Positions 1 through 64,000 of a stretch of 64,000 nucleotides of DNA are shown piece by piece; positions within the stretch are counted from its first letter, which is position 1; each line of letters begins with the position of its first letter. Location of the stretch: contig OY782041.1 in assembly GCA_963677595.1 (NCBI GenBank), positions 2,304,001 through 2,368,000 on the forward strand, written 5' to 3'. This DNA is from Spirochaetia bacterium. Its GTDB lineage: Bacteria; Spirochaetota; Spirochaetia; CAKZLE01. The notes under the pieces were generated by a model, which was not told the origin of the DNA, made no database searches, and saw only the letters and a list, made by a program, of their open reading frames with translations. A program made the position numbers and the translations under genes.

Positions 1-446
1 TCGTTGATCCTCCGGTAATGGTCCTCACAGACATTGGTGTTCTCCGGTATCATGATGATCAGGTCGGGGTGCTTCCCGATCGCCTCATCGACGGCTTTCG
101 TCTGTATCCGCATGTCCCAGCTGGTGGTGATGAAGGAGGTCTTGATGCTGTAGAACCTGGCGACCTTCTTCAACCCCTCCTTGAAGTCATCCATATAGGG
201 GTGGTTCCCGGGGTAGATGCATACCACGCTCTTGCTGCGTGCGTTCATACCGGGATCAGGCCTGGGTATGTTGTTCTTCGGGGTGAGGAAGCCTGCATAT
301 TCGCAGTCGTACCAGTGTCGCAGGTCATCTTCAGGATACTGGTGCTGGTTGTCCGGTCTCGGGGGTATCTCTCTCTGGTCCTTGATGCAGAACACATTGA
401 AGTCCCTGCTGTCGTGCGCAAAGTCCATATAGGAAGAGTATATCAT
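1..446 (-). CDS. Partial (runs off left edge) protein with a sugar-binding periplasmic-binding-protein-like domain; no signal peptide, possibly a cytoplasmic regulator
   Basis: Manual translation of the minus strand from ATG at 446: MIYSSYMDF...PPRPDNQHQYPEDDLRHWYDCEYAGF...GNHPYMDDFKEGLKKVA...WDMRIQTKAVDEAIGKHPDLIIMIP, open to the edge. Resembles the RbsB/LacI-type ligand-binding fold. Confidence 0.6.
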   Translation of the reverse strand, partial: MIYSSYMDFAHDSRDFNVFCIKDQREIPPRPDNQHQYPEDDLRHWYDCEYAGFLTPKNNIPRPDPGMNARSKSVVCIYPGNHPYMDDFKEGLKKVARFYSIKTSFITTSWDMRIQTKAVDEAIGKHPDLIIMIPENTNVCEDHYRRIN

Positions 447-808
447 CGATTTCGGTAACTGGGGAAAGAATTTATCCCGCGATATGACGCGTGTCCACCA
501 GGGCCGGTTCGGTTCATGCAGGTGTCTGTATAGAAAAAAGATTCGGGTGTATAAGAAACTTTTTAGAAATATCAAAAAGATTCGGATGGAGGCGAATGTT
601 TTTTGATTCCACTGCCTGGCTATCTTGAGGAAGGTATTCCTTACTTGGAAGAACTCTTCGTTACTTCTTCCTGCAGATCTCTCGCATGACTGGATCAAGC
701 TGCCTGTGCAGCTGCTGTTCCTGTGATCCTGGCATGTCCCCCTGCTTGGGTACAATCCAGCAGTACCATCACGAACGTGAAGACAGGTAACTCAAACTTC
801 GCACATAG

Positions 809-1123
809 CTAAGCCGCATTCTTGAGATAGATTCTGAGTCGTTGAGGCAGGCCCTTCAGGAATCTGTTCAGCGTATCATTCAGTTTGCCAAGAGGTAATG
901 CATACTCATCAGCGATAACCTCGACAAACAGAGTTAACGTCAACTCTAGGGCTGCAAAGAGAGCGGCATCCTGTACTTCTTCTAATAGCTGGTAGTAGAG
1001 TTCACCGAAGCCGATCTCATCAGAGCTCTGACGGTTCAACCATGAGAGCATTGCATATTGGAACATGACAATAGCAGAACTTGCATAGGATAACGCATCC
1101 TCAACTTGACGACTATGGCCCAT
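809..1123 (-). pseudogene. C-terminal remnant of an IS4-superfamily-like DDE transposase
   Basis: AIVMFQYAMLSWLNRQSSDEIGFGELYYQLLEEVQD...FLKGLPQRLRIYLKNAA resembles the C-terminus of such transposases. The stop abuts the TIR and no catalytic region is present upstream. Confidence 0.65.
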
Positions 1124-1167
1124 GCTAATATACTATATATGTAAACATATACTTGCATATGTTTACA
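1106..1167 (+). promoter_or_regulatory. Sigma70 promoter and palindromic operator of the relB/PIN operon
   Basis: TTGACG (1106-1111)-17 bp-TATACT (1129-1134); perfect 11-bp inverted repeat tgtaaacatat-N6-atatgtttaca (1140-1167) before the RBS aaggag. Confidence 0.75.
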
Positions 1168-1179
1168 AAGGAGCAGATT

Positions 1180-1482
1180 ATGGCAAATTCTCTGGTACAG
1201 TTTCGCGTAGAAGAGAACCTCAAATTGGAGGCCACAAGCATCTTCGAGAGATTAGGCATTGATCTTTCTACTGCTCTTCGCATGTTCCTCGCACGGGCAG
1301 TATTGGATCAGGGAATACCCTTCCCAATGAAGCTCGATGGAGATCCAAAAGCACGTAATGCTATGTATGCCCTGAAGGAAGCAAGTCGCATCGCCGGGGA
1401 GAACGGTATATCTGATATGACACTGGAAGAGATCAATTCAGAGATAGCCGAAGCAAGGAAGCGGTATGTTCTCAAAGAGTGA
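1180..1482 (+). CDS. RelB/DinJ-family antitoxin
   Basis: MANSLVQFRVEENLKLEATSIFERLGIDLSTALRMFL...GIPF is the typical RHH RelB/DinJ pattern. RBS precedes ATG 1180. Confidence 0.9.
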   Translation: MANSLVQFRVEENLKLEATSIFERLGIDLSTALRMFLARAVLDQGIPFPMKLDGDPKARNAMYALKEASRIAGENGISDMTLEEINSEIAEARKRYVLKE

Positions 1483-1885
1483 TCGGTTTGTAGTAATCGA
1501 TAGGAATGTCCTGGTATCAGCCATACTCAAGTGGGATTCCAATCCTGGAAGGATCATGGAGAAGGTGTTTCTTGGTGAGATTATCCCTGTCTTCAATCAT
1601 GCTATTCTCAATGAGTACCATGAGGTTCTTTCACACCCGAAATTCCATCTCCCCCCAGATATACCTACCCATATTATCACCGGCATTGTAGACAAAGGAA
1701 TCCTGGTGGAGGCAGATAAACTCATTGTTGATATGCCTGATCCAGATGATATTATGTTCTTCGAGGTCACGATGGAAGCACGTAAGGATCATGATACATT
1801 TCTTGTAACGGGGAACTTGAAACACTTTCCCCAGAAACCCTTTATTGTCACTCCCAGACAAATGCTTGATATACTCAACTTGTAG
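1466..1885 (+). CDS. PIN-family putative toxin
   Basis: VVIDRNVLVSA...EYHEVLSHPKF...DPDDIMF...LVTGNLKHFP PIN motifs; overlaps the antitoxin gene. Confidence 0.88.
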   Translation: MFSKSDRFVVIDRNVLVSAILKWDSNPGRIMEKVFLGEIIPVFNHAILNEYHEVLSHPKFHLPPDIPTHIITGIVDKGILVEADKLIVDMPDPDDIMFFEVTMEARKDHDTFLVTGNLKHFPQKPFIVTPRQMLDILNL

Positions 1886-1951
1886 TGTAGTCTAAACACG
1901 AAACAAGACTATACCTGCTGCTGTCCTGCTACGGAATCCATACAGGATCCT

Positions 1952-2182
1952 CTACTTCACTCCCCCGAAAGTCAGTCCGCTGATATAGTACTTCTGGAGC
2001 ATAAGCGAAAGCAGGATCACCGGCAGGATCGCCACGACCCCCATCGTCGCCATATAGGTCCAGCCCTGATGCAGGATCCCGAAGGTACTGAGCATTCCCA
2101 GCGGGAGCGTGCTCGTATCAGGGGAGGTCAACGTCAAAGCGAACAGGAAGTCATACCAGGAGAAGATGAACGCGAAGTACAT
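1952..2182 (-). pseudogene. C-terminal fragment of a carbohydrate ABC permease (MalG-like)
   Basis: FAFIFSWYDFLFALTLT...TLPLG...LQKYYISGLTFGGVK is the conserved C-terminal part only (76 aa). Confidence 0.8.
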
Positions 2183-2494
2183 GCAATACTATCAAGTCCC
2201 TGCCTCCAAACCGGCGAATACGACAAGACTCTGTGAAAGCTATACAGTTTTCATATGTTTACAAATTTAAACATAAGTTCTTCGTGTTGCTAATAGACAT
2301 CCCATAGTATTTAGAGTAAGAATATTCGTTCTTATGTCTATATATTATATATAATCAACTAGAAGCATTCAGGGCGAGTACTTGCCTGTTCTTGGCTGAA
2401 TTTCATGTGCGAAGTTTGAGAGGTAAACATCGGCAGAGAAATTCCTTCCCCAATCCTGTAGAACAGGGTACCATGTCTTGAGGAGTGTACGTCC

Positions 2495-3424
2495 ATGAGA
2501 GATTTGAAGAAGAGCTGTCGGATCGCAGTGGTCCAGGCAGCGCCTGTGCTGTTCGATGCCGGAGCCTGTACTGAGAAGGCGGTTTCCCTCATCGCTGAGT
2601 GTGCCGCAGCACAGGCCGAGCTGATCGTGTTCCCCGAGCTCTTCATCCCGGGCTATCCCTACGGGATGTCCTTCGGGTTCACCGTCGGGGCACGTACCGC
2701 GCAGGGGCGTCAGGACTGGCTGCGCTACTATGAGAACTCGATCCTCATCCCGGGGCCTGAGACCGAACTGCTGGGCAACGCAGCCCGGGACGCGAATGCA
2801 TGGCTCAGTATCGGGGTATCGGAGCGGGATGCCCGGACCGCCACCCTCTATAACAGCAATATCATCTTCTCACCCGAAGGGGCGTTGGTCTCACACCACC
2901 GGAAGCTCAAGCCCACCGGCTCTGAACGGGTCGTCTGGGGGGATGCTGACAGCCACTACTTCCCCGTGGCAGAGACCCCGTGGGGGCCAGTCGGGAGCCT
3001 CATCTGCTGGGAGAGCTATATGCCGCTTGCCCGGGTCGCGCTCTATGGGAAGGGGATCACCATCTACATCTCCCCGAACACCAATGACAACCAAGAGTGG
3101 CAGGCGACCATCCGGCACATCGCCCTGGAAGGGCACTGCTACTTCATCAACAGCAACCTGTTCTTCACGAAGGATACCTACCCGGAAACGCTTCACTGCC
3201 CTGAGGAGATCGACAGGCTCCCTTATGTCGTCTGCCGGGGCGGCAGCTGCATCGTCGATCCCTACGGTCACTATGAAACCGAACCCCTCTGGGACCGCGA
3301 GGGGATCATCTTCGCTGAGCTCGACATGGATAAGGTCCCAGCAAGCAGGATGGAATTCGATGCCTGCGGCCATTATGCACGGCCGGATATACTTGAACTG
3401 GTCGTTAAAGAGGAGAGAGAGTAG
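2495..3424 (+). CDS. Nitrilase / carbon-nitrogen hydrolase
   Basis: Catalytic triad motifs FPE, HRKLKPT, LICWE. Confidence 0.93.
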   Translation: MRDLKKSCRIAVVQAAPVLFDAGACTEKAVSLIAECAAAQAELIVFPELFIPGYPYGMSFGFTVGARTAQGRQDWLRYYENSILIPGPETELLGNAARDANAWLSIGVSERDARTATLYNSNIIFSPEGALVSHHRKLKPTGSERVVWGDADSHYFPVAETPWGPVGSLICWESYMPLARVALYGKGITIYISPNTNDNQEWQATIRHIALEGHCYFINSNLFFTKDTYPETLHCPEEIDRLPYVVCRGGSCIVDPYGHYETEPLWDREGIIFAELDMDKVPASRMEFDACGHYARPDILELVVKEERE

Positions 3425-4705
3425 ATGGGAATCAAACAGGAAGAGGCATTCAGGGTGTATCGGTACAGGTGGGTGGTGCTCGGGGCGTTCTTCCTCCTTA
3501 CGATGGTCTCGCAGATCCAGTGGCTTACCCATGCGCCGGTCTCCCGGGCAGCTGCAGTCTTCTATGAAGGCCAGATCCCAGACGGCTCCTTTTTCAATAT
3601 CGACTTCATCGCCATGTCCTATATGCTGGTCTTCCTCATCATGTGCATCCCCGCTTCTTATGTGTTAGATACCTACGGCATCAGGGTCGGGCTTGGGATC
3701 GGGGCGCTCGGTGCCGCGGTCTTCGGCTTTGCCAAGGGGCTCTTCGCAGACAGCTTCACCCTGGTCATCATCGCCCAGGTGGGGCTTGCCGCGGTACAGC
3801 CCTTCATCCTCAATGCCGTGACTGCCCTCACCGTCAGGTGGTTCCCGCTCCGGGAGCGTGCCACTGCTGCCGGCATCGGGGCCCTGGCCCAGTACCTCGG
3901 GATCATGGTCGCCATGGGGGTGACCCCCCTGATGGTCGACACCTCGCCGGAGTCGGTGACCTACGGGGCGGGGATTGATTCCATGCTCATGACCTACGGG
4001 ATCATCACTGCTGCCGCTGGGGTGATCTCCCTGGTCCTCATCAGGGAGAGACCCCCGACACCGCCGTCAGGGACCGAGCTGCACCATACGAGGTTCTTCG
4101 AGGGGTTCCGGATCATCTTCGGCAGGAAGGATATGGTGATCACCCTCATCCTCTTCTTCATCGGGCTCGGGCTCTTCAATGCGGTAAGCTCGATGGTCGA
4201 TGCGATCACGGGGTTCATCGGGGTCTCGGACTCAAACGGGATGATCGGGGTGCTGATGCTCCTCGGCGGGGTCATCGGAGCAGTCATCCTGCCGATCCTC
4301 TCCGACACCTTCAGGAAGCGGAGGCTCTTCCTCGTCATCTGCATTTCAGGGATGGTCCCCGGGGTCGCGGGCCTCACCTTCGCTGGGATGCTCGGCAGCA
4401 CCCCGGAAGCCGCCTATACCATCGCGCTCGTCTCCTCGTTTATCCTCGGGTTCTTCATCATGAGTGCGGGGCCGATCGGGTTCCAGTATGCCGCCGAGGT
4501 GAGCTACCCGGCACCGGAGTCTTCTTCACAGGGGATGCTGCTTTTCGCCGGGCAGATCACAGGGCTGGTCTTCACCTACCTCATGAGCATCGGTCATAAT
4601 AGGTATCTTGGTTCGGTCATGGTCAGTTTCGTGTTCCTTGCCCTGGTCACCGTGGTATTGGTGATGATGCTCAAGGAGTCGCCGATGATGGGAGAACGAG
4701 CATAG
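3425..4705 (+). CDS. MFS transporter (FLVCR-like)
   Basis: About 12 hydrophobic segments; YRYRWVVL, WFPLRERATA, AAEVSYP motifs. Confidence 0.9.
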   Translation: MGIKQEEAFRVYRYRWVVLGAFFLLTMVSQIQWLTHAPVSRAAAVFYEGQIPDGSFFNIDFIAMSYMLVFLIMCIPASYVLDTYGIRVGLGIGALGAAVFGFAKGLFADSFTLVIIAQVGLAAVQPFILNAVTALTVRWFPLRERATAAGIGALAQYLGIMVAMGVTPLMVDTSPESVTYGAGIDSMLMTYGIITAAAGVISLVLIRERPPTPPSGTELHHTRFFEGFRIIFGRKDMVITLILFFIGLGLFNAVSSMVDAITGFIGVSDSNGMIGVLMLLGGVIGAVILPILSDTFRKRRLFLVICISGMVPGVAGLTFAGMLGSTPEAAYTIALVSSFILGFFIMSAGPIGFQYAAEVSYPAPESSSQGMLLFAGQITGLVFTYLMSIGHNRYLGSVMVSFVFLALVTVVLVMMLKESPMMGERA

Positions 4706-4844
4706 GTACGATCCAGTACTCATACCTGAGTGAAATAATCGAAAATATGCTAGGAGAATGACCAGGTTCTGATTGCTTCTTGGGAATACATCATATATAT
4801 TATAAGCATATGCTAAATATGAAGTATCCAAGGAGGGAACATGT

Positions 4845-6191
4845 ATGAGATATGATGTGGTAGTGATCGGAGGGAACCCGGCCGGTGGTGCTGCAGCGGT
4901 CGCTGCGAAGAAGCTCCACCCGGAGAAGTCGATACTGGTGATCAGGAAGGAACCGGATGCCCTGATCCCCTGCGGTATCCCCTATATCTTCGGCACGCTT
5001 CCCTCCATAGAGGCTGATATCAAAGGGATAGACCCCATGAAGGCAGCCGGGATCGAGTTCCTCATAGATGAAGTCATAGAAGTCAGGACTGAAGAGAAAG
5101 AGATCCTGACCCATGGCAGTAAGATGATCGAGTATGACCGTCTGATCTTTGCAACGGGATCTACCCCCTTCGTCCCCCCGATCGAGGGAAGGGACCTCGC
5201 TCATGTCGTCACGGCTGCGAAGGACCTGGAGAATGTCAGGAAGATATATCCCATCCTCACATCGGCGAAGCGGGTCGCAGTCGTGGGTGCCGGTTTCATC
5301 GGCGTGGAGATGAGTGACGAACTCGCGAAAGGAGGAGCTGAGGTGACCCTCATTGAGGCCATGGGTTCTATCCTGCCGCTGGCCTTTGATGAGGATATGA
5401 CAGTACCGGCTTTCGCGATGCTCCGAGCTCATGCCGTCGATATCAGGACCTCGACCATGGTCAGCCGCATCGTGGGAGAGAACGGCATCGCCACCGGCGT
5501 GGAGCTCAAAGGAGGTGAGGTCATCCCGGTCGATGCCGTAGTGCTTGCCATCGGGTACCGCCCCAATACGGAGCTGGCACGGAATACGGGGCTCGAGATT
5601 GGTATCTTCGGAGGTATCAGAACTGATGAATACCTGAGGACGAGTGTCCCCGATGTGTTTGCCGCCGGTGACTGTGTGGAGCACAAGGACTTCTTCACCA
5701 GGAAGCCGTCACGGCTCATGCTGGCCTCGACCGCAGCCTCTGAAGCGAGGATCGCGGGGATGAACCTCTTCGAACTCCGCATCATCCGCCAGACCAAGGG
5801 CAGCATCGCGGTCTTCTCTACCTCACTCGGGGATTCGGCATTGGGTGCCGCAGGACTCACCGAAGAGCAGGCAAGCCGGGAGAACTTCAAGTTCGTGATC
5901 GGCAGGAGCAAAGGGTTCGACCGGCATCCGAAGGGCGTGGGGGATGCGAACCCTCAGATCCTCAAGCTGGTGTTCTCCACGGGGAGCGGGGTGCTCCTCG
6001 GTGCGCAGGTCAGCGGCGGGAAGTCGACCGGGGAGATGATCAACATCCTGGGTCTGGCAATCCAGCAGGGTATGACTGCGGCGGACCTGGCAACCATGCA
6101 GTATGGTACCCAGCCGGGGCTCACTGCAGGGCCCGGGGTCTATCCCATAGCCATGGCTGCCATGGATGCCGTCAGCCAGATGTGCAGGTGA
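4845..6191 (+). CDS. FAD-dependent pyridine nucleotide-disulfide oxidoreductase (CoA-disulfide reductase / NADH oxidase family)
   Basis: VIGGNPAG, redox Cys in PCGIPY, ATGS, VGAGFIG, VFAAGDC. Confidence 0.9.
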   Translation: MRYDVVVIGGNPAGGAAAVAAKKLHPEKSILVIRKEPDALIPCGIPYIFGTLPSIEADIKGIDPMKAAGIEFLIDEVIEVRTEEKEILTHGSKMIEYDRLIFATGSTPFVPPIEGRDLAHVVTAAKDLENVRKIYPILTSAKRVAVVGAGFIGVEMSDELAKGGAEVTLIEAMGSILPLAFDEDMTVPAFAMLRAHAVDIRTSTMVSRIVGENGIATGVELKGGEVIPVDAVVLAIGYRPNTELARNTGLEIGIFGGIRTDEYLRTSVPDVFAAGDCVEHKDFFTRKPSRLMLASTAASEARIAGMNLFELRIIRQTKGSIAVFSTSLGDSALGAAGLTEEQASRENFKFVIGRSKGFDRHPKGVGDANPQILKLVFSTGSGVLLGAQVSGGKSTGEMINILGLAIQQGMTAADLATMQYGTQPGLTAGPGVYPIAMAAMDAVSQMCR

Positions 6192-6302
6192 GCCAGATAT
6201 AAGCCCGACGCCTTACTGAACTCATAACAAATCTCACCATAAAGCGCTTTTCCATGATAGAATTAGTGAGAAAAGGCAGTACAAAAAGTAAAGTGAGATC
6301 TT

Positions 6303-9300
6303 ATGAAGTTACGGACGAAACTGAATACCTTCATCATCTCAATCACGCTTATCATCTCCATCATACTTGCCGTCTTCAGCTTCATACAGGCTAAGCAGAA
6401 CATCAACGGACTGATTGCAGAGAAACTTGCCTCAGAATCACGGAGCGATACCCACTATATAGAGTTCTTCTTCGACACCCTCTCTGCTGAGATGAAACTG
6501 CTCACCAGCCGGACGATCCTCAAGTCGGTCCTCCTTGAATATGAGTCTACAGGGGATGAACAGCTCCTTGGACAGATCAGGGAGAGTCTCACCCAGGCCA
6601 TGACAGCGTTGGGACGGGTGGAGGTGCTCTCGCTGACAACGTCAGATGGGGACCTCATCCTCTCTACCAGTGAAGACAGCCGGATGTATCCGGTGGCAGC
6701 TTCCCCCGATGATATCACAGAAGAGCAGATCCCCATCTCCTACCATACCATAGACAACAGGGCATACATGCAGGTACGGGCCCCCCTCATCGAGCAGGGG
6801 GAGGTGATCGCGCTGCTCTATGCCTATGTAGATCTCTCCGAGCTTGCTGATGTGCTGCTTGGTTTCAGCGAACTGGAACTCTCAACAGCCGATACGGTAT
6901 TCGTCCAGTACCAGGGGAATGGTGATGCCCTTTTCCTGACCCCGGTACGGTTCGACCCGGACAGCGCCCTGTCGCGTACCCTGCGCAGCGACCAGACCGA
7001 TGTATCGGTCATGCAGGCGAAGGCATATCCTGAGGGGAGGTTCATCGAGGCTGTCGACTACCGGGGCGTCCCAGTCTTCTCCTATGTGCGCTACCTCGCT
7101 CCCTATGACATGGGGCTCTCGGTAGAGCTCGATACGGCTGAGATCTACGATATGGTCCGGGACCAGATCCTGCTCCAAGCGATCATCATCCTGGCACTGC
7201 TCGTGGCTATGGTCATCCTCTCCACGGTCTTGACACGGAAGCTCCTCCAGCCGGTCCAGCATATCGGGGAGTCGATCCATCAGCTGACGAACGGCAACTT
7301 CATCGAGGTGGAGAAGGTGCCGGATGATGAACTCGGGGAACTCTCTGCGAGGTTCAACCAGATGCTCCGCATCCGGAAGACCTTAGGCGAGGAGATCGAG
7401 CAAGAACGGAACCGGTACCGGACCCTGCTGAACCTCTCCACGGAAGCTATCTTCATCCTGGACCCGGAAGACGGCAGGCTGCTCGAGTACAGTGCCCTGA
7501 CACAGGAGAACCTCGGCTATAGTGATGAGGAGATGAAGGACCTTACCGTCCTTGACTGGGATAAGGGACTGCAGGGAATTGAGGACTACCAGGCTATTAT
7601 GAAGGGTGTCGGGACTGACCAGCTCATGCTGGAACGGGTGCATACCAGGAAGGACGGATCGACCTACATCGCGGAGATCCTGCTCGTGCGGATCTCCTGG
7701 GACAGCCATGATTACATCTTCTCCTCGGTACGCGATATCACAGAGAAGAAGGCACGGTATGAGAAGCTTAACCGTTTGAACACCCTCCTTAACCAGGCTT
7801 CCGAGATCGGGAAGGTAGGTTTCTGGGAGTATGATATGGTCTCCCGGAAGTTCACTCCCAGTGACGGGCTCTTCCCCATCTTCGGCTTTGAGCAGGGCCA
7901 GGAGAACATCGGCAAAAAGCTCCTGCTCGCCTGCTACCCGGAGGAGGAACGCAAGCGGTTCCTTGCCGAGCAGAAGGCTGTGAGCCGCGAGCAGCGGGAG
8001 GGTATGATAGTCAGCAGGATCATCACCCCGGCGGGTGAACAGAAGACCCTAGAGCAGCGGGTACAGCCGGTGTTCGATGGGGATGGCAGGATCCTTCGGT
8101 TCATCGGCAGCGTCCGCGATATCACGGAGCTCAAGGAGAAGGAGGAGGCGCTCGAGGAGAGCCAGTTCCGGCTGCGGATCGCGATCGAGGGGAGCATGGA
8201 GGGTCTGTGGGACTGGAACCTTGAGAGCGATGAGGTCTTCTTCTCTCCTCAGTGGAAGGCGATGCTGGGCTTCACCGACGATGAGATCACGGGGTCGCTC
8301 GAAGAGTGGGAACGGCGCCTCAATCCCGAGGACCGGGAGCAGGTTTACCAGGACCTGCAGGAACACTTCGACGGCAAGACTACAGTCTACTCCAATGAGC
8401 ACCGGCTCCTCTGCAAGGACGGCAGCTATAAGTGGATCCTCGACCGCGGACTCGTGGTCAGGAGGGACGATGAGGGGAAGCCTCTCAGGATGATCGGGAT
8501 CCATCTCGATATCTCGGAACAGAAGGCAGCTGCGCTGCTGATCGAGCAGCAGAAGCAGGAACTCGAGACCGTACTGCAGACCTCCCTCGAGGGGATTGCC
8601 CTGTTGGACCCTGAGCTGCAGTTCATCTTCGTGAACAGGCGGTATGCCGACCTCTTCGGGATGGAGGAGCAGGAACTGCTCAGTCGGCATATCTACGACC
8701 TGGTTGGGCAATCCGATGCATCGGAGGTTAAGGAAGTGCTGAGCGGGGTCATGAAGACCGGCTCGCTTGAGAATTATGAGCGTTTCTTCATCACGAAAAG
8801 TGGGCTGGAGATACGCATCAATTCCTCTATCGCCCTGATGCCCGGGGAGCAGCAGCTCCTCGTCACGGCAGCTGACACTACCGAGCGATACTATACCATG
8901 GAGCATATCAAGGAGCAGGCTGTCACTGATGACCTCACCGGCCTGGCGAACCGGAAAGCTTACCACGAGTGGCTAACGAGCATGATCGCCCAGTTCCATC
9001 GGTATGACATCCCGTTCTCTTTCCTGATGCTCGACCTCGACCATTTCAAGTTAGTGAATGATACCTATGGCCATCAAACTGGCGATGAGATCCTCGTGCG
9101 TTTCAGCCGCATCATGACCGCGATCGTCAGGAAGACCGATCACCTCTTCCGGGTCGGGGGTGAGGAGTTCGTCGTGCTTCTCAACTACACGACTCTCGAC
9201 CAGGCGGTGATCTTCGCTGAGCGGGTGAGAGCGATCATAGAAGAGCGTCTTATCATAGAGGACGGAAGCTCCGTGACGGTCAGTATCGGTGCCGCAGAGA

Positions 9301-9404
9301 TACGTAAGGATGATGACCAGGAGAGCATCCTGAGGCGTGCAGACAGCCGTCTCTATCGTGCGAAACAGGCAGGACGCAACCGCGTCATGGCTGTGGGTTC
9401 TTGA
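6303..9404 (+). CDS. Membrane sensor diguanylate cyclase (Cache-like, HAMP, multiple PAS, GGDEF)
   Basis: Two TM segments, HAMP (DELGELSARFNQM), repeated PAS/PAC (RDIT, WDWN), DLDHFK...NDTYGH, RxxD I-site and GGEEF. Confidence 0.93.
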   Translation: MKLRTKLNTFIISITLIISIILAVFSFIQAKQNINGLIAEKLASESRSDTHYIEFFFDTLSAEMKLLTSRTILKSVLLEYESTGDEQLLGQIRESLTQAMTALGRVEVLSLTTSDGDLILSTSEDSRMYPVAASPDDITEEQIPISYHTIDNRAYMQVRAPLIEQGEVIALLYAYVDLSELADVLLGFSELELSTADTVFVQYQGNGDALFLTPVRFDPDSALSRTLRSDQTDVSVMQAKAYPEGRFIEAVDYRGVPVFSYVRYLAPYDMGLSVELDTAEIYDMVRDQILLQAIIILALLVAMVILSTVLTRKLLQPVQHIGESIHQLTNGNFIEVEKVPDDELGELSARFNQMLRIRKTLGEEIEQERNRYRTLLNLSTEAIFILDPEDGRLLEYSALTQENLGYSDEEMKDLTVLDWDKGLQGIEDYQAIMKGVGTDQLMLERVHTRKDGSTYIAEILLVRISWDSHDYIFSSVRDITEKKARYEKLNRLNTLLNQASEIGKVGFWEYDMVSRKFTPSDGLFPIFGFEQGQENIGKKLLLACYPEEERKRFLAEQKAVSREQREGMIVSRIITPAGEQKTLEQRVQPVFDGDGRILRFIGSVRDITELKEKEEALEESQFRLRIAIEGSMEGLWDWNLESDEVFFSPQWKAMLGFTDDEITGSLEEWERRLNPEDREQVYQDLQEHFDGKTTVYSNEHRLLCKDGSYKWILDRGLVVRRDDEGKPLRMIGIHLDISEQKAAALLIEQQKQELETVLQTSLEGIALLDPELQFIFVNRRYADLFGMEEQELLSRHIYDLVGQSDASEVKEVLSGVMKTGSLENYERFFITKSGLEIRINSSIALMPGEQQLLVTAADTTERYYTMEHIKEQAVTDDLTGLANRKAYHEWLTSMIAQFHRYDIPFSFLMLDLDHFKLVNDTYGHQTGDEILVRFSRIMTAIVRKTDHLFRVGGEEFVVLLNYTTLDQAVIFAERVRAIIEERLIIEDGSSVTVSIGAAEIRKDDDQESILRRADSRLYRAKQAGRNRVMAVGS

Positions 9405-9446
9405 AACACGATACTAAACCTTTTACACTGACTCAGGAGTGAATGT

Positions 9447-10256
9447 ATGGAAACAGGAGAACACAGTAACAGGGCCAGGGTTGTATATTTCTCTCACGGA
9501 GGGGGACCGCTGCCCATCCTCTGGGACCCCGGCCACCAGGCGATGATCGATTTCATGAGGGATTTGCCATCGAAGCTGCCGTTACCCGATGCCATCCTCG
9601 TGATCAGTGCCCATTGGGAAGAGGGCCAGGCGACCCTGTTGGGAACCCCGTCCCCGCCCATGCTCTATGACTATTATGGCTTCCCTGAAGAAGCCTATGA
9701 CGTAGAATACCCGGCACCGGGGAGCCCAAAGCTTGCCGGGGATATTGCTGGACTGCTCAGAGAGGCAGGAATACCATCAGTGGTTGATACACAGCGTGGG
9801 TTAGACCACGGGGTGTTCATCCCCCTGATGATGATGTACCCGCAAGCCGATATCCCAGTCACACAGCTCTCCCTTGTCAGGGGCTTGGACCCTGAGGCCC
9901 ACCTTGCCCTGGGAAGGGCCTTGAAGCCGCTTCTAGATAAGAACATCCTGGTAATCGGGTCAGGCTTCTCCTTCCATAACCTTAGGGAGTTCTTCAGCCA
10001 TAGAGGAGGCAACGATGACAGGAACGACGCCTTCCAGGACTGGCTGAAGGAGACCTGTACAGCTGACCTGGCACCGGAAGAACGAGAAGGCCGGCTCCGT
10101 TCCTGGGAGGATGCTCCCCATGCACGGTACTGTCACCCGAGGGAGGAGCACCTGCTACCATTGCACGTCTGCTGCGGGATGACCGGCGGGGAAGCGGGAA
10201 CGGTCATCTTCGATGATACCATCATGGGGAAACGGGCTGTCGCACTGCTCTGGTAG
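9447..10256 (+). CDS. Class III extradiol ring-cleavage dioxygenase (LigB/DODA/YgiD-like)
   Basis: SHGGGP, SAHW, RGLDHG, GSGFSFHN, HPREEHLLPL motifs. Confidence 0.92.
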   Translation: METGEHSNRARVVYFSHGGGPLPILWDPGHQAMIDFMRDLPSKLPLPDAILVISAHWEEGQATLLGTPSPPMLYDYYGFPEEAYDVEYPAPGSPKLAGDIAGLLREAGIPSVVDTQRGLDHGVFIPLMMMYPQADIPVTQLSLVRGLDPEAHLALGRALKPLLDKNILVIGSGFSFHNLREFFSHRGGNDDRNDAFQDWLKETCTADLAPEEREGRLRSWEDAPHARYCHPREEHLLPLHVCCGMTGGEAGTVIFDDTIMGKRAVALLW

Positions 10257-10360
10257 GTAATCCTGTTTTCTTCCCCTGGGACTGGTTCTGTCCCTTTACT
10301 CTATTCAGGTCCTTCAATTAGAATGGGGAAGCTCAAAAACACAACTGGAGGGAATCAAAT

Positions 10361-10945
10361 ATGGTCAATGTCACCGAAGTAACAGATAAGACAGGCGATC
10401 CCGGGCCATTGGGGCTCATGGGGTTCGGTATGACCACCGTACTGCTGAACCTGCATAACGCGGGGCTCTTCGGCCTGGGGTCTATGATCCTTGCCATGGG
10501 GATCTTCTACGGCGGTATCGCGCAGGTCATCGCCGGGGTCATGGAATGGAAGAAGGGGAACACCTTCGGGACGACAGCATTCGTCTCCTATGGGTTCTTC
10601 TGGCTCTCGCTCGTGGGGCTGAAGGTCATGCCTGCGATGGGGCTCGTTGCCGAACCGGCACTCGGGGCGATGGTAGCCTACCTGATCATGTGGGGGATAT
10701 TCACCGGCGTGCTCTTCATTGGTACGCTGAAGCTCCACAGGGCCCTGCAGGTGGTCTTCGCATCGCTCACGATCCTCTTCTTCCTGCTCGCCCTCGGCGA
10801 TATCACAGGGAGTGCCGTGATCAAGACCATCACCGGTATAGAGGGAGTCTTCTGCGGTCTCTCAGCCATGTATACCGGTCTGGGACAGGTCCTCAACGAG
10901 GTCTACGGGAAGGTCGTCTGGCCGCTCCACCCGAAAGAGAAATAG
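10361..10945 (+). CDS. satP: Acetate/succinate uptake transporter (GPR1/FUN34/YaaH family)
   Basis: [22 protein letters not shown] and [16 protein letters not shown] signatures. Confidence 0.93.
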
Positions 10946-10958
10946 GACTCTGCACCAT

Positions 10959-10984
10959 CATGTCCCCGGGATCCCGGGGACATG
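10959..10984. terminator. 26-bp perfect palindrome between convergent genes; probable bidirectional terminator
   Basis: catgtccccggga|tcccggggacatg lies between the satP stop and the ferric-reductase stop; no U tract. Confidence 0.55.
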
Positions 10985-10988
10985 CTCA

Positions 10989-12272
10989 TCAGAAACTGAA
11001 CGCCTCGAAGTAGATCTGCTTCTTGTGTACTCCCAATGAGGCGAGTGCATCGCAGACGATGGTGCGCACCCCGGGTGAGGAGCAGATGAAGTAGCTCGCG
11101 CCTGCCGGGTTCGCGATATGCTCATCAAAGAGATCCTTGTGGTAGAGGATCCCGTCCTCGCTGAAGATGAACAGCTTTATATCCAGGGGATCGATCTCCT
11201 CATGGAGCTGCTTAAGTTCCTCCTCGATCAGCAGTTCATCCCGCTGGTTGACTGCGAGGAATGCCGTGACCTGCCCCTTTGGGTGCCCATGCCCCATATC
11301 TCTCAGGAGACTGAGCAGGGGGACGATCCCGATCCCGGAACCGATGAGGACCGTGTCCCCTTTTGCGTAGTCGGGGATGAAATCCCCAAACCCGCCGTTG
11401 ATGCGGATCGTGGTTCCCTCCTCGATCTGGCCGACGCGCTTCGTATAGTCCCCTACCATCTTGATCCCGACCTGGATCTCCTCCTCGTGCGGGGTGGAGA
11501 GGAAGGAGAAGGGGTGCTCCTCTTCGAAGAACCGGTTACCCAGGATCCTGAGATACCCGAACTGCCCGGCACGGTATGCTATTCGGCCCTTCTGCAGGGG
11601 TACGAGGGTCAGCACGACGGTATCCCCGATGATCCGCTTCTTCGTCACCCGAAGCTTCGGCAGCAGCAGGCTGCGTATCCGTGCATAGATGACGATCGCC
11701 ATCACGGCAAGGGGGTAGTAGGAGGCATAGCCTGAGATGAAGGAGCTCGAACTGTACATGAGGTCCGCTTCACTCACATGGGTGTAGGTCATGATCCCGA
11801 AGAGGATGAAGAGGTAGCCGTGTACCCGCTTCATCAGGTCATAGGGGATCTTCCCGAAGAACGGGACCCTTGCCACCAGCACCTTGCGGAGCTTCCGGGA
11901 CAGCGGAGTCTCGATCCAGAGGATCGCGGCGAAGAGCAGGACGGTCCAGAGGGCCAGCAGGAGCCAGGTCGACAGGTCGATATACTTCCCTGAGATGATC
12001 TTGAAGGCTCCATGGAAATAGATCGTTACCGTAAGGATGACCCCTGAGATCGCATGGAACTTCACCATCCGGTCATAGGGGAAGAACCGCTGCAGCCTCG
12101 GGATCTTGACCGAGATCAGCAGGTGGTTGAACACCGCGTAGAAGGAGATGATTGAGCTGATATAGTTCAGGGCCTCCGGGAAGCTGATAAATGGCAACTC
12201 CCTGATATACCCCACCACCTGGGCTCCCGGGATAAGCAGGTAGAGAACGAGCAGGGTCGCGAGCTTCATCAT
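10989..12272 (-). CDS. Ferric-reductase-like transmembrane protein with FNR-type FAD/NAD domains
   Basis: TM His residues (KFHAISG, FHG, RVHGY, THV), GQFGYL, HPFSF, GSGIGIVPLLS, C-terminal EAFSF; ATGA overlap with the upstream gene. Confidence 0.85.
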   Translation of the reverse strand: MMKLATLLVLYLLIPGAQVVGYIRELPFISFPEALNYISSIISFYAVFNHLLISVKIPRLQRFFPYDRMVKFHAISGVILTVTIYFHGAFKIISGKYIDLSTWLLLALWTVLLFAAILWIETPLSRKLRKVLVARVPFFGKIPYDLMKRVHGYLFILFGIMTYTHVSEADLMYSSSSFISGYASYYPLAVMAIVIYARIRSLLLPKLRVTKKRIIGDTVVLTLVPLQKGRIAYRAGQFGYLRILGNRFFEEEHPFSFLSTPHEEEIQVGIKMVGDYTKRVGQIEEGTTIRINGGFGDFIPDYAKGDTVLIGSGIGIVPLLSLLRDMGHGHPKGQVTAFLAVNQRDELLIEEELKQLHEEIDPLDIKLFIFSEDGILYHKDLFDEHIANPAGASYFICSSPGVRTIVCDALASLGVHKKQIYFEAFSF

Positions 12273-12745
12273 TTGGCCATATCCCCGATGAGCTCGAAGA
12301 GCTTGGCAGTCCACTGCTTGTGCATGGTGTCAGTCCTTCCTTCCTTGTAGTAGGATGCCGCAGAGACCGCATCAACCCCGAGCAGGGAGTCTGAAGCTGG
12401 GATGACCTCATAGAAGGTTTGTTTTCCCATCGAGTAGAGGTTAACGAGGATGTAGTTGCTCTTGTCCGCGACGGTGTTCAGGTAGGTGGTGATGCGGCTG
12501 TCGACCTGCCCCTGTGATGACCCCGTATTGAGGATGACCACCGGGTTCGTGGTGTCCTTCAGCTTCGCGAAGCCTGCTGCATAGGAGGGCTTCAGGGAGA
12601 GCTTGCTCTTCTTGATCTGCTTCCCAATATACTTGGTCGCCTCCATGTTGACCTCAGTCCGCCCGAAATAGACGATGCTGAAATTCTGAGCGAAGAGGTT
12701 CGCTCCCGCTATAATAAGTATCAAGATAAGTAGTATCCGTTTCAT
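12269..12745 (-). CDS. Secreted hypothetical protein
   Basis: Signal peptide MKRILLILILIIAGANLFA; RBS aaggag. Confidence 0.75.
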   Translation of the reverse strand: MKRILLILILIIAGANLFAQNFSIVYFGRTEVNMEATKYIGKQIKKSKLSLKPSYAAGFAKLKDTTNPVVILNTGSSQGQVDSRITTYLNTVADKSNYILVNLYSMGKQTFYEVIPASDSLLGVDAVSAASYYKEGRTDTMHKQWTAKLFELIGDMAK

Positions 12746-12766
12746 ACGATTGTTCTCCTTGGTTGG

Positions 12767-13243
12767 TCAGAGTAATTCGATGATGATCGACGCGGACATG
12801 AGCCCGGCACCGATTCCGCCGAGCCATGGGTGGGCATCGGAGTCCTCGCTCGCTGCAGCGACGATCATCAGTACACTGCCGGTGATGCCCATGGCAGCAT
12901 GGATGGTGTCTGCAGAGAGCCAGCCGTCGGATGACTCATCCGAGAAGATCCTGTCCCCGTAGTTCAGCAGTCCCACCCCGATGTTCACCGCAGAGGTGAC
13001 TGCAGCGGCTGTACCCAGGGCACCGTGGAGGTCATCCTCCACCAGGCCGGGGTTGAATACACAGGCCGCAAGCCCGAGGGCAGCCGAGGTGTAGCCCGCG
13101 ACCGTATGGGTGTCGGAGAGGATGGAGTACATCTCCGGGCCTTTGAGGTAGTCATTGATCTCTTCGAGGAGGTTTGCATCCCCGGCAGAGAGTGGGGCTG
13201 CTGCCAGCAGCAGGATGCATAACAGATAGATCACTCGTTTCAT
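12767..13243 (-). CDS. Hypothetical membrane protein with signal peptide and His-bearing TM helices
   Basis: MKRVIYLLCILLLAAAPLSA followed by four hydrophobic helices each starting with His (HTVAG, HGALG, HAAMG, HPWLG). Confidence 0.7.
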   Translation of the reverse strand: MKRVIYLLCILLLAAAPLSAGDANLLEEINDYLKGPEMYSILSDTHTVAGYTSAALGLAACVFNPGLVEDDLHGALGTAAAVTSAVNIGVGLLNYGDRIFSDESSDGWLSADTIHAAMGITGSVLMIVAAASEDSDAHPWLGGIGAGLMSASIIIELL

Positions 13244-13324
13244 GTCGCCTTCCGTCCCTGCGTATCTCATGACGCAGTATGTTTGGTCTTACTTTTTCAT
13301 GTGATGGAGTAATCATAGCATTGT

Positions 13325-13364
13325 TGACAAGAATTGTCATCATTACAAGGTTGAATTAATTCAA
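13325..13364. promoter_or_regulatory. Two palindromic operator candidates upstream of the ferric-reductase operon
   Basis: tgacaa-gaa-ttgtca (13325-13339) and perfect ttgaattaattcaa (13351-13364). Confidence 0.45.
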
Positions 13365-13413
13365 TAAATTATGAAATGTCGTTATGATGATCAAGGGGAA
13401 GAGGATGGACAGG

Positions 13414-13441
13414 GAGAAAGGGGAGAGAACTCCCCTTTCTC
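13414..13441 (-). terminator. Hairpin terminator after the ABC exporter operon
   Basis: 12-bp stem gagaaaggggag-agaa-ctcccctttctc, 11 bp past the stop codon. Confidence 0.65.
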
Positions 13442-13452
13442 ACGTCTTGTCG

Positions 13453-15345
13453 TCAGATAGCCTCGCCGGCGAACTGGCTGTTGTAGAGGTCTGCGTAGAA
13501 GCCGTCAGCATCGAGCAGCTGGTGGTGGTTGCCCTGCTCGACGATGGAGCCCTCGTTCATGACGAGGATCGTGTCGGCATCCCGGATCGTGGAGAGCCGG
13601 TGGGCGATGATGAAGTTGGTCCTGCCCTTCATGAGGGCGGCCATGGCCTTCTGGATGATCAGCTCGGTACGCGTGTCGACGTTGCTCGTCGCCTCATCGA
13701 GGATGAGGATCGCCGGGTCAGCGAGGAATGCCCGGGCTATGGTGATCAGCTGCTTCTGGCCAGACGAGATGTTCGAGGCCTCCTCGTTGAGGATGGTGTC
13801 ATAGCCTTCAGGCAGGGTCCTGATGAAGTGGTCGGCATGGGCGGCCTTGGCCACTGCATGGATCTCCTCATCCGTCGCCCCATCACGGCCGTAGGCGATG
13901 TTCTCCCGGATCGTACCCTTGAAGAGCCAGCTGTCCTGCAGGACCATGCCGAAGTGGTTACGCAGCTCCCCGCGGCGAAGGCTGCGGGTATCGACCTCGT
14001 CGATCGAGATCGAGCCGGCCTGGATCTCATAGAAGCGCATCAGGAGGTTCACCAGGGTGGTCTTCCCAGCCCCGGTGGGACCTACGATGGCGATCGAGGC
14101 CCCGGGGGCGACGCTGATGTTGAGTCCCTCGATCAGCGGCTTGTCAGGCAGGTAGCTGAAGTCCACGTCCTTGAGCTCGATAGCTCCCTTGACTGATCCC
14201 AATTCCACAGGCTGCTCGGGGTCGGTGATCTCCTCCTCCTCGTCGAGGATCTCGAAGACACGCTCTGCCGCTGCTACGGTGGACTGGAGGAGGTTGGCGA
14301 TGGTAGCAGTCTGCTGGATCGGCTGGGTGAACTGGCGCGCATACTGGATGAATGCCTGGATGTCGCCGATCTCGATGAGCCTCTTCGTCACGAAGATGCC
14401 GCCGGCGACACTGATGATCACGTAGCCGAGGCTGCTGATAGCCGTCATCAGCGGCATGATGATGCTGGATACGAACTGGGCCTTCCAGCCCACCTCATAG
14501 AGTTCCTCGTTTTTCCCTTCGAAGAGCCTGATCGACTCCTTCTCATGGTTGAACGCCTTCACCTCACGATGCCCGGTGAACATCTCCTCGACATGCCCGT
14601 TGAGCTCCCCGATGATCTTCTGCTGCTTGGCGAAGTATAACTGAGACTTCTTGATGATGCTCTTGACCACGATGAAGCTCAAGGGGAGGGTGACGATCGT
14701 CACCAGCGTGAGGATCGGCGAGATGGTGAGCATCATGATGATGATCCCGATGAGGGTGACGAAGGCCGTGATCACCTGGGTCAGGCTCTGCTGGAGCGAT
14801 GTACTGATCAGGTCGATGTCATTGGTGATGCGGGAGAGTACGTCCCCATGGCTGTGCATGTCGAAGTACTTGAGCGGGAGCTTCGTAGTCTTCTCCTTCA
14901 CCTCCTTGCGCAGGTTGTAGACAGTCTTCTGGGCCACCCCGGCCATGAGGTACTGCATGAGGAAGTTGAACAGCGATGCCGCCCCGTAGAGGCCTGCCAG
15001 GATGATGAGGATCCTCAAGATATAGGGGAAATCGATGGCTGCCCCGGGCACCCCCTGCATCTTCATCATGAACCCCTCGAAGAGGCGGGTGATCGCCTTG
15101 CCGAGGATCTTCGGGCTGAGGATGTTGAATACCGTACTTGCTGCCGCGAAGATGAGGACGATGAACAGCCTCAGCCTGAAAGGTCTCAGGTAGGCGACAA
15201 GCTTCTTGAAGGTTCCCTTGAAGTCCTTGGGTTTCTCCACCGCCCTGGACATGGCTCCGTGCATGCCGCCGTGGCCGCCGCCCCGAGCCATTTGTCCGGG
15301 TCTCATCTGTTTCATGTCGGGTTGTCTGTTCTTCTCGCTGCTCAT
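13453..15345 (-). CDS. Heterodimeric multidrug ABC exporter, consensus subunit
   Basis: TMD plus GPTGAGKT, ISSGQKQ, LILDEATS, AHRLST. Confidence 0.95.
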   Translation of the reverse strand: MSSEKNRQPDMKQMRPGQMARGGGHGGMHGAMSRAVEKPKDFKGTFKKLVAYLRPFRLRLFIVLIFAAASTVFNILSPKILGKAITRLFEGFMMKMQGVPGAAIDFPYILRILIILAGLYGAASLFNFLMQYLMAGVAQKTVYNLRKEVKEKTTKLPLKYFDMHSHGDVLSRITNDIDLISTSLQQSLTQVITAFVTLIGIIIMMLTISPILTLVTIVTLPLSFIVVKSIIKKSQLYFAKQQKIIGELNGHVEEMFTGHREVKAFNHEKESIRLFEGKNEELYEVGWKAQFVSSIIMPLMTAISSLGYVIISVAGGIFVTKRLIEIGDIQAFIQYARQFTQPIQQTATIANLLQSTVAAAERVFEILDEEEEITDPEQPVELGSVKGAIELKDVDFSYLPDKPLIEGLNISVAPGASIAIVGPTGAGKTTLVNLLMRFYEIQAGSISIDEVDTRSLRRGELRNHFGMVLQDSWLFKGTIRENIAYGRDGATDEEIHAVAKAAHADHFIRTLPEGYDTILNEEASNISSGQKQLITIARAFLADPAILILDEATSNVDTRTELIIQKAMAALMKGRTNFIIAHRLSTIRDADTILVMNEGSIVEQGNHHQLLDADGFYADLYNSQFAGEAI

Positions 15346-17072
15346 GCCGGCACCTCCCCTGAGAACTGGGAGTCTGAGATCTCCCGGTAGATCGGGCAGG
15401 ACTCGAGGAGTTCCTCATGGGTCCCCTTCCCGACGATCCTTCCTTCATCCATGACCAGTATCTGGTCAGCGGTCATGACCGTGCTCACCCGCTGGGAGAC
15501 GAGGATCACCGCTGACTCCTTCGTCTCTTCAAGCAGCGCCTTCCTCAAGGCCGCATCAGTCTTGAAGTCGAGGGCTGAGAAGCTGTCATCGAAGAGGTAG
15601 ATGTCCCTCTTGGCAGCGAGGGCCCTGGCGATCGCCAGGCGCTGCTTCTGGCCGCCTGAGACATTCACGCCCCCCTGGGCGATCTCGGTGTCATACCCTT
15701 CGTCCATCTTCCCGATGAAGTCCGCTGCCTGGGCGATCTCCGCTGCATGGATCACTTCCCCATCGCTTGCAGATTTCGCTGCGAACCTGATGTTCTCGGA
15801 GACTGTCCCGGAGAAGAGGATGGACTTCTGTGAGACATAGCCGATCCGTGAACGGAGCTCCTCCTGGCTCATCTTCCTGATATCCACGCCCCCGAGCTTG
15901 ATTGCCCCACTCAGGACATCATAGAAGCGGGGGATGAGGTTGATGACCGTGGACTTCCCCGACCCGGTCCCGCCGATGATAGCGGTCACCGTTCCCGGTT
16001 CGGTGGTGAATGATATGCCGGACAGGGCGGGTTCCTCAGCCCCATGGTAGCGGAAGGACACGTTCTCGAAGGTGATCTTGCCCGGTGCTTCCTTGCCGAC
16101 ATGTTCGAGGTCATCGGGATCCTTGATGGAGGGTTCGAGATCGAGGACCTCGTTGATACGCCCTGCCGATACCGAGGCTCTCGGGATCATGATCAGCATC
16201 ATCGTCATCATGATCAGGGAGAACATGATCCGCATGATGTACTGGATATAGGCCATGAGGTCACCGATCGCCATGTTCCCGCCGTCGATGCGTATCCCGC
16301 CGAACCAGACGACCGCCAGGGTCGTGAGGTTGAACAGCAGCATGATCACCGGCATGGTGACTGCCATGAGCCTGTTGACCCGTATCGATACGTCCATCAG
16401 GCTGCGGTTCGCCTCGTCGAACCGTTCGACCTCGTGTTTCTTCTTATTGAAGGCCCTGATGACCCGCACCCCGGTGAGGCTCTCCCGCAGGACCAGGTTT
16501 ATATGGTCGACCCGATTCTGGATCGCCTTGAACATCGGGAGCCCCTTGGTAGCGACGAAGGCCACGAAGGTGGCGATGACCGGTACGACCACGACGAGGA
16601 TCAGCGAGAGCGGCCCGTCCTTGGAGATCGCCATGATGACCCCGCCGATGGCCATCATCGGTGCGAAGAGCATCATGCGCAGGACCATGAAGGTCGCCTG
16701 CTGTACCTGCGTGATATCATTGGTGGTCCTGACGATCATTGAGGCGGTCCCGATCCGGTCGAACTCATCGAGTGAGTAGGACTCGATCCGGTTGAATACC
16801 TTCCCCCTGATGTTCCTGCTGAACCCTACTGCCGTCCTGGAAGCGAGGAAGCCGGCAAGTATCGTACAGATTGCCCCCCCGATGGTGACGAGGAGCATGA
16901 TGCCCCCCGTCTTCCAGATATAGGGGACATCGCCGTTGACGATGCCCACATCCACGATATCGGCCATGAGTGTCGGCAGGTAGAGTTCCGACATCGCCTG
17001 CCCGAAGACAAGCACGAAGACGGCTATCACCGAGAGGGTGAAGGGCCGCAGCTGTTTCATTAATCTAAGCAT
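15342..17072 (-). CDS. Heterodimeric multidrug ABC exporter, degenerate subunit
   Basis: GGTGSGKS, VSGGQKQ, degenerate FDDSFSALD and SQRVST. Confidence 0.95.
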   Translation of the reverse strand: MLRLMKQLRPFTLSVIAVFVLVFGQAMSELYLPTLMADIVDVGIVNGDVPYIWKTGGIMLLVTIGGAICTILAGFLASRTAVGFSRNIRGKVFNRIESYSLDEFDRIGTASMIVRTTNDITQVQQATFMVLRMMLFAPMMAIGGVIMAISKDGPLSLILVVVVPVIATFVAFVATKGLPMFKAIQNRVDHINLVLRESLTGVRVIRAFNKKKHEVERFDEANRSLMDVSIRVNRLMAVTMPVIMLLFNLTTLAVVWFGGIRIDGGNMAIGDLMAYIQYIMRIMFSLIMMTMMLIMIPRASVSAGRINEVLDLEPSIKDPDDLEHVGKEAPGKITFENVSFRYHGAEEPALSGISFTTEPGTVTAIIGGTGSGKSTVINLIPRFYDVLSGAIKLGGVDIRKMSQEELRSRIGYVSQKSILFSGTVSENIRFAAKSASDGEVIHAAEIAQAADFIGKMDEGYDTEIAQGGVNVSGGQKQRLAIARALAAKRDIYLFDDSFSALDFKTDAALRKALLEETKESAVILVSQRVSTVMTADQILVMDEGRIVGKGTHEELLESCPIYREISDSQFSGEVPA

Positions 17073-17090
17073 GTAGTATTCCTCATATTC

Positions 17091-17579
17091 TCATTTCAAG
17101 GTCTTGGTGAAATAATCGGTGCTCTCATCGATGAGACGGATCATCTCCCGGCTCTGCTCTTCACCCAGGTGGTCCACCAGGGAGGTGAACCCGCCCAAGG
17201 TCGAGGCGAAGGTCTTCTGGACCGTCTCCCAGCCTGCCTCTGTCATGGCTACCCGGATGACCCTCCGGTCATTCCGGTCGATCTCACGGGAGATGAAGCC
17301 CTTCTCCTCGAGCCGGTTGATGTGACCGGTCACCGTGGAGGAGTTGATCTCCAGCCGCTCCCCGATCTGCGAGGGGGTGATGAACTCCGACGGGTCCCCG
17401 CACCCCCCGGTATGGTGCGAGATCGTCCTCAGCACCATCGATTCCACCGGGCTCAGGTCCCCGAAATGGTGGAGCTTCTCGAACCATCCCGACTTCCTGA
17501 ACCGGTAGAGGGACCTGAGCAGTGCCTGGGCTGTAGCCTGGGCCCCTGTCAGTTCCTTGCTGTGCATTACATGAATCAT
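17091..17579 (-). CDS. MarR-family regulator
   Basis: TPSQIGERLEINSSTVTGHINRLEEKGFI...DRRVIRVAMTEAG; RBS caggag before ATG 17579. Confidence 0.9.
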   Translation of the reverse strand: MIHVMHSKELTGAQATAQALLRSLYRFRKSGWFEKLHHFGDLSPVESMVLRTISHHTGGCGDPSEFITPSQIGERLEINSSTVTGHINRLEEKGFISREIDRNDRRVIRVAMTEAGWETVQKTFASTLGGFTSLVDHLGEEQSREMIRLIDESTDYFTKTLK

Positions 17580-17603
17580 GATTACTCCTGAAGTTCTGGT
17601 ATC

Positions 17604-17628
17604 AAATAGTTCGGATACCAAACTATTT
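17604..17628. promoter_or_regulatory. Probable MarR operator
   Basis: aaatagtt-N9-aactattt inverted repeat just upstream of marR. Confidence 0.65.
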
Positions 17629-17739
17629 AGAAGGTAAACTTCCCGGGAAGAAAAGTCAAGCTTGGAGCACATAAAAAGGCCCCTCACAGGGAAGCTGCAA
17701 GCTTCCATGCAAGGGACCTGAAATGCTACAAGTAGTTCT

Positions 17740-20364
17740 CTACAGGGAGATGCCTCCCCATACCTTGGCGCCCCAGGAGATCTCATCGTCGTCATTATCG
17801 ACTTTGTTGTCGATGTAGCCGCCGCTAATCTCGATCCCGGAGGTGAATGCCCCGATGGACTTCTTGAGCTTGAGGGTACTGTCGATGGAGAGTTCTTCCA
17901 TGGATGTCGAGCCGAAGGGGTAGGTCTCCTCCCAGCCCCCGCCGATACTGATCGTATCGAACCAGAGGTCCTTGAAGGAGAGGGTAGCCTTGATCTCCTG
18001 TACGGTGTCGATGCTTGCGTCCGTTCCCCAGTCGCGGCTGTAGCCTCCTGCCAGGCCGATCTTGTCATAGCCGATCTTGGCAGCTCCCTCTGCGCTGAAG
18101 TCCCAGTAGGTAGAAGTATCTTCTACTCCATCCACATACCGGTTCATGACATAGGAGTCATCGGTCTTGGCACTCAGCCCGAAGGAGAACTTGCCGAGCT
18201 TGAGGGTCTTGCTCTTCCAGGAACCGGTCCCGCCGATGATGAAGGCATCCTGGTAGTCGGTTGAGGTAGTATCCCCGCCGGTATCGGTGAGCTCCCAGGC
18301 GAAGGTCCCGCCCAGCTTGAAGCGGCCGAGGAGGCCGAAGCTCGGGGTGTTGATCGTGAGGCCGCCCTCATGGGTGATCTCGGGGATGATGGAGGTCGTT
18401 GCCAGCCCGTCGAGGATGTCGGTGACCATTGTCGGTATCACGTCGGGAACGATGCTCTCGACCAGCGGTACGAGGTCGTTGAGCAGGATGTCAGGTATGT
18501 TGGCCGTATCCCAGTTATACCCGAGCTCGATGCCCCAGTCCCCGAGGCTGATGTCCCAGAGTCCGCCGACCTGCTGCATGCCGGTCGTGATCGATGCCCC
18601 GAGGCTCTTGTAGCTGCCGTCGGTCTTCCGGTACCAGCCTGAGAGGCCCAGCGGGGCGATCGTCAGGTCTGCACCGTAGGTGATGCCCCAGAGACTCAGG
18701 TCCAGTGCGTCGGTAGCGATCCCCATGGAGATGGGGAAGTAGTCCAGGACGGGGAAATAGCCCTGGATCATGTTGATGTAGGTATCAATCGGGTCGAGGG
18801 CTGAGGTGTCGTCCATGAAGTCTCCAGCCAGTGACACGATGTCAGCGACATCCCCGGCGTCGCTGACGTGGAGGGTGAGTCCCGCCTCTCCTTTCAGCTC
18901 GAACCAGGGGGTGTTGAACCCGGTACCGAGACCGAGGACGAGGTTCTGTTCCGGGTCCACGATGTAGTCAGTCCCATCGATCAGCCCGTAGAGGGCTGCG
19001 ATCGCATTACTACTCTTCGCCTGCCCCCTAATAACCTCATAGGAGCCCTGGTAGTCGGCGATCAGCGACACGTTGGTCTGGAAGTACCAGAAGTCGAAGA
19101 TGTCTACCCCGACCTGGACACCGGCATACTGCCGCGGCCAGGCAGCCTCGGTCAGCCCGAGGTCGATGAGGCCGTTGGCGGCCCGTACGGAGATCAGCGG
19201 GATGTCAAGCTGGAAGAAGGAACCGCGCAGCGGCATGTTCTGTACTGTCTGGTCCTGGAAGCTTACCGTCTGGTCACCGAAGCGGTAGACGAGGACCTCG
19301 TCGAAGATCGAGAAGTCGACGAGGAACTGGTTGTTTGAGTCGAAGGTCCTGGCATGGGTCCACATGCCGTCAGTGTAGTTGTAGGCATAGGGGTTCCACA
19401 GTCTCAGGACCTCATAATAGTCTGACATGGTTGCTGAGAGGTAGGGGTAGTCGTACCAGGTAGCATAATTATCGGTGTAGGTGGTATCGATGTACTCCAT
19501 CAGGTCCCGGGTATCGCCGAGGTCTACCGAGACGGCGAGCTCTATCGGACCTGCCCCGACCATGCCGGAGGCACCAAGCCCGAAGTCGACCTCGACCTCA
19601 TGGGTGAGGCCTGCGAAGAGGTCATCCATGGCAGGCATGGTCAGGCTCGCTTCGGAACCGGTGACCTCATAGGTGATCTCAGCGTCTGCATAGTAATCAC
19701 CCTCAGCTTTGAAGAAGGGGCCGCGCTGCTTGCCGATTACCTGGAAGGAGAGTTCTTCGCTCGACTCATTCCCCGAGGCATCGGCTACGCTCAGGCTCAA
19801 GGTCGCAGTCTCGTTGGTCTGTGGGGTATAGATCCCCTGGATGAACGGCCCGAAGGAGACGACACCCTCAATCGGCTGCCCGTTTATCGAGAATTCATTG
19901 ACGGTGAGGGAGGCTTCCCCCTCAGCCGTCAGCATGATGACCTGGGGCTGCCCGATCTGGAGGATGAGTTCCTCAGGGGCGAGCAGGGTCAGTTCAGGCG
20001 GTGCTGTGTCAGCCGTGAGCGGCAGCATGGCCGATCCCTTATCAGGGATCCTCCTGATATACCCGTCGGTGCCCTTCACCTCAGTGAAGTACTGGAGGGC
20101 TTCCCCGGTAATGTAGATGCCGGGGATCGTGCCGGACCAGGTCCCGTCGGTCTGCTCGAGGTCCAGGAAGAGGGGGTCAGCCCCCTCCTGCATCAGGTAG
20201 AACCTGGCAGACTCGACGGCAGCATCCCCATCCTCCTGCATGAGCAGGACATCAAGGGACTTATTGACCGGAGCTTCTTCAGGGAGTCCTATCGTGTACC
20301 CAAAGAGGAGGGAACTCGAAACAGTTATCAGAACGATGATCAGGAACAGTCTACTTGCTTTCAT
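17740..20364 (-). CDS. Secreted 874-aa protein, N-terminal Ig-like region and probable outer-membrane beta-barrel C-terminus
   Basis: Signal peptide; alternating amphipathic aromatic-rich strands in the C-terminal part (GIELGYNWD, FKLGGTFAWE, ISWGAKVWGGISL). Confidence 0.6.
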   Translation of the reverse strand: MKASRLFLIIVLITVSSSLLFGYTIGLPEEAPVNKSLDVLLMQEDGDAAVESARFYLMQEGADPLFLDLEQTDGTWSGTIPGIYITGEALQYFTEVKGTDGYIRRIPDKGSAMLPLTADTAPPELTLLAPEELILQIGQPQVIMLTAEGEASLTVNEFSINGQPIEGVVSFGPFIQGIYTPQTNETATLSLSVADASGNESSEELSFQVIGKQRGPFFKAEGDYYADAEITYEVTGSEASLTMPAMDDLFAGLTHEVEVDFGLGASGMVGAGPIELAVSVDLGDTRDLMEYIDTTYTDNYATWYDYPYLSATMSDYYEVLRLWNPYAYNYTDGMWTHARTFDSNNQFLVDFSIFDEVLVYRFGDQTVSFQDQTVQNMPLRGSFFQLDIPLISVRAANGLIDLGLTEAAWPRQYAGVQVGVDIFDFWYFQTNVSLIADYQGSYEVIRGQAKSSNAIAALYGLIDGTDYIVDPEQNLVLGLGTGFNTPWFELKGEAGLTLHVSDAGDVADIVSLAGDFMDDTSALDPIDTYINMIQGYFPVLDYFPISMGIATDALDLSLWGITYGADLTIAPLGLSGWYRKTDGSYKSLGASITTGMQQVGGLWDISLGDWGIELGYNWDTANIPDILLNDLVPLVESIVPDVIPTMVTDILDGLATTSIIPEITHEGGLTINTPSFGLLGRFKLGGTFAWELTDTGGDTTSTDYQDAFIIGGTGSWKSKTLKLGKFSFGLSAKTDDSYVMNRYVDGVEDTSTYWDFSAEGAAKIGYDKIGLAGGYSRDWGTDASIDTVQEIKATLSFKDLWFDTISIGGGWEETYPFGSTSMEELSIDSTLKLKKSIGAFTSGIEISGGYIDNKVDNDDDEISWGAKVWGGISL

Positions 20365-20378
20365 AACGGTCCTCCTCC

Positions 20379-23300
20379 TTACTCTGCAACCCAGGCTGAG
20401 CTGGTTGCATCCCAGTGATAGGTGCCTCTCGTCAGTGTGACGGAGCGGAAGGACCCAACGGACCCAGAGGTCACGATCACCGTGAGCTTGTTATTGTTTG
20501 CCCTTACCTCGATGATATCATCGGCGAACAGTGTGAGTCCCTGTGTGACCTTCTCAGCCTTGTCATCACCACGTGTGTGCCATATATTGCCGTTCACGAT
20601 TATGGCAGTCGATACTGGCTGCGAAACTGATGACGTCATCGGTACGGCGCTGGTGAACACTGTCTGCAATGGAGCCGGTGCTACTATTGGGGCTCCTCCC
20701 TGGCTTCCTGTCTGTTCAGGTGGTGGTCCTTCCTCCTCCCTGACGATCAGCTGCAGCACGTACTGTGCCTGTTCACCGGTCTTCCCGGTCGCTGTCACCG
20801 TCAGGATGTGGTCCCCGGTCGTGAGGTTCGGCAGGGATCCCGGTATGAACTGTGCCCCGGTCCCGAGGGTGCCGTCCAGCTGTGAATTCCAGCTGATTGC
20901 CTCGCCGCTGAGTTCCGTTCCGTCGGTATCAGAAGCGGTTGCCTGGAGGACGAAGTCAGCACCTGGTGTCACGGTCAGCATCGTCTCTGGCGGGTTCACT
21001 GCCAGGGTCACCGGCCCGGTGACTGCCAGCGGTACGGAGGTCTGAGCCAGGACGTTCCCGCTGCCGTCAACGGCGGCTGCGGTAATCTGCTCCTGACCAG
21101 GTGTGAGGCTGAGTGCTGCGAGGTCGAGGGTCGTTCCCGTCCCGACCGGCTCTGCGGCGGCTGCGGTATACCAGTCGACTGAGGCCCCTTCGAGGGCGAA
21201 CAGGTCGGCCGTGAGTTCGACAGAGGTGCCTGACCGCAGGTCGTAGGATGCCGGTGCCCCGGAGATCGTGATACCCGGCTGCCGTTCGAAGATGTTCATG
21301 TCATAGGTAACCGTTCTCGTTGTCTGGCCGTCTGATACGTCGAATGCCAGTTTGTAGACGCCTTCTGCCAGTGAGGCGGTAGAGACATCCACGACTACCT
21401 CAAGGATCTTGCCGTCGTCACTCTGGGTCATGGATTGGAGCGTGGAGTCAGCCCCGTCCCCATTGATCTCGGCAGTGATGGTATTTGCCGTGATCCCGAT
21501 GATGTTGAGGGTGAACTGCTGGGTGTCTGCAGCCCAGAGTATCTCATTCGGTACAGGTGTCACGATGGCTGCGGAAGCTTCGGTGATCAGCTGGATCGGG
21601 AATGACCTGGTCGTCTGTACCGTGCCGGCATCAGTGACACTGAGTTCGATAGTTGCTGGGCCGGCACTGAACCCGGAGGGGTTCAGGCTCGATGTTGTTC
21701 CAGCTGCTCTGGCAGTGGTGCTTCCCTGCTTCAGGGTCCAGCTGACTGACGGGGCTATACCTCCCGAGACCGCTGCGGTCACCAGTATGGTGTTCCCGTT
21801 CTCCACGAGGAAGGTCTTGTACCCGTTGTTCACCGTACCTGATGTGATCGCTGCCGGCTGTATGATGTTCAGGGTGACAGAGGCACTCCCCTCGAGGCCG
21901 TACTGGTCAGCTGCCGTTGCCGTGAAGGTATAGGCTGCCGGATTCGTCAGGTTGGAGAGCGTGAGGACGTTCCTACTTCCCAGGACGGTACCTGCCGCAT
22001 TGGTCCAGGTGATCTGTGGAGAAGACTGGTCGTCTGAAGCAGCTGCCGTCAGGACGATCGGGGATCCGGCAAGGTACTGTGTACCGCCGTCCGCTGATGA
22101 GATCGTCACCTCCGGTGCCGCATTCACCTCGAATGTAATCATGTCGAACTCTTCGCCTGCTGAACGTATGGCCAGCGTATGGGTACCTGCAGTTTCCGGT
22201 GCGATGAAGGTAGAGTTCGGCAGGTCTGACTCATCCAGGTACCAGGTCACGACGACTCCGGCAGGGGGTGTCCCTACCAGTTCCGGGTTCAGCTCGGCAC
22301 CGGCGTTGACCAGTTCCCCGTGCGGCCAGTAGATGCTCAGGTTCACCGGTTCGGGGATCACTGATACGGTCACATCCTCTGACCACTCGGTACCCGTGAC
22401 AGAGTCAAGGTACCTGAAGGCAACTGTGTAGTCACCCTCAGCAGTCGGCGTAAAGGATGTATCGAAGCCCTGGACTGTCTCGCCGGACCCGTCCGGCTTT
22501 GTGATGTTCCATCGAGGCAGGTCTGACGGTGCAAGCGAGAAGTCCCCTTCAAGGGCTGCGAACAGCCTGAAGGATTTCCCCGGGTACACCTCGGTATTAT
22601 CTTTCGGTGCGAGCAGGTTCACCCCGGTGATGCCTGACTTCACGGTGAAGGAGACCTGCTTCTGGGAGGTCAGCCCCATGGAGTCGGAGGCAGTGACCCG
22701 AAGGGTGTGCAGCCCGACCTGGGCTGAGGTCAGAGTCTGGCCGGAAGATACCTGTCTACCGTCGAGGTAGGTGGTATAGGAGAGGGTACCGTCATGGTCA
22801 TCGACAGCCCCGGCAGTGAAGCTCAACCGCGTCCCGACATACTGGGCAGGTTCAGCCGTGAGGGTGACCTCCGGCGGGTTGTTCGGTCTCAGGCTGATCG
22901 TCCTGCTGGTCTCCCGCTCCTCGCCAAGGTAGCTTGCGGTGAGGGTAAGGGTATAGCTGCCGTCCTTTCCTGCAGGATCGTACTGGAAGGCTTTCCTTCG
23001 CCCGATGATGGTGCTGTCAAGCTTCCAGGTGAAGGTAGCCTGGTCGGCGCCTTCCCCGGTGAACTGAAGCTTCCCGCCCGGGTTGTAGTAGATCGTATCC
23101 GCAGCAGGTGCGGTGATCGTTGGGGCATCGAATGCTATGACGTTAACCGTTACTGAGTTACTCTCGATCTCCTGTCCGTCAATGGCATAGACTGCCATGA
23201 TCTCATAGGAATCAGCAGAACTCTCCGAGAACTGGTAACTGAGGCCTGAAGAGCCGCTGTCTGACCCGTTGACATACCAGTAGATCTCATCCACGAGGCG

Positions 23301-26300
23301 CGATACCGGGACGACCGTGCTGAGCGTTCGTGCCGATACCCTGCAGGTGATCTCCTGCCCCTCGATGATGGTCACCTGATCCGCAGGTGCCATGAGGGAG
23401 AGGATCAGGTCACTCTGGACCCTTACGCCCACCGTGTCAGAGGAATAAGTCCTGCCGTTGATAGCGACAGCTGACAGGCCTATCTCATGCTCGCCGGGAG
23501 CCATTGGTGGCAGTGTTGCAGAGAGGCTGTCGATACCATCGACCTCTTCCCCGTCGACTTCCCAGTAGTAGCGGTATACGATACTCCCGGAAGCGGTATT
23601 GGCGAGTGCCCCGGACAGTGAGATGCGGTCGGTCGGTCCATAGGAAGCCCCGTCGTTCGGTGAGGCGATGGATAGAGCCGGTTCCGGGTAGGAGGTGAAG
23701 GTGACAGCCGTCGAAGCTGGCTGGACACCCAAATCCTCCCCATACGGTACAGCCGTGACGGTGACCACATGTGAGCCGGATGTCCGGGCTGTGAATTCCC
23801 TACTGTCAGTCGGTGACGCACCGCTTTCAATGGTATTCCCGTCTAGTTTCCATGTGAGGGTATCCACATAGCTGATATTCTCTATAGCCAGGCTAACGGT
23901 CACCGGCATGCCGTTCATCACGGAGGAATCTGATATCGAGGCATCGATTTGTATTACAATAGGGGTCTCATCATACGTGTTTGCCTCACCAAGGTCGAAT
24001 TGAGTTGTGGGATGAAAAGCAGCATATTGCACCGCCTCTTGAGCTTTTTTAAAAGCATCCTCAGCATAACTTGCAGCATGATCGGCAGCCTGTGAAGCAG
24101 TATGTACAGCAGACTGAGCTGTAATTTGAGACGTTGCCTGTGCAGCGTTCTCAGCGGCAGCCTGGGCAGTAGCAGCCTCAGCGGCAGCTTCCGTGGCATA
24201 CCCAGCGGCATCTTCTGCGTAGGTGCTGTCAGGCAATGCAGCCTGTGCCTCTGCGGCAGACTGTGCTGCAGCGGCAGCAGACTGGGCTGCAGCGGCAGCA
24301 AATCCAGCTGCTTCTTCAGCGATCTGCTTGAATTGGGCTGCAGCCGTATTCACCATATTCTGCAGCTCAATGGCTATCTGGGCAACAATCGCAGCCTGGG
24401 CTGCAGCCTCCTGGGCTGCGGCCTGGGCCACAGCAGCATCATGGTTTGCCGCAGCACCCTGAGCAGCCTCAGCAGCCCTTTGGGCAGTACCTTTTGCATC
24501 GGCTGCATCACTATACTTCTGTTGTGCTTCTACAAGAATACTCGTATAGCCCTGTGCTGTAGCTGATTCTAGAGCCTGAAAGGCAGTCCGCAACGACTGA
24601 GCAGCCGCATCTGCGGAAGCCTGTGCTGCAGCAGCAGCTGCATCCGCTGCTGCCCAATCGGGGTTCGCTGTCACGGTTATCCGTGCGGTCTTCTCTATGA
24701 TAGTCTCGTTGTCGAAGGAATCAGTGAACACGGCTGTTGCCGTGATGGTATAGGTACCTGTAGTATCATTGAAGGAGGGACTGAATGTGGTTCCTGAACC
24801 GGAGTCACTACTTGGCCCTGTTACTGCCCAGGTAATACTGTCGGGCTCGATTGGTAAGCCGGTCGCCTCGGCGGTGTAAGTATTCCCGATCTCGACCGGG
24901 CTTCCTGCGCTGATGCTGAAATTCGGGGTGATGACCCGTGCCGTCTGGGAAGCGGAGGTCGTCGAGACGCCCGCGGAATCAGAGGCCCTGCAGTTGATGG
25001 CCAGCGAGCTGTAGTCCCTCGTCGGGGTGTATTCGACAGAATCCCCGTTCAGGGTCGTGCTGCCGATCGTCCACCTGTATACCGTGATTTCCTCATCATC
25101 GAAGGCCTCAGCGGAAGCCTCGAAGGTATAGGTCTCATTCTTGAACATGACCGCTCCGTCCAGGTCCGTGTCGACGGACACCTCCGGGGCCTGGTGGGTT
25201 TGTGTCGTGAAGGCTCCCTCTCCCGAGAGGGAGAATGCTGACCGGTCCGAGGCATAGCGGGGGACGACATGCCATGCATAGCGTGTGCCGTAGTTCAGCT
25301 TATCTGATATCGTATAGGAGGTATCCTCCGTATTCCCGAGTTTGGTGCTCCCGAGATAGACGTCATAGGACTCTACCCAGTCATCGTTCTCGTAATCACC
25401 GAAGCTCCAGGAGAGTTCGGGCGACCAGGTATCATCCAGGTCAGGAGCATCATAGGAGACTGAAGCTGTCGGGAAGGAGAAGGTCCTGGTCTTCTCCTGG
25501 GCGATCTCTGCACCGTTCCAGTCCGTGTACCGGATCGTGAGGGTGTAGCTTGCACCTGCACGGAAATTCAGGCTGTCCGCTGAGAGGTCATAGGTAGCCA
25601 GGCCTTCATCGGTACCGCCGGGATACCCCTTGAGTCCTGTGCCGGAGGGTGAGCCGTGGGGGATAGCCTTGGAGAAGTTGACACCCGAGCCTGTGATCGA
25701 GAGAGTCGATGTGGTCTTCCTGGTGTCCTGGTAGTTCGGCACCTCTGGAAGGCTCCACTCGATCGCATATCGGTCACCGATGGTGGGGTAGGTATCAATG
25801 CTCATACCGCCGATGTTCACGACCTTGAAGGTCACATCTTCTTCGCCCCTGTCAACATCGTAGTTGTTCGGGTCGTCAGTATTATCATAATCCCGCTCGT
25901 AGATATGGAAGGCGATGGTGTAATCACCTTCCGGGAGGTTCAGGACTTCCCCGATGAAGGTACTCAGTTCGGCGGTGTCGGAAATATCGAAATTCGAGAA
26001 GTCCATGCTTCCCGGGGAGGTGCTGTGGCTTGTGCCGAAATCACCGGTGAAGCCGTCGAACCCGAAGTTCATGTAGCTTTCAAGGTTGTTCATGATCGTC
26101 GTGTTGTCGATGGTCATCGAATCCCCACTGGGGATGGTGGGGTAGAGGTTGATCGTCATCGTCCCGTCCCATTCCTGGTCTGCCGCAGAGGCATCAGCGG
26201 GGACATCTATGGTGATGCTGAAAGCGACTTTGAGTTCTGCATCTCCCGTCTGGTCATTGAGGATGGTGATGCGCAGGATCGAGTTCGCCAGCAGGGATGC

Positions 26301-26462
26301 CGGGCTGATCTTCGCATACTGCGTTGTCACGATCTCCGGGTCATTCAGGAGCTCTCTCGACCTAATGCTCCGCACCTTGGCGAACGGTGTCGCCATGGCG
26401 AATATCAGCAGGATGATTGCGACTAACTTGATTTTCAATGAGATTTTTGTACTGGTAAACAC
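20379..26462 (-). CDS. Giant secreted surface protein with FN3/PKD/Ig-like repeats and an Ala-rich helical insert
   Basis: Signal peptide; many ~90-aa beta-sandwich repeats (W...G.H/Y..T.TA.D); Ala-rich block; GTG start with RBS. Confidence 0.8.
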   Translation of the reverse strand: MFTSTKISLKIKLVAIILLIFAMATPFAKVRSIRSRELLNDPEIVTTQYAKISPASLLANSILRITILNDQTGDAELKVAFSITIDVPADASAADQEWDGTMTINLYPTIPSGDSMTIDNTTIMNNLESYMNFGFDGFTGDFGTSHSTSPGSMDFSNFDISDTAELSTFIGEVLNLPEGDYTIAFHIYERDYDNTDDPNNYDVDRGEEDVTFKVVNIGGMSIDTYPTIGDRYAIEWSLPEVPNYQDTRKTTSTLSITGSGVNFSKAIPHGSPSGTGLKGYPGGTDEGLATYDLSADSLNFRAGASYTLTIRYTDWNGAEIAQEKTRTFSFPTASVSYDAPDLDDTWSPELSWSFGDYENDDWVESYDVYLGSTKLGNTEDTSYTISDKLNYGTRYAWHVVPRYASDRSAFSLSGEGAFTTQTHQAPEVSVDTDLDGAVMFKNETYTFEASAEAFDDEEITVYRWTIGSTTLNGDSVEYTPTRDYSSLAINCRASDSAGVSTTSASQTARVITPNFSISAGSPVEIGNTYTAEATGLPIEPDSITWAVTGPSSDSGSGTTFSPSFNDTTGTYTITATAVFTDSFDNETIIEKTARITVTANPDWAAADAAAAAAQASADAAAQSLRTAFQALESATAQGYTSILVEAQQKYSDAADAKGTAQRAAEAAQGAAANHDAAVAQAAAQEAAAQAAIVAQIAIELQNMVNTAAAQFKQIAEEAAGFAAAAAQSAAAAAQSAAEAQAALPDSTYAEDAAGYATEAAAEAATAQAAAENAAQATSQITAQSAVHTASQAADHAASYAEDAFKKAQEAVQYAAFHPTTQFDLGEANTYDETPIVIQIDASISDSSVMNGMPVTVSLAIENISYVDTLTWKLDGNTIESGASPTDSREFTARTSGSHVVTVTAVPYGEDLGVQPASTAVTFTSYPEPALSIASPNDGASYGPTDRISLSGALANTASGSIVYRYYWEVDGEEVDGIDSLSATLPPMAPGEHEIGLSAVAINGRTYSSDTVGVRVQSDLILSLMAPADQVTIIEGQEITCRVSARTLSTVVPVSRLVDEIYWYVNGSDSGSSGLSYQFSESSADSYEIMAVYAIDGQEIESNSVTVNVIAFDAPTITAPAADTIYYNPGGKLQFTGEGADQATFTWKLDSTIIGRRKAFQYDPAGKDGSYTLTLTASYLGEERETSRTISLRPNNPPEVTLTAEPAQYVGTRLSFTAGAVDDHDGTLSYTTYLDGRQVSSGQTLTSAQVGLHTLRVTASDSMGLTSQKQVSFTVKSGITGVNLLAPKDNTEVYPGKSFRLFAALEGDFSLAPSDLPRWNITKPDGSGETVQGFDTSFTPTAEGDYTVAFRYLDSVTGTEWSEDVTVSVIPEPVNLSIYWPHGELVNAGAELNPELVGTPPAGVVVTWYLDESDLPNSTFIAPETAGTHTLAIRSAGEEFDMITFEVNAAPEVTISSADGGTQYLAGSPIVLTAAASDDQSSPQITWTNAAGTVLGSRNVLTLSNLTNPAAYTFTATAADQYGLEGSASVTLNIIQPAAITSGTVNNGYKTFLVENGNTILVTAAVSGGIAPSVSWTLKQGSTTARAAGTTSSLNPSGFSAGPATIELSVTDAGTVQTTRSFPIQLITEASAAIVTPVPNEILWAADTQQFTLNIIGITANTITAEINGDGADSTLQSMTQSDDGKILEVVVDVSTASLAEGVYKLAFDVSDGQTTRTVTYDMNIFERQPGITISGAPASYDLRSGTSVELTADLFALEGASVDWYTAAAAEPVGTGTTLDLAALSLTPGQEQITAAAVDGSGNVLAQTSVPLAVTGPVTLAVNPPETMLTVTPGADFVLQATASDTDGTELSGEAISWNSQLDGTLGTGAQFIPGSLPNLTTGDHILTVTATGKTGEQAQYVLQLIVREEEGPPPEQTGSQGGAPIVAPAPLQTVFTSAVPMTSSVSQPVSTAIIVNGNIWHTRGDDKAEKVTQGLTLFADDIIEVRANNNKLTVIVTSGSVGSFRSVTLTRGTYHWDATSSAWVAE

Positions 26463-26647
26463 AGTGTCCCCCTCTGTCAGCCAGTTGGGAAGAACAGGGA
26501 TGTATTAATGTATGAGATCAACTTGTTGTGCAAAGCAGGTTGACTACCTACCATCATAGCTTGTAGACAGGGGGGGTGCAAGAAAAGTTGGGAGTTTTTT
26601 TGTTCTTAATGGGTATGTAACACAAGTATATATAGTATTGCAGAGTG

Positions 26648-26839
26648 CTAGCTTATATGCTGCACCCGTCCCACATTGCCGTCGGTGAGCCGGACCTTGA
26701 TGCCGTGCGGATGGAAGCTCGATTTCGTGAGGATGTCCTTCACCACACCGTGGGTGAGCTTCCCTGTCCGCTGGTCCTGCTTCAGGACGATGTCCACCTC
26801 GAGCCCGGGGTGTATGCTGCTGCGTTCTTTACCATTCAT
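26648..26839 (-). CDS. YwbE-family protein (DUF2196)
   Basis: IVLKQDQRTGKLT.GVVKDILTKS..HPHGIKVRL.DG.VGRV signature. Confidence 0.9.
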   Translation of the reverse strand: MNGKERSSIHPGLEVDIVLKQDQRTGKLTHGVVKDILTKSSFHPHGIKVRLTDGNVGRVQHIS

Positions 26840-26980
26840 GGAGGCAGTATAGGACAGTGAGCGTGATTATCCAAGCTGGATGAGGCGGAAAATTCATAAG
26901 AAAGCATTTATGAAACTGGTAAGGTAGTGTAAGATGAGGAGAAAAGCGAACGACAGCCTGTTCTGTTTAAGAGGTGTAGC

Positions 26981-28099
26981 ATGATCACAGTACGAGAAGC
27001 GACGACGAAGAGGGACATCAACCGGTTCTTCACCTTCCCGATCGAATTATATAAGGATAACCCCTATTACGTACCCGGGCTCATCTACGATGAGAAGGGG
27101 ACCTTCAATAAGAAGAAGAACCCGGTCTACGAGCATGCCGAGAGCATCCTCTTCCTGGCGGAGCGAGACGGCGAGGTCGTCGGGCGTGCCGCGGGGATCA
27201 TCAACCACAAACTCAACGAGCACCAGGGGATCAAGGATGTCAGGCTCTCCCGCTATGACATCATCGATGACCTCGAGGTATCCCGTGCCCTGATCGACAA
27301 GGTCACCGAGTGGGGGAAGTCAAAGGGGATGACCCGTATGATCGGGCCCATGGGGTTCTCGGACCTCGACAAGCAGGGGCTGCTCATCGAGGGGTTCGAC
27401 CAGCTCGGGATGTTCATCACCTTATACAACCATCCCTATTACAAGGACCATCTCGAGGCACTGGGCTTCGAGAAGGAGGTCGACTGGGTCGAGTTCAAGA
27501 TCTTCACCCCGGAATATCTCGACCCCAAGATCGAGCGGGTCACCGAGATCGCCATGAAGCGAAACGGCTATAAGCTGCTTACCTTCGAGAAGAAGAAGGA
27601 TGCCATCCCCTATGCCCGCAGGGCCTTCTATATGTACAACGAGGCCTTCGCCAAGATCTACGGCTTCTATCCCCAGACCGATGCCCAGATCGAGGCACTG
27701 ATCGATGAGTTCATCATGATCGTCACGGCTGAGTACTTCTTCATCGTGACCGACAAGGATGATGAGGTCATCGGCTTCGGCCTCATGGTACCCTCCCTCT
27801 CGGAGGCCGTGCAGAAGTCGAAGGGAAGGCTATTCCCCACCGGCCTGCTGAGGATCAAGAAGGCGCTCAAGCAGCACTCCATCCTCGACATGTATCTCAT
27901 CGCCGTGAAGCCCGAGTACCTCGGGCGCGGGGTCAATGCCCTGATCCTCAACGCGGGGATCAAGAAGGCGATGGAGAGCGGGGCCTCATTCGCCGAGACC
28001 GGGCCGGAGCTGGAGGACAACATGAACGTCCAGACCCAGTGGAAGACCTTCAAGACCGAACAGCACAAACGAAGACGGTGCTACAAGAAAGATATCTAG
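26981..28099 (+). CDS. GNAT-fold N-acetyltransferase (YghO-like)
   Basis: FLAERDGEVVGR, GPMGFSDLD..GLLIEGF, YNHPYY, YLGRGVNA motifs. Confidence 0.8.
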   Translation: MITVREATTKRDINRFFTFPIELYKDNPYYVPGLIYDEKGTFNKKKNPVYEHAESILFLAERDGEVVGRAAGIINHKLNEHQGIKDVRLSRYDIIDDLEVSRALIDKVTEWGKSKGMTRMIGPMGFSDLDKQGLLIEGFDQLGMFITLYNHPYYKDHLEALGFEKEVDWVEFKIFTPEYLDPKIERVTEIAMKRNGYKLLTFEKKKDAIPYARRAFYMYNEAFAKIYGFYPQTDAQIEALIDEFIMIVTAEYFFIVTDKDDEVIGFGLMVPSLSEAVQKSKGRLFPTGLLRIKKALKQHSILDMYLIAVKPEYLGRGVNALILNAGIKKAMESGASFAETGPELEDNMNVQTQWKTFKTEQHKRRRCYKKDI

Positions 28100-28121
28100 T
28101 CATAACATCAAGGAGGAGACG

Positions 28122-28487
28122 ATGGACAGGGACAGGATGATCAATGAGGCGATCGTGAAGCTGGCGCTGATCAGGGATGCCGACAGGCAGCGGATCGAAC
28201 GGGTGGCCGCAGACCTCGAGCGGTACACCTATGAGCCGATCTTCCTCTTCCCCGTTCCCGGCTTCCTCAGGATGGACAAGCTCTCAGTAGTCGGGTATAT
28301 CAAGGGCCTCGAGAACATGGGCGAGGAGGAGATCCGCTCCTTCGGCATCCTCGGGGACGAGAGTCCCGATGAGCTCGTCGGCAGGCAGCTGAAGATGGTC
28401 ATCCGGAACTTCTCCCTGCTCTCCCGCCTGCGGGAGGATGAACCCGAGGCCTGGGACGAGATCCATGAGCTCTATGAGGATGACTAG
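28122..28487 (+). CDS. Hypothetical protein
   Basis: Strong RBS aaggagga; host-like codon usage. Confidence 0.75.
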   Translation: MDRDRMINEAIVKLALIRDADRQRIERVAADLERYTYEPIFLFPVPGFLRMDKLSVVGYIKGLENMGEEEIRSFGILGDESPDELVGRQLKMVIRNFSLLSRLREDEPEAWDEIHELYEDD

Positions 28488-28551
28488 GGCTTGAACGGGT
28501 ATCCTGCCGTACCTTATCCGAGGAAGCTTCTTTCCACGATCTAACAATCAC

Positions 28552-28932
28552 TTACTTCATGATGACCTCTATCAGCTTGTATAGCACTGCGGCTGCCAGG
28601 GTAGCCCAGATGAGGATGAAGACTACCGCGAAGAGCCAGTTCTCCTTGAGCCTGAGCGGCTCCCCGGCTGCCCGTGCCCTGGCAGCTGCCATCACCTCTC
28701 CGGGGATCAGCCGCAGCGAGAGGGCGATGAGTGCAGGGAGGATGATGAGGTCGTCGAGGTAGCCGAGCACGGGGATGAAGTCGGGTATGAGGTCGATCGG
28801 GCTCAGCGCATAGGCGAGGGTGATGAAGAGGATGACCTTCGGCAGCCGTTTCAGCTGCGGGTCCCGGTAGGCATAGTATACTGCCGTGAGTTCTTCCTTG
28901 AGCTTCGCTGCCCGTTGTTTCAGTGTTCCCAT
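28552..28932 (-). CDS. YkvA / DUF1232 membrane protein
   Basis: AYALSPIDLIPDFIPVLGYLDD signature. Confidence 0.92.
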   Translation of the reverse strand: MGTLKQRAAKLKEELTAVYYAYRDPQLKRLPKVILFITLAYALSPIDLIPDFIPVLGYLDDLIILPALIALSLRLIPGEVMAAARARAAGEPLRLKENWLFAVVFILIWATLAAAVLYKLIEVIMK

Positions 28933-29080
28933 AGGTACAGGAGACAACGCAGCGTCAATTGAGTCAAGTGGCTGCCTGATGTTTTGTCAGCGGTTTACAT
29001 GCTGTATCAAGAGATGCTAAGCTTACCCCATACCACCGAGCTGCAGCTGATTACGAGTTAAAAAAGTACAAGGAATCTCT

Positions 29081-30268
29081 ATGAACCTAACTCCCATCCG
29101 GGGACGGGCAGTCCATAACCTCAGGGTACTGCTCCTCATCCTGCTCATCGTCTATGTGATCATCACCATCCCGGTGGTGCTGATCTCCAGGAATATAAAC
29201 CGCTACAGCACCTCGAACATCCAGCATGACGGCCTGGTCATCGCGAAGAGCCTCACCTCAGTCCTGAATGCCAGGATCGATTCCTACCGCACGCTGGTAG
29301 AATCTCCTGGGTACAGCCCAGGTTCCTATGATGAAGCCTATTACCGGGAAGCCTGCAGGACCCTGGGTGAGATCCTGGAATACACGGAAGCAGATTTCAT
29401 CTTCACCGAAAAGCAGGTCGATGATACGACCGCGATGTATATCCTTGACGGTGAGGATCCGTCGAGTGAATCCTTCTCTCCTGTCGGGACGGAGGATTCC
29501 ATCTCTGCGGTAGAACTGGAAGCGTTCCGTACACAGGAACCTCAGGTCACGGATCTGATAGATGATCCCGTCTGGGGTGAGTATATCACCGCATTCGCTC
29601 CCATAATCGACAAGCGGGACGGGACCTTCCTCGGCCTGGTCGGGGTAGACTACTCGAAGGAGTCCATCGAGGATGTCAAAGTCACCCTCTTCTGGTCGCT
29701 GGGGATCGGGATGACCCTGCTGATCATCATCCTCACAGCCCTCTCCTATGTGATCTACCTGATCCTGCAGGCCCGGCATGTACAGGACCATCTGACCCGT
29801 CTCTATAATCGGGCGTTCCTCACGAAGTCCCTGCATCGGCAGGTCCGGAAGTCCCGACGGCGGGAGGCTGAGCTGGGTCTCCTGATGATCGATATCGACT
29901 GGTTCAAGCAGGTCAACGACCGTGAAGGCCATGCAGCCGGTGATGAGGTGCTCGTGCAGGTCGGCAGGATGCTCCAGCACAGCACCCGCCCCCATGATAT
30001 CTGCTCACGGTACGGGGGGGATGAGTTCGTCATCCTCCTCCCTGCCTGCCGGGAGGAGGAGTGCAGGGCGGTCGCTGTACGGATCCTGGAGCATGCGAGA
30101 ACCCTGCATACCCCAGGGGGCCGGGCGGTGACCCTCAGCATCGGTCTCACCCGAGCCCTGGGGGGAACAACAGCCGAAGAGCTCCTGGAACAGGCTGACC
30201 TTGCGCTCTACCGGGCCAAGGAGCTGGGGAGGGACCGGGTCGCCGTCTTCGAGCATGGGATAGGATAG
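29081..30268 (+). CDS. Membrane diguanylate cyclase
   Basis: Two TM segments, periplasmic Cache-like domain, DIDWFK, RPHD I-site, GGDEF. Confidence 0.92.
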   Translation: MNLTPIRGRAVHNLRVLLLILLIVYVIITIPVVLISRNINRYSTSNIQHDGLVIAKSLTSVLNARIDSYRTLVESPGYSPGSYDEAYYREACRTLGEILEYTEADFIFTEKQVDDTTAMYILDGEDPSSESFSPVGTEDSISAVELEAFRTQEPQVTDLIDDPVWGEYITAFAPIIDKRDGTFLGLVGVDYSKESIEDVKVTLFWSLGIGMTLLIIILTALSYVIYLILQARHVQDHLTRLYNRAFLTKSLHRQVRKSRRREAELGLLMIDIDWFKQVNDREGHAAGDEVLVQVGRMLQHSTRPHDICSRYGGDEFVILLPACREEECRAVAVRILEHARTLHTPGGRAVTLSIGLTRALGGTTAEELLEQADLALYRAKELGRDRVAVFEHGIG

Positions 30269-30390
30269 AGGATCCTTCAGGATACAGGACAAACGCATGA
30301 AACAAAACTAATTGATTAACAGCAAAGATCTAACCATCGGAAAAACTGCAGAAAATGAGAAATTTTCTGGTAATTCTGATGGTTTTCTTG

Positions 30391-30417
30391 TATAATGTAT
30401 TACATAGTATGTAATAC
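30391..30417 (+). promoter_or_regulatory. -10 box and palindromic operator of the IS operon
   Basis: TATAAT (30391-30396) immediately followed by gtattacata-g-tatgtaatac (30397-30417), then RBS ggagg. Confidence 0.65.
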
Positions 30418-30429
30418 TTCGGAGGTTGT

Positions 30430-31047
30430 ATGCCCTATCCACCGTGGGTCATGAAACATAAACAGAAAGGCATGTATGTCAACAAGGTCAATGATTCGAC
30501 CTATCGTATCTATCGCGGTCATTCAGAACGGGTGAAAGGCACCAAGAAAGTCAAACGTATCGTTGATGAATACATCGGTACCATCACCGAGAAAGATGGT
30601 CTGATCCCCACAAAACCCAAGATCAAGGGCGAGGTGCGTACCCTTCGTAGTGGAGGATATGCGATCCTCTGGCGATTCTGTCGAGCCAACCTGCAGCGCA
30701 TACCTCAGCTCATGGGAGATGATGCGGGTGCTGCCGTACTTGCTTCTGCGATACTTCAGGTGATCTATGGGGAGGCTTCTTCTTTTCTGTATAGCTGTGA
30801 TTGGGTGAGTATGGCCTATCCTGATGTCACCTTCCCCCTGACACCTGTGCTGGAGGCAGAAGCGAGGCGAGTGGCAACGGCCTTGCGATCCACACTCACG
30901 GCGGTTTTCGGGGAACAGGCTTCACTGGTGATGCATGCTGCTGCCTTCATCACCAGGGTCTGGGTAAATGGGCAATGGGTCAATGCCGTCGTGCCGCAAG
31001 CATGTAGGGAGCTGGCAAAGACCTATGATTTTCGTTGGGAGGTGTAA
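30430..31047 (+). CDS. IS accessory protein resembling the N-terminal domain of IS1634-like transposases
   Basis: Basic N-terminus YPPWVMKHKQKG...YRIYRGHSERVKG...YIGTITEKDGLIP; good RBS; stop 1 bp before the transposase start. Confidence 0.7.
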   Translation: MPYPPWVMKHKQKGMYVNKVNDSTYRIYRGHSERVKGTKKVKRIVDEYIGTITEKDGLIPTKPKIKGEVRTLRSGGYAILWRFCRANLQRIPQLMGDDAGAAVLASAILQVIYGEASSFLYSCDWVSMAYPDVTFPLTPVLEAEARRVATALRSTLTAVFGEQASLVMHAAAFITRVWVNGQWVNAVVPQACRELAKTYDFRWEV

Positions 31048-31048
31048 C

Positions 31049-32383
31049 ATGGCACAAGAGACTACAAGAGGAATGGATCTCTTCATGGAGATACAGGATG
31101 CGATGGGGACGATCGGCCCTTGGCAGGCTGAGCGGAAGGCTACTCGCAAGGTCATCAAGCGATTAGTGAGTATCCTTGATACGAACGTTGATGATCCGAG
31201 GATGCAAGGGAAGGTCGCCTATCCTCTTTCGGAGATCATCGTATTGTCATTCTTCGCTGTCTTGGGGGGCGCAGTCACCTTTCAGGACATGGAAGCCATG
31301 TGCACATACAAAGAGAAGTATTTTCGTAAGTTCCTTCCCCTGAAGTCAGGGATTCCGTCACATGATACCTTCTGCAGGGTCTTCTCCCTCATCGATATGG
31401 GACAACTCAATGATGCCTTGGTGCTGTTCGTCATGCAGGCCATGGAAGACCTGCGAAAGGCTTTGAAGATACCGGAACCTCTGCTGAAGCAGATATGTGT
31501 GGATGGGAAGGAGGCTCGAGGATCTGGTCGGATGACGAATGCAGAAGGAACAACGATCCGGAATATTCAGACGTTGCATGTCTACTCCTCCTATAACGGA
31601 ATCTGTCTGAAGTCGGTGCAGATAGATCAGAAATCCAATGAGATCCCCAAAGCACAGGAGGTCTTGTCCACGATGGACTTACGAGGGACTCTGGTCTCAT
31701 TCGATGCCTTGAATACGCAGAAAGGGACGATCGATGTCATCATCGAAGGGAAAGGGCACTATCTTGGTGGATTGAAAGGGAATCAGAAGACACTCCTGGA
31801 GGAGAGCGCTGCCTATTTCACCCCTGAATACCTCCAACAGGCGGAGAATGATCCTGATAGATATTACCGGACGATGGAGAAAGCTCATGGGCAGATGGAA
31901 GAGTGCGTCTATACGGTAGCAAACGTGAAAGCGAAAGATCGCTGTTTCTTCTCTGACTGGGCAGGGATCAAAGCGGTGATACGGTTTGATAAGCGTACCG
32001 AAAAGATCAATACCGGGAAGAAGACTCAGGAGACTCGGTATTACATCACCAGTCTCGATGGCGATGCTCAGATCTGCGGAAAAGCGATCCGGGAACATTG
32101 GCAGGTCGAGAATTCCCTGCATGGGTTCCTGGATGTGATGTTCTATGATGATGAGAATACTACGGTCAATCGTACGGCTAGCGGCAATCTGTCGCTGGTA
32201 AAGAAGATGACCCTTTCTCTGTATAAGATGATGAAGCCCCTTGAGAATTCGAAGACGCTCAGTCAGATCAAGAGAGGCTTCCATTGGGCCTATGAGGACG
32301 TTCTTGAGAGGATGTTGAGTATGTGTGATAACCGGACTATTCGCACCGCATTAGATGAGTCCTTGCAGAAACAGAAGAAATAA
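31049..32383 (+). CDS. ISAs1-family transposase
   Basis: DPR..GKV.YPL.EI, GIPSHDTF.RVF, CVDGK, KSNEIP, DALNTQ, LKGNQ, IREHWQVENSLH..LDV.F.DD. Confidence 0.95.
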   Translation: MAQETTRGMDLFMEIQDAMGTIGPWQAERKATRKVIKRLVSILDTNVDDPRMQGKVAYPLSEIIVLSFFAVLGGAVTFQDMEAMCTYKEKYFRKFLPLKSGIPSHDTFCRVFSLIDMGQLNDALVLFVMQAMEDLRKALKIPEPLLKQICVDGKEARGSGRMTNAEGTTIRNIQTLHVYSSYNGICLKSVQIDQKSNEIPKAQEVLSTMDLRGTLVSFDALNTQKGTIDVIIEGKGHYLGGLKGNQKTLLEESAAYFTPEYLQQAENDPDRYYRTMEKAHGQMEECVYTVANVKAKDRCFFSDWAGIKAVIRFDKRTEKINTGKKTQETRYYITSLDGDAQICGKAIREHWQVENSLHGFLDVMFYDDENTTVNRTASGNLSLVKKMTLSLYKMMKPLENSKTLSQIKRGFHWAYEDVLERMLSMCDNRTIRTALDESLQKQKK

Positions 32384-32421
32384 GAGTTCTCATAAGAAAT
32401 TCACAGCCCCTTCCTCGATCT

Positions 32422-32467
32422 CCCCTCCCGATAGGTACTGCTTCAGGCATCGGGAGGGGGCTCTTTG
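32422..32467 (+). terminator. Hairpin after the ISAs1 transposase
   Basis: cccctcccgat (32422-32432) / atcgggagggg (32449-32459) followed by gctcttt. Confidence 0.5.
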
Positions 32468-32650
32468 TCAGAGGATGATCATTTTCCTGATTTGAACCAT
32501 TCATTCCCTGCGATTATTCAGATTCGTGATCCTGCCCTCAGAGTGTACGCGATTTCATGCGTTTGTCCTGTTCAGGATAACTCTCTCTGGACATCATAAA
32601 AACAGCAGGGTACAATAAGACACCTCTTAGGGAAAAAGCAAAAAGGCAGT

Positions 32651-33997
32651 GTGCATATGATCTACAAGATGCTTGAGGAGATCGGGGTCTTCACCCCGGT
32701 TGCCGAGACGACCAGCCTCGAGGCCTTCCAGAAGGTCTCGACCAAGAATATCCTCATCTCCCTCATTCGTTCGATCGACCTCTACAATGACCTGCTCAAG
32801 GACCACCACCGGAGGACGGCCACGGTCGCCTACCACCTGGGTAACACCTACGGGCTCGACCGGGAGACGATGAAGAACCTCATCCTCGCGGCCTCCCTCC
32901 ATGACATCGGGGCGATCTACATCGCCGAGAGAAAGGAACTGCTCCAGTCCGATATCGAGGACCCGTCCCCCCATGAGATCCTGGGAGAGCAGATGCTCAC
33001 CGGATTCACCCCCTTCGAGAGGATCAGCCGGATCGTACGCCACCACCACATCATGTACTCGGATGTCCAGGACGGGACCGTCCCCTCCGAGGAGGTCCCC
33101 ATCGAGTGCTACTTCCTCCACCTCGCTGACCGGATCGACATCCTGGCAGCTCCTGAAGAGTATGCAGCCGATACGATGGCTGATGTCGCCGGTGAGATCC
33201 GTGCGAAGTTCGGCTCTGATTTCGCACCTTTCCTCGAGGAGACCTTCGAGAAGGTCATAGCTTCGAGGAACCTCTATGCTGACATCAGGAAAACCACCTT
33301 CCAGCAGCTGCTCTTCGACTACATCGAGGATGATTTCATATCCCTCTCGAATGATGACATACGCGGGCTCGCGCTCATCTTCTCACGGATCGTGGACTGC
33401 AAGAGTCCCTGGACCTACAGCCACTCCGTCTGTGTCGGGATCCTCGCAAGCCACATCGGCAGGTATGCCGGCTTCGACGATGATACCTGCTTCAAGCTCG
33501 AGATCGCGGGCTTCCTCCATGATATCGGGAAGATCGGCGTACCTGCCGAGCTACTCAACAAGGCCGCCCCGCTGGAGGGGGATGAGTTCGACCAGCTCCA
33601 GCTCCATGTCCACTACACCTCAATCATTCTGAAGTCTCTCGAAGGTTTTAGCACGATCGCCGAGTGGGCGAGCCATCACCATGAGAAGCGGGACAAGACG
33701 GGGTACCCGCTCCACGTCGACTGGGAAGAGGACCTGAGGCAGAACGACATCCTTGCCTTCTCTGACATCCTGACCGCAGTGGTGGAGGACCGTCCCTACC
33801 GGAAGGCCCGCACGAGGGAGGAGATCGTCACCATCCTGGGCGGCCTCTCGCCTGAGCAGCTCGACCAGTCGGTCTGTGACCTGGTGCTGGGGAACCTCGA
33901 TGAGCTTCTGGGCCTGCAGCGTACGGTGCAGGAACACATCAAGCAGTACACGATCTCCAAGCAGTGCTTTATCGACAACCTCAACCGCTTCTCCTGA
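32651..33997 (+). CDS. Tandem HD / HD-GYP phosphodiesterase
   Basis: Two LHDIG motifs; the second domain has HHEKRDKTGYP and DRPYRK, the first lacks GYP. Confidence 0.9.
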   Translation: MHMIYKMLEEIGVFTPVAETTSLEAFQKVSTKNILISLIRSIDLYNDLLKDHHRRTATVAYHLGNTYGLDRETMKNLILAASLHDIGAIYIAERKELLQSDIEDPSPHEILGEQMLTGFTPFERISRIVRHHHIMYSDVQDGTVPSEEVPIECYFLHLADRIDILAAPEEYAADTMADVAGEIRAKFGSDFAPFLEETFEKVIASRNLYADIRKTTFQQLLFDYIEDDFISLSNDDIRGLALIFSRIVDCKSPWTYSHSVCVGILASHIGRYAGFDDDTCFKLEIAGFLHDIGKIGVPAELLNKAAPLEGDEFDQLQLHVHYTSIILKSLEGFSTIAEWASHHHEKRDKTGYPLHVDWEEDLRQNDILAFSDILTAVVEDRPYRKARTREEIVTILGGLSPEQLDQSVCDLVLGNLDELLGLQRTVQEHIKQYTISKQCFIDNLNRFS

Positions 33998-33999
33998 TC

Positions 34000-36900
34000 T
34001 CAGCCGACCCTCCGTGCCCAGGTGAGCGCCTTGGCAGGCAGCGGCTCCCCGAGCTCCCAGAGGATCGACATCGGTTTCGATCCCTGGTGCCTGCGGTAGC
34101 GCAGCGGGCCTGCGAAGAGGTAGGGTGCCGTAAGGCCATTCTCCAGTTGTTTCTTCCTCCTGATGAAGAGGTAGGGGGTATACCCCATCCTCTCATGGTT
34201 GATGTACCGTCTTCCGGTGGCAGTCTCACTTCCCGTCCCTGACTGGCTCTGCCAGTGGAACAGCTTGTCCGTCACGGCATAGTCCTCATACATCGTGGTA
34301 GGGGAGAAGTCTGCCTCATCCTTGTCGATGTCCGCGAAGAAGAGGTCTACCTTCCTCTCGGGTATATGGAGGACACCCTCCCGTGCCGGGGCCGGGTGCT
34401 CGAAACTGCCTTTCCCTGCTGCCAGCAGGATCTGGGCCCTGGAGTAGGACCCGTGGAGGTTGAGTTCCCCGGTCCCGGGGAACTTCCGCTCCCTGATCGG
34501 GTTCCTGTGGATACGCATCCAGTCGATGAGTTCGAGCAGGTCACCCACGATCCCCGGATGGTCCATGACATACTGATGGACCGCATCGAGCGTCCCATCA
34601 CCAGGCTTCTTACTGCCCCATAGCAGGCAGTGGAGGAGCTCGTCGGTCCCGGTAGTACCGGGCTTGCCCTGGAGCAGGTTGCTGAACTGAGCAAGGAGCA
34701 TGGGGTCATCCATGAGCAGGAGCTTCCTGAAGCCCCTGCCCAGGGAGTACTCTCCCTTCCGGAGAGTATCAAGGTCTCTCCTCTCGGTGACTGCGGAGAT
34801 GATCTGCGAGGGTAGGCCCTTGCGGTAGATCGGGTCGGGGTCATCGAGGTGGAAGTAGTCGAGGAGCTGCTGCAGGGAGACCTCTCCCTCGGTTGCCGTG
34901 AGCAGTCTCTCGACCTCCTGGAGGAACCGCTTCCCCCGCATGGTGCTGGCGGTATCGCGGATGGAATCGAGGATGATCTGCTCTGACTGCCGCTCGAGCT
35001 GGATGAAGCAGCCGGTGGGCATGAAGGGCATGCCGGCCTCGATCTGGGTGTCTACCCGCTTCTCAGGCCGCATGCTCAGGGCCCGGAAGCGGGAGATGAA
35101 GTCGAACCGGCGGTTCTGCGGGGCGATGAAGTCCAGGACAGTCAACTGGGACTTGTCGTCATCGAGGCGCAGCCCTCGCCCAAGCTGCTGCAGGAAGATC
35201 GTAAGACTCTCGGTGGGACGGAGGAAGAGGACGGTGTCGACGAAGGGGAGGTCCACCCCCTCGTTGTAGAGGTCCACGGTGAAGATGAAGTTGATCTCCC
35301 TCTTCTTCAGGGACCACTGGACCTTGTCCCTCACGTCCTTTGGTGTTTCAGCGGTAAGGGCCATCGAAGGAACTCCGAGCTCAGTGAACTTCGCTGCCAT
35401 GAAGCGGGCATGGGTGACGCTCACGCAGAAGCCCAGCCCCCGGACCTGCCTGATGTCAGCGACATAGGCGTCGGTCTGGGTCCGTACCCACTGTGCCCGC
35501 CCGTCATTGGAGCCGAGAAGTTCGTCGAGGTCCTGCTGCTGGTAGCCTCCCCGTTTCCAGTCCAGGGATGAGAAGTCGATGCCCGGGGCATCGGGGATCC
35601 CGTAGTAGTGGAAGGGACAGAGCAGGTTCCGCTCCACTGCCTCGGTGAGCCGCAGCTCATGGGTGAAGCTCCCGCCGAAGTCATCCCTGATGTCCCCGCC
35701 GTCGGCCCGTTCCGGTGTGGCGGTCAGCCCGACCAGGGAGAAGGGTTCTATATGGTCTATCAGCCTCTGGTAGGAGGCGGCTGCGGCATGGTGTGCCTCA
35801 TCGAGGACGATGTAGTCGTAATAGTCGGGGGCAAGCGTATCGAGGCCCCTGCTGTTCCAGCTCTGGACGGTGCAGAAGAGGTGGTCGTAGGAGGAGGGTT
35901 CCTTCCCGCCTGCGAGCAGGTCGCCGAAGTCATGGTGCTTGAGGACCTGTGAGAAGGCAAGCTGTGCCTGTTTGAGGATCTCCTCCCGGTGGGCCACGAA
36001 GAGGAGCCTCGGGTGCCCGCCCCACTGTTCACAGAAGGCCTTGTAGTCGAAAGCCGCGACCATCGTCTTGCCCGTCCCCGTGGCGGCGATGATGAGGTGC
36101 TTCGTCCTGCCTGCTGCCCGTTCTGCCGCGATATCCTCGAGGATCGCCTGCTGGAAGGTATGCGGCCTGAGGTCGAAGAAGGGGAGGATGGCCCCGGCCC
36201 CTAGAGTATTCCCCCGTTCTGAGCTGATCGCGGCGATGAACTCGCCGATGTTCTCCTTCGTGCAGGGGGTGAACTCCGTCTCATCTTCCCAGTGTGAGTC
36301 GAAGGTGGCTGCCGCATGCTGCCAGAGGTGGAGGGACTCGAACTGACTGACCTTTGCGGTCCATTCCAGCCCCTCGTTCATGGCTGCCTTCGAGATGTTC
36401 GCCGACCCGATATAGGCTGAGCCGAAGCCGCTCTCCCGGTGGAAGAGGTAGGCCTTGGCATGGAGGCGGGTCCGCTTCGTGTCGAGCGATACCCTGATCT
36501 CCGTGTTGGGCAGCTCCTGCAGGAGCCGCACGGCCTTTATATCGGTAGCCCCCATATAGGAGGTGGTGGCTATACGGAGCCGGGGCCTGCCGTCGGGTGA
36601 GGACTTGCTGGTGAACTCCTGCAGTGCGGGGTAGAGCTGCCTGATGCCGGCGAACTTGATGAAGGAGACGAGCCAGTCCGCCCGGTCGCAGGAGGCGAGC
36701 TCCTTGACCATCTGTGACTGGAGGGAGGGGGTACGGGCCGAGCCGGTCAGCAGGGCCGATTCCGAGAGCCGGGTATCAGGCCGGGGAAGGGAGGCCTGTG
36801 CGAGCTGGTGCTCCCTGATCTGCCCGAGTACCTGCAGGTCCACGGGGAACAGGCGGGAGAGCACCTCATCGAGGAGTCCCGAGGAGTCCCGCTCCCCTGA

Positions 36901-37104
36901 GAGCAGGGCTGCCAGCTCCTTGGAGTCTGCCTGTCTCAGTAGCAGGGAGATCTCCCGTGCCAGCGGCAGGGCAAGGTAGCGGTCGACCTCCTCGAGGGTG
37001 ATCGCATCCCAGCGGGCCTCTCCGGCCTGGCCGGTCTCCTCGAGCAGTCGTTCGAGTTCCCTGGTATGGAGCAGTTCGTATAATCCCGGCGGCAGTCTTT
37101 TCAT
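34000..37104 (-). CDS. PLD-nuclease / SF2 helicase / DUF3427 protein (SauUSI-like type IV restriction enzyme candidate)
   Basis: LHAKAY + GSANIS (PLD), ATGTGKT, DEAHH, TATPER, QQLGRGLR, C-terminal YEDYA..FHWQSQS. Confidence 0.88.
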   Translation of the reverse strand: MKRLPPGLYELLHTRELERLLEETGQAGEARWDAITLEEVDRYLALPLAREISLLLRQADSKELAALLSGERDSSGLLDEVLSRLFPVDLQVLGQIREHQLAQASLPRPDTRLSESALLTGSARTPSLQSQMVKELASCDRADWLVSFIKFAGIRQLYPALQEFTSKSSPDGRPRLRIATTSYMGATDIKAVRLLQELPNTEIRVSLDTKRTRLHAKAYLFHRESGFGSAYIGSANISKAAMNEGLEWTAKVSQFESLHLWQHAAATFDSHWEDETEFTPCTKENIGEFIAAISSERGNTLGAGAILPFFDLRPHTFQQAILEDIAAERAAGRTKHLIIAATGTGKTMVAAFDYKAFCEQWGGHPRLLFVAHREEILKQAQLAFSQVLKHHDFGDLLAGGKEPSSYDHLFCTVQSWNSRGLDTLAPDYYDYIVLDEAHHAAAASYQRLIDHIEPFSLVGLTATPERADGGDIRDDFGGSFTHELRLTEAVERNLLCPFHYYGIPDAPGIDFSSLDWKRGGYQQQDLDELLGSNDGRAQWVRTQTDAYVADIRQVRGLGFCVSVTHARFMAAKFTELGVPSMALTAETPKDVRDKVQWSLKKREINFIFTVDLYNEGVDLPFVDTVLFLRPTESLTIFLQQLGRGLRLDDDKSQLTVLDFIAPQNRRFDFISRFRALSMRPEKRVDTQIEAGMPFMPTGCFIQLERQSEQIILDSIRDTASTMRGKRFLQEVERLLTATEGEVSLQQLLDYFHLDDPDPIYRKGLPSQIISAVTERRDLDTLRKGEYSLGRGFRKLLLMDDPMLLAQFSNLLQGKPGTTGTDELLHCLLWGSKKPGDGTLDAVHQYVMDHPGIVGDLLELIDWMRIHRNPIRERKFPGTGELNLHGSYSRAQILLAAGKGSFEHPAPAREGVLHIPERKVDLFFADIDKDEADFSPTTMYEDYAVTDKLFHWQSQSGTGSETATGRRYINHERMGYTPYLFIRRKKQLENGLTAPYLFAGPLRYRRHQGSKPMSILWELGEPLPAKALTWARRVG

Positions 37105-37235
37105 GGTATCAGCTCACGTCTCCTTATGGTATATACACCAGTATACTCTATGGCAGAGTACGGATCCAGGAAAAATGGAGGGTGAACAGCTTGACGTATA
37201 AAGTTGCATATGAAACTATATAGGGTAAGGAGACG

Positions 37236-37709
37236 ATGATGGAACTGTATGAACGGTCGCTCGGAAGGAGCATCAACCATATATCGCGGCTGGTCCACTG
37301 GCTGGTCAGGAACGAGCTCGAAGCCTATGGGGTAGGGAGCGGACAGCATGCGATCATGGTCCTCGTCTACCGGTACCCCGGGATCACCCAGAACGAGATC
37401 AGCTCAAAGGGCTGCGTGGACAAGGCTACCGTGGCCAAGGGGCTGGCACACCTGGAGAAGCTCTCCCTGCTCAGGCGTGAAGCTGACCCGGATGACCGCC
37501 GCCTGAGGCATGTCTACCTCACCGACGCCGGGAGTGAGCTCATGCCGGTAATCATCGCATGCCTGAGGAATGTGACCGATACCTGCTCTGCCGGGCTTAC
37601 ACCGGATGAGACGGACGTGCTCTTCTCCCTGCTGGACAAGGTGGAGCATGCACTGGTCGATTATATCGAGGATACCGGGAGTGAGAGCCGGGAGAAGGGG
37701 AAGAGATGA
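37236..37709 (+). CDS. MarR-family regulator
   Basis: GITQNEI...DKATVAK.L..LE...DRR...VYLTDAG; imperfect palindrome agttgcatatgaaact at 37202-37217 upstream. Confidence 0.92.
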   Translation: MMELYERSLGRSINHISRLVHWLVRNELEAYGVGSGQHAIMVLVYRYPGITQNEISSKGCVDKATVAKGLAHLEKLSLLRREADPDDRRLRHVYLTDAGSELMPVIIACLRNVTDTCSAGLTPDETDVLFSLLDKVEHALVDYIEDTGSESREKGKR

Positions 37710-39058
37710 CAAAAGCAGAGATCAACCGGACGAGGATCCTCGAGGACCCCATCGGGAAGACCCTGATGCGGCTTGCCGTGCCCATGATCTTCGGTATCCT
37801 CAGTATGGTCGTCTACAACCTTGCCGACACCTTCTTCGTCGGGAGGTTGGGCAATGAGCAGCTGGCCGCCCTCTCGTTCACCTTCCCGGTCGTCATGTTC
37901 GTGGGCTCCATCGCCCTCGGCATCGGGATGGGGACCTCCGCCGTCGTATCCCGAGCGGTGGGGAAGCAGGACTATAAGGCGGTACACCGCCTGGTCTTCG
38001 ACAGCCTGCTGCTCGGTCTGGTCGTCGTGGGGATCCTGGTGGCGGTCGGCCTCTCCACCATCCGCCCGCTCTTCACCCTCCTCGGTGCTGAGGGGCTCAT
38101 CCTCGATTATATCGTAGAGTACATGCAGACCTGGTATATCGGGATGGTCTTCGTGGTGGTCCCGATGGTCGGGAACAATATCATCAGGGCTACCGGGGAC
38201 TCGAAGACCCCCGGGATGGTCATGGTCCTCGGGGCCGCGACCAACTTCACCCTCGACCCGCTGCTAATCTACGGGATCGGGCCCTTCCCCGAACTGGGGA
38301 TCCAGGGTGCTGCCCTGGCTACCGTGATCGGGAGGAGCCTTACCTTCTTCATCGCCCTCTTTGTGCTCATCTTCAGGGAGAAGCTGCTGAAGCTGACGAT
38401 CCCCCGGCTCTCCGAGCTGTGGGCCTCATGGAAGCGGATCCTCTACATAGCCGTACCGAATGCCCTGACGAAGATGATCGTCCCCCTCGGGGCGGGTTTC
38501 ATCACCCGGGTCATCTCCTCCTACGGTCCTGAGGCCGTGGCCGGGTACGGGATCGCGACCCGGGTCGAGTTCTTCGCCCTGGCATCACTCAACGCGCTCT
38601 CCTCGGTGATGGGACCGTTCATCGGGCAGAACCTCGGGGCGGGGAAGACCGAACGGGTCGGGGAGAGCTTCACGGTAAGCAGGCACTTCTCCCTGGCGGT
38701 GGGAGGAGGTGTCTTCATCCTTCTCCTGCTGCTCGCTGATAGGGTCGCCGGGTTCTTCAACACCGACCCGGCGATCATCTCCGTAGCAGCCCTCTACATG
38801 CGGGTCGTCTCTGTAGCCTATGCCGCCCAGGGCTTCTATATGGTCGCCTCCGCAGGGTTGAACGTCATGAACCGACCGCTCCATGCGGCAAGCCTGAGCC
38901 TCATCGAGATGTTCGTGTTATCGGTACCGCTGGCGCTGCTCGGCTCGCGGCTCTTCGGGACGGTGGGGGTATTCAGTGCCCTGTCGGTCAGCTACCTTAC
39001 GACCGGGATCCTGGCATACCTGGTCGTTCGCAGGGTGCTGGCACAGGCAAGAAGCTGA
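37706..39058 (+). CDS. MATE-family efflux transporter
   Basis: YNLADTFFVGRLG, RATGDSKTP, LGIQGAALATVI, GQNLGAG. Confidence 0.94.
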   Translation: MTKAEINRTRILEDPIGKTLMRLAVPMIFGILSMVVYNLADTFFVGRLGNEQLAALSFTFPVVMFVGSIALGIGMGTSAVVSRAVGKQDYKAVHRLVFDSLLLGLVVVGILVAVGLSTIRPLFTLLGAEGLILDYIVEYMQTWYIGMVFVVVPMVGNNIIRATGDSKTPGMVMVLGAATNFTLDPLLIYGIGPFPELGIQGAALATVIGRSLTFFIALFVLIFREKLLKLTIPRLSELWASWKRILYIAVPNALTKMIVPLGAGFITRVISSYGPEAVAGYGIATRVEFFALASLNALSSVMGPFIGQNLGAGKTERVGESFTVSRHFSLAVGGGVFILLLLLADRVAGFFNTDPAIISVAALYMRVVSVAYAAQGFYMVASAGLNVMNRPLHAASLSLIEMFVLSVPLALLGSRLFGTVGVFSALSVSYLTTGILAYLVVRRVLAQARS

Positions 39059-39077
39059 CTGAGAAGGAGGAGGAACC

Positions 39078-39794
39078 ATGCCTGTTATCGTATCTATCAT
39101 CATCTACTCATTCATCTCCGGGGTCACGGTCTTCATCGGCGGCCTGCTCTCACGCTCCTTCGAGGCGAAGATACCCGAGGGGGTGAAGAAGGAGGAGTTC
39201 ATCCACGCCTCCATCGCCTTCGGCGGGGGGATTATCATCGCCGCGGTGGCCTTCGTGCTGGTCCCGAGGGGGATGGCACAGCTGAGACTCCTGCCCCTGC
39301 TCGTGACTTTCCTCGGCGGGGCAGTCCTCTTCTTCCTGCTCGACCGTGCGATCGAGCGGAAGGGCGGCTCCACGGCACAGATCCTGGCCATGCTGATGGA
39401 CTTCGTCCCGGAGGCGATCGCCCTGGGAGCCGTGTTCGCCCATGACGTGAGGCTGGGACTGCTGCTGGCCCTCTTCATCGGCCTGCAGAACCTTCCCGAG
39501 GCCTTCAACTCGTACCGGGACCTCATCTCTTCGGGGTTCTCCCCCCGGAGCTGCCTGCTCATCATGTTCGGCCTGAGCTTCTCCGGCGTGGCTGCAGCCC
39601 TCCTTGGCTACTACCTCTTAGGCGATGCCCAAAGCCTGATCGCGGGCCTGATGGTGTTTGCCAGCGGCGGTATCCTCTACCTGGTGTTCCAGGACATAGC
39701 GCCCTCGGCCAAGCTGTCGAGGCATTGGATGCCGGCGCTCGGGGCCTGCCTCGGGTTCACCGTGGGGATGGTCGGCCAGAAGCTGCTCGGCTAG
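39078..39794 (+). CDS. ZIP-family divalent metal transporter
   Basis: MDFVPEAIALG and IGLQNLPEAF motifs; about 8 TM segments. Confidence 0.85.
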   Translation: MPVIVSIIIYSFISGVTVFIGGLLSRSFEAKIPEGVKKEEFIHASIAFGGGIIIAAVAFVLVPRGMAQLRLLPLLVTFLGGAVLFFLLDRAIERKGGSTAQILAMLMDFVPEAIALGAVFAHDVRLGLLLALFIGLQNLPEAFNSYRDLISSGFSPRSCLLIMFGLSFSGVAAALLGYYLLGDAQSLIAGLMVFASGGILYLVFQDIAPSAKLSRHWMPALGACLGFTVGMVGQKLLG

Positions 39795-39898
39795 GCCGAT
39801 TGCCCCGTATCCCCTGCTTCACTATTTACGAATCCCTGTGCGTATGATACCCTGCTGTGATTTCAGGTACGGGAAAACAGCTGTTTTAGGAGCCGATT

Positions 39899-41266
39899 GT
39901 GAAGATTGTGATACTCGGTGCGGGTAATGTGGGATATACGCTTGCAGAGACCCTGTCAGAGATAGGGCATGATATCGTATTGATCGAGAGCCAGAAAGCC
40001 TATGGCATGCAGATCCAGAATGAGCTCGATATCCAGGTCGTCATCGGGAACGGGTCCAAGCCCGCCGTCCTCATGGAGGCTGGTGTGGGGCAGGATCCGC
40101 CAGTAGACGTACTCATCGCCTGTGCGAACCAGGACGAGGTGAATATCATGGCATGCTGGCAGGCGAAGCACCTCGGTGTCAAGCACGTCATCTCCCGTGC
40201 CATGAGCGAGGAGTATGCCAGCAACCGGCAGTGGGCCGAGATGCTCGGGATCGATGAGATCATCTCCCCCGAGCGGTCGCTCGCACGGAGGATCGAGGAG
40301 ATCCTCACGATCCGCTCTGCCGTCCATACGACCGAGTTCTTTGCCGGTGCAGTCGGTTCCTATGCGTTCCGCATCAGTGACTCCTCGAAGGTCTGCGGGA
40401 TGCGCCTCGGCGACATCACCAGGGAGTTCCCGGAGTTCCAGGCGGTCATCGTCTACGTCGAACGCGGGGACGACGGGTTCATCCCCTCAGGTGATTGGGT
40501 CGCGAAGGAGGGGGACCTCTGCTACCTCATAACCTTCAGGGAGCACAGCTCGAAGATCGAGAAGTTCTTCGTCCATGGCCGTACGAAGCGGCTGAAGCGG
40601 GTCATCATCATCGGCGGCGGGAAGATCGGCACGGCCCTGATCGAGCAGCTCCTCGTGAGCCGTCCCGGCACCGAGATAAAACTGATAGAAGCAGATGAGG
40701 AACTCTGCCACAGCCTGGCGGAACGGTTCCCCGAGATCATCACCCTCGCCGGTGACGGCGCAGATGAGAAACTGCTGCTGCACGAGGGGATAGACAAGGC
40801 CGACGGCTGTGTCTGCGCTACCGGCCTGGATGAGAGGAACCTCATTCTGGCGACGCTTACGAAGAACCTGGGTGTGCACAAGAGCATCGCCGTAGTGAAG
40901 AACAGGACCTACCACAAGGTGGGGAAGAGCCTGCCGGTCGATGCGTCGGTGAACCCGAACGAGACCCTGATCTCGGAGATCCTGCGCTATGTGCAGTACC
41001 CTGACAGTGCCCAGTCCCTCTCCCATATCGGCCGGATCGACTCCGAGATCCTGGAAGTCACCATCTCTGATGAGTCCCCGGTCATCGGGAAGCAGATCGC
41101 GGAGCTGAACCTGCCGAAGGGTGTCGTCTTCGCCATGATCAAGCGTTCGGGGAAGGTGATCCTCCCGAACGGGGCCACCGTCATCAGTGCCGGTGATGTC
41201 ATCCTCATCTTCTCCAAGCATTCTGAGATAGCGAAACTCTCCAAAGTCATGGGGCTCTCCTCATGA
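39899..41266 (+). CDS. trkA: Trk potassium uptake NAD-binding subunit
   Basis: Two RCK units (ILGAGNVG, IIGGGKIG); adjacent to trkH. Confidence 0.94.
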   Translation: MKIVILGAGNVGYTLAETLSEIGHDIVLIESQKAYGMQIQNELDIQVVIGNGSKPAVLMEAGVGQDPPVDVLIACANQDEVNIMACWQAKHLGVKHVISRAMSEEYASNRQWAEMLGIDEIISPERSLARRIEEILTIRSAVHTTEFFAGAVGSYAFRISDSSKVCGMRLGDITREFPEFQAVIVYVERGDDGFIPSGDWVAKEGDLCYLITFREHSSKIEKFFVHGRTKRLKRVIIIGGGKIGTALIEQLLVSRPGTEIKLIEADEELCHSLAERFPEIITLAGDGADEKLLLHEGIDKADGCVCATGLDERNLILATLTKNLGVHKSIAVVKNRTYHKVGKSLPVDASVNPNETLISEILRYVQYPDSAQSLSHIGRIDSEILEVTISDESPVIGKQIAELNLPKGVVFAMIKRSGKVILPNGATVISAGDVILIFSKHSEIAKLSKVMGLSS

Positions 41267-42717
41267 AGTTCGGTGTAGTGCTCCGTACCCTGGGGCTGAT
41301 CAGTATCATCATCTCAGCCACGATGCTCTGGCCGATGGGGTGGAGCATCTACTTCTCCGGTCCTGACATCCCGGCCTTCCTGATCAGCATCGCCATTGGT
41401 GTGCTCGGCGGTCTTCTCCTGATGTTCTTCACGAGGAAGTGCAACTACCAGGATATGGGCATCAGGGAGGCCTTTGCCGTGGTGACCCTCTCCTGGGTTG
41501 TGGCATCGGCTGTCGGTGGCCTCCCGTTCTATATCGGGAAGCTGGCCCCGACCTATACCGATGCCTTCTTCGAGGCGATGTCAGGCTTCACCACCACGGG
41601 GGCGACGATCCTGAGCGAGATCGAGTCCCTTCCCAAGGGGCTCCTCTTCTGGCGAAGCCTCACCCACTGGCTCGGCGGCATGGGGATCATCGTGCTCGGC
41701 CTGGCCATCCTGCCCTTCATCGGGGTAGGGGGGATGCAGCTCTACAAGGCAGAGGTCCCCGGGCCGACCCCGGAGAAGCTCACCCCCAGGATCCAGCAGA
41801 CAGCCATGCTGCTGTGGGGTGCCTATGTGGCTCTTTCGGTCGCCGAGGTCATCGCCCTGCTGCTCTGCGGCATGAACTTCTACGATTCACTCACCCATAC
41901 CTTCGGGACGGTAGCGACCGGGGGGTTCTCCCCGAGGAATGCGAGCATCGCAGCCTACGGCAGTCCCCTGATCGAATGGGTCATCACCGTCTTCATGTTC
42001 CTTGCCGGGACCAACTTCGTCCTCCACTACATGGCACTCAAGGGAAAGCTCTCCGCCTTCTGGAAGGATGAGGAGTTCCGCTTCTACACCCGGTTCACGG
42101 TGATCACGATCGCTGTCGTTTCCCTGGTCAACCTTGGCCTCCATAGCGGGGATCCGGTATCAAAGGTCATCCGGGATGCGAGCTTCCAGGTCGTGAGTAT
42201 CATGACCACCACCGGGTACACGACCGTCGATTACGCGATCTGGCCGGTGGCGGCGAAGTTCATCCTGCTGCTGCTCATGTTCTTCGGGGGCTGTTCCGGG
42301 TCTACCGGCGGGTCGATCAAGCAGATGCGTATCCAGATCATGTTCAAGCGGATCAAGAAGGAGATCAACCAACTGCTCCACCCGCAGCAGATCATGAAGA
42401 TCCGCTTCAACAACCAGGTGCTGCAGCCCTATGAGGTGAGTTCGGTCACCTCCTTCGTCCTGCTCTATGTGATGCTGTTCGTCATCTTCTCGCTGGTCAT
42501 GATCATCGTCAGCGGGCTCGACCTGGTATCTGGTGCGGCGAGTGTCGCAGCGACGCTCGGGAATATCGGCCCGGGCCTCGGGGCGGTCGGCCCGGTCATG
42601 AACTACGGGTTCATCAACATCGCCGGGAAGTGGATCCTCTCGTTCTGCATGCTCTTGGGAAGGCTTGAGATCTTCTCAGTCATCATGCTCTTCGTACCGG
42701 GGATCTGGAGGAAATAG
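41263..42717 (+). CDS. trkH: Trk potassium uptake membrane subunit
   Basis: FEAMSGFTTTG, WLGGMG, ATGGFS, GSTGGSIK, LGNIGPG, GRLE. Confidence 0.95.
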   Translation: MKFGVVLRTLGLISIIISATMLWPMGWSIYFSGPDIPAFLISIAIGVLGGLLLMFFTRKCNYQDMGIREAFAVVTLSWVVASAVGGLPFYIGKLAPTYTDAFFEAMSGFTTTGATILSEIESLPKGLLFWRSLTHWLGGMGIIVLGLAILPFIGVGGMQLYKAEVPGPTPEKLTPRIQQTAMLLWGAYVALSVAEVIALLLCGMNFYDSLTHTFGTVATGGFSPRNASIAAYGSPLIEWVITVFMFLAGTNFVLHYMALKGKLSAFWKDEEFRFYTRFTVITIAVVSLVNLGLHSGDPVSKVIRDASFQVVSIMTTTGYTTVDYAIWPVAAKFILLLLMFFGGCSGSTGGSIKQMRIQIMFKRIKKEINQLLHPQQIMKIRFNNQVLQPYEVSSVTSFVLLYVMLFVIFSLVMIIVSGLDLVSGAASVAATLGNIGPGLGAVGPVMNYGFINIAGKWILSFCMLLGRLEIFSVIMLFVPGIWRK

Positions 42718-42765
42718 CTGGAGGGAAGGGTTCCCTTCCCCCAGCCAATGACGTTACCCTGATCC

Positions 42766-43380
42766 CTACTGCCCGGGACTCCCGTTCCTGTTGGCAGCCC
42801 CCCTGTAGCTGACGGTCTCACTGCGCAGGCAGTCCATCATATCCCTGACCCCCTCAGGGGAGGCGTTGAACTCATGAAGTGCTTCCCCTGTCAATCCTAT
42901 CTGTGTCCCTACCTCATCCACCTCGATGTTCGCACCGTAGAAGAGGAAGTCCCAGCCATGGGACTTCTCCTGCTCGGAGATCAGGTAGCGGACCACCTTG
43001 ACAGTGAACTCCCGGCTGGCATTCTCATAGCCGTCGGTGATGATGAGGAAGATCACGTGGGGTGCAGGGTCAGCCCCTTCTGTGTCGAGCCGTGCCCTCG
43101 TCTCGAGGATCGTTTTACCCACCGCATCGTAGAGGGCGGTCGCCCCCCGGACGAAGTACTCCCCGTCCTTGAGCAGTGCCTTAGCGCAGGGTATGTGGTC
43201 ATGCAGCTTCTCGTATCGGTCGTCGAAGAGGACGGTCGTCACCAGGCACTCTCCCGGAAGGGAGGCATGTGCCTGTACCAGGCTGTTGTACCCTCCGACC
43301 GTGTCAGTCTCCAACCCACTCATCGAGCCGCTCCTGTCGAGCAGGCAGATGATCTCTGTTCTCGTATGTTCTTGTTCCAT
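42766..43380 (-). CDS. Stand-alone vWA-domain protein
   Basis: MIDAS motif LLDRSGSM, TALYDA, IITDGYENAS. Confidence 0.92.
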   Translation of the reverse strand: MEQEHTRTEIICLLDRSGSMSGLETDTVGGYNSLVQAHASLPGECLVTTVLFDDRYEKLHDHIPCAKALLKDGEYFVRGATALYDAVGKTILETRARLDTEGADPAPHVIFLIITDGYENASREFTVKVVRYLISEQEKSHGWDFLFYGANIEVDEVGTQIGLTGEALHEFNASPEGVRDMMDCLRSETVSYRGAANRNGSPGQ

Positions 43381-43440
43381 GCTTGTCGCTCCTTGAGGTT
43401 TTTTCGTATGTTCATGGTATGATAGAGAGGAATACTGCTG

Positions 43441-43457
43441 GTCGCCGGTGAAGCGAC
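43441..43457. promoter_or_regulatory. Palindromic site between the divergent vWA and HTH genes
   Basis: gtcgc-cggtgaa-gcgac. Confidence 0.45.
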
Positions 43458-43489
43458 ATCATCACCAATCATGAGGAGAGGGGAACGGT

Positions 43490-43984
43490 ATGGTCACAGA
43501 AGAACTCATCAGGGAGATCCGCTTCTATGTGGGGACCTTCACCGAAGAAGCTGAGGAGCTGCATTTCGCGGTCGTCGAGGAGCTTGCTGCCCCGGTATAT
43601 GCCCGTGAGGCAAGACTCGAGGAGTACCTCGACGAACAGCGGGAGGTTCCCTTCTCCGAACTGCTCTTCAGCCACATCAGGAGGAAAGGCATAGAGGAGA
43701 CCGAGGTCTACAAGCAGGCAGGGATCGATCGGAGACATTTCGCCAAGATACGGGCAGACCGCCTGGGGAAGAGCTACCATCCCGGGAAGAACACCGTAAC
43801 AGCCCTCTGCCTTGCCCTCGGACTGACAGCGGAAGAGTCGGAAGACCTGCTGCAGTCAGCAGGCTACTCCCTCTCGATGAGCTCCACGGCTGACCTGGTC
43901 ATCAGGTACTGCATCGAGCATGGGATCCATGACCTGATGGAGGTCAACGAGATCCTCGACAGGATGGGCGAGGCAGTGCTCTAA
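43490..43984 (+). CDS. XRE-like HTH protein
   Basis: FSELLF..I..KG..E.EVYK.AGIDRRHFAKIR...YHPGKNTV.AL.LAL.L...LL..AGY.LS pattern. Confidence 0.8.
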   Translation: MVTEELIREIRFYVGTFTEEAEELHFAVVEELAAPVYAREARLEEYLDEQREVPFSELLFSHIRRKGIEETEVYKQAGIDRRHFAKIRADRLGKSYHPGKNTVTALCLALGLTAEESEDLLQSAGYSLSMSSTADLVIRYCIEHGIHDLMEVNEILDRMGEAVL

Positions 43985-44202
43985 GAACTAATTACAGAAC
44001 CTCATTCCCCGCATATTGCTATGTGAATTCATATCGAGTACTTCATGAGCATCAACGATGAGAGCTATATCAAGAATCGGCTGCGGTTCTCCATAGCACC
44101 CGCAGCTGCGGAGTGACATGGCCGGACCCATGGTTGTTTGATCTCGCTGTATGACAGATGCTGCATACTTGCACAGTCCCGGTATTGGTGGTAGCTTAGG
44201 GT

Positions 44203-45666
44203 ATGTCCTTTGATCTCTATGACCTGACGAACAAGAAGAAGAACCACCCCTCCTGGCGCCTGATGACAGCCGACAACGGTCCGCTGATCATCAGCTTCCT
44301 CGACCTGGTGTTCCGTGAGGAGAACCAGCGCCAGGTAGACGAGCACGAGATGGTCCTCAAGCTCGAAGACTATCTCTACCAGGTCAGGGACGGCAGGGAG
44401 GATGATCCCTATCCGCGTTCAGCTGCTGACTACCTGGAGGAGTGGACTGCCCCGGGCAGGGACTGGTTGCGCAAGTACTATCCTGCCGGAAGCGACATCC
44501 CCCATTACGAGCTGACTCCCGGCACGGAGAAGGTGCTGCAGTGGGTGGACAGTCTCACCGTCACCCGGTTCATCGGTACCGAGAGCAGGCTCCAGACCTG
44601 TTTCGATCTCCTTCGGCAGATCGTCCGGGGTGTGGAAGAGAACAGCGAGGTGAGGATCCGGGAGCTCGAGGAGCAGAAGAGCCGGATCGACCGGGAGATC
44701 TCCCGGATCCAGGCCGGCGACATCCCCATGATGGACCAGCGGCAGATCAGGGAGCGGTTCCTGCAGTTCAAGCAGATAGCCCATGAGCTGAGAAGCGACT
44801 TCACAGCTGTGGAGGGGAACTTCCGGGAACTCGACCGCGAGATCCGGGAGGAGATCGCAACCTGGGAGGGGGAGAAGGGAGGACTGCTCGAGCAGTTCTT
44901 CGGGGACCATGACCGGATCACCCACTCGGACGAGGGGCAGAGCTTCCGTGCGTTCTGGGACTTCATCATGTCCCCCGACAGCCAGGAGGAGCTCTCTCTC
45001 CAGCTCGACCGGGTCTTCGACCTCGAGGAGCTTGGCAGCCTGCGGGACGATCCCCGACTGAGAAGGATCCACTTCGACTGGATCGATGCCGGGGAGAAGA
45101 CCCAGCGCACCGTCGCGCGCCTCTCCGGACAGCTGCGACGATACCTCGATAACCGGGCGTTCCTCGAGAACCGGCGGATCACGGAACTCCTTGACCGCAT
45201 CGAGAAGCAGGCCGTCGCCCTGAAGGACCGACCCCCGACAGGGACCTGGATGTCCCTGGAGCATCCCCGGGCACAGGTGCGGCTGCCCATGGAACAGCCG
45301 ATGTTCTCGCCCCCCGTACGGCAGGAGCTCATCTCGCGGATCGAAGTCGCTGACGAAGAGGAGATCGATACGGAGAAGCTCTTCAACCTCGTCTACATCG
45401 ACCGGGAGCGCCTGCAGGGGAACATAGAGAAAGCTCTGAGAAGCCAGCAGCAGATCAGGCTCGATGAGCTGATCGGGTGGTTCCCCCTGGAGCAGGGGCT
45501 CTCGGAGCTGATCACCTACATCCACATGGCGGAGGAGGATCCGCTGGCTGCCGTCTCCGATGAGGTCTCTGACCAGGTCGTGTGGGACGGCGAGGAGGGG
45601 AGGAGGCGGTCTGCCCGGTTCCCGAGGATCATCTACACACGGAGGAGCGCACATGGACGTACATGA
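44203..45666 (+). CDS. jetA: Wadjet JetA (DUF3375)
   Basis: HPSWRLM.ADNGPLI.SFL, FIGTESRL, SDEGQSFRAFWDF; first gene of a four-gene SMC operon. Confidence 0.9.
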   Translation: MSFDLYDLTNKKKNHPSWRLMTADNGPLIISFLDLVFREENQRQVDEHEMVLKLEDYLYQVRDGREDDPYPRSAADYLEEWTAPGRDWLRKYYPAGSDIPHYELTPGTEKVLQWVDSLTVTRFIGTESRLQTCFDLLRQIVRGVEENSEVRIRELEEQKSRIDREISRIQAGDIPMMDQRQIRERFLQFKQIAHELRSDFTAVEGNFRELDREIREEIATWEGEKGGLLEQFFGDHDRITHSDEGQSFRAFWDFIMSPDSQEELSLQLDRVFDLEELGSLRDDPRLRRIHFDWIDAGEKTQRTVARLSGQLRRYLDNRAFLENRRITELLDRIEKQAVALKDRPPTGTWMSLEHPRAQVRLPMEQPMFSPPVRQELISRIEVADEEEIDTEKLFNLVYIDRERLQGNIEKALRSQQQIRLDELIGWFPLEQGLSELITYIHMAEEDPLAAVSDEVSDQVVWDGEEGRRRSARFPRIIYTRRSAHGRT

Positions 45667-46258
45667 TGCAGAGAATATATCGCCGGTGGTTATCCACCTG
45701 CTCAAGGGTATCCTCTACAAGGAGGACAATGCCCGGCTGTGGGAGTCTATGGAGCATCTGGAGGGACCGATACGGGACTACCTGGCCGTGCTCAACCTCG
45801 ACCTGGAGGTCTTCGACAGTGACGGGTTCGCCTACCTGCGGAGCCGGGAGACGACCGAGGAGACCGAGACCCTTCCACGCCTGATGACGCGCAGGGCCCT
45901 CTCCTACCCGGTGAGCCTGGTCCTGGCCCTGCTCAGGAGGAAGATGACCGAGCATGATGCCTTCTCGAGCGAGGCCCGCCTGATCCTCGAGGTCGGCGAT
46001 ATCAGGGAGATGGTATCTGCCTTCTTCCCTGCGACGAGCAATGAGGTCAAGTCCCTCAGGCGGCTCGATGCCCACCTGCAGAAGATCCATGACCTCGGCT
46101 TCATCCGCTTCCTCGATGCGAAGAAGGAGAAGCTCGAGGTGAAGCGGATCCTCAAAGCCTATGTGGATGCCCAGTGGCTCAGTGACTTCGATGCCAGGCT
46201 TGCCGGGTACCTGGAACACGGGACGGAACCTGCTGATGAGGGGAATGATGATGAATGA
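45653..46258 (+). CDS. jetB: Wadjet JetB (DUF4194)
   Basis: LLKGILY, GFAYLR, LPRLM.RR.LSYPVSL.LALLRRK; RBS ggagga before ATG 45653. Confidence 0.9.
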   Translation: MDVHDAENISPVVIHLLKGILYKEDNARLWESMEHLEGPIRDYLAVLNLDLEVFDSDGFAYLRSRETTEETETLPRLMTRRALSYPVSLVLALLRRKMTEHDAFSSEARLILEVGDIREMVSAFFPATSNEVKSLRRLDAHLQKIHDLGFIRFLDAKKEKLEVKRILKAYVDAQWLSDFDARLAGYLEHGTEPADEGNDDE

Positions 46259-49200
46259 TGGTTTCTTCGAGTTCGGGGAGGACGATACCACTGCCGGCTT
46301 CCGGCTCTCCCGCGTGGAAGTCTATAACTGGGGGACCTTCCATAACCGGGTCGTGACCCTCTCGCTGAACGGGCGCAACGGCCTGCTCACCGGCGATATC
46401 GGGTCGGGGAAGTCGACCCTCGTCGATGCGGTCACCACGCTGCTCGTACCTTCCCAGAAGGTGGCCTACAACAAGGCAGCCGGTGCGGACTTCAAGGAGC
46501 GGTCCCTCCGCTCCTATGTCATGGGCTATTACAAGTCGGAACGGAGCGACGGCGGGTTCTCGACCAAGCCGGTCCCGCTCAGGGAGGCGGGCACCACCCA
46601 TTCGGTGATCCTCGGGGTCTTCCGCAACGAGGTGCTCTCCCAGCAGGTCTCCCTCGCGCAGGTCTTCCACCAGAAGGAGAGTACGGGGCAGCCAGCCCGG
46701 TTCTTCGTGGTAGCCGAATCAGAGCTCTCCATCGCGGCTGACTTCTCCGATTTCGGGAACGACCTTGCCCCCTTGAAGAAGCGGCTCAAGGCACAGGACC
46801 ATATCGAGGTATTCAACAGCTTCCCCGAATACGGATCTGCCTTCAGGCGCCGGTTCGGCCTGCGCAACGAACAGGCGCTCGAACTCTTCCACCAGACCGT
46901 CTCGCTGAAGACCGTGGGGAACCTGACCTCCTTCGTCCAGGACCATATGCTCGAGCCCTTCGACTCCGTCTCCCCGATCGAACACCTCCTCAGGCACTTC
47001 GAGGACCTCAACCGGGCCCACGAAGCCATCCTCAAGGCGAGACACCAGATCGAGACCCTGACCCCGCTGGCAGGGAACCTCGACCGGTATCATGGGACCG
47101 AGCGCGAGGTGGAGACCAAGGTCACCATCCGTGATGACCTGAAGTTCTTCTTTGCCGACATGGAACACCGGTTCCTCCAGGAGCGCATCGACCGGGAGGA
47201 GCAGAAGCTCGGCGACCTGAGGCGGTCGATCGGGAACCTCGCACAGCGGATCGTGGAGTACCGGAGTGAACGGGACTCCACCGCCGCGGCCATCTCGGCA
47301 AACGGCGGGACCCGTCTCGACGACCTGAAGAACCGTACCGGCCGCATCGAGCGGGAGAAGCAGGAGAAGCTGCGCCGTGCTGGGGCCTATGACAGCCTGG
47401 CAGGGGGATTGGACCTGCCGAAGCTCCAGGGGGTCGAGGAGTTCTCACAGACCAGGCACCTGGTCCGAGACCGGATCGACGAGCTCTCCGAGAAGCGGAA
47501 CGGGATCGAGCGGGACCTCTCGGAACTGGAGTATGACTTCAGGAACCTGAAGCATGAACATGATGCCCTGGAAGAGGAACTCCGGTCCCTCAGGAGCCGC
47601 AGGAGCAATATCGACAGCAGGCAGGTAGAGATCAGGCGGAGACTCTGCGGGGACCTCGGCTTATCCGAGGATACGTTACCCTTCGTCGGCGAGCTCATCG
47701 CGGTGAAGCCGGAAGAACAGGCCTGGGAAGGGGCGATCGAACGGGTGATGCGTTCCTTCTCCCTCTCGCTGCTGGTTCCCGATGACCTCTATGCCAAGGT
47801 CACGAAGTGGGTCGACTCGACCCACCTGAAGGGCAGGCTCGTCTATTTCAGGATGTCCGATCGGGAGAAGCGCCATTCTGAGCCCATCCATGCCGGGTCC
47901 ATCATGACGAAGATCCTCTTCAGGGAGGAGAACCCCTGTACCGCTTGGGTGGAGCAGCAGGGAAGGGTCCGTTTCGGGGACTTCATCTGCTGTGATGACC
48001 TCGAGCAGTTCCGCCGGGTCAGCCGTGGGCTCACCCGCTCCGGGCAGGTGAAGGGAAGTTCCATCCACCATGAGAAGGATGACCGGTTCTCCATCGATGA
48101 CCGCAGGCGGTATGTCCTTGGCTGGACCAATACGGCGAAGATCGCCGAACTGGAGAGGCTCCGGGAGGGGAAGCGGCGTTCCTTGCAGGAGTTCGGTAAC
48201 GAGATAGCCCGGAACCAGGAGAAGCGGGCCTCCCTCGAGGACCAGCTCGACAGGCTGAAGAAGCTGCAGACCTATGAGTACTTCGAGGAACTCGACTGGA
48301 AACCCCTTGCCGCCCAGCTCGAGGAGATCAAGGAGGAGATCCGCCAGCTCGAGAGCCGTTCGGACATCTTGAAGACCCTGCAGGCTAAACTGGCGAAGAT
48401 AGATACGCAGATCCTTGAGGATGAAAGACGGCAGGGAGAGCTGCACAAGCAGGAAGGCGGGATAGAGAACAAGATCGAGGAGCTCGGGCAGAAGGTCGCC
48501 GTGGTCGATGAGCTGCTCGTGACCTGCGAGAGACCGATGGAGGAGCTTACCTCCAGGATCGAACCCCTGCTGGGCGATTACCTCGGCGGTAAGAGACTCT
48601 ACCTGGAGACCTGTCCCACCGCGGAGCGGGAGTTCCGGGAGAAGCTCCAGGCAGAGATCGATACTGCCCGGAAGCGGCTCGACCGGCTCCGGGACTCTAT
48701 CATCACCGCCATGGGGGACTTCAACCGTGACTACCCGGCCGAGACGAGGGAGATGGACGCCTCGATCGAGTCAGGCGGGGAGTACCGAAGACTGCTCGAT
48801 GATCTCGTGAAGGACAACCTCCCCAAGTTCGAGGAGAAGTTCAAGGTCCTCCTCAACGAGAACACGATCAGGGAGATCGCGGGCTTCCAGGCCCTGCTGA
48901 ACAAGGAGTGCCAGCAGATCAGGGAACGGGTAGACCAGATCAACCGATCCCTCCATGAGATCGACTACAATAAGGACCGCTATATACGGCTGGAGGCCAT
49001 GAACACCAACGATGTGGAGATACGCACCTTCCGGCAGGACATGAAGTCCTGTGTCGAGGGGGCCCTCGGCGGGGAGACCGACCAGCAGTACAGCGAGGCG
49101 AAGTTCCTCCAGGTGAAGGAGCTGATCAACCGGTTCAAGGGCCGGGAAGGCTTCGCTGACATCGACCGGAAGTGGAAGGACAAGGTCACCGACGTACGGA

Positions 49201-49622
49201 ACTGGTTCGCCTTCGCCGCATCGGAGCGGTGGCGGGAGGACGATGAGGAGTACGAGCACTATACCGACTCCGGCGGGAAGTCGGGAGGCCAGAAGGAGAA
49301 ACTCGCCTATACCGTGCTTGCCGCTTCTCTTGCCTACCAGTTCGGCCTCGAATGGGGAGAGGTGCGGTCCCGCTCCTTCCGCTTCGTCGTCATCGATGAG
49401 GCCTTCGGCCGGGGCTCCGATGAGTCAGCCAAGTATGGGCTCGACCTCTTCAGGAGGCTGAACCTGCAGCTGCTCATCGTCACCCCCCTGCAGAAGATCC
49501 ATATCATAGAGCCCTATGTCTCCTCGGTCGGCTTCGTCCACAACCCCGAGGGGAAGAACTCGCTGCTGCGGTCCCTGACCATCGAGCAGTATCAGGTCGA
49601 GAAGGAGAGGTTCGGCAAATGA
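46251..49622 (+). CDS. jetC: Wadjet JetC SMC-like ATPase
   Basis: YNWGTF, Walker A GDIGSGKST, long coiled coil, KSGGQKEKLAY, VVIDEAF. Start could be 46245 or 46248. Confidence 0.93.
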   Translation: MNDGFFEFGEDDTTAGFRLSRVEVYNWGTFHNRVVTLSLNGRNGLLTGDIGSGKSTLVDAVTTLLVPSQKVAYNKAAGADFKERSLRSYVMGYYKSERSDGGFSTKPVPLREAGTTHSVILGVFRNEVLSQQVSLAQVFHQKESTGQPARFFVVAESELSIAADFSDFGNDLAPLKKRLKAQDHIEVFNSFPEYGSAFRRRFGLRNEQALELFHQTVSLKTVGNLTSFVQDHMLEPFDSVSPIEHLLRHFEDLNRAHEAILKARHQIETLTPLAGNLDRYHGTEREVETKVTIRDDLKFFFADMEHRFLQERIDREEQKLGDLRRSIGNLAQRIVEYRSERDSTAAAISANGGTRLDDLKNRTGRIEREKQEKLRRAGAYDSLAGGLDLPKLQGVEEFSQTRHLVRDRIDELSEKRNGIERDLSELEYDFRNLKHEHDALEEELRSLRSRRSNIDSRQVEIRRRLCGDLGLSEDTLPFVGELIAVKPEEQAWEGAIERVMRSFSLSLLVPDDLYAKVTKWVDSTHLKGRLVYFRMSDREKRHSEPIHAGSIMTKILFREENPCTAWVEQQGRVRFGDFICCDDLEQFRRVSRGLTRSGQVKGSSIHHEKDDRFSIDDRRRYVLGWTNTAKIAELERLREGKRRSLQEFGNEIARNQEKRASLEDQLDRLKKLQTYEYFEELDWKPLAAQLEEIKEEIRQLESRSDILKTLQAKLAKIDTQILEDERRQGELHKQEGGIENKIEELGQKVAVVDELLVTCERPMEELTSRIEPLLGDYLGGKRLYLETCPTAEREFREKLQAEIDTARKRLDRLRDSIITAMGDFNRDYPAETREMDASIESGGEYRRLLDDLVKDNLPKFEEKFKVLLNENTIREIAGFQALLNKECQQIRERVDQINRSLHEIDYNKDRYIRLEAMNTNDVEIRTFRQDMKSCVEGALGGETDQQYSEAKFLQVKELINRFKGREGFADIDRKWKDKVTDVRNWFAFAASERWREDDEEYEHYTDSGGKSGGQKEKLAYTVLAASLAYQFGLEWGEVRSRSFRFVVIDEAFGRGSDESAKYGLDLFRRLNLQLLIVTPLQKIHIIEPYVSSVGFVHNPEGKNSLLRSLTIEQYQVEKERFGK

Positions 49623-50782
49623 TCACCCCAGCCGAGCTGCGAAAGAAACTGCTCTCCCGCTGGGAGCGGGGGTACTTCTTCCGCGAGTACCGCAGTTGCT
49701 TCCCCTATGAGGTGACGATACCGAACGTCTCCGCGAAGAAGATGACCGATGAGTTCGATGCCGTAAGGAAGTGGGTGGCAGCATACCAGGCGGATGGGCG
49801 TTTTAACCAGTTCCTGCAGTGGCGGGAGGTCAACCACCGCCTCTTCGGGAAGAACAGGATCCCAAGATCCCTCCTCTTCGAGACACCGGAAGCCCTGGCA
49901 GGCTTCCTCGGCCGTACGGCGGATTGGAACCGGTACCGGGACTATTCAGCGACCCTGTACCGGCAGGATGAGCGACTCGGGGAGTGGGGAGATAGGCATC
50001 CGAGTCCCCTCCTGCGGATAGGAGAGGACCTCGAGCGGCTGCTCAGGCTCTGGAGGTGGATGGTCGACCACCCAAGAGCGGGGATCTACCTCCGCCAGAT
50101 CGACCTGCCCGCTATCGACACGAAGTTCACCGAACAGCATAAGGGCATCCTCTCCGAGTGGTTGGAACGTACCCTGCCGGAGGAGATCCCTGACCGAAGC
50201 ACCACCCGCTTCGAGGACCGGTACGGATACCGAAGCAAACCGGAACTGATCCGGTTCCGCTTCCTCGATGAGACTCTCAGTTGGAGGGGCTGCGATGACA
50301 TCTCAGTCCCCTCAGACCAGTTCTGCTCCCTCTTCAGGGAAGGGGAGATCCCCGTCTCGCATGTGTTCGTCATCGAGAACGACATCTGCGCCCTCAGCTT
50401 CCCGAAGGTGGGGCGGGGGATGGTGGTCTTCGGGAGGGGCTACCATTTCGACCACTGGAAGGAGTGTACCTGGCTGGGTAAGGTCAGCCTCCACTACTGG
50501 GGCGATATCGACACGCACGGGTTCGCCATCCTCGACCAGTTCCGCTCGTTCTTCCCCCATGCCTCCTCCTTCCTCATGGACCGGGAAACGCTCCTGGCCC
50601 ATGAGTCTTCTTGGGGCGAGGAGCCGAAACCAGCCACTGCAGCGCTTGGTCACCTTACCGAAGTGGAGGCTTCCCTCTATGAGGAGCTCCGTTCAGGGAG
50701 TATTCGCCCCCGCCTGCGGCTGGAACAGGAGTTCATCAGCTACGGCAGGGTCGAGGAGGTCGTGAGGTCCATATCTTCCTGA
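49619..50782 (+). CDS. jetD: Wadjet JetD TOPRIM nuclease (DUF3322/DUF2220)
   Basis: YLRQIDLP.IDTKF, VIEN, YWGDIDTHGFAIL, RLEQE. Confidence 0.92.
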   Translation: MITPAELRKKLLSRWERGYFFREYRSCFPYEVTIPNVSAKKMTDEFDAVRKWVAAYQADGRFNQFLQWREVNHRLFGKNRIPRSLLFETPEALAGFLGRTADWNRYRDYSATLYRQDERLGEWGDRHPSPLLRIGEDLERLLRLWRWMVDHPRAGIYLRQIDLPAIDTKFTEQHKGILSEWLERTLPEEIPDRSTTRFEDRYGYRSKPELIRFRFLDETLSWRGCDDISVPSDQFCSLFREGEIPVSHVFVIENDICALSFPKVGRGMVVFGRGYHFDHWKECTWLGKVSLHYWGDIDTHGFAILDQFRSFFPHASSFLMDRETLLAHESSWGEEPKPATAALGHLTEVEASLYEELRSGSIRPRLRLEQEFISYGRVEEVVRSISS

Positions 50783-50837
50783 AAAGTTATGTAATAATGA
50801 ACTTGAACTTCAGAATTACATAGATTATACTGTTTTT

Positions 50838-51998
50838 ATGATTGCCCGCAAGATCACTGCCGAACTAAAGATCCTTCTCACTGAATACCCTGTCGTGACT
50901 ATCATCGGCCCGCGGCAGGCTGGCAAGACGACCCTGGCAAGGAGCCTTGACGGCTACGGCTATTCTAACCTCGAGCTTCCCGAGAACAGGGAGCTGGCAG
51001 AGAATGACCCGAAAGCCTACATTGGACGCTTGCCCGAAAAGGTCATCATCGACGAGATCCAGCGTGTCCCTCAGCTCTTGAGCTATATCCAGGTCATCGT
51101 GGATGAGCGGAAACTGAAGGGCCAGTTCATCCTGACCGGATCCTACCAGCTGAAGCTGCGGGAGTCAGTCTCCCAGTCGCTTGCCGGCAGGAGTGCGATC
51201 CTGCATCTGTACCCCCTATCGATAGCAGAGATGGAAGATGCCGGGATCAGGTTCGACCATTTCACCGAATACTGCTTCTCAGGCTTCCTCCCCTCCATAC
51301 ATGCCCAGGGACTGCGTCCCGGGGTCGCCTATTCCCATTATTACCAGACGTACGTTGAGCGGGATGTTCGCCAACTGATACACCTGAAAGATGCATCGGA
51401 CTTCGAACGGTTCTTACGACTCCTTGCCGGTCGAACCGGCCAGATCATGGATTATGCCTCACTAGCTGGTGATGTAGGTGTGAGTTCCCACACCATAAAG
51501 AGCTGGCTATCGATCCTGGAGGCGTCCTTCATCATCTATCGGCTTATGCCCTACTATAACAACTTCGGGAAACGGGTCATCAAGTCCCCGAAATATTACT
51601 TCACGGATGTGGGACTGCTCTGCTTCCTGCTCGGGATACGGGATCCTTCTCAAGTCGGGCGGGATCCCCTGGTCGGCAGTATCTTCGAGAACCTGATCGT
51701 AGCTGAGAGCCTGAAAGCACGATCGAATGCCGGGCAGCCGGCAGATCTCTATTTCTTCCGGGACAGCAACGGGAATGAGGTTGATATCATCCTGGCAGAG
51801 GGGCGCACGCTCACTGCCGTGGAGGTCAAGTCAGCAGTTACGTTCTCATTCTCGCTGCTGAAAGGACTGAGGAGCTTCAGGAAACTGACAGAACAGGAGG
51901 ATTCATACCTGCTCTATAATGGCGATCCCCTAGACTTGAGTGAAGGCATACACCTCTTGGGCTTCAGGACGGTAGATACGGTATTCGATAGAGGTTAA
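50838..51998 (+). CDS. AAA_14 ATPase with DUF4143 (PD-(D/E)XK-like) C-terminus, paralog 1
   Basis: GPRQAGKT, IDEIQ, LTGS, SLAGR, KSPKYYF.DVG, EVD...VEVK. Confidence 0.92.
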   Translation: MIARKITAELKILLTEYPVVTIIGPRQAGKTTLARSLDGYGYSNLELPENRELAENDPKAYIGRLPEKVIIDEIQRVPQLLSYIQVIVDERKLKGQFILTGSYQLKLRESVSQSLAGRSAILHLYPLSIAEMEDAGIRFDHFTEYCFSGFLPSIHAQGLRPGVAYSHYYQTYVERDVRQLIHLKDASDFERFLRLLAGRTGQIMDYASLAGDVGVSSHTIKSWLSILEASFIIYRLMPYYNNFGKRVIKSPKYYFTDVGLLCFLLGIRDPSQVGRDPLVGSIFENLIVAESLKARSNAGQPADLYFFRDSNGNEVDIILAEGRTLTAVEVKSAVTFSFSLLKGLRSFRKLTEQEDSYLLYNGDPLDLSEGIHLLGFRTVDTVFDRG

Positions 51999-52006
51999 AC
52001 ACCTGT

Positions 52007-52735
52007 CTAACGGGCCGTGACGATCATCGGGATGCTGTCCTCGGTAAGGGGGGAGCGGTCGAACCCGCCAAACCAGGTACATGCTGAAAAACCTGATTCT
52101 GAAAGCAGATCTTCCAATTCAGCCCTACGCAGCGGGTAGAGCTCTACCTGCTGGGTAGAAGCTCTTCTGCTCTCCAGTTCTGTCAATATAGTCGAGAACT
52201 CGATCTGGTGAGTACCCTCGAGGTACCGGTAGTGCCGCTCGAAGCTGATCCCGTCCCGTTTGATGGTGGGAAGTGACGTGACTGCCCTGTCAAGGACCCG
52301 GTCATAGTTGATGACCTGGATGTGGAGGGGGGCACCTTCCCTGAGCAGGGACCTCACCGATCGCAGGACTGTCAGCATCTGCTCCGTGCCGGGAAGGTGG
52401 ACCATGGTGTTCCCGAAGCAGCAGACCGAGTCGAGACTGTCGGGAGGGAAGACTTCCGCAACCTTGAGCATGTCGAGCGGCAGTATCCTGGCAGTACTCC
52501 CCCGTCCTGCGGCTTTCTCCCTGGCGAGAGCGATCATGCTCTCATCGATATCGATGCCGGTAACCGCCCCGCAATCTTCAGCCAGCTCTAGGGTCAATGA
52601 CCCCGTCGCACAGCCTATCTCCAGTACTGCAGAAGAGGCAGGATCCTCAAGCCCCGCAAGCACGAATGCCTTCTGTGCGGGGGAGAAGGGGAAGATGGAG
52701 TCATAGCGATACGCTATTGATTGATAGAAATCCAT
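52007..52735 (-). CDS. Class I SAM-dependent methyltransferase
   Basis: VLEIGCATG, GIDID, CFGNTMVHL; RBS aaggag before ATG 52735. Confidence 0.9.
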   Translation of the reverse strand: MDFYQSIAYRYDSIFPFSPAQKAFVLAGLEDPASSAVLEIGCATGSLTLELAEDCGAVTGIDIDESMIALAREKAAGRGSTARILPLDMLKVAEVFPPDSLDSVCCFGNTMVHLPGTEQMLTVLRSVRSLLREGAPLHIQVINYDRVLDRAVTSLPTIKRDGISFERHYRYLEGTHQIEFSTILTELESRRASTQQVELYPLRRAELEDLLSESGFSACTWFGGFDRSPLTEDSIPMIVTAR

Positions 52736-53216
52736 GACAGCTCCTTGTACCTGATACGTGATCGATAACATCTTTGAGTGTAGAGAGCAGCTGGATGCTT
52801 GTCAACTGTGAAGAATCTGTACGGTCTCCTCTATTTCGATGCTGGTGACCGACTCCGAATCTACAACCTCTCTAGGTTCAATGACCCCGTTTAACACCAG
52901 ATCTCAGGCACAAACTGCTTCTAGGTTGGGGAGTAGGAGAAGATCGAGTCCTATCGGTGAGCGATCGACTGATAGGATCTCATGGTGGCGTTTGACATGT
53001 GGAATTCGGTGAAGGGTTATCAATGTTTGAATGGGATCATATCTGAGTAAAATGATTTGCTTTCTGCCGGTTCCGCCTGATATAATGGGTGAATATACCA
53101 GGTGGGGCTGGTCTTTCCTCTCTGTGTTCTCCGAATGGTCGACTGTGCTGCGATCCTGCTGGCACTGCGTCATGTCCTGTCCTGGTAATTGGTATTGTGA
53201 TCAATGGGGGGAGGCA

Positions 53217-54905
53217 ATGGGAATCAGAAATAAGAAGGACAGTACGCTGTTTACCGCATTTCATGTGCTGCTCCTGCTGGCTGTTGCTGTCGTCCTGATC
53301 ATTTCCCTGAAGTTCGATGCGGGATTGCAGATCGCGCCGCTGTATGAGGGGGGGGAGGTAACACTTGACTCTTCCTGGACCCTGTACGAAGGGGATCTCC
53401 TCATAGATGAGAATATATCTCTGCCCTATAAGATCAGTGGTTCGGTACGCGGCAGGACCTTCTCAGTCTCTCGAACGCTCCCTCAGAGCTTGCCGAACGG
53501 CAATACCAGCTTCTCGGTAGAGACCAACCTGTCCACCCTGAAGATCCTGCTGGACGGCAGGGCCATCTACTCCTTCTCCGGGGATTCGACCCCTTGGGGC
53601 AAGCCGGTACTCGGTGGCGGGTTCGTCCATTTTGTTCGGCTCCCTGAAGGTGCGGCGGGGCAGGAGATTTCGATGGTCATGCAAAGCTACTCAAGCAGCC
53701 CGTTCGCTGGAAGCATCCAGGCCCCTGTCCTGGGAACCCGATCTGACCAGTTGCTCTACCAGCTTCGGGAACTTCCATCTCTCGCTTTCGGTTTTCTCTT
53801 CCTCTTTACCGGCATCGTCTGTGTTCTTACCTCCCTTGCGCTTAAGCGGGGGAAGGAGCGGAACAGTGTATGGCATTTCGGCTGGCTCGAGATTGCTTTG
53901 GGGTTGTGGGTATCGACGCAGAGCTGCACGAGACTGATCATCATAAGGAACCCAGTGCTGCCGTTGAATTTCAGTTATATCGCCCTGTTCATGCTCCCAT
54001 TCATCCTTGTCAGGTATGTCCGTTCTTCCTACACGGTGATCAACCGACTTCTCAGGCCGTTCATCGTCGTATCAGACCTGTTCCTCCTTGCCTACGCGGG
54101 AGGCGGAATTGCCCAGTACCTGGGGCTCTTCGGCTTCTCTGATATGCTGCTGTATGGCGGGATGGGGCTGGTCCTGTTCCTCATCATGCTCTTTGTTGTG
54201 CTGCTCGTCGATTTTATTCGTGGGAACAGGGAGTTGCTTTCGTTCCTTCTTGCTATCGGGGTGTTGTTCCTGACCGTCCTTGCAGAAGAGAGCCTGCTGC
54301 TGATGTCCATCGTGCTTGAGAATGCCGATATCCTCCATGGGGGCATGAGTCTGTGCGGAGTGATCCTTCTCACCCACAGCGCCAGGGTGGTCGCAAAGGG
54401 GCGAAAAACCGATATCAGGGAGAAGATGCTCCTTGATCTTGCTTTTACCGACTCCCTCACCGGGATGAGCAATCGTACCGCGTATGAGCAACGTATTGAG
54501 GAACTCGCTGCAGCAAACGGGTTTACAGCGGTCACCGGTGTGCTCATGATCGATGTGAATGACCTTAAGCAGATCAATGATTCCCTCGGCCATGCGATGG
54601 GGGACAAGGTGCTGCAGGCTGCAGCCATAAAGATCACCGAGCTGGTCCCGGAAGAGAGCACGGTGTACCGGATCGGGGGCGATGAGTTCATGGTGTTCAT
54701 TCCGTCCGTCACCAATGAGCAGCTTTCTCTTCTTGGCAGTCTCATCGAGTCTCAGTCCCCGGCAGTCGATGGGTACCGGTACTCCATGGCATGCGGTATG
54801 TCGCTGTATCGGCGCGAAAGGGTTAAGCCAATCACAGACGTGATAGCAGAGGCTGACACAGCCATGTACTCTTGCAAAGCAAGGATGAAGCAATCAAGAG
54901 CCTGA
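53217..54905 (+). CDS. Multi-TM diguanylate cyclase with an extracytoplasmic beta-sandwich sensor
   Basis: About 8 TM segments, DSLTG, DVNDLK.IND..GH, YRIGGDEF; RBS ggagg before ATG 53217. Confidence 0.9.
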   Translation: MGIRNKKDSTLFTAFHVLLLLAVAVVLIISLKFDAGLQIAPLYEGGEVTLDSSWTLYEGDLLIDENISLPYKISGSVRGRTFSVSRTLPQSLPNGNTSFSVETNLSTLKILLDGRAIYSFSGDSTPWGKPVLGGGFVHFVRLPEGAAGQEISMVMQSYSSSPFAGSIQAPVLGTRSDQLLYQLRELPSLAFGFLFLFTGIVCVLTSLALKRGKERNSVWHFGWLEIALGLWVSTQSCTRLIIIRNPVLPLNFSYIALFMLPFILVRYVRSSYTVINRLLRPFIVVSDLFLLAYAGGGIAQYLGLFGFSDMLLYGGMGLVLFLIMLFVVLLVDFIRGNRELLSFLLAIGVLFLTVLAEESLLLMSIVLENADILHGGMSLCGVILLTHSARVVAKGRKTDIREKMLLDLAFTDSLTGMSNRTAYEQRIEELAAANGFTAVTGVLMIDVNDLKQINDSLGHAMGDKVLQAAAIKITELVPEESTVYRIGGDEFMVFIPSVTNEQLSLLGSLIESQSPAVDGYRYSMACGMSLYRRERVKPITDVIAEADTAMYSCKARMKQSRA

Positions 54906-54928
54906 CAAGGGATATGATGGATACGGTT

Positions 54929-55071
54929 GGTTAAAATTAAAGAATCTGTACGGTTGAAATTAAAGAATATGTACGGTTGAAATTGAAGAATATGTACGGT
55001 TGAAATTGAAGAATATGTACGGTTGAAATTGAAGAATATGTACGGTTGAAATTGAAGAATATGTACGGTTG
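54929..55071 (+). repeat. 23-bp tandem repeat, five full copies plus two partial
   Basis: Unit (g/a)aagaat(a/c)tgtacggttgaaatt starts at 54939, 54962, 54985, 55008, 55031 and partially at 55054; no spacers. Confidence 0.97.
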
Positions 55072-55080
55072 TGGTATATT
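55052..55080 (+). promoter_or_regulatory. Promoter formed by the last repeat units
   Basis: TTGAAG (55052-55057)-17 bp-TATATT (55075-55080) with a TGn extension. Confidence 0.55.
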
Positions 55081-55098
55081 GAAGAGGAAGGACCGGCT

Positions 55099-56376
55099 AT
55101 GAATGAGAAAGAATATATCCCTCGAGTACTAGATGCCCAGGTGCAGCGATACCTCGATGTGTTCGGGGCAATCTGTATTGAAGGCCCCAAATGGTGCGGT
55201 AAGACCATGACCTCCCAGCATCATAGTGAGAGCAGCTTCTTTGTGGGAGACCCGGCAAGGGCGTTCAATAACCGGACCATGGCTATGATGGATCCTGCCG
55301 TGGTCCTTAACGGGGCTGTTCCCCGTATGCTGGATGAATGGCAGGAAGTACCCTCCCTGTGGGATGCTGTTCGTTATGCCGTTGATGAACGGGGAGGCCC
55401 GGGGCAATTCATTCTGACTGGTTCCTCGACTCCAGTCCAGAAGGGAATCCTCCACAGCGGGGCAGGAAGGATTGCGCGGATCCGTATGAGACCGATGTCC
55501 CTGTTCGAATCCGGGGATTCGACCGGACAGGTCTCACTGGGTGCTCTGTTCAGACAGGAATCGGTCTCTGCAATCACTGGTGAAGTATCCCTGGAAAGAT
55601 TGATCCAATACATAATCAGGGGAGGGTGGCCACAGACCATAAGGGCAGACTTCAGTCTTGCCCGCTTGACCCCAAAGGAGTATATCAGGGCGATTCTTGC
55701 TGATGATCTTTCACGGTTGGATGGGGTAAGAAGGGATATGCAAAAAGTTAGCCTGCTGCTCAGGTCTCTGGCCAGGAACGAGAGTACTACTGTCTCGAAT
55801 AGAACACTGGTAAAGGATATCAAGGACCATGGAGATGGGAGCCTGCATATCGGGACCGTAGCCGAGTATCTCAGCCTGTTCGATAGATTGTTCCTGACAG
55901 ATAACCAGAAGCCATTCAGTCCCAATGTTCGTTCTACCGTACGGATCAGACAGGCTGAGAAACGACATCTGGCCGATCCGTCTCTTGCATGTGCCGTATT
56001 GGGGATCACCCAGGGGGCACTCCTGCAGGACCTGAGGACTCTGGGCTTCCTGTTTGAAGCATTGTGTGAGCGAGATCTTGCTGTCTATGCCCAAGCTCAT
56101 GGGTCTGAGCTATACCATTACCAGGATTATGCAGGGAGAGAGATCGATGCGGTGATCGAACTTCAGGATGGCAACTGGGGAGCCTTTGAGATAAAGCTTG
56201 GTGCAAACCAGATCGATGAGGCTGCCAAGAACCTGATATCCCTGTATCGGTCATTCGCAGAGGCTCCTGTGGGGCGACCGCCTCAGTTCTTGTGTGTGAT
56301 CTGCGGGTTATCGAATGCTGCCTACAGGAGACCTGACGGGGTATATGTTGTCCCGATCACTGCGCTGAAGGATTAA
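55099..56376 (+). CDS. AAA_14 ATPase with DUF4143 C-terminus, paralog 2
   Basis: EGPKWCGKT, LDEWQ, FILTGS, HSGAGRI, KRHLADPSLA, EIDAV...FEIKLG. Confidence 0.92.
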   Translation: MNEKEYIPRVLDAQVQRYLDVFGAICIEGPKWCGKTMTSQHHSESSFFVGDPARAFNNRTMAMMDPAVVLNGAVPRMLDEWQEVPSLWDAVRYAVDERGGPGQFILTGSSTPVQKGILHSGAGRIARIRMRPMSLFESGDSTGQVSLGALFRQESVSAITGEVSLERLIQYIIRGGWPQTIRADFSLARLTPKEYIRAILADDLSRLDGVRRDMQKVSLLLRSLARNESTTVSNRTLVKDIKDHGDGSLHIGTVAEYLSLFDRLFLTDNQKPFSPNVRSTVRIRQAEKRHLADPSLACAVLGITQGALLQDLRTLGFLFEALCERDLAVYAQAHGSELYHYQDYAGREIDAVIELQDGNWGAFEIKLGANQIDEAAKNLISLYRSFAEAPVGRPPQFLCVICGLSNAAYRRPDGVYVVPITALKD

Positions 56377-56389
56377 GGCCGTATAGACA

Positions 56390-56428
56390 AAGAAGCTGAC
56401 CTGTGGTGTACAAGTCAGCTTCTTCTTA
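56390..56428. terminator. Bidirectional terminator
   Basis: aagaagctgac (56390-56400) / gtcagcttctt (56414-56424) between convergent genes. Confidence 0.65.
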
Positions 56429-56476
56429 GCATAAGAACGGTATCTTCATCCGGTATTCACCGGCTGAGGATGATGA

Positions 56477-57220
56477 TTACTTTCTCGGTACTGCGGTGAG
56501 TACACCAGCGATCTTGAGCATGTCGCCGTCCAGGGTGACCTGGAGGTCGCCGTCCCAGTAGTACAGGGAGTCAGCGTCTGCACTGATTGACTGTACATCT
56601 GATGCCCATACCTTGGCGTAGTCTACGCCTGCTGCGGTGCCGTCAGCACTGAACTGGCTCTCGATCTCGCTCGTTGAACCGATCTTCCTGCTGCTGGTGG
56701 TGGTCTCAGGCAGTGAGAGGACACCCTTTGAGTCAGTCACGAACTTGTAAGCTGATCCTCGGTGGCAGTACTGGATGGTGATGGTCCCGTCAGCAGCCTT
56801 GTCAGCGATGAGGTTGTCACCCAGCGTCTGTGATCCGGGGTTGTTACCGAAGAGCAGCAGTCCTCGAAGGGCTGAAGTCATGGTTGCCTTAGCCTCGATA
56901 TCATAGAGGGCCATCATGAACAGGTGGGTTGACCCGGCAGCGGAAGCACCGGAGACTGCATCGTACTTGTCCTCTGCAGCCATGTATCGGACGTTGGTCT
57001 TCCAGTTGAAGTAGTTGTCCGTGTCAGAACCTGCCAGGTTGACCTGGTAGTCGATGGTGAGGTCCTCAGACCCATCTGAGACCGGTGCTGCAGGTGCAGC
57101 TGCTGCCGGTGCGGCTGCGGGAGCAGCTGCCGCGGGAGCTTCTTCTTTCTTTGCCGAGCATGAGACCATGCCGAACGCGATGATCGTTACGATCACACAT
57201 AACACTAACACTCTTTTCAT
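56477..57220 (-). CDS. Lipoprotein with an Ala/Pro linker
   Basis: Signal peptide ending MVSC, then APAAAAPAAAPAAAAPAAP; strong RBS. Confidence 0.8.
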   Translation of the reverse strand: MKRVLVLCVIVTIIAFGMVSCSAKKEEAPAAAAPAAAPAAAAPAAPVSDGSEDLTIDYQVNLAGSDTDNYFNWKTNVRYMAAEDKYDAVSGASAAGSTHLFMMALYDIEAKATMTSALRGLLLFGNNPGSQTLGDNLIADKAADGTITIQYCHRGSAYKFVTDSKGVLSLPETTTSSRKIGSTSEIESQFSADGTAAGVDYAKVWASDVQSISADADSLYYWDGDLQVTLDGDMLKIAGVLTAVPRK

Positions 57221-57479
57221 ATCTCTCTCTCCTTATCGTATCCCGATCCTGACCGGGAGTTTGATACTGGTACATGTAGTGGAGTCCATGACTCCGTATT
57301 GTTATTGTTACAGATTTTCTAATAATATTCAAGAAAAAGTTACAAAAATAGTAAGTGTTTTATTAATGTGAATCATTGGTATATTAATTCTTCATATAGC
57401 GCGTTAAACATAGCATGCGACAGCTATAAACCTGGGTTCAGGATAACACAGGAAACCTGACTCAGGGTGACCCTGTCTT

Positions 57480-58412
57480 TCAACTGCACTCATACACCGG
57501 GTCGGCAGCCTCCTTCGTATGCGCGGTCACCTCGAAGGTGCAGTCTGAGTATGCATGGCTGCTTCTGCTGTCCTTACCGAACCGGACGGTATCGCCTGTA
57601 AACTCGATGACCAGGGGGACCGTCACCGTCGTCAGGTCCGAACAGAGACCCGCCTTCTCTGAGGGAGTATACAAGAATCGGTTTCCCGAAGGGTCGGTGA
57701 CCCGTATGGCACTGGTCGTGGTACTCAAGGCCGTTACCCTGCCTGTTTCGTCGAACTTCAGGGAGTTTACGTCCCCCACGATACCCAGGGGGTCATTGTC
57801 ATAGGCGTAGATAGTCCCGATCCGTGTCTCGACCGGTAACGGCCCTGCAGGTTCGACTGACCTCACAGCCCCGTCCTCATAGAAGGAGATCCCCACCCTG
57901 GCCTGAAGCCTGCCAGCAGGGGTAGCAGCCTCGATGGTCTCCCCGGGCCAGAGGGTCAGGCTCCTGATGCTGCCGCCTGGGAAGAACGTGATGCTGATCA
58001 CCCTGGCCTCTACCGGCCCGGAAGGGAGCTGCAGGGCAAGGTCCTCAGCCAGGCTGTATTCATCCTGCTCTCCCCAGTAGCCGCTGAGCTTCCCGTTGAG
58101 GGGGAAGAGCTTCTTCACGGACCCGTCATCATGGAAGATGACCATCTCCGCTGACAGTCTCCCGTATCGTGTCGTTATATAAGAGGCATCCTGCAGCGGC
58201 ACCTTCCTGAGGTTCCCGTTCGTATAGAACGTGACCGGCTTCAGGGCCTGCCTGCCGTGCTCCTCGACGGTGTACTGGGGGATGATGACTCCTGCAGGTG
58301 TATCTATCTCGAAGTGCCCGGTGAATACCACCGATGACGGCTGGCCGGACGGGAAGGTCTCGAGGTTCTGGTAGTCCTCTATGTTCCCATATTTGGTTCT
58401 CAGCATATGCAT
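57480..58412 (-). CDS. Conserved hypothetical protein with repeated beta-hairpin (FY..G...S) motifs
   Basis: Repeats FYTNGNLRKV, FHDDGSVKKL, FFPGGSIRSL, FYEDGAVRSV; RBS ggagg. Confidence 0.75.
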   Translation of the reverse strand: MHMLRTKYGNIEDYQNLETFPSGQPSSVVFTGHFEIDTPAGVIIPQYTVEEHGRQALKPVTFYTNGNLRKVPLQDASYITTRYGRLSAEMVIFHDDGSVKKLFPLNGKLSGYWGEQDEYSLAEDLALQLPSGPVEARVISITFFPGGSIRSLTLWPGETIEAATPAGRLQARVGISFYEDGAVRSVEPAGPLPVETRIGTIYAYDNDPLGIVGDVNSLKFDETGRVTALSTTTSAIRVTDPSGNRFLYTPSEKAGLCSDLTTVTVPLVIEFTGDTVRFGKDSRSSHAYSDCTFEVTAHTKEAADPVYECS

Positions 58413-58607
58413 GTTCCTCCAACACAGGGGATCCTGCTCTCATCAGGTCGTGAAAGCTCCCCGTCGGTATTGATGAACGGCGGGGATCTCCTGCCGCTCC
58501 AACGCACACTGCTTCGGGTGCAGTATAGCCTAATCGGGGGATTAGGGACAGCGCAGCGGCAGGGGTTTGACTGAATATGGTATACTATGGACAGATGAGG
58601 AGCTCAT

Positions 58608-58943
58608 ATGCATGAAGTAGTACAGGTAATACCGCAAGATGACGTTGCTGCGAATATGGTGATCCCTGAAGACTTCAAAGAAGATGTTGATCTCGCCGTC
58701 GGGTATCTGAGAACGTTGGCAGTGGCCGAGATGTACCTTTTTGGGTCTGTGGTGCATGGTACCCAGACAGCAGCATCTGATCTGGATATTGCCGTCCGTG
58801 GCATTGATCCCCTGGATTTCTTCCTGGCGGTTGCTGAGCTCCAAGGCCTGCTTGCGCATGGGATCGATCTCATCAACCTTGATTTCAGGGACGAATTCAC
58901 TGAACAGCTGGAGCTGTCAGGAGAGCTCCAGCGTATCTTTTGA
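58608..58943 (+). CDS. Minimal nucleotidyltransferase (MNT), no adjacent HEPN partner
   Basis: YLFGS..HG....SDLDIAV...IDLI motif. Confidence 0.85.
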   Translation: MHEVVQVIPQDDVAANMVIPEDFKEDVDLAVGYLRTLAVAEMYLFGSVVHGTQTAASDLDIAVRGIDPLDFFLAVAELQGLLAHGIDLINLDFRDEFTEQLELSGELQRIF

Positions 58944-58944
58944 G

Positions 58945-60288
58945 TTACTGGCTTTCCAGGAGGAACCTCCAGGCAGGGACCACTTCTATCCGGTATGCTC
59001 CCCTTTCCAGGCTCTCTTCGGTGTTGGAGGTGATGATAACCGAAGAGTCTATCCCGTATTCTTCCATCGCTTCCCAGAGCGCGGTCGTCTCGCGTTCACG
59101 GGTCTCAGTTTCACCCATCTCATAGCAGACCTGGTAGAGGCTGACAGCCATCCTGTCTTCTACGGTCTCGGTTCGTGATACGGTGATGAAGTCGATCTCT
59201 TTCCCGCTCTTTGTCTTCCCGTAGTAGATCTGGTCGGTTTCGTGACGAAGATGGATGAATACGATGTTCTCGAGGATCTTCCCTTTATCAGGAGTCAGCC
59301 TGTCAGTCACTGACAGGGCCAGCGCATGGTCTGCACAATAGATCTTTTTAGGATTCGTTGCACGCACAGCGGTGTTCATGCTGAATATCTCCACACTGTA
59401 CAGCAGATAGGCATCTTCGAAATATCTTATTACCTGGCCTATCATGGCTATGGACATCTTATACCGTTCTCCCGCCATTCGCTGTTTCAGTTTGGTGAAG
59501 GAAGCAAGCCCTGACATCTGGTTCAGGCACATCTGCATGAGACGCCGTACTTCGCTGGCATGCTTCAGCCCGTACCGCTGGAGGACATCCCGGAAGACAA
59601 CGGCATCTGCGAGATTCTGCAAATACCGGATCCTTGTCTGCTTTTCCTGCATTTGGGCTGCTTCAGGCATCCCGCCAACCTCCATATATTCGGAGAACCA
59701 AGATCTGTAGAAATGGATGTCGGTACTGGAGATCAGCTCCGGTCTGGGAAGTTCCCGTTGATCCTGTTTTAGCGTGATGTATTCAGCAAACGAGAACGGG
59801 AACAGTTCCCATGCAAGACTTCGCCCCCCGTATTCGGTGGAGATCTCCTTGATGAGCAGTTTGGCTGAGGAGCCGGTAATATTGATCTCGCAGTCCAGGG
59901 TTCTCTGAAGACGATTAACGAATAGTTCCCAATGATGGAGATACTGGATCTCATCAAAGAAGAAGTAGATCTTCTCAGCTGTCTTTTCCGGGAACAGATC
60001 AAAATATACTTCCGAGACCAGTCCCGGTTCCATAGTCCTGAATCCGAAAAGACGATCATCCGAGAAATCGATGATACAGAAATTCTCCTTTGCCGTTCCC
60101 TGTGCGAGCAGTTCCTGCATATAGAGGAGCTGGTATATTGATTTCCCGCATCTCCTGATTCCCGTGATGATCGTTGCTTTGCGTGGTATGTGCTCTACCT
60201 GCAGCCTGCGTGGAATATATCCCTGATTGGTTATCGAATCCTGGTTGTCGAGGATTATCATTCGCAGGTTTCTTTCAAGATCGTTCAT
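58945..60288 (-). CDS. AAA_14 ATPase with DUF4143 C-terminus, paralog 3
   Basis: GIRRCGKS, FFDEIQ, ITGSSAKLL, GGMPE, NPKKIY..D, EIDF...YQVC; RBS before ATG 60288. Confidence 0.9.
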   Translation of the reverse strand: MNDLERNLRMIILDNQDSITNQGYIPRRLQVEHIPRKATIITGIRRCGKSIYQLLYMQELLAQGTAKENFCIIDFSDDRLFGFRTMEPGLVSEVYFDLFPEKTAEKIYFFFDEIQYLHHWELFVNRLQRTLDCEINITGSSAKLLIKEISTEYGGRSLAWELFPFSFAEYITLKQDQRELPRPELISSTDIHFYRSWFSEYMEVGGMPEAAQMQEKQTRIRYLQNLADAVVFRDVLQRYGLKHASEVRRLMQMCLNQMSGLASFTKLKQRMAGERYKMSIAMIGQVIRYFEDAYLLYSVEIFSMNTAVRATNPKKIYCADHALALSVTDRLTPDKGKILENIVFIHLRHETDQIYYGKTKSGKEIDFITVSRTETVEDRMAVSLYQVCYEMGETETRERETTALWEAMEEYGIDSSVIITSNTEESLERGAYRIEVVPAWRFLLESQ

Positions 60289-60519
60289 GTTGACCCCTCT
60301 TGTGATTGTAACCCCGGAAACCAAAACCGTCAATGTTACGTGTATGGATATACCGTAAACCGTACATATAGGATTAACGGTTTTGCTTGAAACCGTTAAA
60401 GTGAAATGTACGGTTTTTAAAGAAGGGAATCGCCTTCAATGCTACACACTCACATGGTCTCAATTCAAACAGCGGTAGGTGGAGGTGGGGTATGATTCGA
60501 TTGCGACAACAGGAAAACG

Positions 60520-61011
60520 CTAGTAGAATCGGGCTCCGGTCCTGCGAAGGAATGTGTAGGTGTCGATGTACGTGACGTCGAATACCTGACAGATATTCGG
60601 GATCTTCACCTTTTTCGCCCCAAGACCGACTGGTGCCTCCTGGGTGACAACGGTGAGATCCTGCACAGCTGCATACGAGATCACCCAGGCATCAGCTTTC
60701 TTGAGAAAGACCGCGGAGTTCTTTGCATCATAGGAACGGGTAACGTAATCAGCTATTTTCGAGAACCTGACTTGAACTTCAGAATCGGGGTCTTGGAACA
60801 AACCTGATAACTTCCTCTCCTTGACCCAGTGAGAAAGAAAGTCGTCTGCTTTATTGTCGTTGAGTTCCTTATAGACAAATGAAGGTGAGATGATACGTTG
60901 TTCTTCAACCAGATGGTCCAGCCAGTTCCAGAACCCGGGGACGATGTCATGGGCATACTCAAAGCGGTGTGACTGAATATAGACATTGGAATCAAGGCAA
61001 TAGGTGATCAC
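60520..61011 (-). CDS. DUF4411-family PIN-like protein
   Basis: YCLDSNVYI, PGFW.WL, FL..ADAWVI.YA, VVTQE, KIPNIC. Confidence 0.88.
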   Translation of the reverse strand: MITYCLDSNVYIQSHRFEYAHDIVPGFWNWLDHLVEEQRIISPSFVYKELNDNKADDFLSHWVKERKLSGLFQDPDSEVQVRFSKIADYVTRSYDAKNSAVFLKKADAWVISYAAVQDLTVVTQEAPVGLGAKKVKIPNICQVFDVTYIDTYTFLRRTGARFY

Positions 61012-62180
61012 GGGAAGCTCCGCATATCGATAAGCTTGTATACGACCGGAACACTCACACTCAGCAGATCAGCTGCATCCCGATAGAGCAGCCTTCGTTC
61101 CTTGATGCTCGAGATCACCGCATCGGTAAAGGATCTTCCGGTTTTTGCGAAGAATGTGTTATAGAAGTTGCCGCCGGAACTGCCTGCTGCTCTCGGTTTC
61201 TCAAGGTTGACATTCTCTTCAAGCATCTGATCATAGAGCTCGAAGAAGCTTTTCCTTGTAATCACTTTCGTTTCCAATAATCTTCTCATGACAACGATCG
61301 TGCTGATCTTGAAATCCTTGGATAGTTGAATGATCTGCTGGTAGTCTATTGCCGGAGATTTCTTTGGTAAGAGCGATTCAGGAGCCAGTAATTCGGCAGC
61401 AATCCGGTTACAGGTTCTTTCCAGGTCCTGAACATCATCAAGCTCCTGGTCATCGGGGTTCAGATTCGATATCCCGCTCTTGCCGAACCACAGGTGAGCA
61501 AGTTCATGGGCAAGTGTGAAGATCTGCCCTGCATAGCAGTCATTGGAATTGATGAAGATGTAGGGACTGTACTCATCGCAGAGGGCAAAACCACGGAATT
61601 CAGAGATGCTCAACTTGCGGTGAGTATTGTTCCCTACAACACCGCTCCTGATAACCGTGATTCCCGCTTGCTCGCAGATATCAATGATGGTTCTGAGGTA
61701 ATCAGGTCTGGAATTGACAGTGGAGAAGAGGTTCTCAGGCCAATCCAGAGTTTTTCGAATATCTGCAGCAATAGTATGAACAGGGTCTGTAAGGCTGAAC
61801 GATCCGATACACCTGAGAGGGGATTTCTCCTCCTCTTTACTATAGGCCGAATACCATTCCTGCTGCCGAAGGACGATGTTGATCATATCACGTAGATCAA
61901 TGCTCGCATCCTGGAATCGCAGATCTTTGATGGTTCGGAAGTCCGTAATAGGCAGTTCGTCGGCTTTGGGAGGAGTGGATAGATAGAGGTATCCGAATGG
62001 GATCTTGAGGATACGGCCGATATCCAACGCCTGATTGATGGTGGGGAAGGCTTCTCCGGTTTCCCAGGATTGATACTTATCAATATTGACGTGTATTTTA
62101 TCTGCTACGACCTGTTGAGGTACATCTAATCTTGTTCTTCCCCATCTGATGATCTCAGGGTTGATATAAGCAGTTGCCAT
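61008..62180 (-). CDS. XRE HTH - ImmA/IrrE zinc metallopeptidase fusion
   Basis: INPEIIRWGR...WETGEAFPT HTH, DFRT, EFRGF, FTLAHELAH, E..CN..AAELL; 4-bp overlap with DUF4411. Confidence 0.92.
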   Translation of the reverse strand: MATAYINPEIIRWGRTRLDVPQQVVADKIHVNIDKYQSWETGEAFPTINQALDIGRILKIPFGYLYLSTPPKADELPITDFRTIKDLRFQDASIDLRDMINIVLRQQEWYSAYSKEEEKSPLRCIGSFSLTDPVHTIAADIRKTLDWPENLFSTVNSRPDYLRTIIDICEQAGITVIRSGVVGNNTHRKLSISEFRGFALCDEYSPYIFINSNDCYAGQIFTLAHELAHLWFGKSGISNLNPDDQELDDVQDLERTCNRIAAELLAPESLLPKKSPAIDYQQIIQLSKDFKISTIVVMRRLLETKVITRKSFFELYDQMLEENVNLEKPRAAGSSGGNFYNTFFAKTGRSFTDAVISSIKERRLLYRDAADLLSVSVPVVYKLIDMRSFP

Positions 62181-62397
62181 TACTCTTACCTTACTAAAAT
62201 CCTTCTTTCCTTCAGTATATCATCTATCGGATCCACGTGAACGGTTAATTTAAAGTTTCCGATATCTCTTGAATGTATGAGAAAGCAGAAGCTTCTTCAA
62301 GGCTCGAAACGGTAAATGAGGGAGGAGGGTGATCTCTTGTTTGCCGTGCACTCTAAAACCATTGACTTCTATACTTCACCACGCATACAATTCCATC

Positions 62398-62521
62398 ATG
62401 CTGGATAGAGTACCCGCCTGCGAGCGGTTAAAAACAGCATAGGACACGCCGTATGTTCGGGCGTGCTCTGGGTGCATGACGATTTCGTTCTTTAAACGAG
62501 AGCAGTCATGCACCCTTCTTT
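62398..62521 (+). ncRNA. Candidate structured small RNA 1 (domain B, hairpin, terminator)
   Basis: TTGACT(62362)-18-TACAAT(62386); stems atgctg/cagcat, ccgc/gcgg, cacgcc/ggcgtg; 11-bp terminator stem gggtgcatgac/gtcatgcaccc followed by ttcttt. Confidence 0.5.
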
Positions 62522-62559
62522 GATTGACATCCTCCTGTCTCTGGGATGATAATACTGTT

Positions 62560-62686
62560 GTACCGGTGAAGTGACTGGGACTGCGGGCCTAGGAAGTACC
62601 CGGCACGAAGGACCGGACAGAGTACCCGTTATCATGCGGAATAAAAACGGTTCTTGTTTGGGACGCGCTCTTCGGAGCGCGTTTCA
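62560..62686 (+). ncRNA. Candidate structured small RNA 2 (domain A, domain B, UUCG hairpin)
   Basis: TTGACA(62524)-18-GATAAT(62548); shares one domain with each neighbour; ends acgcgctc-ttcg-gagcgcgt-ttc. Confidence 0.5.
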
Positions 62687-62727
62687 ACGAATATTGACTA
62701 ATGTGATCCCCAGGTAGATAATACAGT

Positions 62728-62814
62728 TGCATTCGCGAATAGACCGTGTCTGTGAACCGGGCAGTACCGAATGTGTAATGAAGCGCGCTCCTTGGGGTGC
62801 GTTTCACTTTTTTT
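62728..62814 (+). ncRNA. Candidate structured small RNA 3 (domain A, terminator)
   Basis: TTGACT(62694)-17-GATAAT(62717); stem gcattcg/cgaatgt; terminator tgaagcgcgctc-cttg-gggtgcgtttca followed by c and T7. Confidence 0.5.
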
Positions 62815-62971
62815 CGGAATCTATCCAAGTTGCGGTATATGATTTGCCAAACCCTTAGGCTCCACAAAGGCTGCCTCCTGTAACTGCCGGAGATCCTTCG
62901 AGGCTGAAGAAAGCCCTCAGCACTATCATATGCAACATACTCGGGCCAGGATCGGAGTAGGGGAAGAAACG

Positions 62972-63760
62972 ATGAGAACTACCATTTTCTGCTTTTCAGG
63001 GACAGGGAACAGTCTTGCCGCAGCAAGGGGCATCAGTAATATCCTTGGGGATACTGAGGTCATTCTCATCACCGACCTGCTCGATGCAGGCAGTATCGAG
63101 GTCTCCCAAGAGTGTGTCGGTATCGTCTGCCCGGTCTATTTCGGTGGGAATATCCCCCCGATCGTAGTGAGGTTCATGCAAAAGCTTGAACTGAAAGGGG
63201 TGAAGTACATCTTTGCTGTCACTACCGCCGGAGCGATGCACGGGAGATCTCTCGATCTCCTCTCAGAGTTGATCGATCGTCGTGGCGGGCATCTGCATGC
63301 CGGGTTCAAGCTCAGCATGCCGGGTAACTACATCGCCATGTACGGTGCCTGGCCTGCTGCCCTTCAGCAGTTGATGCTGAGAAGGAGTAGTAACAAGGTG
63401 AACAGGATCGCATATGCTATCAGGGACAAGAAGACGAACCGCCCGAACGTGACGAAGGAACGGGACATGACACCGCTTTCCGACCGGATGCCTGGTTATC
63501 ATCTGCTGGCCAGAGACTACCGGGTATCTGATGCCTGTACCGGCTGTCAGATCTGCTCAAAGGTCTGTCCTGCAGGGAATATCAGGATGAATAACGGCAA
63601 GCCTGAGTTCGGTGATCATTGTGAGCGCTGTATGGCCTGTATTCAATGGTGTCCGGTCAGGGCGATCGAATACAAGAATAAGACACAGAAAAGAAAACGA
63701 TACACGAATCCCCAGATCAAAGCAGCTGACCTGTTCAGGGAAGGAAACCATACATCATGA
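62972..63760 (+). CDS. EFR1-family flavodoxin-ferredoxin fusion
   Basis: FSGTGNS, MPGNYI, CTGCQICSKVCP and CERCMACIQWCP 4Fe-4S motifs. Confidence 0.93.
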   Translation: MRTTIFCFSGTGNSLAAARGISNILGDTEVILITDLLDAGSIEVSQECVGIVCPVYFGGNIPPIVVRFMQKLELKGVKYIFAVTTAGAMHGRSLDLLSELIDRRGGHLHAGFKLSMPGNYIAMYGAWPAALQQLMLRRSSNKVNRIAYAIRDKKTNRPNVTKERDMTPLSDRMPGYHLLARDYRVSDACTGCQICSKVCPAGNIRMNNGKPEFGDHCERCMACIQWCPVRAIEYKNKTQKRKRYTNPQIKAADLFREGNHTS

Positions 63761-63795
63761 GTACGAAACACTGGAATATTTGCAGAACTGGAAGA

Positions 63796-64000
63796 TCAGG
63801 ATAGACTTATTATCTGTAAGAATCGAGTTTGACACAATTTCGTCGGTAATCGGAACCGAACTTGAACCCGAAGTTCTTTAGGAAGACAGTCTTGCACTGA
63901 ATCCCAAACAAAAGCTCCCAGTTTCGGAATTTCCCTTATGTTGGGATACTTACTGCTGGGAGCGTATTCACAACATAACTCTGCATTTAGCTTAGTGATC
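63796..64000 (-). CDS. Possible 3' end of a gene entering from the right edge
   Basis: 68 codons from the edge to TGA (ITKLNAELCCEY...QIISLS*); no recognisable motif. Confidence 0.25.
   Translation of the reverse strand, partial: ITKLNAELCCEYAPSSKYPNIREIPKLGAFVWDSVQDCLPKELRVQVRFRLPTKLCQTRFLQIISLS

Follow-up and report, generated by a model that had tools for sequence, protein, structure and literature searches.

The window (the whole 64,000-nt stretch analysed here, from the 4.3-Mb spirochaete genome G000) carries an array of three tandem cassettes, each headed by its own promoter, with a pair of genes divergent from it on one side and an EFR1-family gene on the other. The features of the array and its neighbourhood are given below; G734, G745 and G746 are other spirochaete genomes, and L348 is a phage contig, in which homologous units were found.

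60520-61011, minus strand: DUF4411 PIN-like gene, neighbour, divergent from the array
61008-62180, minus strand: XRE-ImmA gene, neighbour, divergent from the array
62362-62391, plus strand: promoter 1, TTGACT-18-TACAAT, 10/12 consensus positions, predicted start at about 62398
62398-62440, plus strand: domain B copy 1 (cassette 1), with an outer stem, internal loop GAYAGAGUAC / WUAAAAA and a 4-bp inner stem
62445-62465, plus strand: 6-bp hairpin (cassette 1), one pair kept as G.U in a strain variant
62470-62522, plus strand: long hairpin with U-rich tail, likely where RNA 1 ends, without a call in the terminator scan
62524-62553, plus strand: promoter 2, TTGACA-18-GATAAT, 11/12 consensus positions
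62559-62607, plus strand: domain A copy 2 (cassette 2), with P1, internal loop NGAAKWGR / NMAGURN, P2 and an 8-nt loop; homolog of an RNA 3' of a phage MuF toxin gene
62610-62653, plus strand: domain B copy 2 (cassette 2), with a homolog in G734 (48.9 bits)
62654-62690, plus strand: hairpin C (cassette 2), without a following U-run, conserved in G734, G745, G746 and L348
62694-62722, plus strand: promoter 3, TTGACT-17-GATAAT, 10/12 consensus positions, hexamers identical to those in the G745 prophage
62728-62775, plus strand: domain A copy 3 (cassette 3), homolog of the unit 3' of the G745 MuF toxin gene
62779-62814, plus strand: hairpin C' (cassette 3), with a 7-T run, terminator-like
62799-62889, minus strand: decayed drum-like RNA (18.6 bits, cut-off 43), convergent on cassette 3
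62972-63760, plus strand: EFR1-family flavodoxin/ferredoxin gene, neighbour
63908-63968, minus strand: TEG147-like hairpin RNA (39 bits, cut-off 56.1, genome E 5e-6)

The three near-consensus promoters that the sequence-only reading had placed at 62362, 62524 and 62694 are all present, and its domain order for successive cassettes, B / A+B / A, is borne out, as is the homology between the end hairpins of cassettes 2 and 3. The number of promoters in the 2.5 kb around the array lies within chance (5 vs 3.3 +/- 1.7 in shuffles); among the 548 sites of the 4.3-Mb genome that score at least 10/12, the array is the sole same-strand triple within 400 nt. The further claim of a terminator for each cassette needs one correction: the scan called an intrinsic terminator in cassette 3 alone. 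Because the end hairpin of cassette 2 has no U-run and a longer tail lies behind C in the homologs, it is a conserved body domain (C) and more than a terminator.

Folding z-scores against shuffles are -5.0, -3.1 and -1.8 for cassettes 1, 2 and 3, respectively, and domain A by itself does not exceed its shuffles in stability (z -0.85 and 0.03). Between the window paralogues of each domain (two sequences only in either case), compensatory changes occur in 5/12 pairs of domain A, matched by 18/500 shuffles, and in 4/10 pairs of domain B, matched by 27/500, and the internal loops of both domains are conserved while the stem pairs vary. This covariation between two paralogues provides modest evidence for the proposed folds of A and B. 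In an alignment of six A copies, 85.7% of cells pair, double changes occur in 6/11 pairs and the covariation score is reached by 0/500 shuffles, in a test where the structure was derived from two of the same six sequences and the shuffles ignore kinship. A search of Rfam gave no match for A, B or C.

Internal loops with AGUA and GAA strands occur in Stem I and the specifier loop of T-box leaders, and the cassettes resemble Stem I in carrying GAAGUGA beside a short capped stem. A T-box assignment was rejected because there is no Rfam match, no T-box bulge or antiterminator, no place as leader of an amino-acid gene, the strand order in A is reversed and the apical loop varies among the six copies. 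Likenesses to SRP RNA, to hammerhead, hatchet and hairpin ribozymes and to retrons were dropped for want of Rfam support.

The array is part of an accessory stretch: in G001, a genome of the same genus, a GGDEF gene (at 53-55 kb in the window) is followed directly by two tRNAs. This stretch also contains, at 55069-60333, a small nucleotidyltransferase gene and two AAA-DUF4143 genes (PADLOC PDC-S01-like). At 0.7 kb past the window end begins a 49-kb prophage-like element, together with a tRNA-Met att fragment; the element carries methyltransferase-like, Vsr-like and PHP-domain genes (labels from sequence reading). At 63755-63903 lies a decayed copy of a small gene that we take to be DUF2442-like, with an intact copy 0.6 kb further on. 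The cassettes have no match to drum RNA (RF02958), and the adjoining segment 62799-62889 falls below its 43-bit cut-off; about 66 nt of this segment are 77% identical to a true drum (90.4 bits) 5' of a PBECR4 gene in genome G005, and this homology marks it as a drum relic. The intact G005 drum (L002:176-283) has its own promoter and a terminator-like hairpin, followed by the PBECR4 gene (332-940) with a holin-like gene adjoining, which suggests that drum and PBECR4 form another RNA-nuclease pair; neither DUF3800 nor PBECR4 was found in G000. The TEG147-like hairpin, 1.1 kb from the array, has an AGUA/GAA loop and a promoter-like TTGACA-17-TAAGCT straddling the window end; it is possibly a further orphan RNA, and no second match to it was found in 150 class genomes.

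We then compared the cassettes with other spirochaete genomes and with phage contigs. BLAST over 400 class genomes gave three matches, one of which is real, in G734 (86% over 92 nt). Here a TTGACA-17-GATACT promoter, lying just 3' of tRNA-Lys(UUU), heads an A-A'-B-C order and a tail. A search of 150 G734 relatives added two genomes of its genus (G745 and G746); three other matches are due to chance. The unit in G746 has a broken A-A'-C order without B, with a DGR-type reverse transcriptase gene before it and G734's downstream gene after it. In G745, a promoter with an A-C order lies in a Mu-like prophage, immediately 3' of the stop codon of a MuF head gene; this unit scores 40.1 bits with model R2 (E 1e-9), and cassette 3 aligns to it with 75 identities, 14 mismatches and 3 gaps. 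The phage contig L348 likewise carries a promoter, an A-A'-C order (26.6 bits) and a tail 3' of a toxin gene. The chromosomal cassette of G734 aligns to L348 with 171 identities, 22 mismatches and 47 gaps (the gaps being about the length of the B module), and its promoter is still readable as the toxin's last codons. Homology and position show that the promoter + A + C unit derives from the slot 3' of a MuF-CdiA_C-like gene.

The MuF toxin was not found in G000, G734 or G746. It is present in only 1/9 genomes of genus g278 (G745), so the RNAs of G734 and G746 are orphans as far as the query shows, and orphan RNA copies with shuffled domains occur in three chromosomes. What stands of the modular sRNA array claimed for the window is a set of modular, separately promoted structured RNAs, a view supported by covariation, by the other domain orders of the homologs and by variation among strains. 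In G734 (L324, about 1590-1460, minus strand), a short direct repeat flanks the segment of B, C and tail, a possible trace of module insertion. In G746 (L335:6663-9362), the DGR-type element, with its reverse transcriptase, a weak Avd-like gene and a target gene with a repeat, abuts the broken first A.

Wider searches added no homolog. An exact 17-mer search gave 0 matches, and BLAST against plasmids and phages gave none. Pattern scans for B returned 14 matches in genome contigs, none homologous, and 13 in viral contigs, none convincing; those for A returned one viral and two metagenome matches, all in coding DNA, and four matches in 400 phylum genomes vs six control matches. Looser viral scans yielded no homolog among the matches listed (at least 120 each). 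Models built on two sequences gave, in 150 class genomes, one match for A and nine in seven genomes for B, every one of them in coding DNA or in an inverted repeat that is unrelated; the genuine G734 copy also escaped the A model in a whole-genome search, so that blanks from the A and B models are weak. One repeat encountered, in G516 (L047, L051 and L052), is MITE-like, with inverted repeats about 100 nt apart in three copies, and is unrelated to B.

The gene linked to the G745 unit belongs to a phage head module: its neighbours include terminase-like, portal-like and scaffold-like genes, and its product matches MuF (PF04233, 40.2 bits). The product is extended at its C-terminus by about 165 aa, and this part matches Pfam CdiA_C at 25.4 bits (E 1.7e-5), just below the cut-off of 26.6, and MuF and CdiA_C are the only family matches of the product. 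Four residues of the CdiA_C-like domain (E, D, E and K) are invariant in seven relatives. The domain has no match in the PDB by sequence; its structural model (pLDDT 89) has as best fold match the Burkholderia pseudomallei CdiA-CT 4g6v_A (prob 0.99, E 0.02, TM 0.48/0.57). The CdiA domain of Bp1026b is a tRNA nuclease (PMC5576092), and the MuF C-terminal domain is predicted from its modelled fold to be a tRNA-cutting nuclease toxin.

Linkage between the promoter-RNA unit and the toxin gene was examined in relatives of the toxin domain, which occur in 5/261 class genomes and 7/149 genomes of G745's family. Eight viral loci came from a scan with the adjoining scaffold gene as query; a search with only the toxin domain returned none of viral origin. 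Viral loci L351 and L355, without a MuF match, were left out of the comparison, L352 was dropped as a repeat of L345, and the toxin clade comprises ten distinct loci. A TTGAC-17-TA promoter lies at the gene end in 10/10 of these, scoring at least 9/12 in 9/10, and in 6/10 its position is -21 exactly, with Leu-Thr codons spelling the -35 box. The background for such an end-of-gene promoter is 6/58 control stops, and no such promoter is present at toxin-less MuF genes from this phage group (0/3), one of which has a terminator-like hairpin only. The Fisher value of 9e-7 overstates this linkage because the loci are kin and the toxin-less control consists of three loci. In the small sample examined, the promoter-RNA unit is restricted to toxin-bearing MuF genes; the promoter is absent from more distant CdiA_C-like matches (two in G588 and one in G238).

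Downstream of the promoter, a hairpin with a T-run lies within 200 nt in 9/10 clade loci, and the scaffold gene starts 289-464 nt downstream in 8/10. A clear domain A lies 3' of the toxin in two of the ten loci (G745 and L348), with a weak third in G630 (14.2 bits, E 0.06), and the remaining loci have hairpin RNAs of different sequence in this place. Such differences would be expected from joint divergence of the RNA and its toxin (30-50% identical). Domain B was found 3' of the toxin gene in 0/17 loci searched. A screen for ATG frames of at least 60 aa before the scaffold gene found none in 6/8 genome loci; G601 meets the contig end, and G556 has a 70-codon ATG frame at +29, and the immunity factor in this slot may yet be a peptide. 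Eight further loci, L344, L345, L346, L347, L337, L338, L340 and L349, each show a promoter-hairpin-terminator RNA of its own sequence directly 3' of the stop of the respective MuF toxin variant.

Variation between strains bears on the window copy itself. A related-strain contig from run X4 (depth 2.1, sequence errors possible) spans 62616-62845 and differs from the window at nine positions, eight of which are listed. Five of the eight listed substitutions fall in the 17-nt spacer of promoter 3, an excess with P 6e-5 (1e-4 should the ninth difference fall elsewhere) that was computed post hoc from one contig. The promoter 3 hexamers, the B2 core, hairpin C and A3 are all free of listed substitutions; one substitution replaces a G.U by an A-U pair, and another lies at the outermost pair of hairpin C'. 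A 92-aa frame across the array on the minus strand is frameshifted by a 1-nt deletion in the strain variant. In a second contig from the same sample (X2), one pair is retained as G.U and one loop base is lost. Run X1, possibly the source sample, yielded a 2839-nt contig (depth 2.6) in which an A3-like domain is fused directly to hairpin C in a different context.

Taken together, these results lead us to favour, with somewhat better than even confidence, the reading that the window cassettes are RNA antitoxins against a polymorphic toxin linked to the virion, and that the host has captured them as an orphan immunity array while lacking the toxin gene. The suggestion of RNA antitoxins or decoys was likely right as to class, but their partner is not the XRE-ImmA/DUF4411 pair: the homologs point to a phage MuF protein with a CdiA_C-like nuclease domain. 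In such a system, the near-consensus promoter in the toxin's last codons would give constitutive RNA in lysogens, and the RNA would occupy the slot where MuF toxins usually have a protein immunity gene. The conserved internal loop, held on covarying stems, may be read by shape by the nuclease, as in type III antitoxins, and is possibly a substrate mimic; by binding the nuclease through this loop the RNA would block it, in the manner of the AbiF antitoxin. Hosts that lose the prophage would keep the RNA units, duplicating and shuffling them, with a separate A variant for each toxin variant, and the orphan copies would give protection when related phages deliver or produce the toxin. Domain B, the drum relic and the TEG147-like RNA would be antidotes to other nucleases, gathered at the same accessory site. 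More tentatively, and at a little under an even chance, spirochaete Mu-like phages may in general pair a head tRNase with an RNA antidote whose promoter lies in the toxin's last codons, and hosts may capture, shuffle and array such antidotes as acquired immunity against several phage nucleases.

Other explanations have to be weighed against the same observations. At lambda pR' and HK022 put, a strong promoter gives a short terminated RNA that is read through upon antitermination, and the phage unit could be a comparable control leader for the scaffold and capsid genes, the host copies being relics. The scaffold gene follows it on the same strand after 290-460 nt, and L348 has two tandem hairpins straight after the promoter. 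We nevertheless regard this as rather unlikely: the unit is absent from 3/3 toxin-less MuF genes, which run almost directly into a palindromic element that in the toxin loci, too, precedes the scaffold gene. In addition, the host copies have undergone duplication and shuffling and appear to be under selection. Genetic linkage is silent on the sign of an interaction, and the RNA could instead be kept as a cofactor, activator or packaging partner of the nuclease, or as a phage sRNA that sponges a host protein. A conserved loop would fit any protein-binding RNA, and sarcin-ricin-type loops are known from several protein-bound RNA families (PMC13085918). Against these roles, which we consider unlikely, an activator without its enzyme would be of little gain to a host, and the slot 3' of a MuF toxin is the immunity slot.

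The RNAs might also be antitoxins in phages while their chromosomal copies are inert leftovers of decayed prophages. The window has other relics nearby (the decayed drum, the decayed DUF2442-like copy and the tRNA-Met att fragment), the G746 A is broken by a DGR-type insertion and the RNAs are present in few genomes; the array, however, has no flanking phage head genes, its three promoters are intact, substitutions spare the RNA bodies and B is gained or lost as a module, which together make inert remains quite improbable. Adjacency is all that speaks for an antitoxin or regulator of XRE-ImmA/DUF4411, a riboswitch of the EFR1 gene or an antisense sRNA, and this group of readings is largely refuted and very improbable. 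The XRE-ImmA/DUF4411 pair is described, in the accessible text of PMC5499597, as a three-part, protein-only module. The G005 module, 78% identical in DNA, has a different upstream gene and no match to the A or B models, and its homology with the window ends at 62302, so the proposed ImmA/DUF4411 link finds no support; this comparison covered G005 in full and other DUF4411 loci with 1.5 kb of flank, possibly short of the upstream region. None of the four homologous units lies beside XRE-ImmA/DUF4411 or EFR1 genes. For extended pairing, the longest complementarity of the RNAs in G000 is 13-15 nt, within the 13-17 nt of shuffles, and an antisense sRNA or type I antitoxin acting through such extended pairing was rejected on this ground; pairing by a short seed may still occur.

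The favoured reading, RNA antitoxins held as an orphan array, has partial parallels in known systems. In the type III-like AbiF system, and in the type III systems ToxIN, CptIN and TenpIN, the RNA precedes the toxin on a common transcript, with a terminator between the two in the type III layout, whereas the phage unit follows its toxin gene and has its promoter within the last codons of that gene. An RNA gene linked to a nuclease toxin gene is found in G745 and L348, while the window itself has no toxin. Neither ToxN nor AbiF nor their RNAs appear as family matches (by Rfam for the RNAs; the linked protein matches MuF and CdiA_C). Because both layout and family matches fail, the unit is not classed as a type III antitoxin, although its proposed action is like that of type III. 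Gut Bacteroidales carry orphan immunity arrays of proteins, collected without the toxins, against secreted effectors; the window array is likewise without toxins but consists of RNAs, predicted to act against a phage-borne toxin.

The closest layout is that of AbiF, where a short RNA (RCd22), with one or two hairpin motifs in repeat between a promoter of its own and a terminator, neutralizes the nuclease on the basis of structure (10.1101/2025.04.15.648962). The promoter-hairpins-terminator layout of the cassettes is the same; the AbiF and ToxIN toxins differ in fold from the linked toxin here (PD-(D/E)XK-type). At about 1.892 Mb (L064:1340-2043), G000 has an apparently truncated AbiF/Abi_2 gene with IS66-like genes after it; upstream of this gene are a promoter and a hairpin RNA that differs from the cassettes and has no Rfam score.

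The MuF polymorphic toxins of temperate phages are alike in joining a MuF head protein to a C-terminal toxin domain, and their immunity element is expected directly 3' of the gene, where the available text reports a small putative immunity ORF for 89.4% of 191 MuF toxin genes (PMC5576092); here a putative RNA gene is in that slot. Neither an RNA in the MuF immunity slot nor host arrays of such RNAs were found in the literature searched, which is thin in subscription papers. If the favoured reading is true, RNA would serve as polymorphic-toxin immunity, a role given to small proteins in the MuF paper (PMC5576092), and captured RNA antidotes arrayed in a host would amount to a new form of immunity. 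G745 and L348 offer matched, directly testable toxin-RNA pairs with natural orphan variants.

Drum, DUF3800-I to -XI and skipping-rope are structured RNAs with terminators that are tied to a nearby protein gene, the DUF3800-type motifs being many unrelated structures for one protein family, and the accessible part of the describing paper gives no hypothesis on their function (PMC5737381). None of these models matches domain A, B or C, and the linked gene here is MuF-CdiA_C. Our reading offers a hypothesis for the function of such protein-linked motifs as the drum and DUF3800 RNAs, and in the window the drum relic directly abuts cassette 3.
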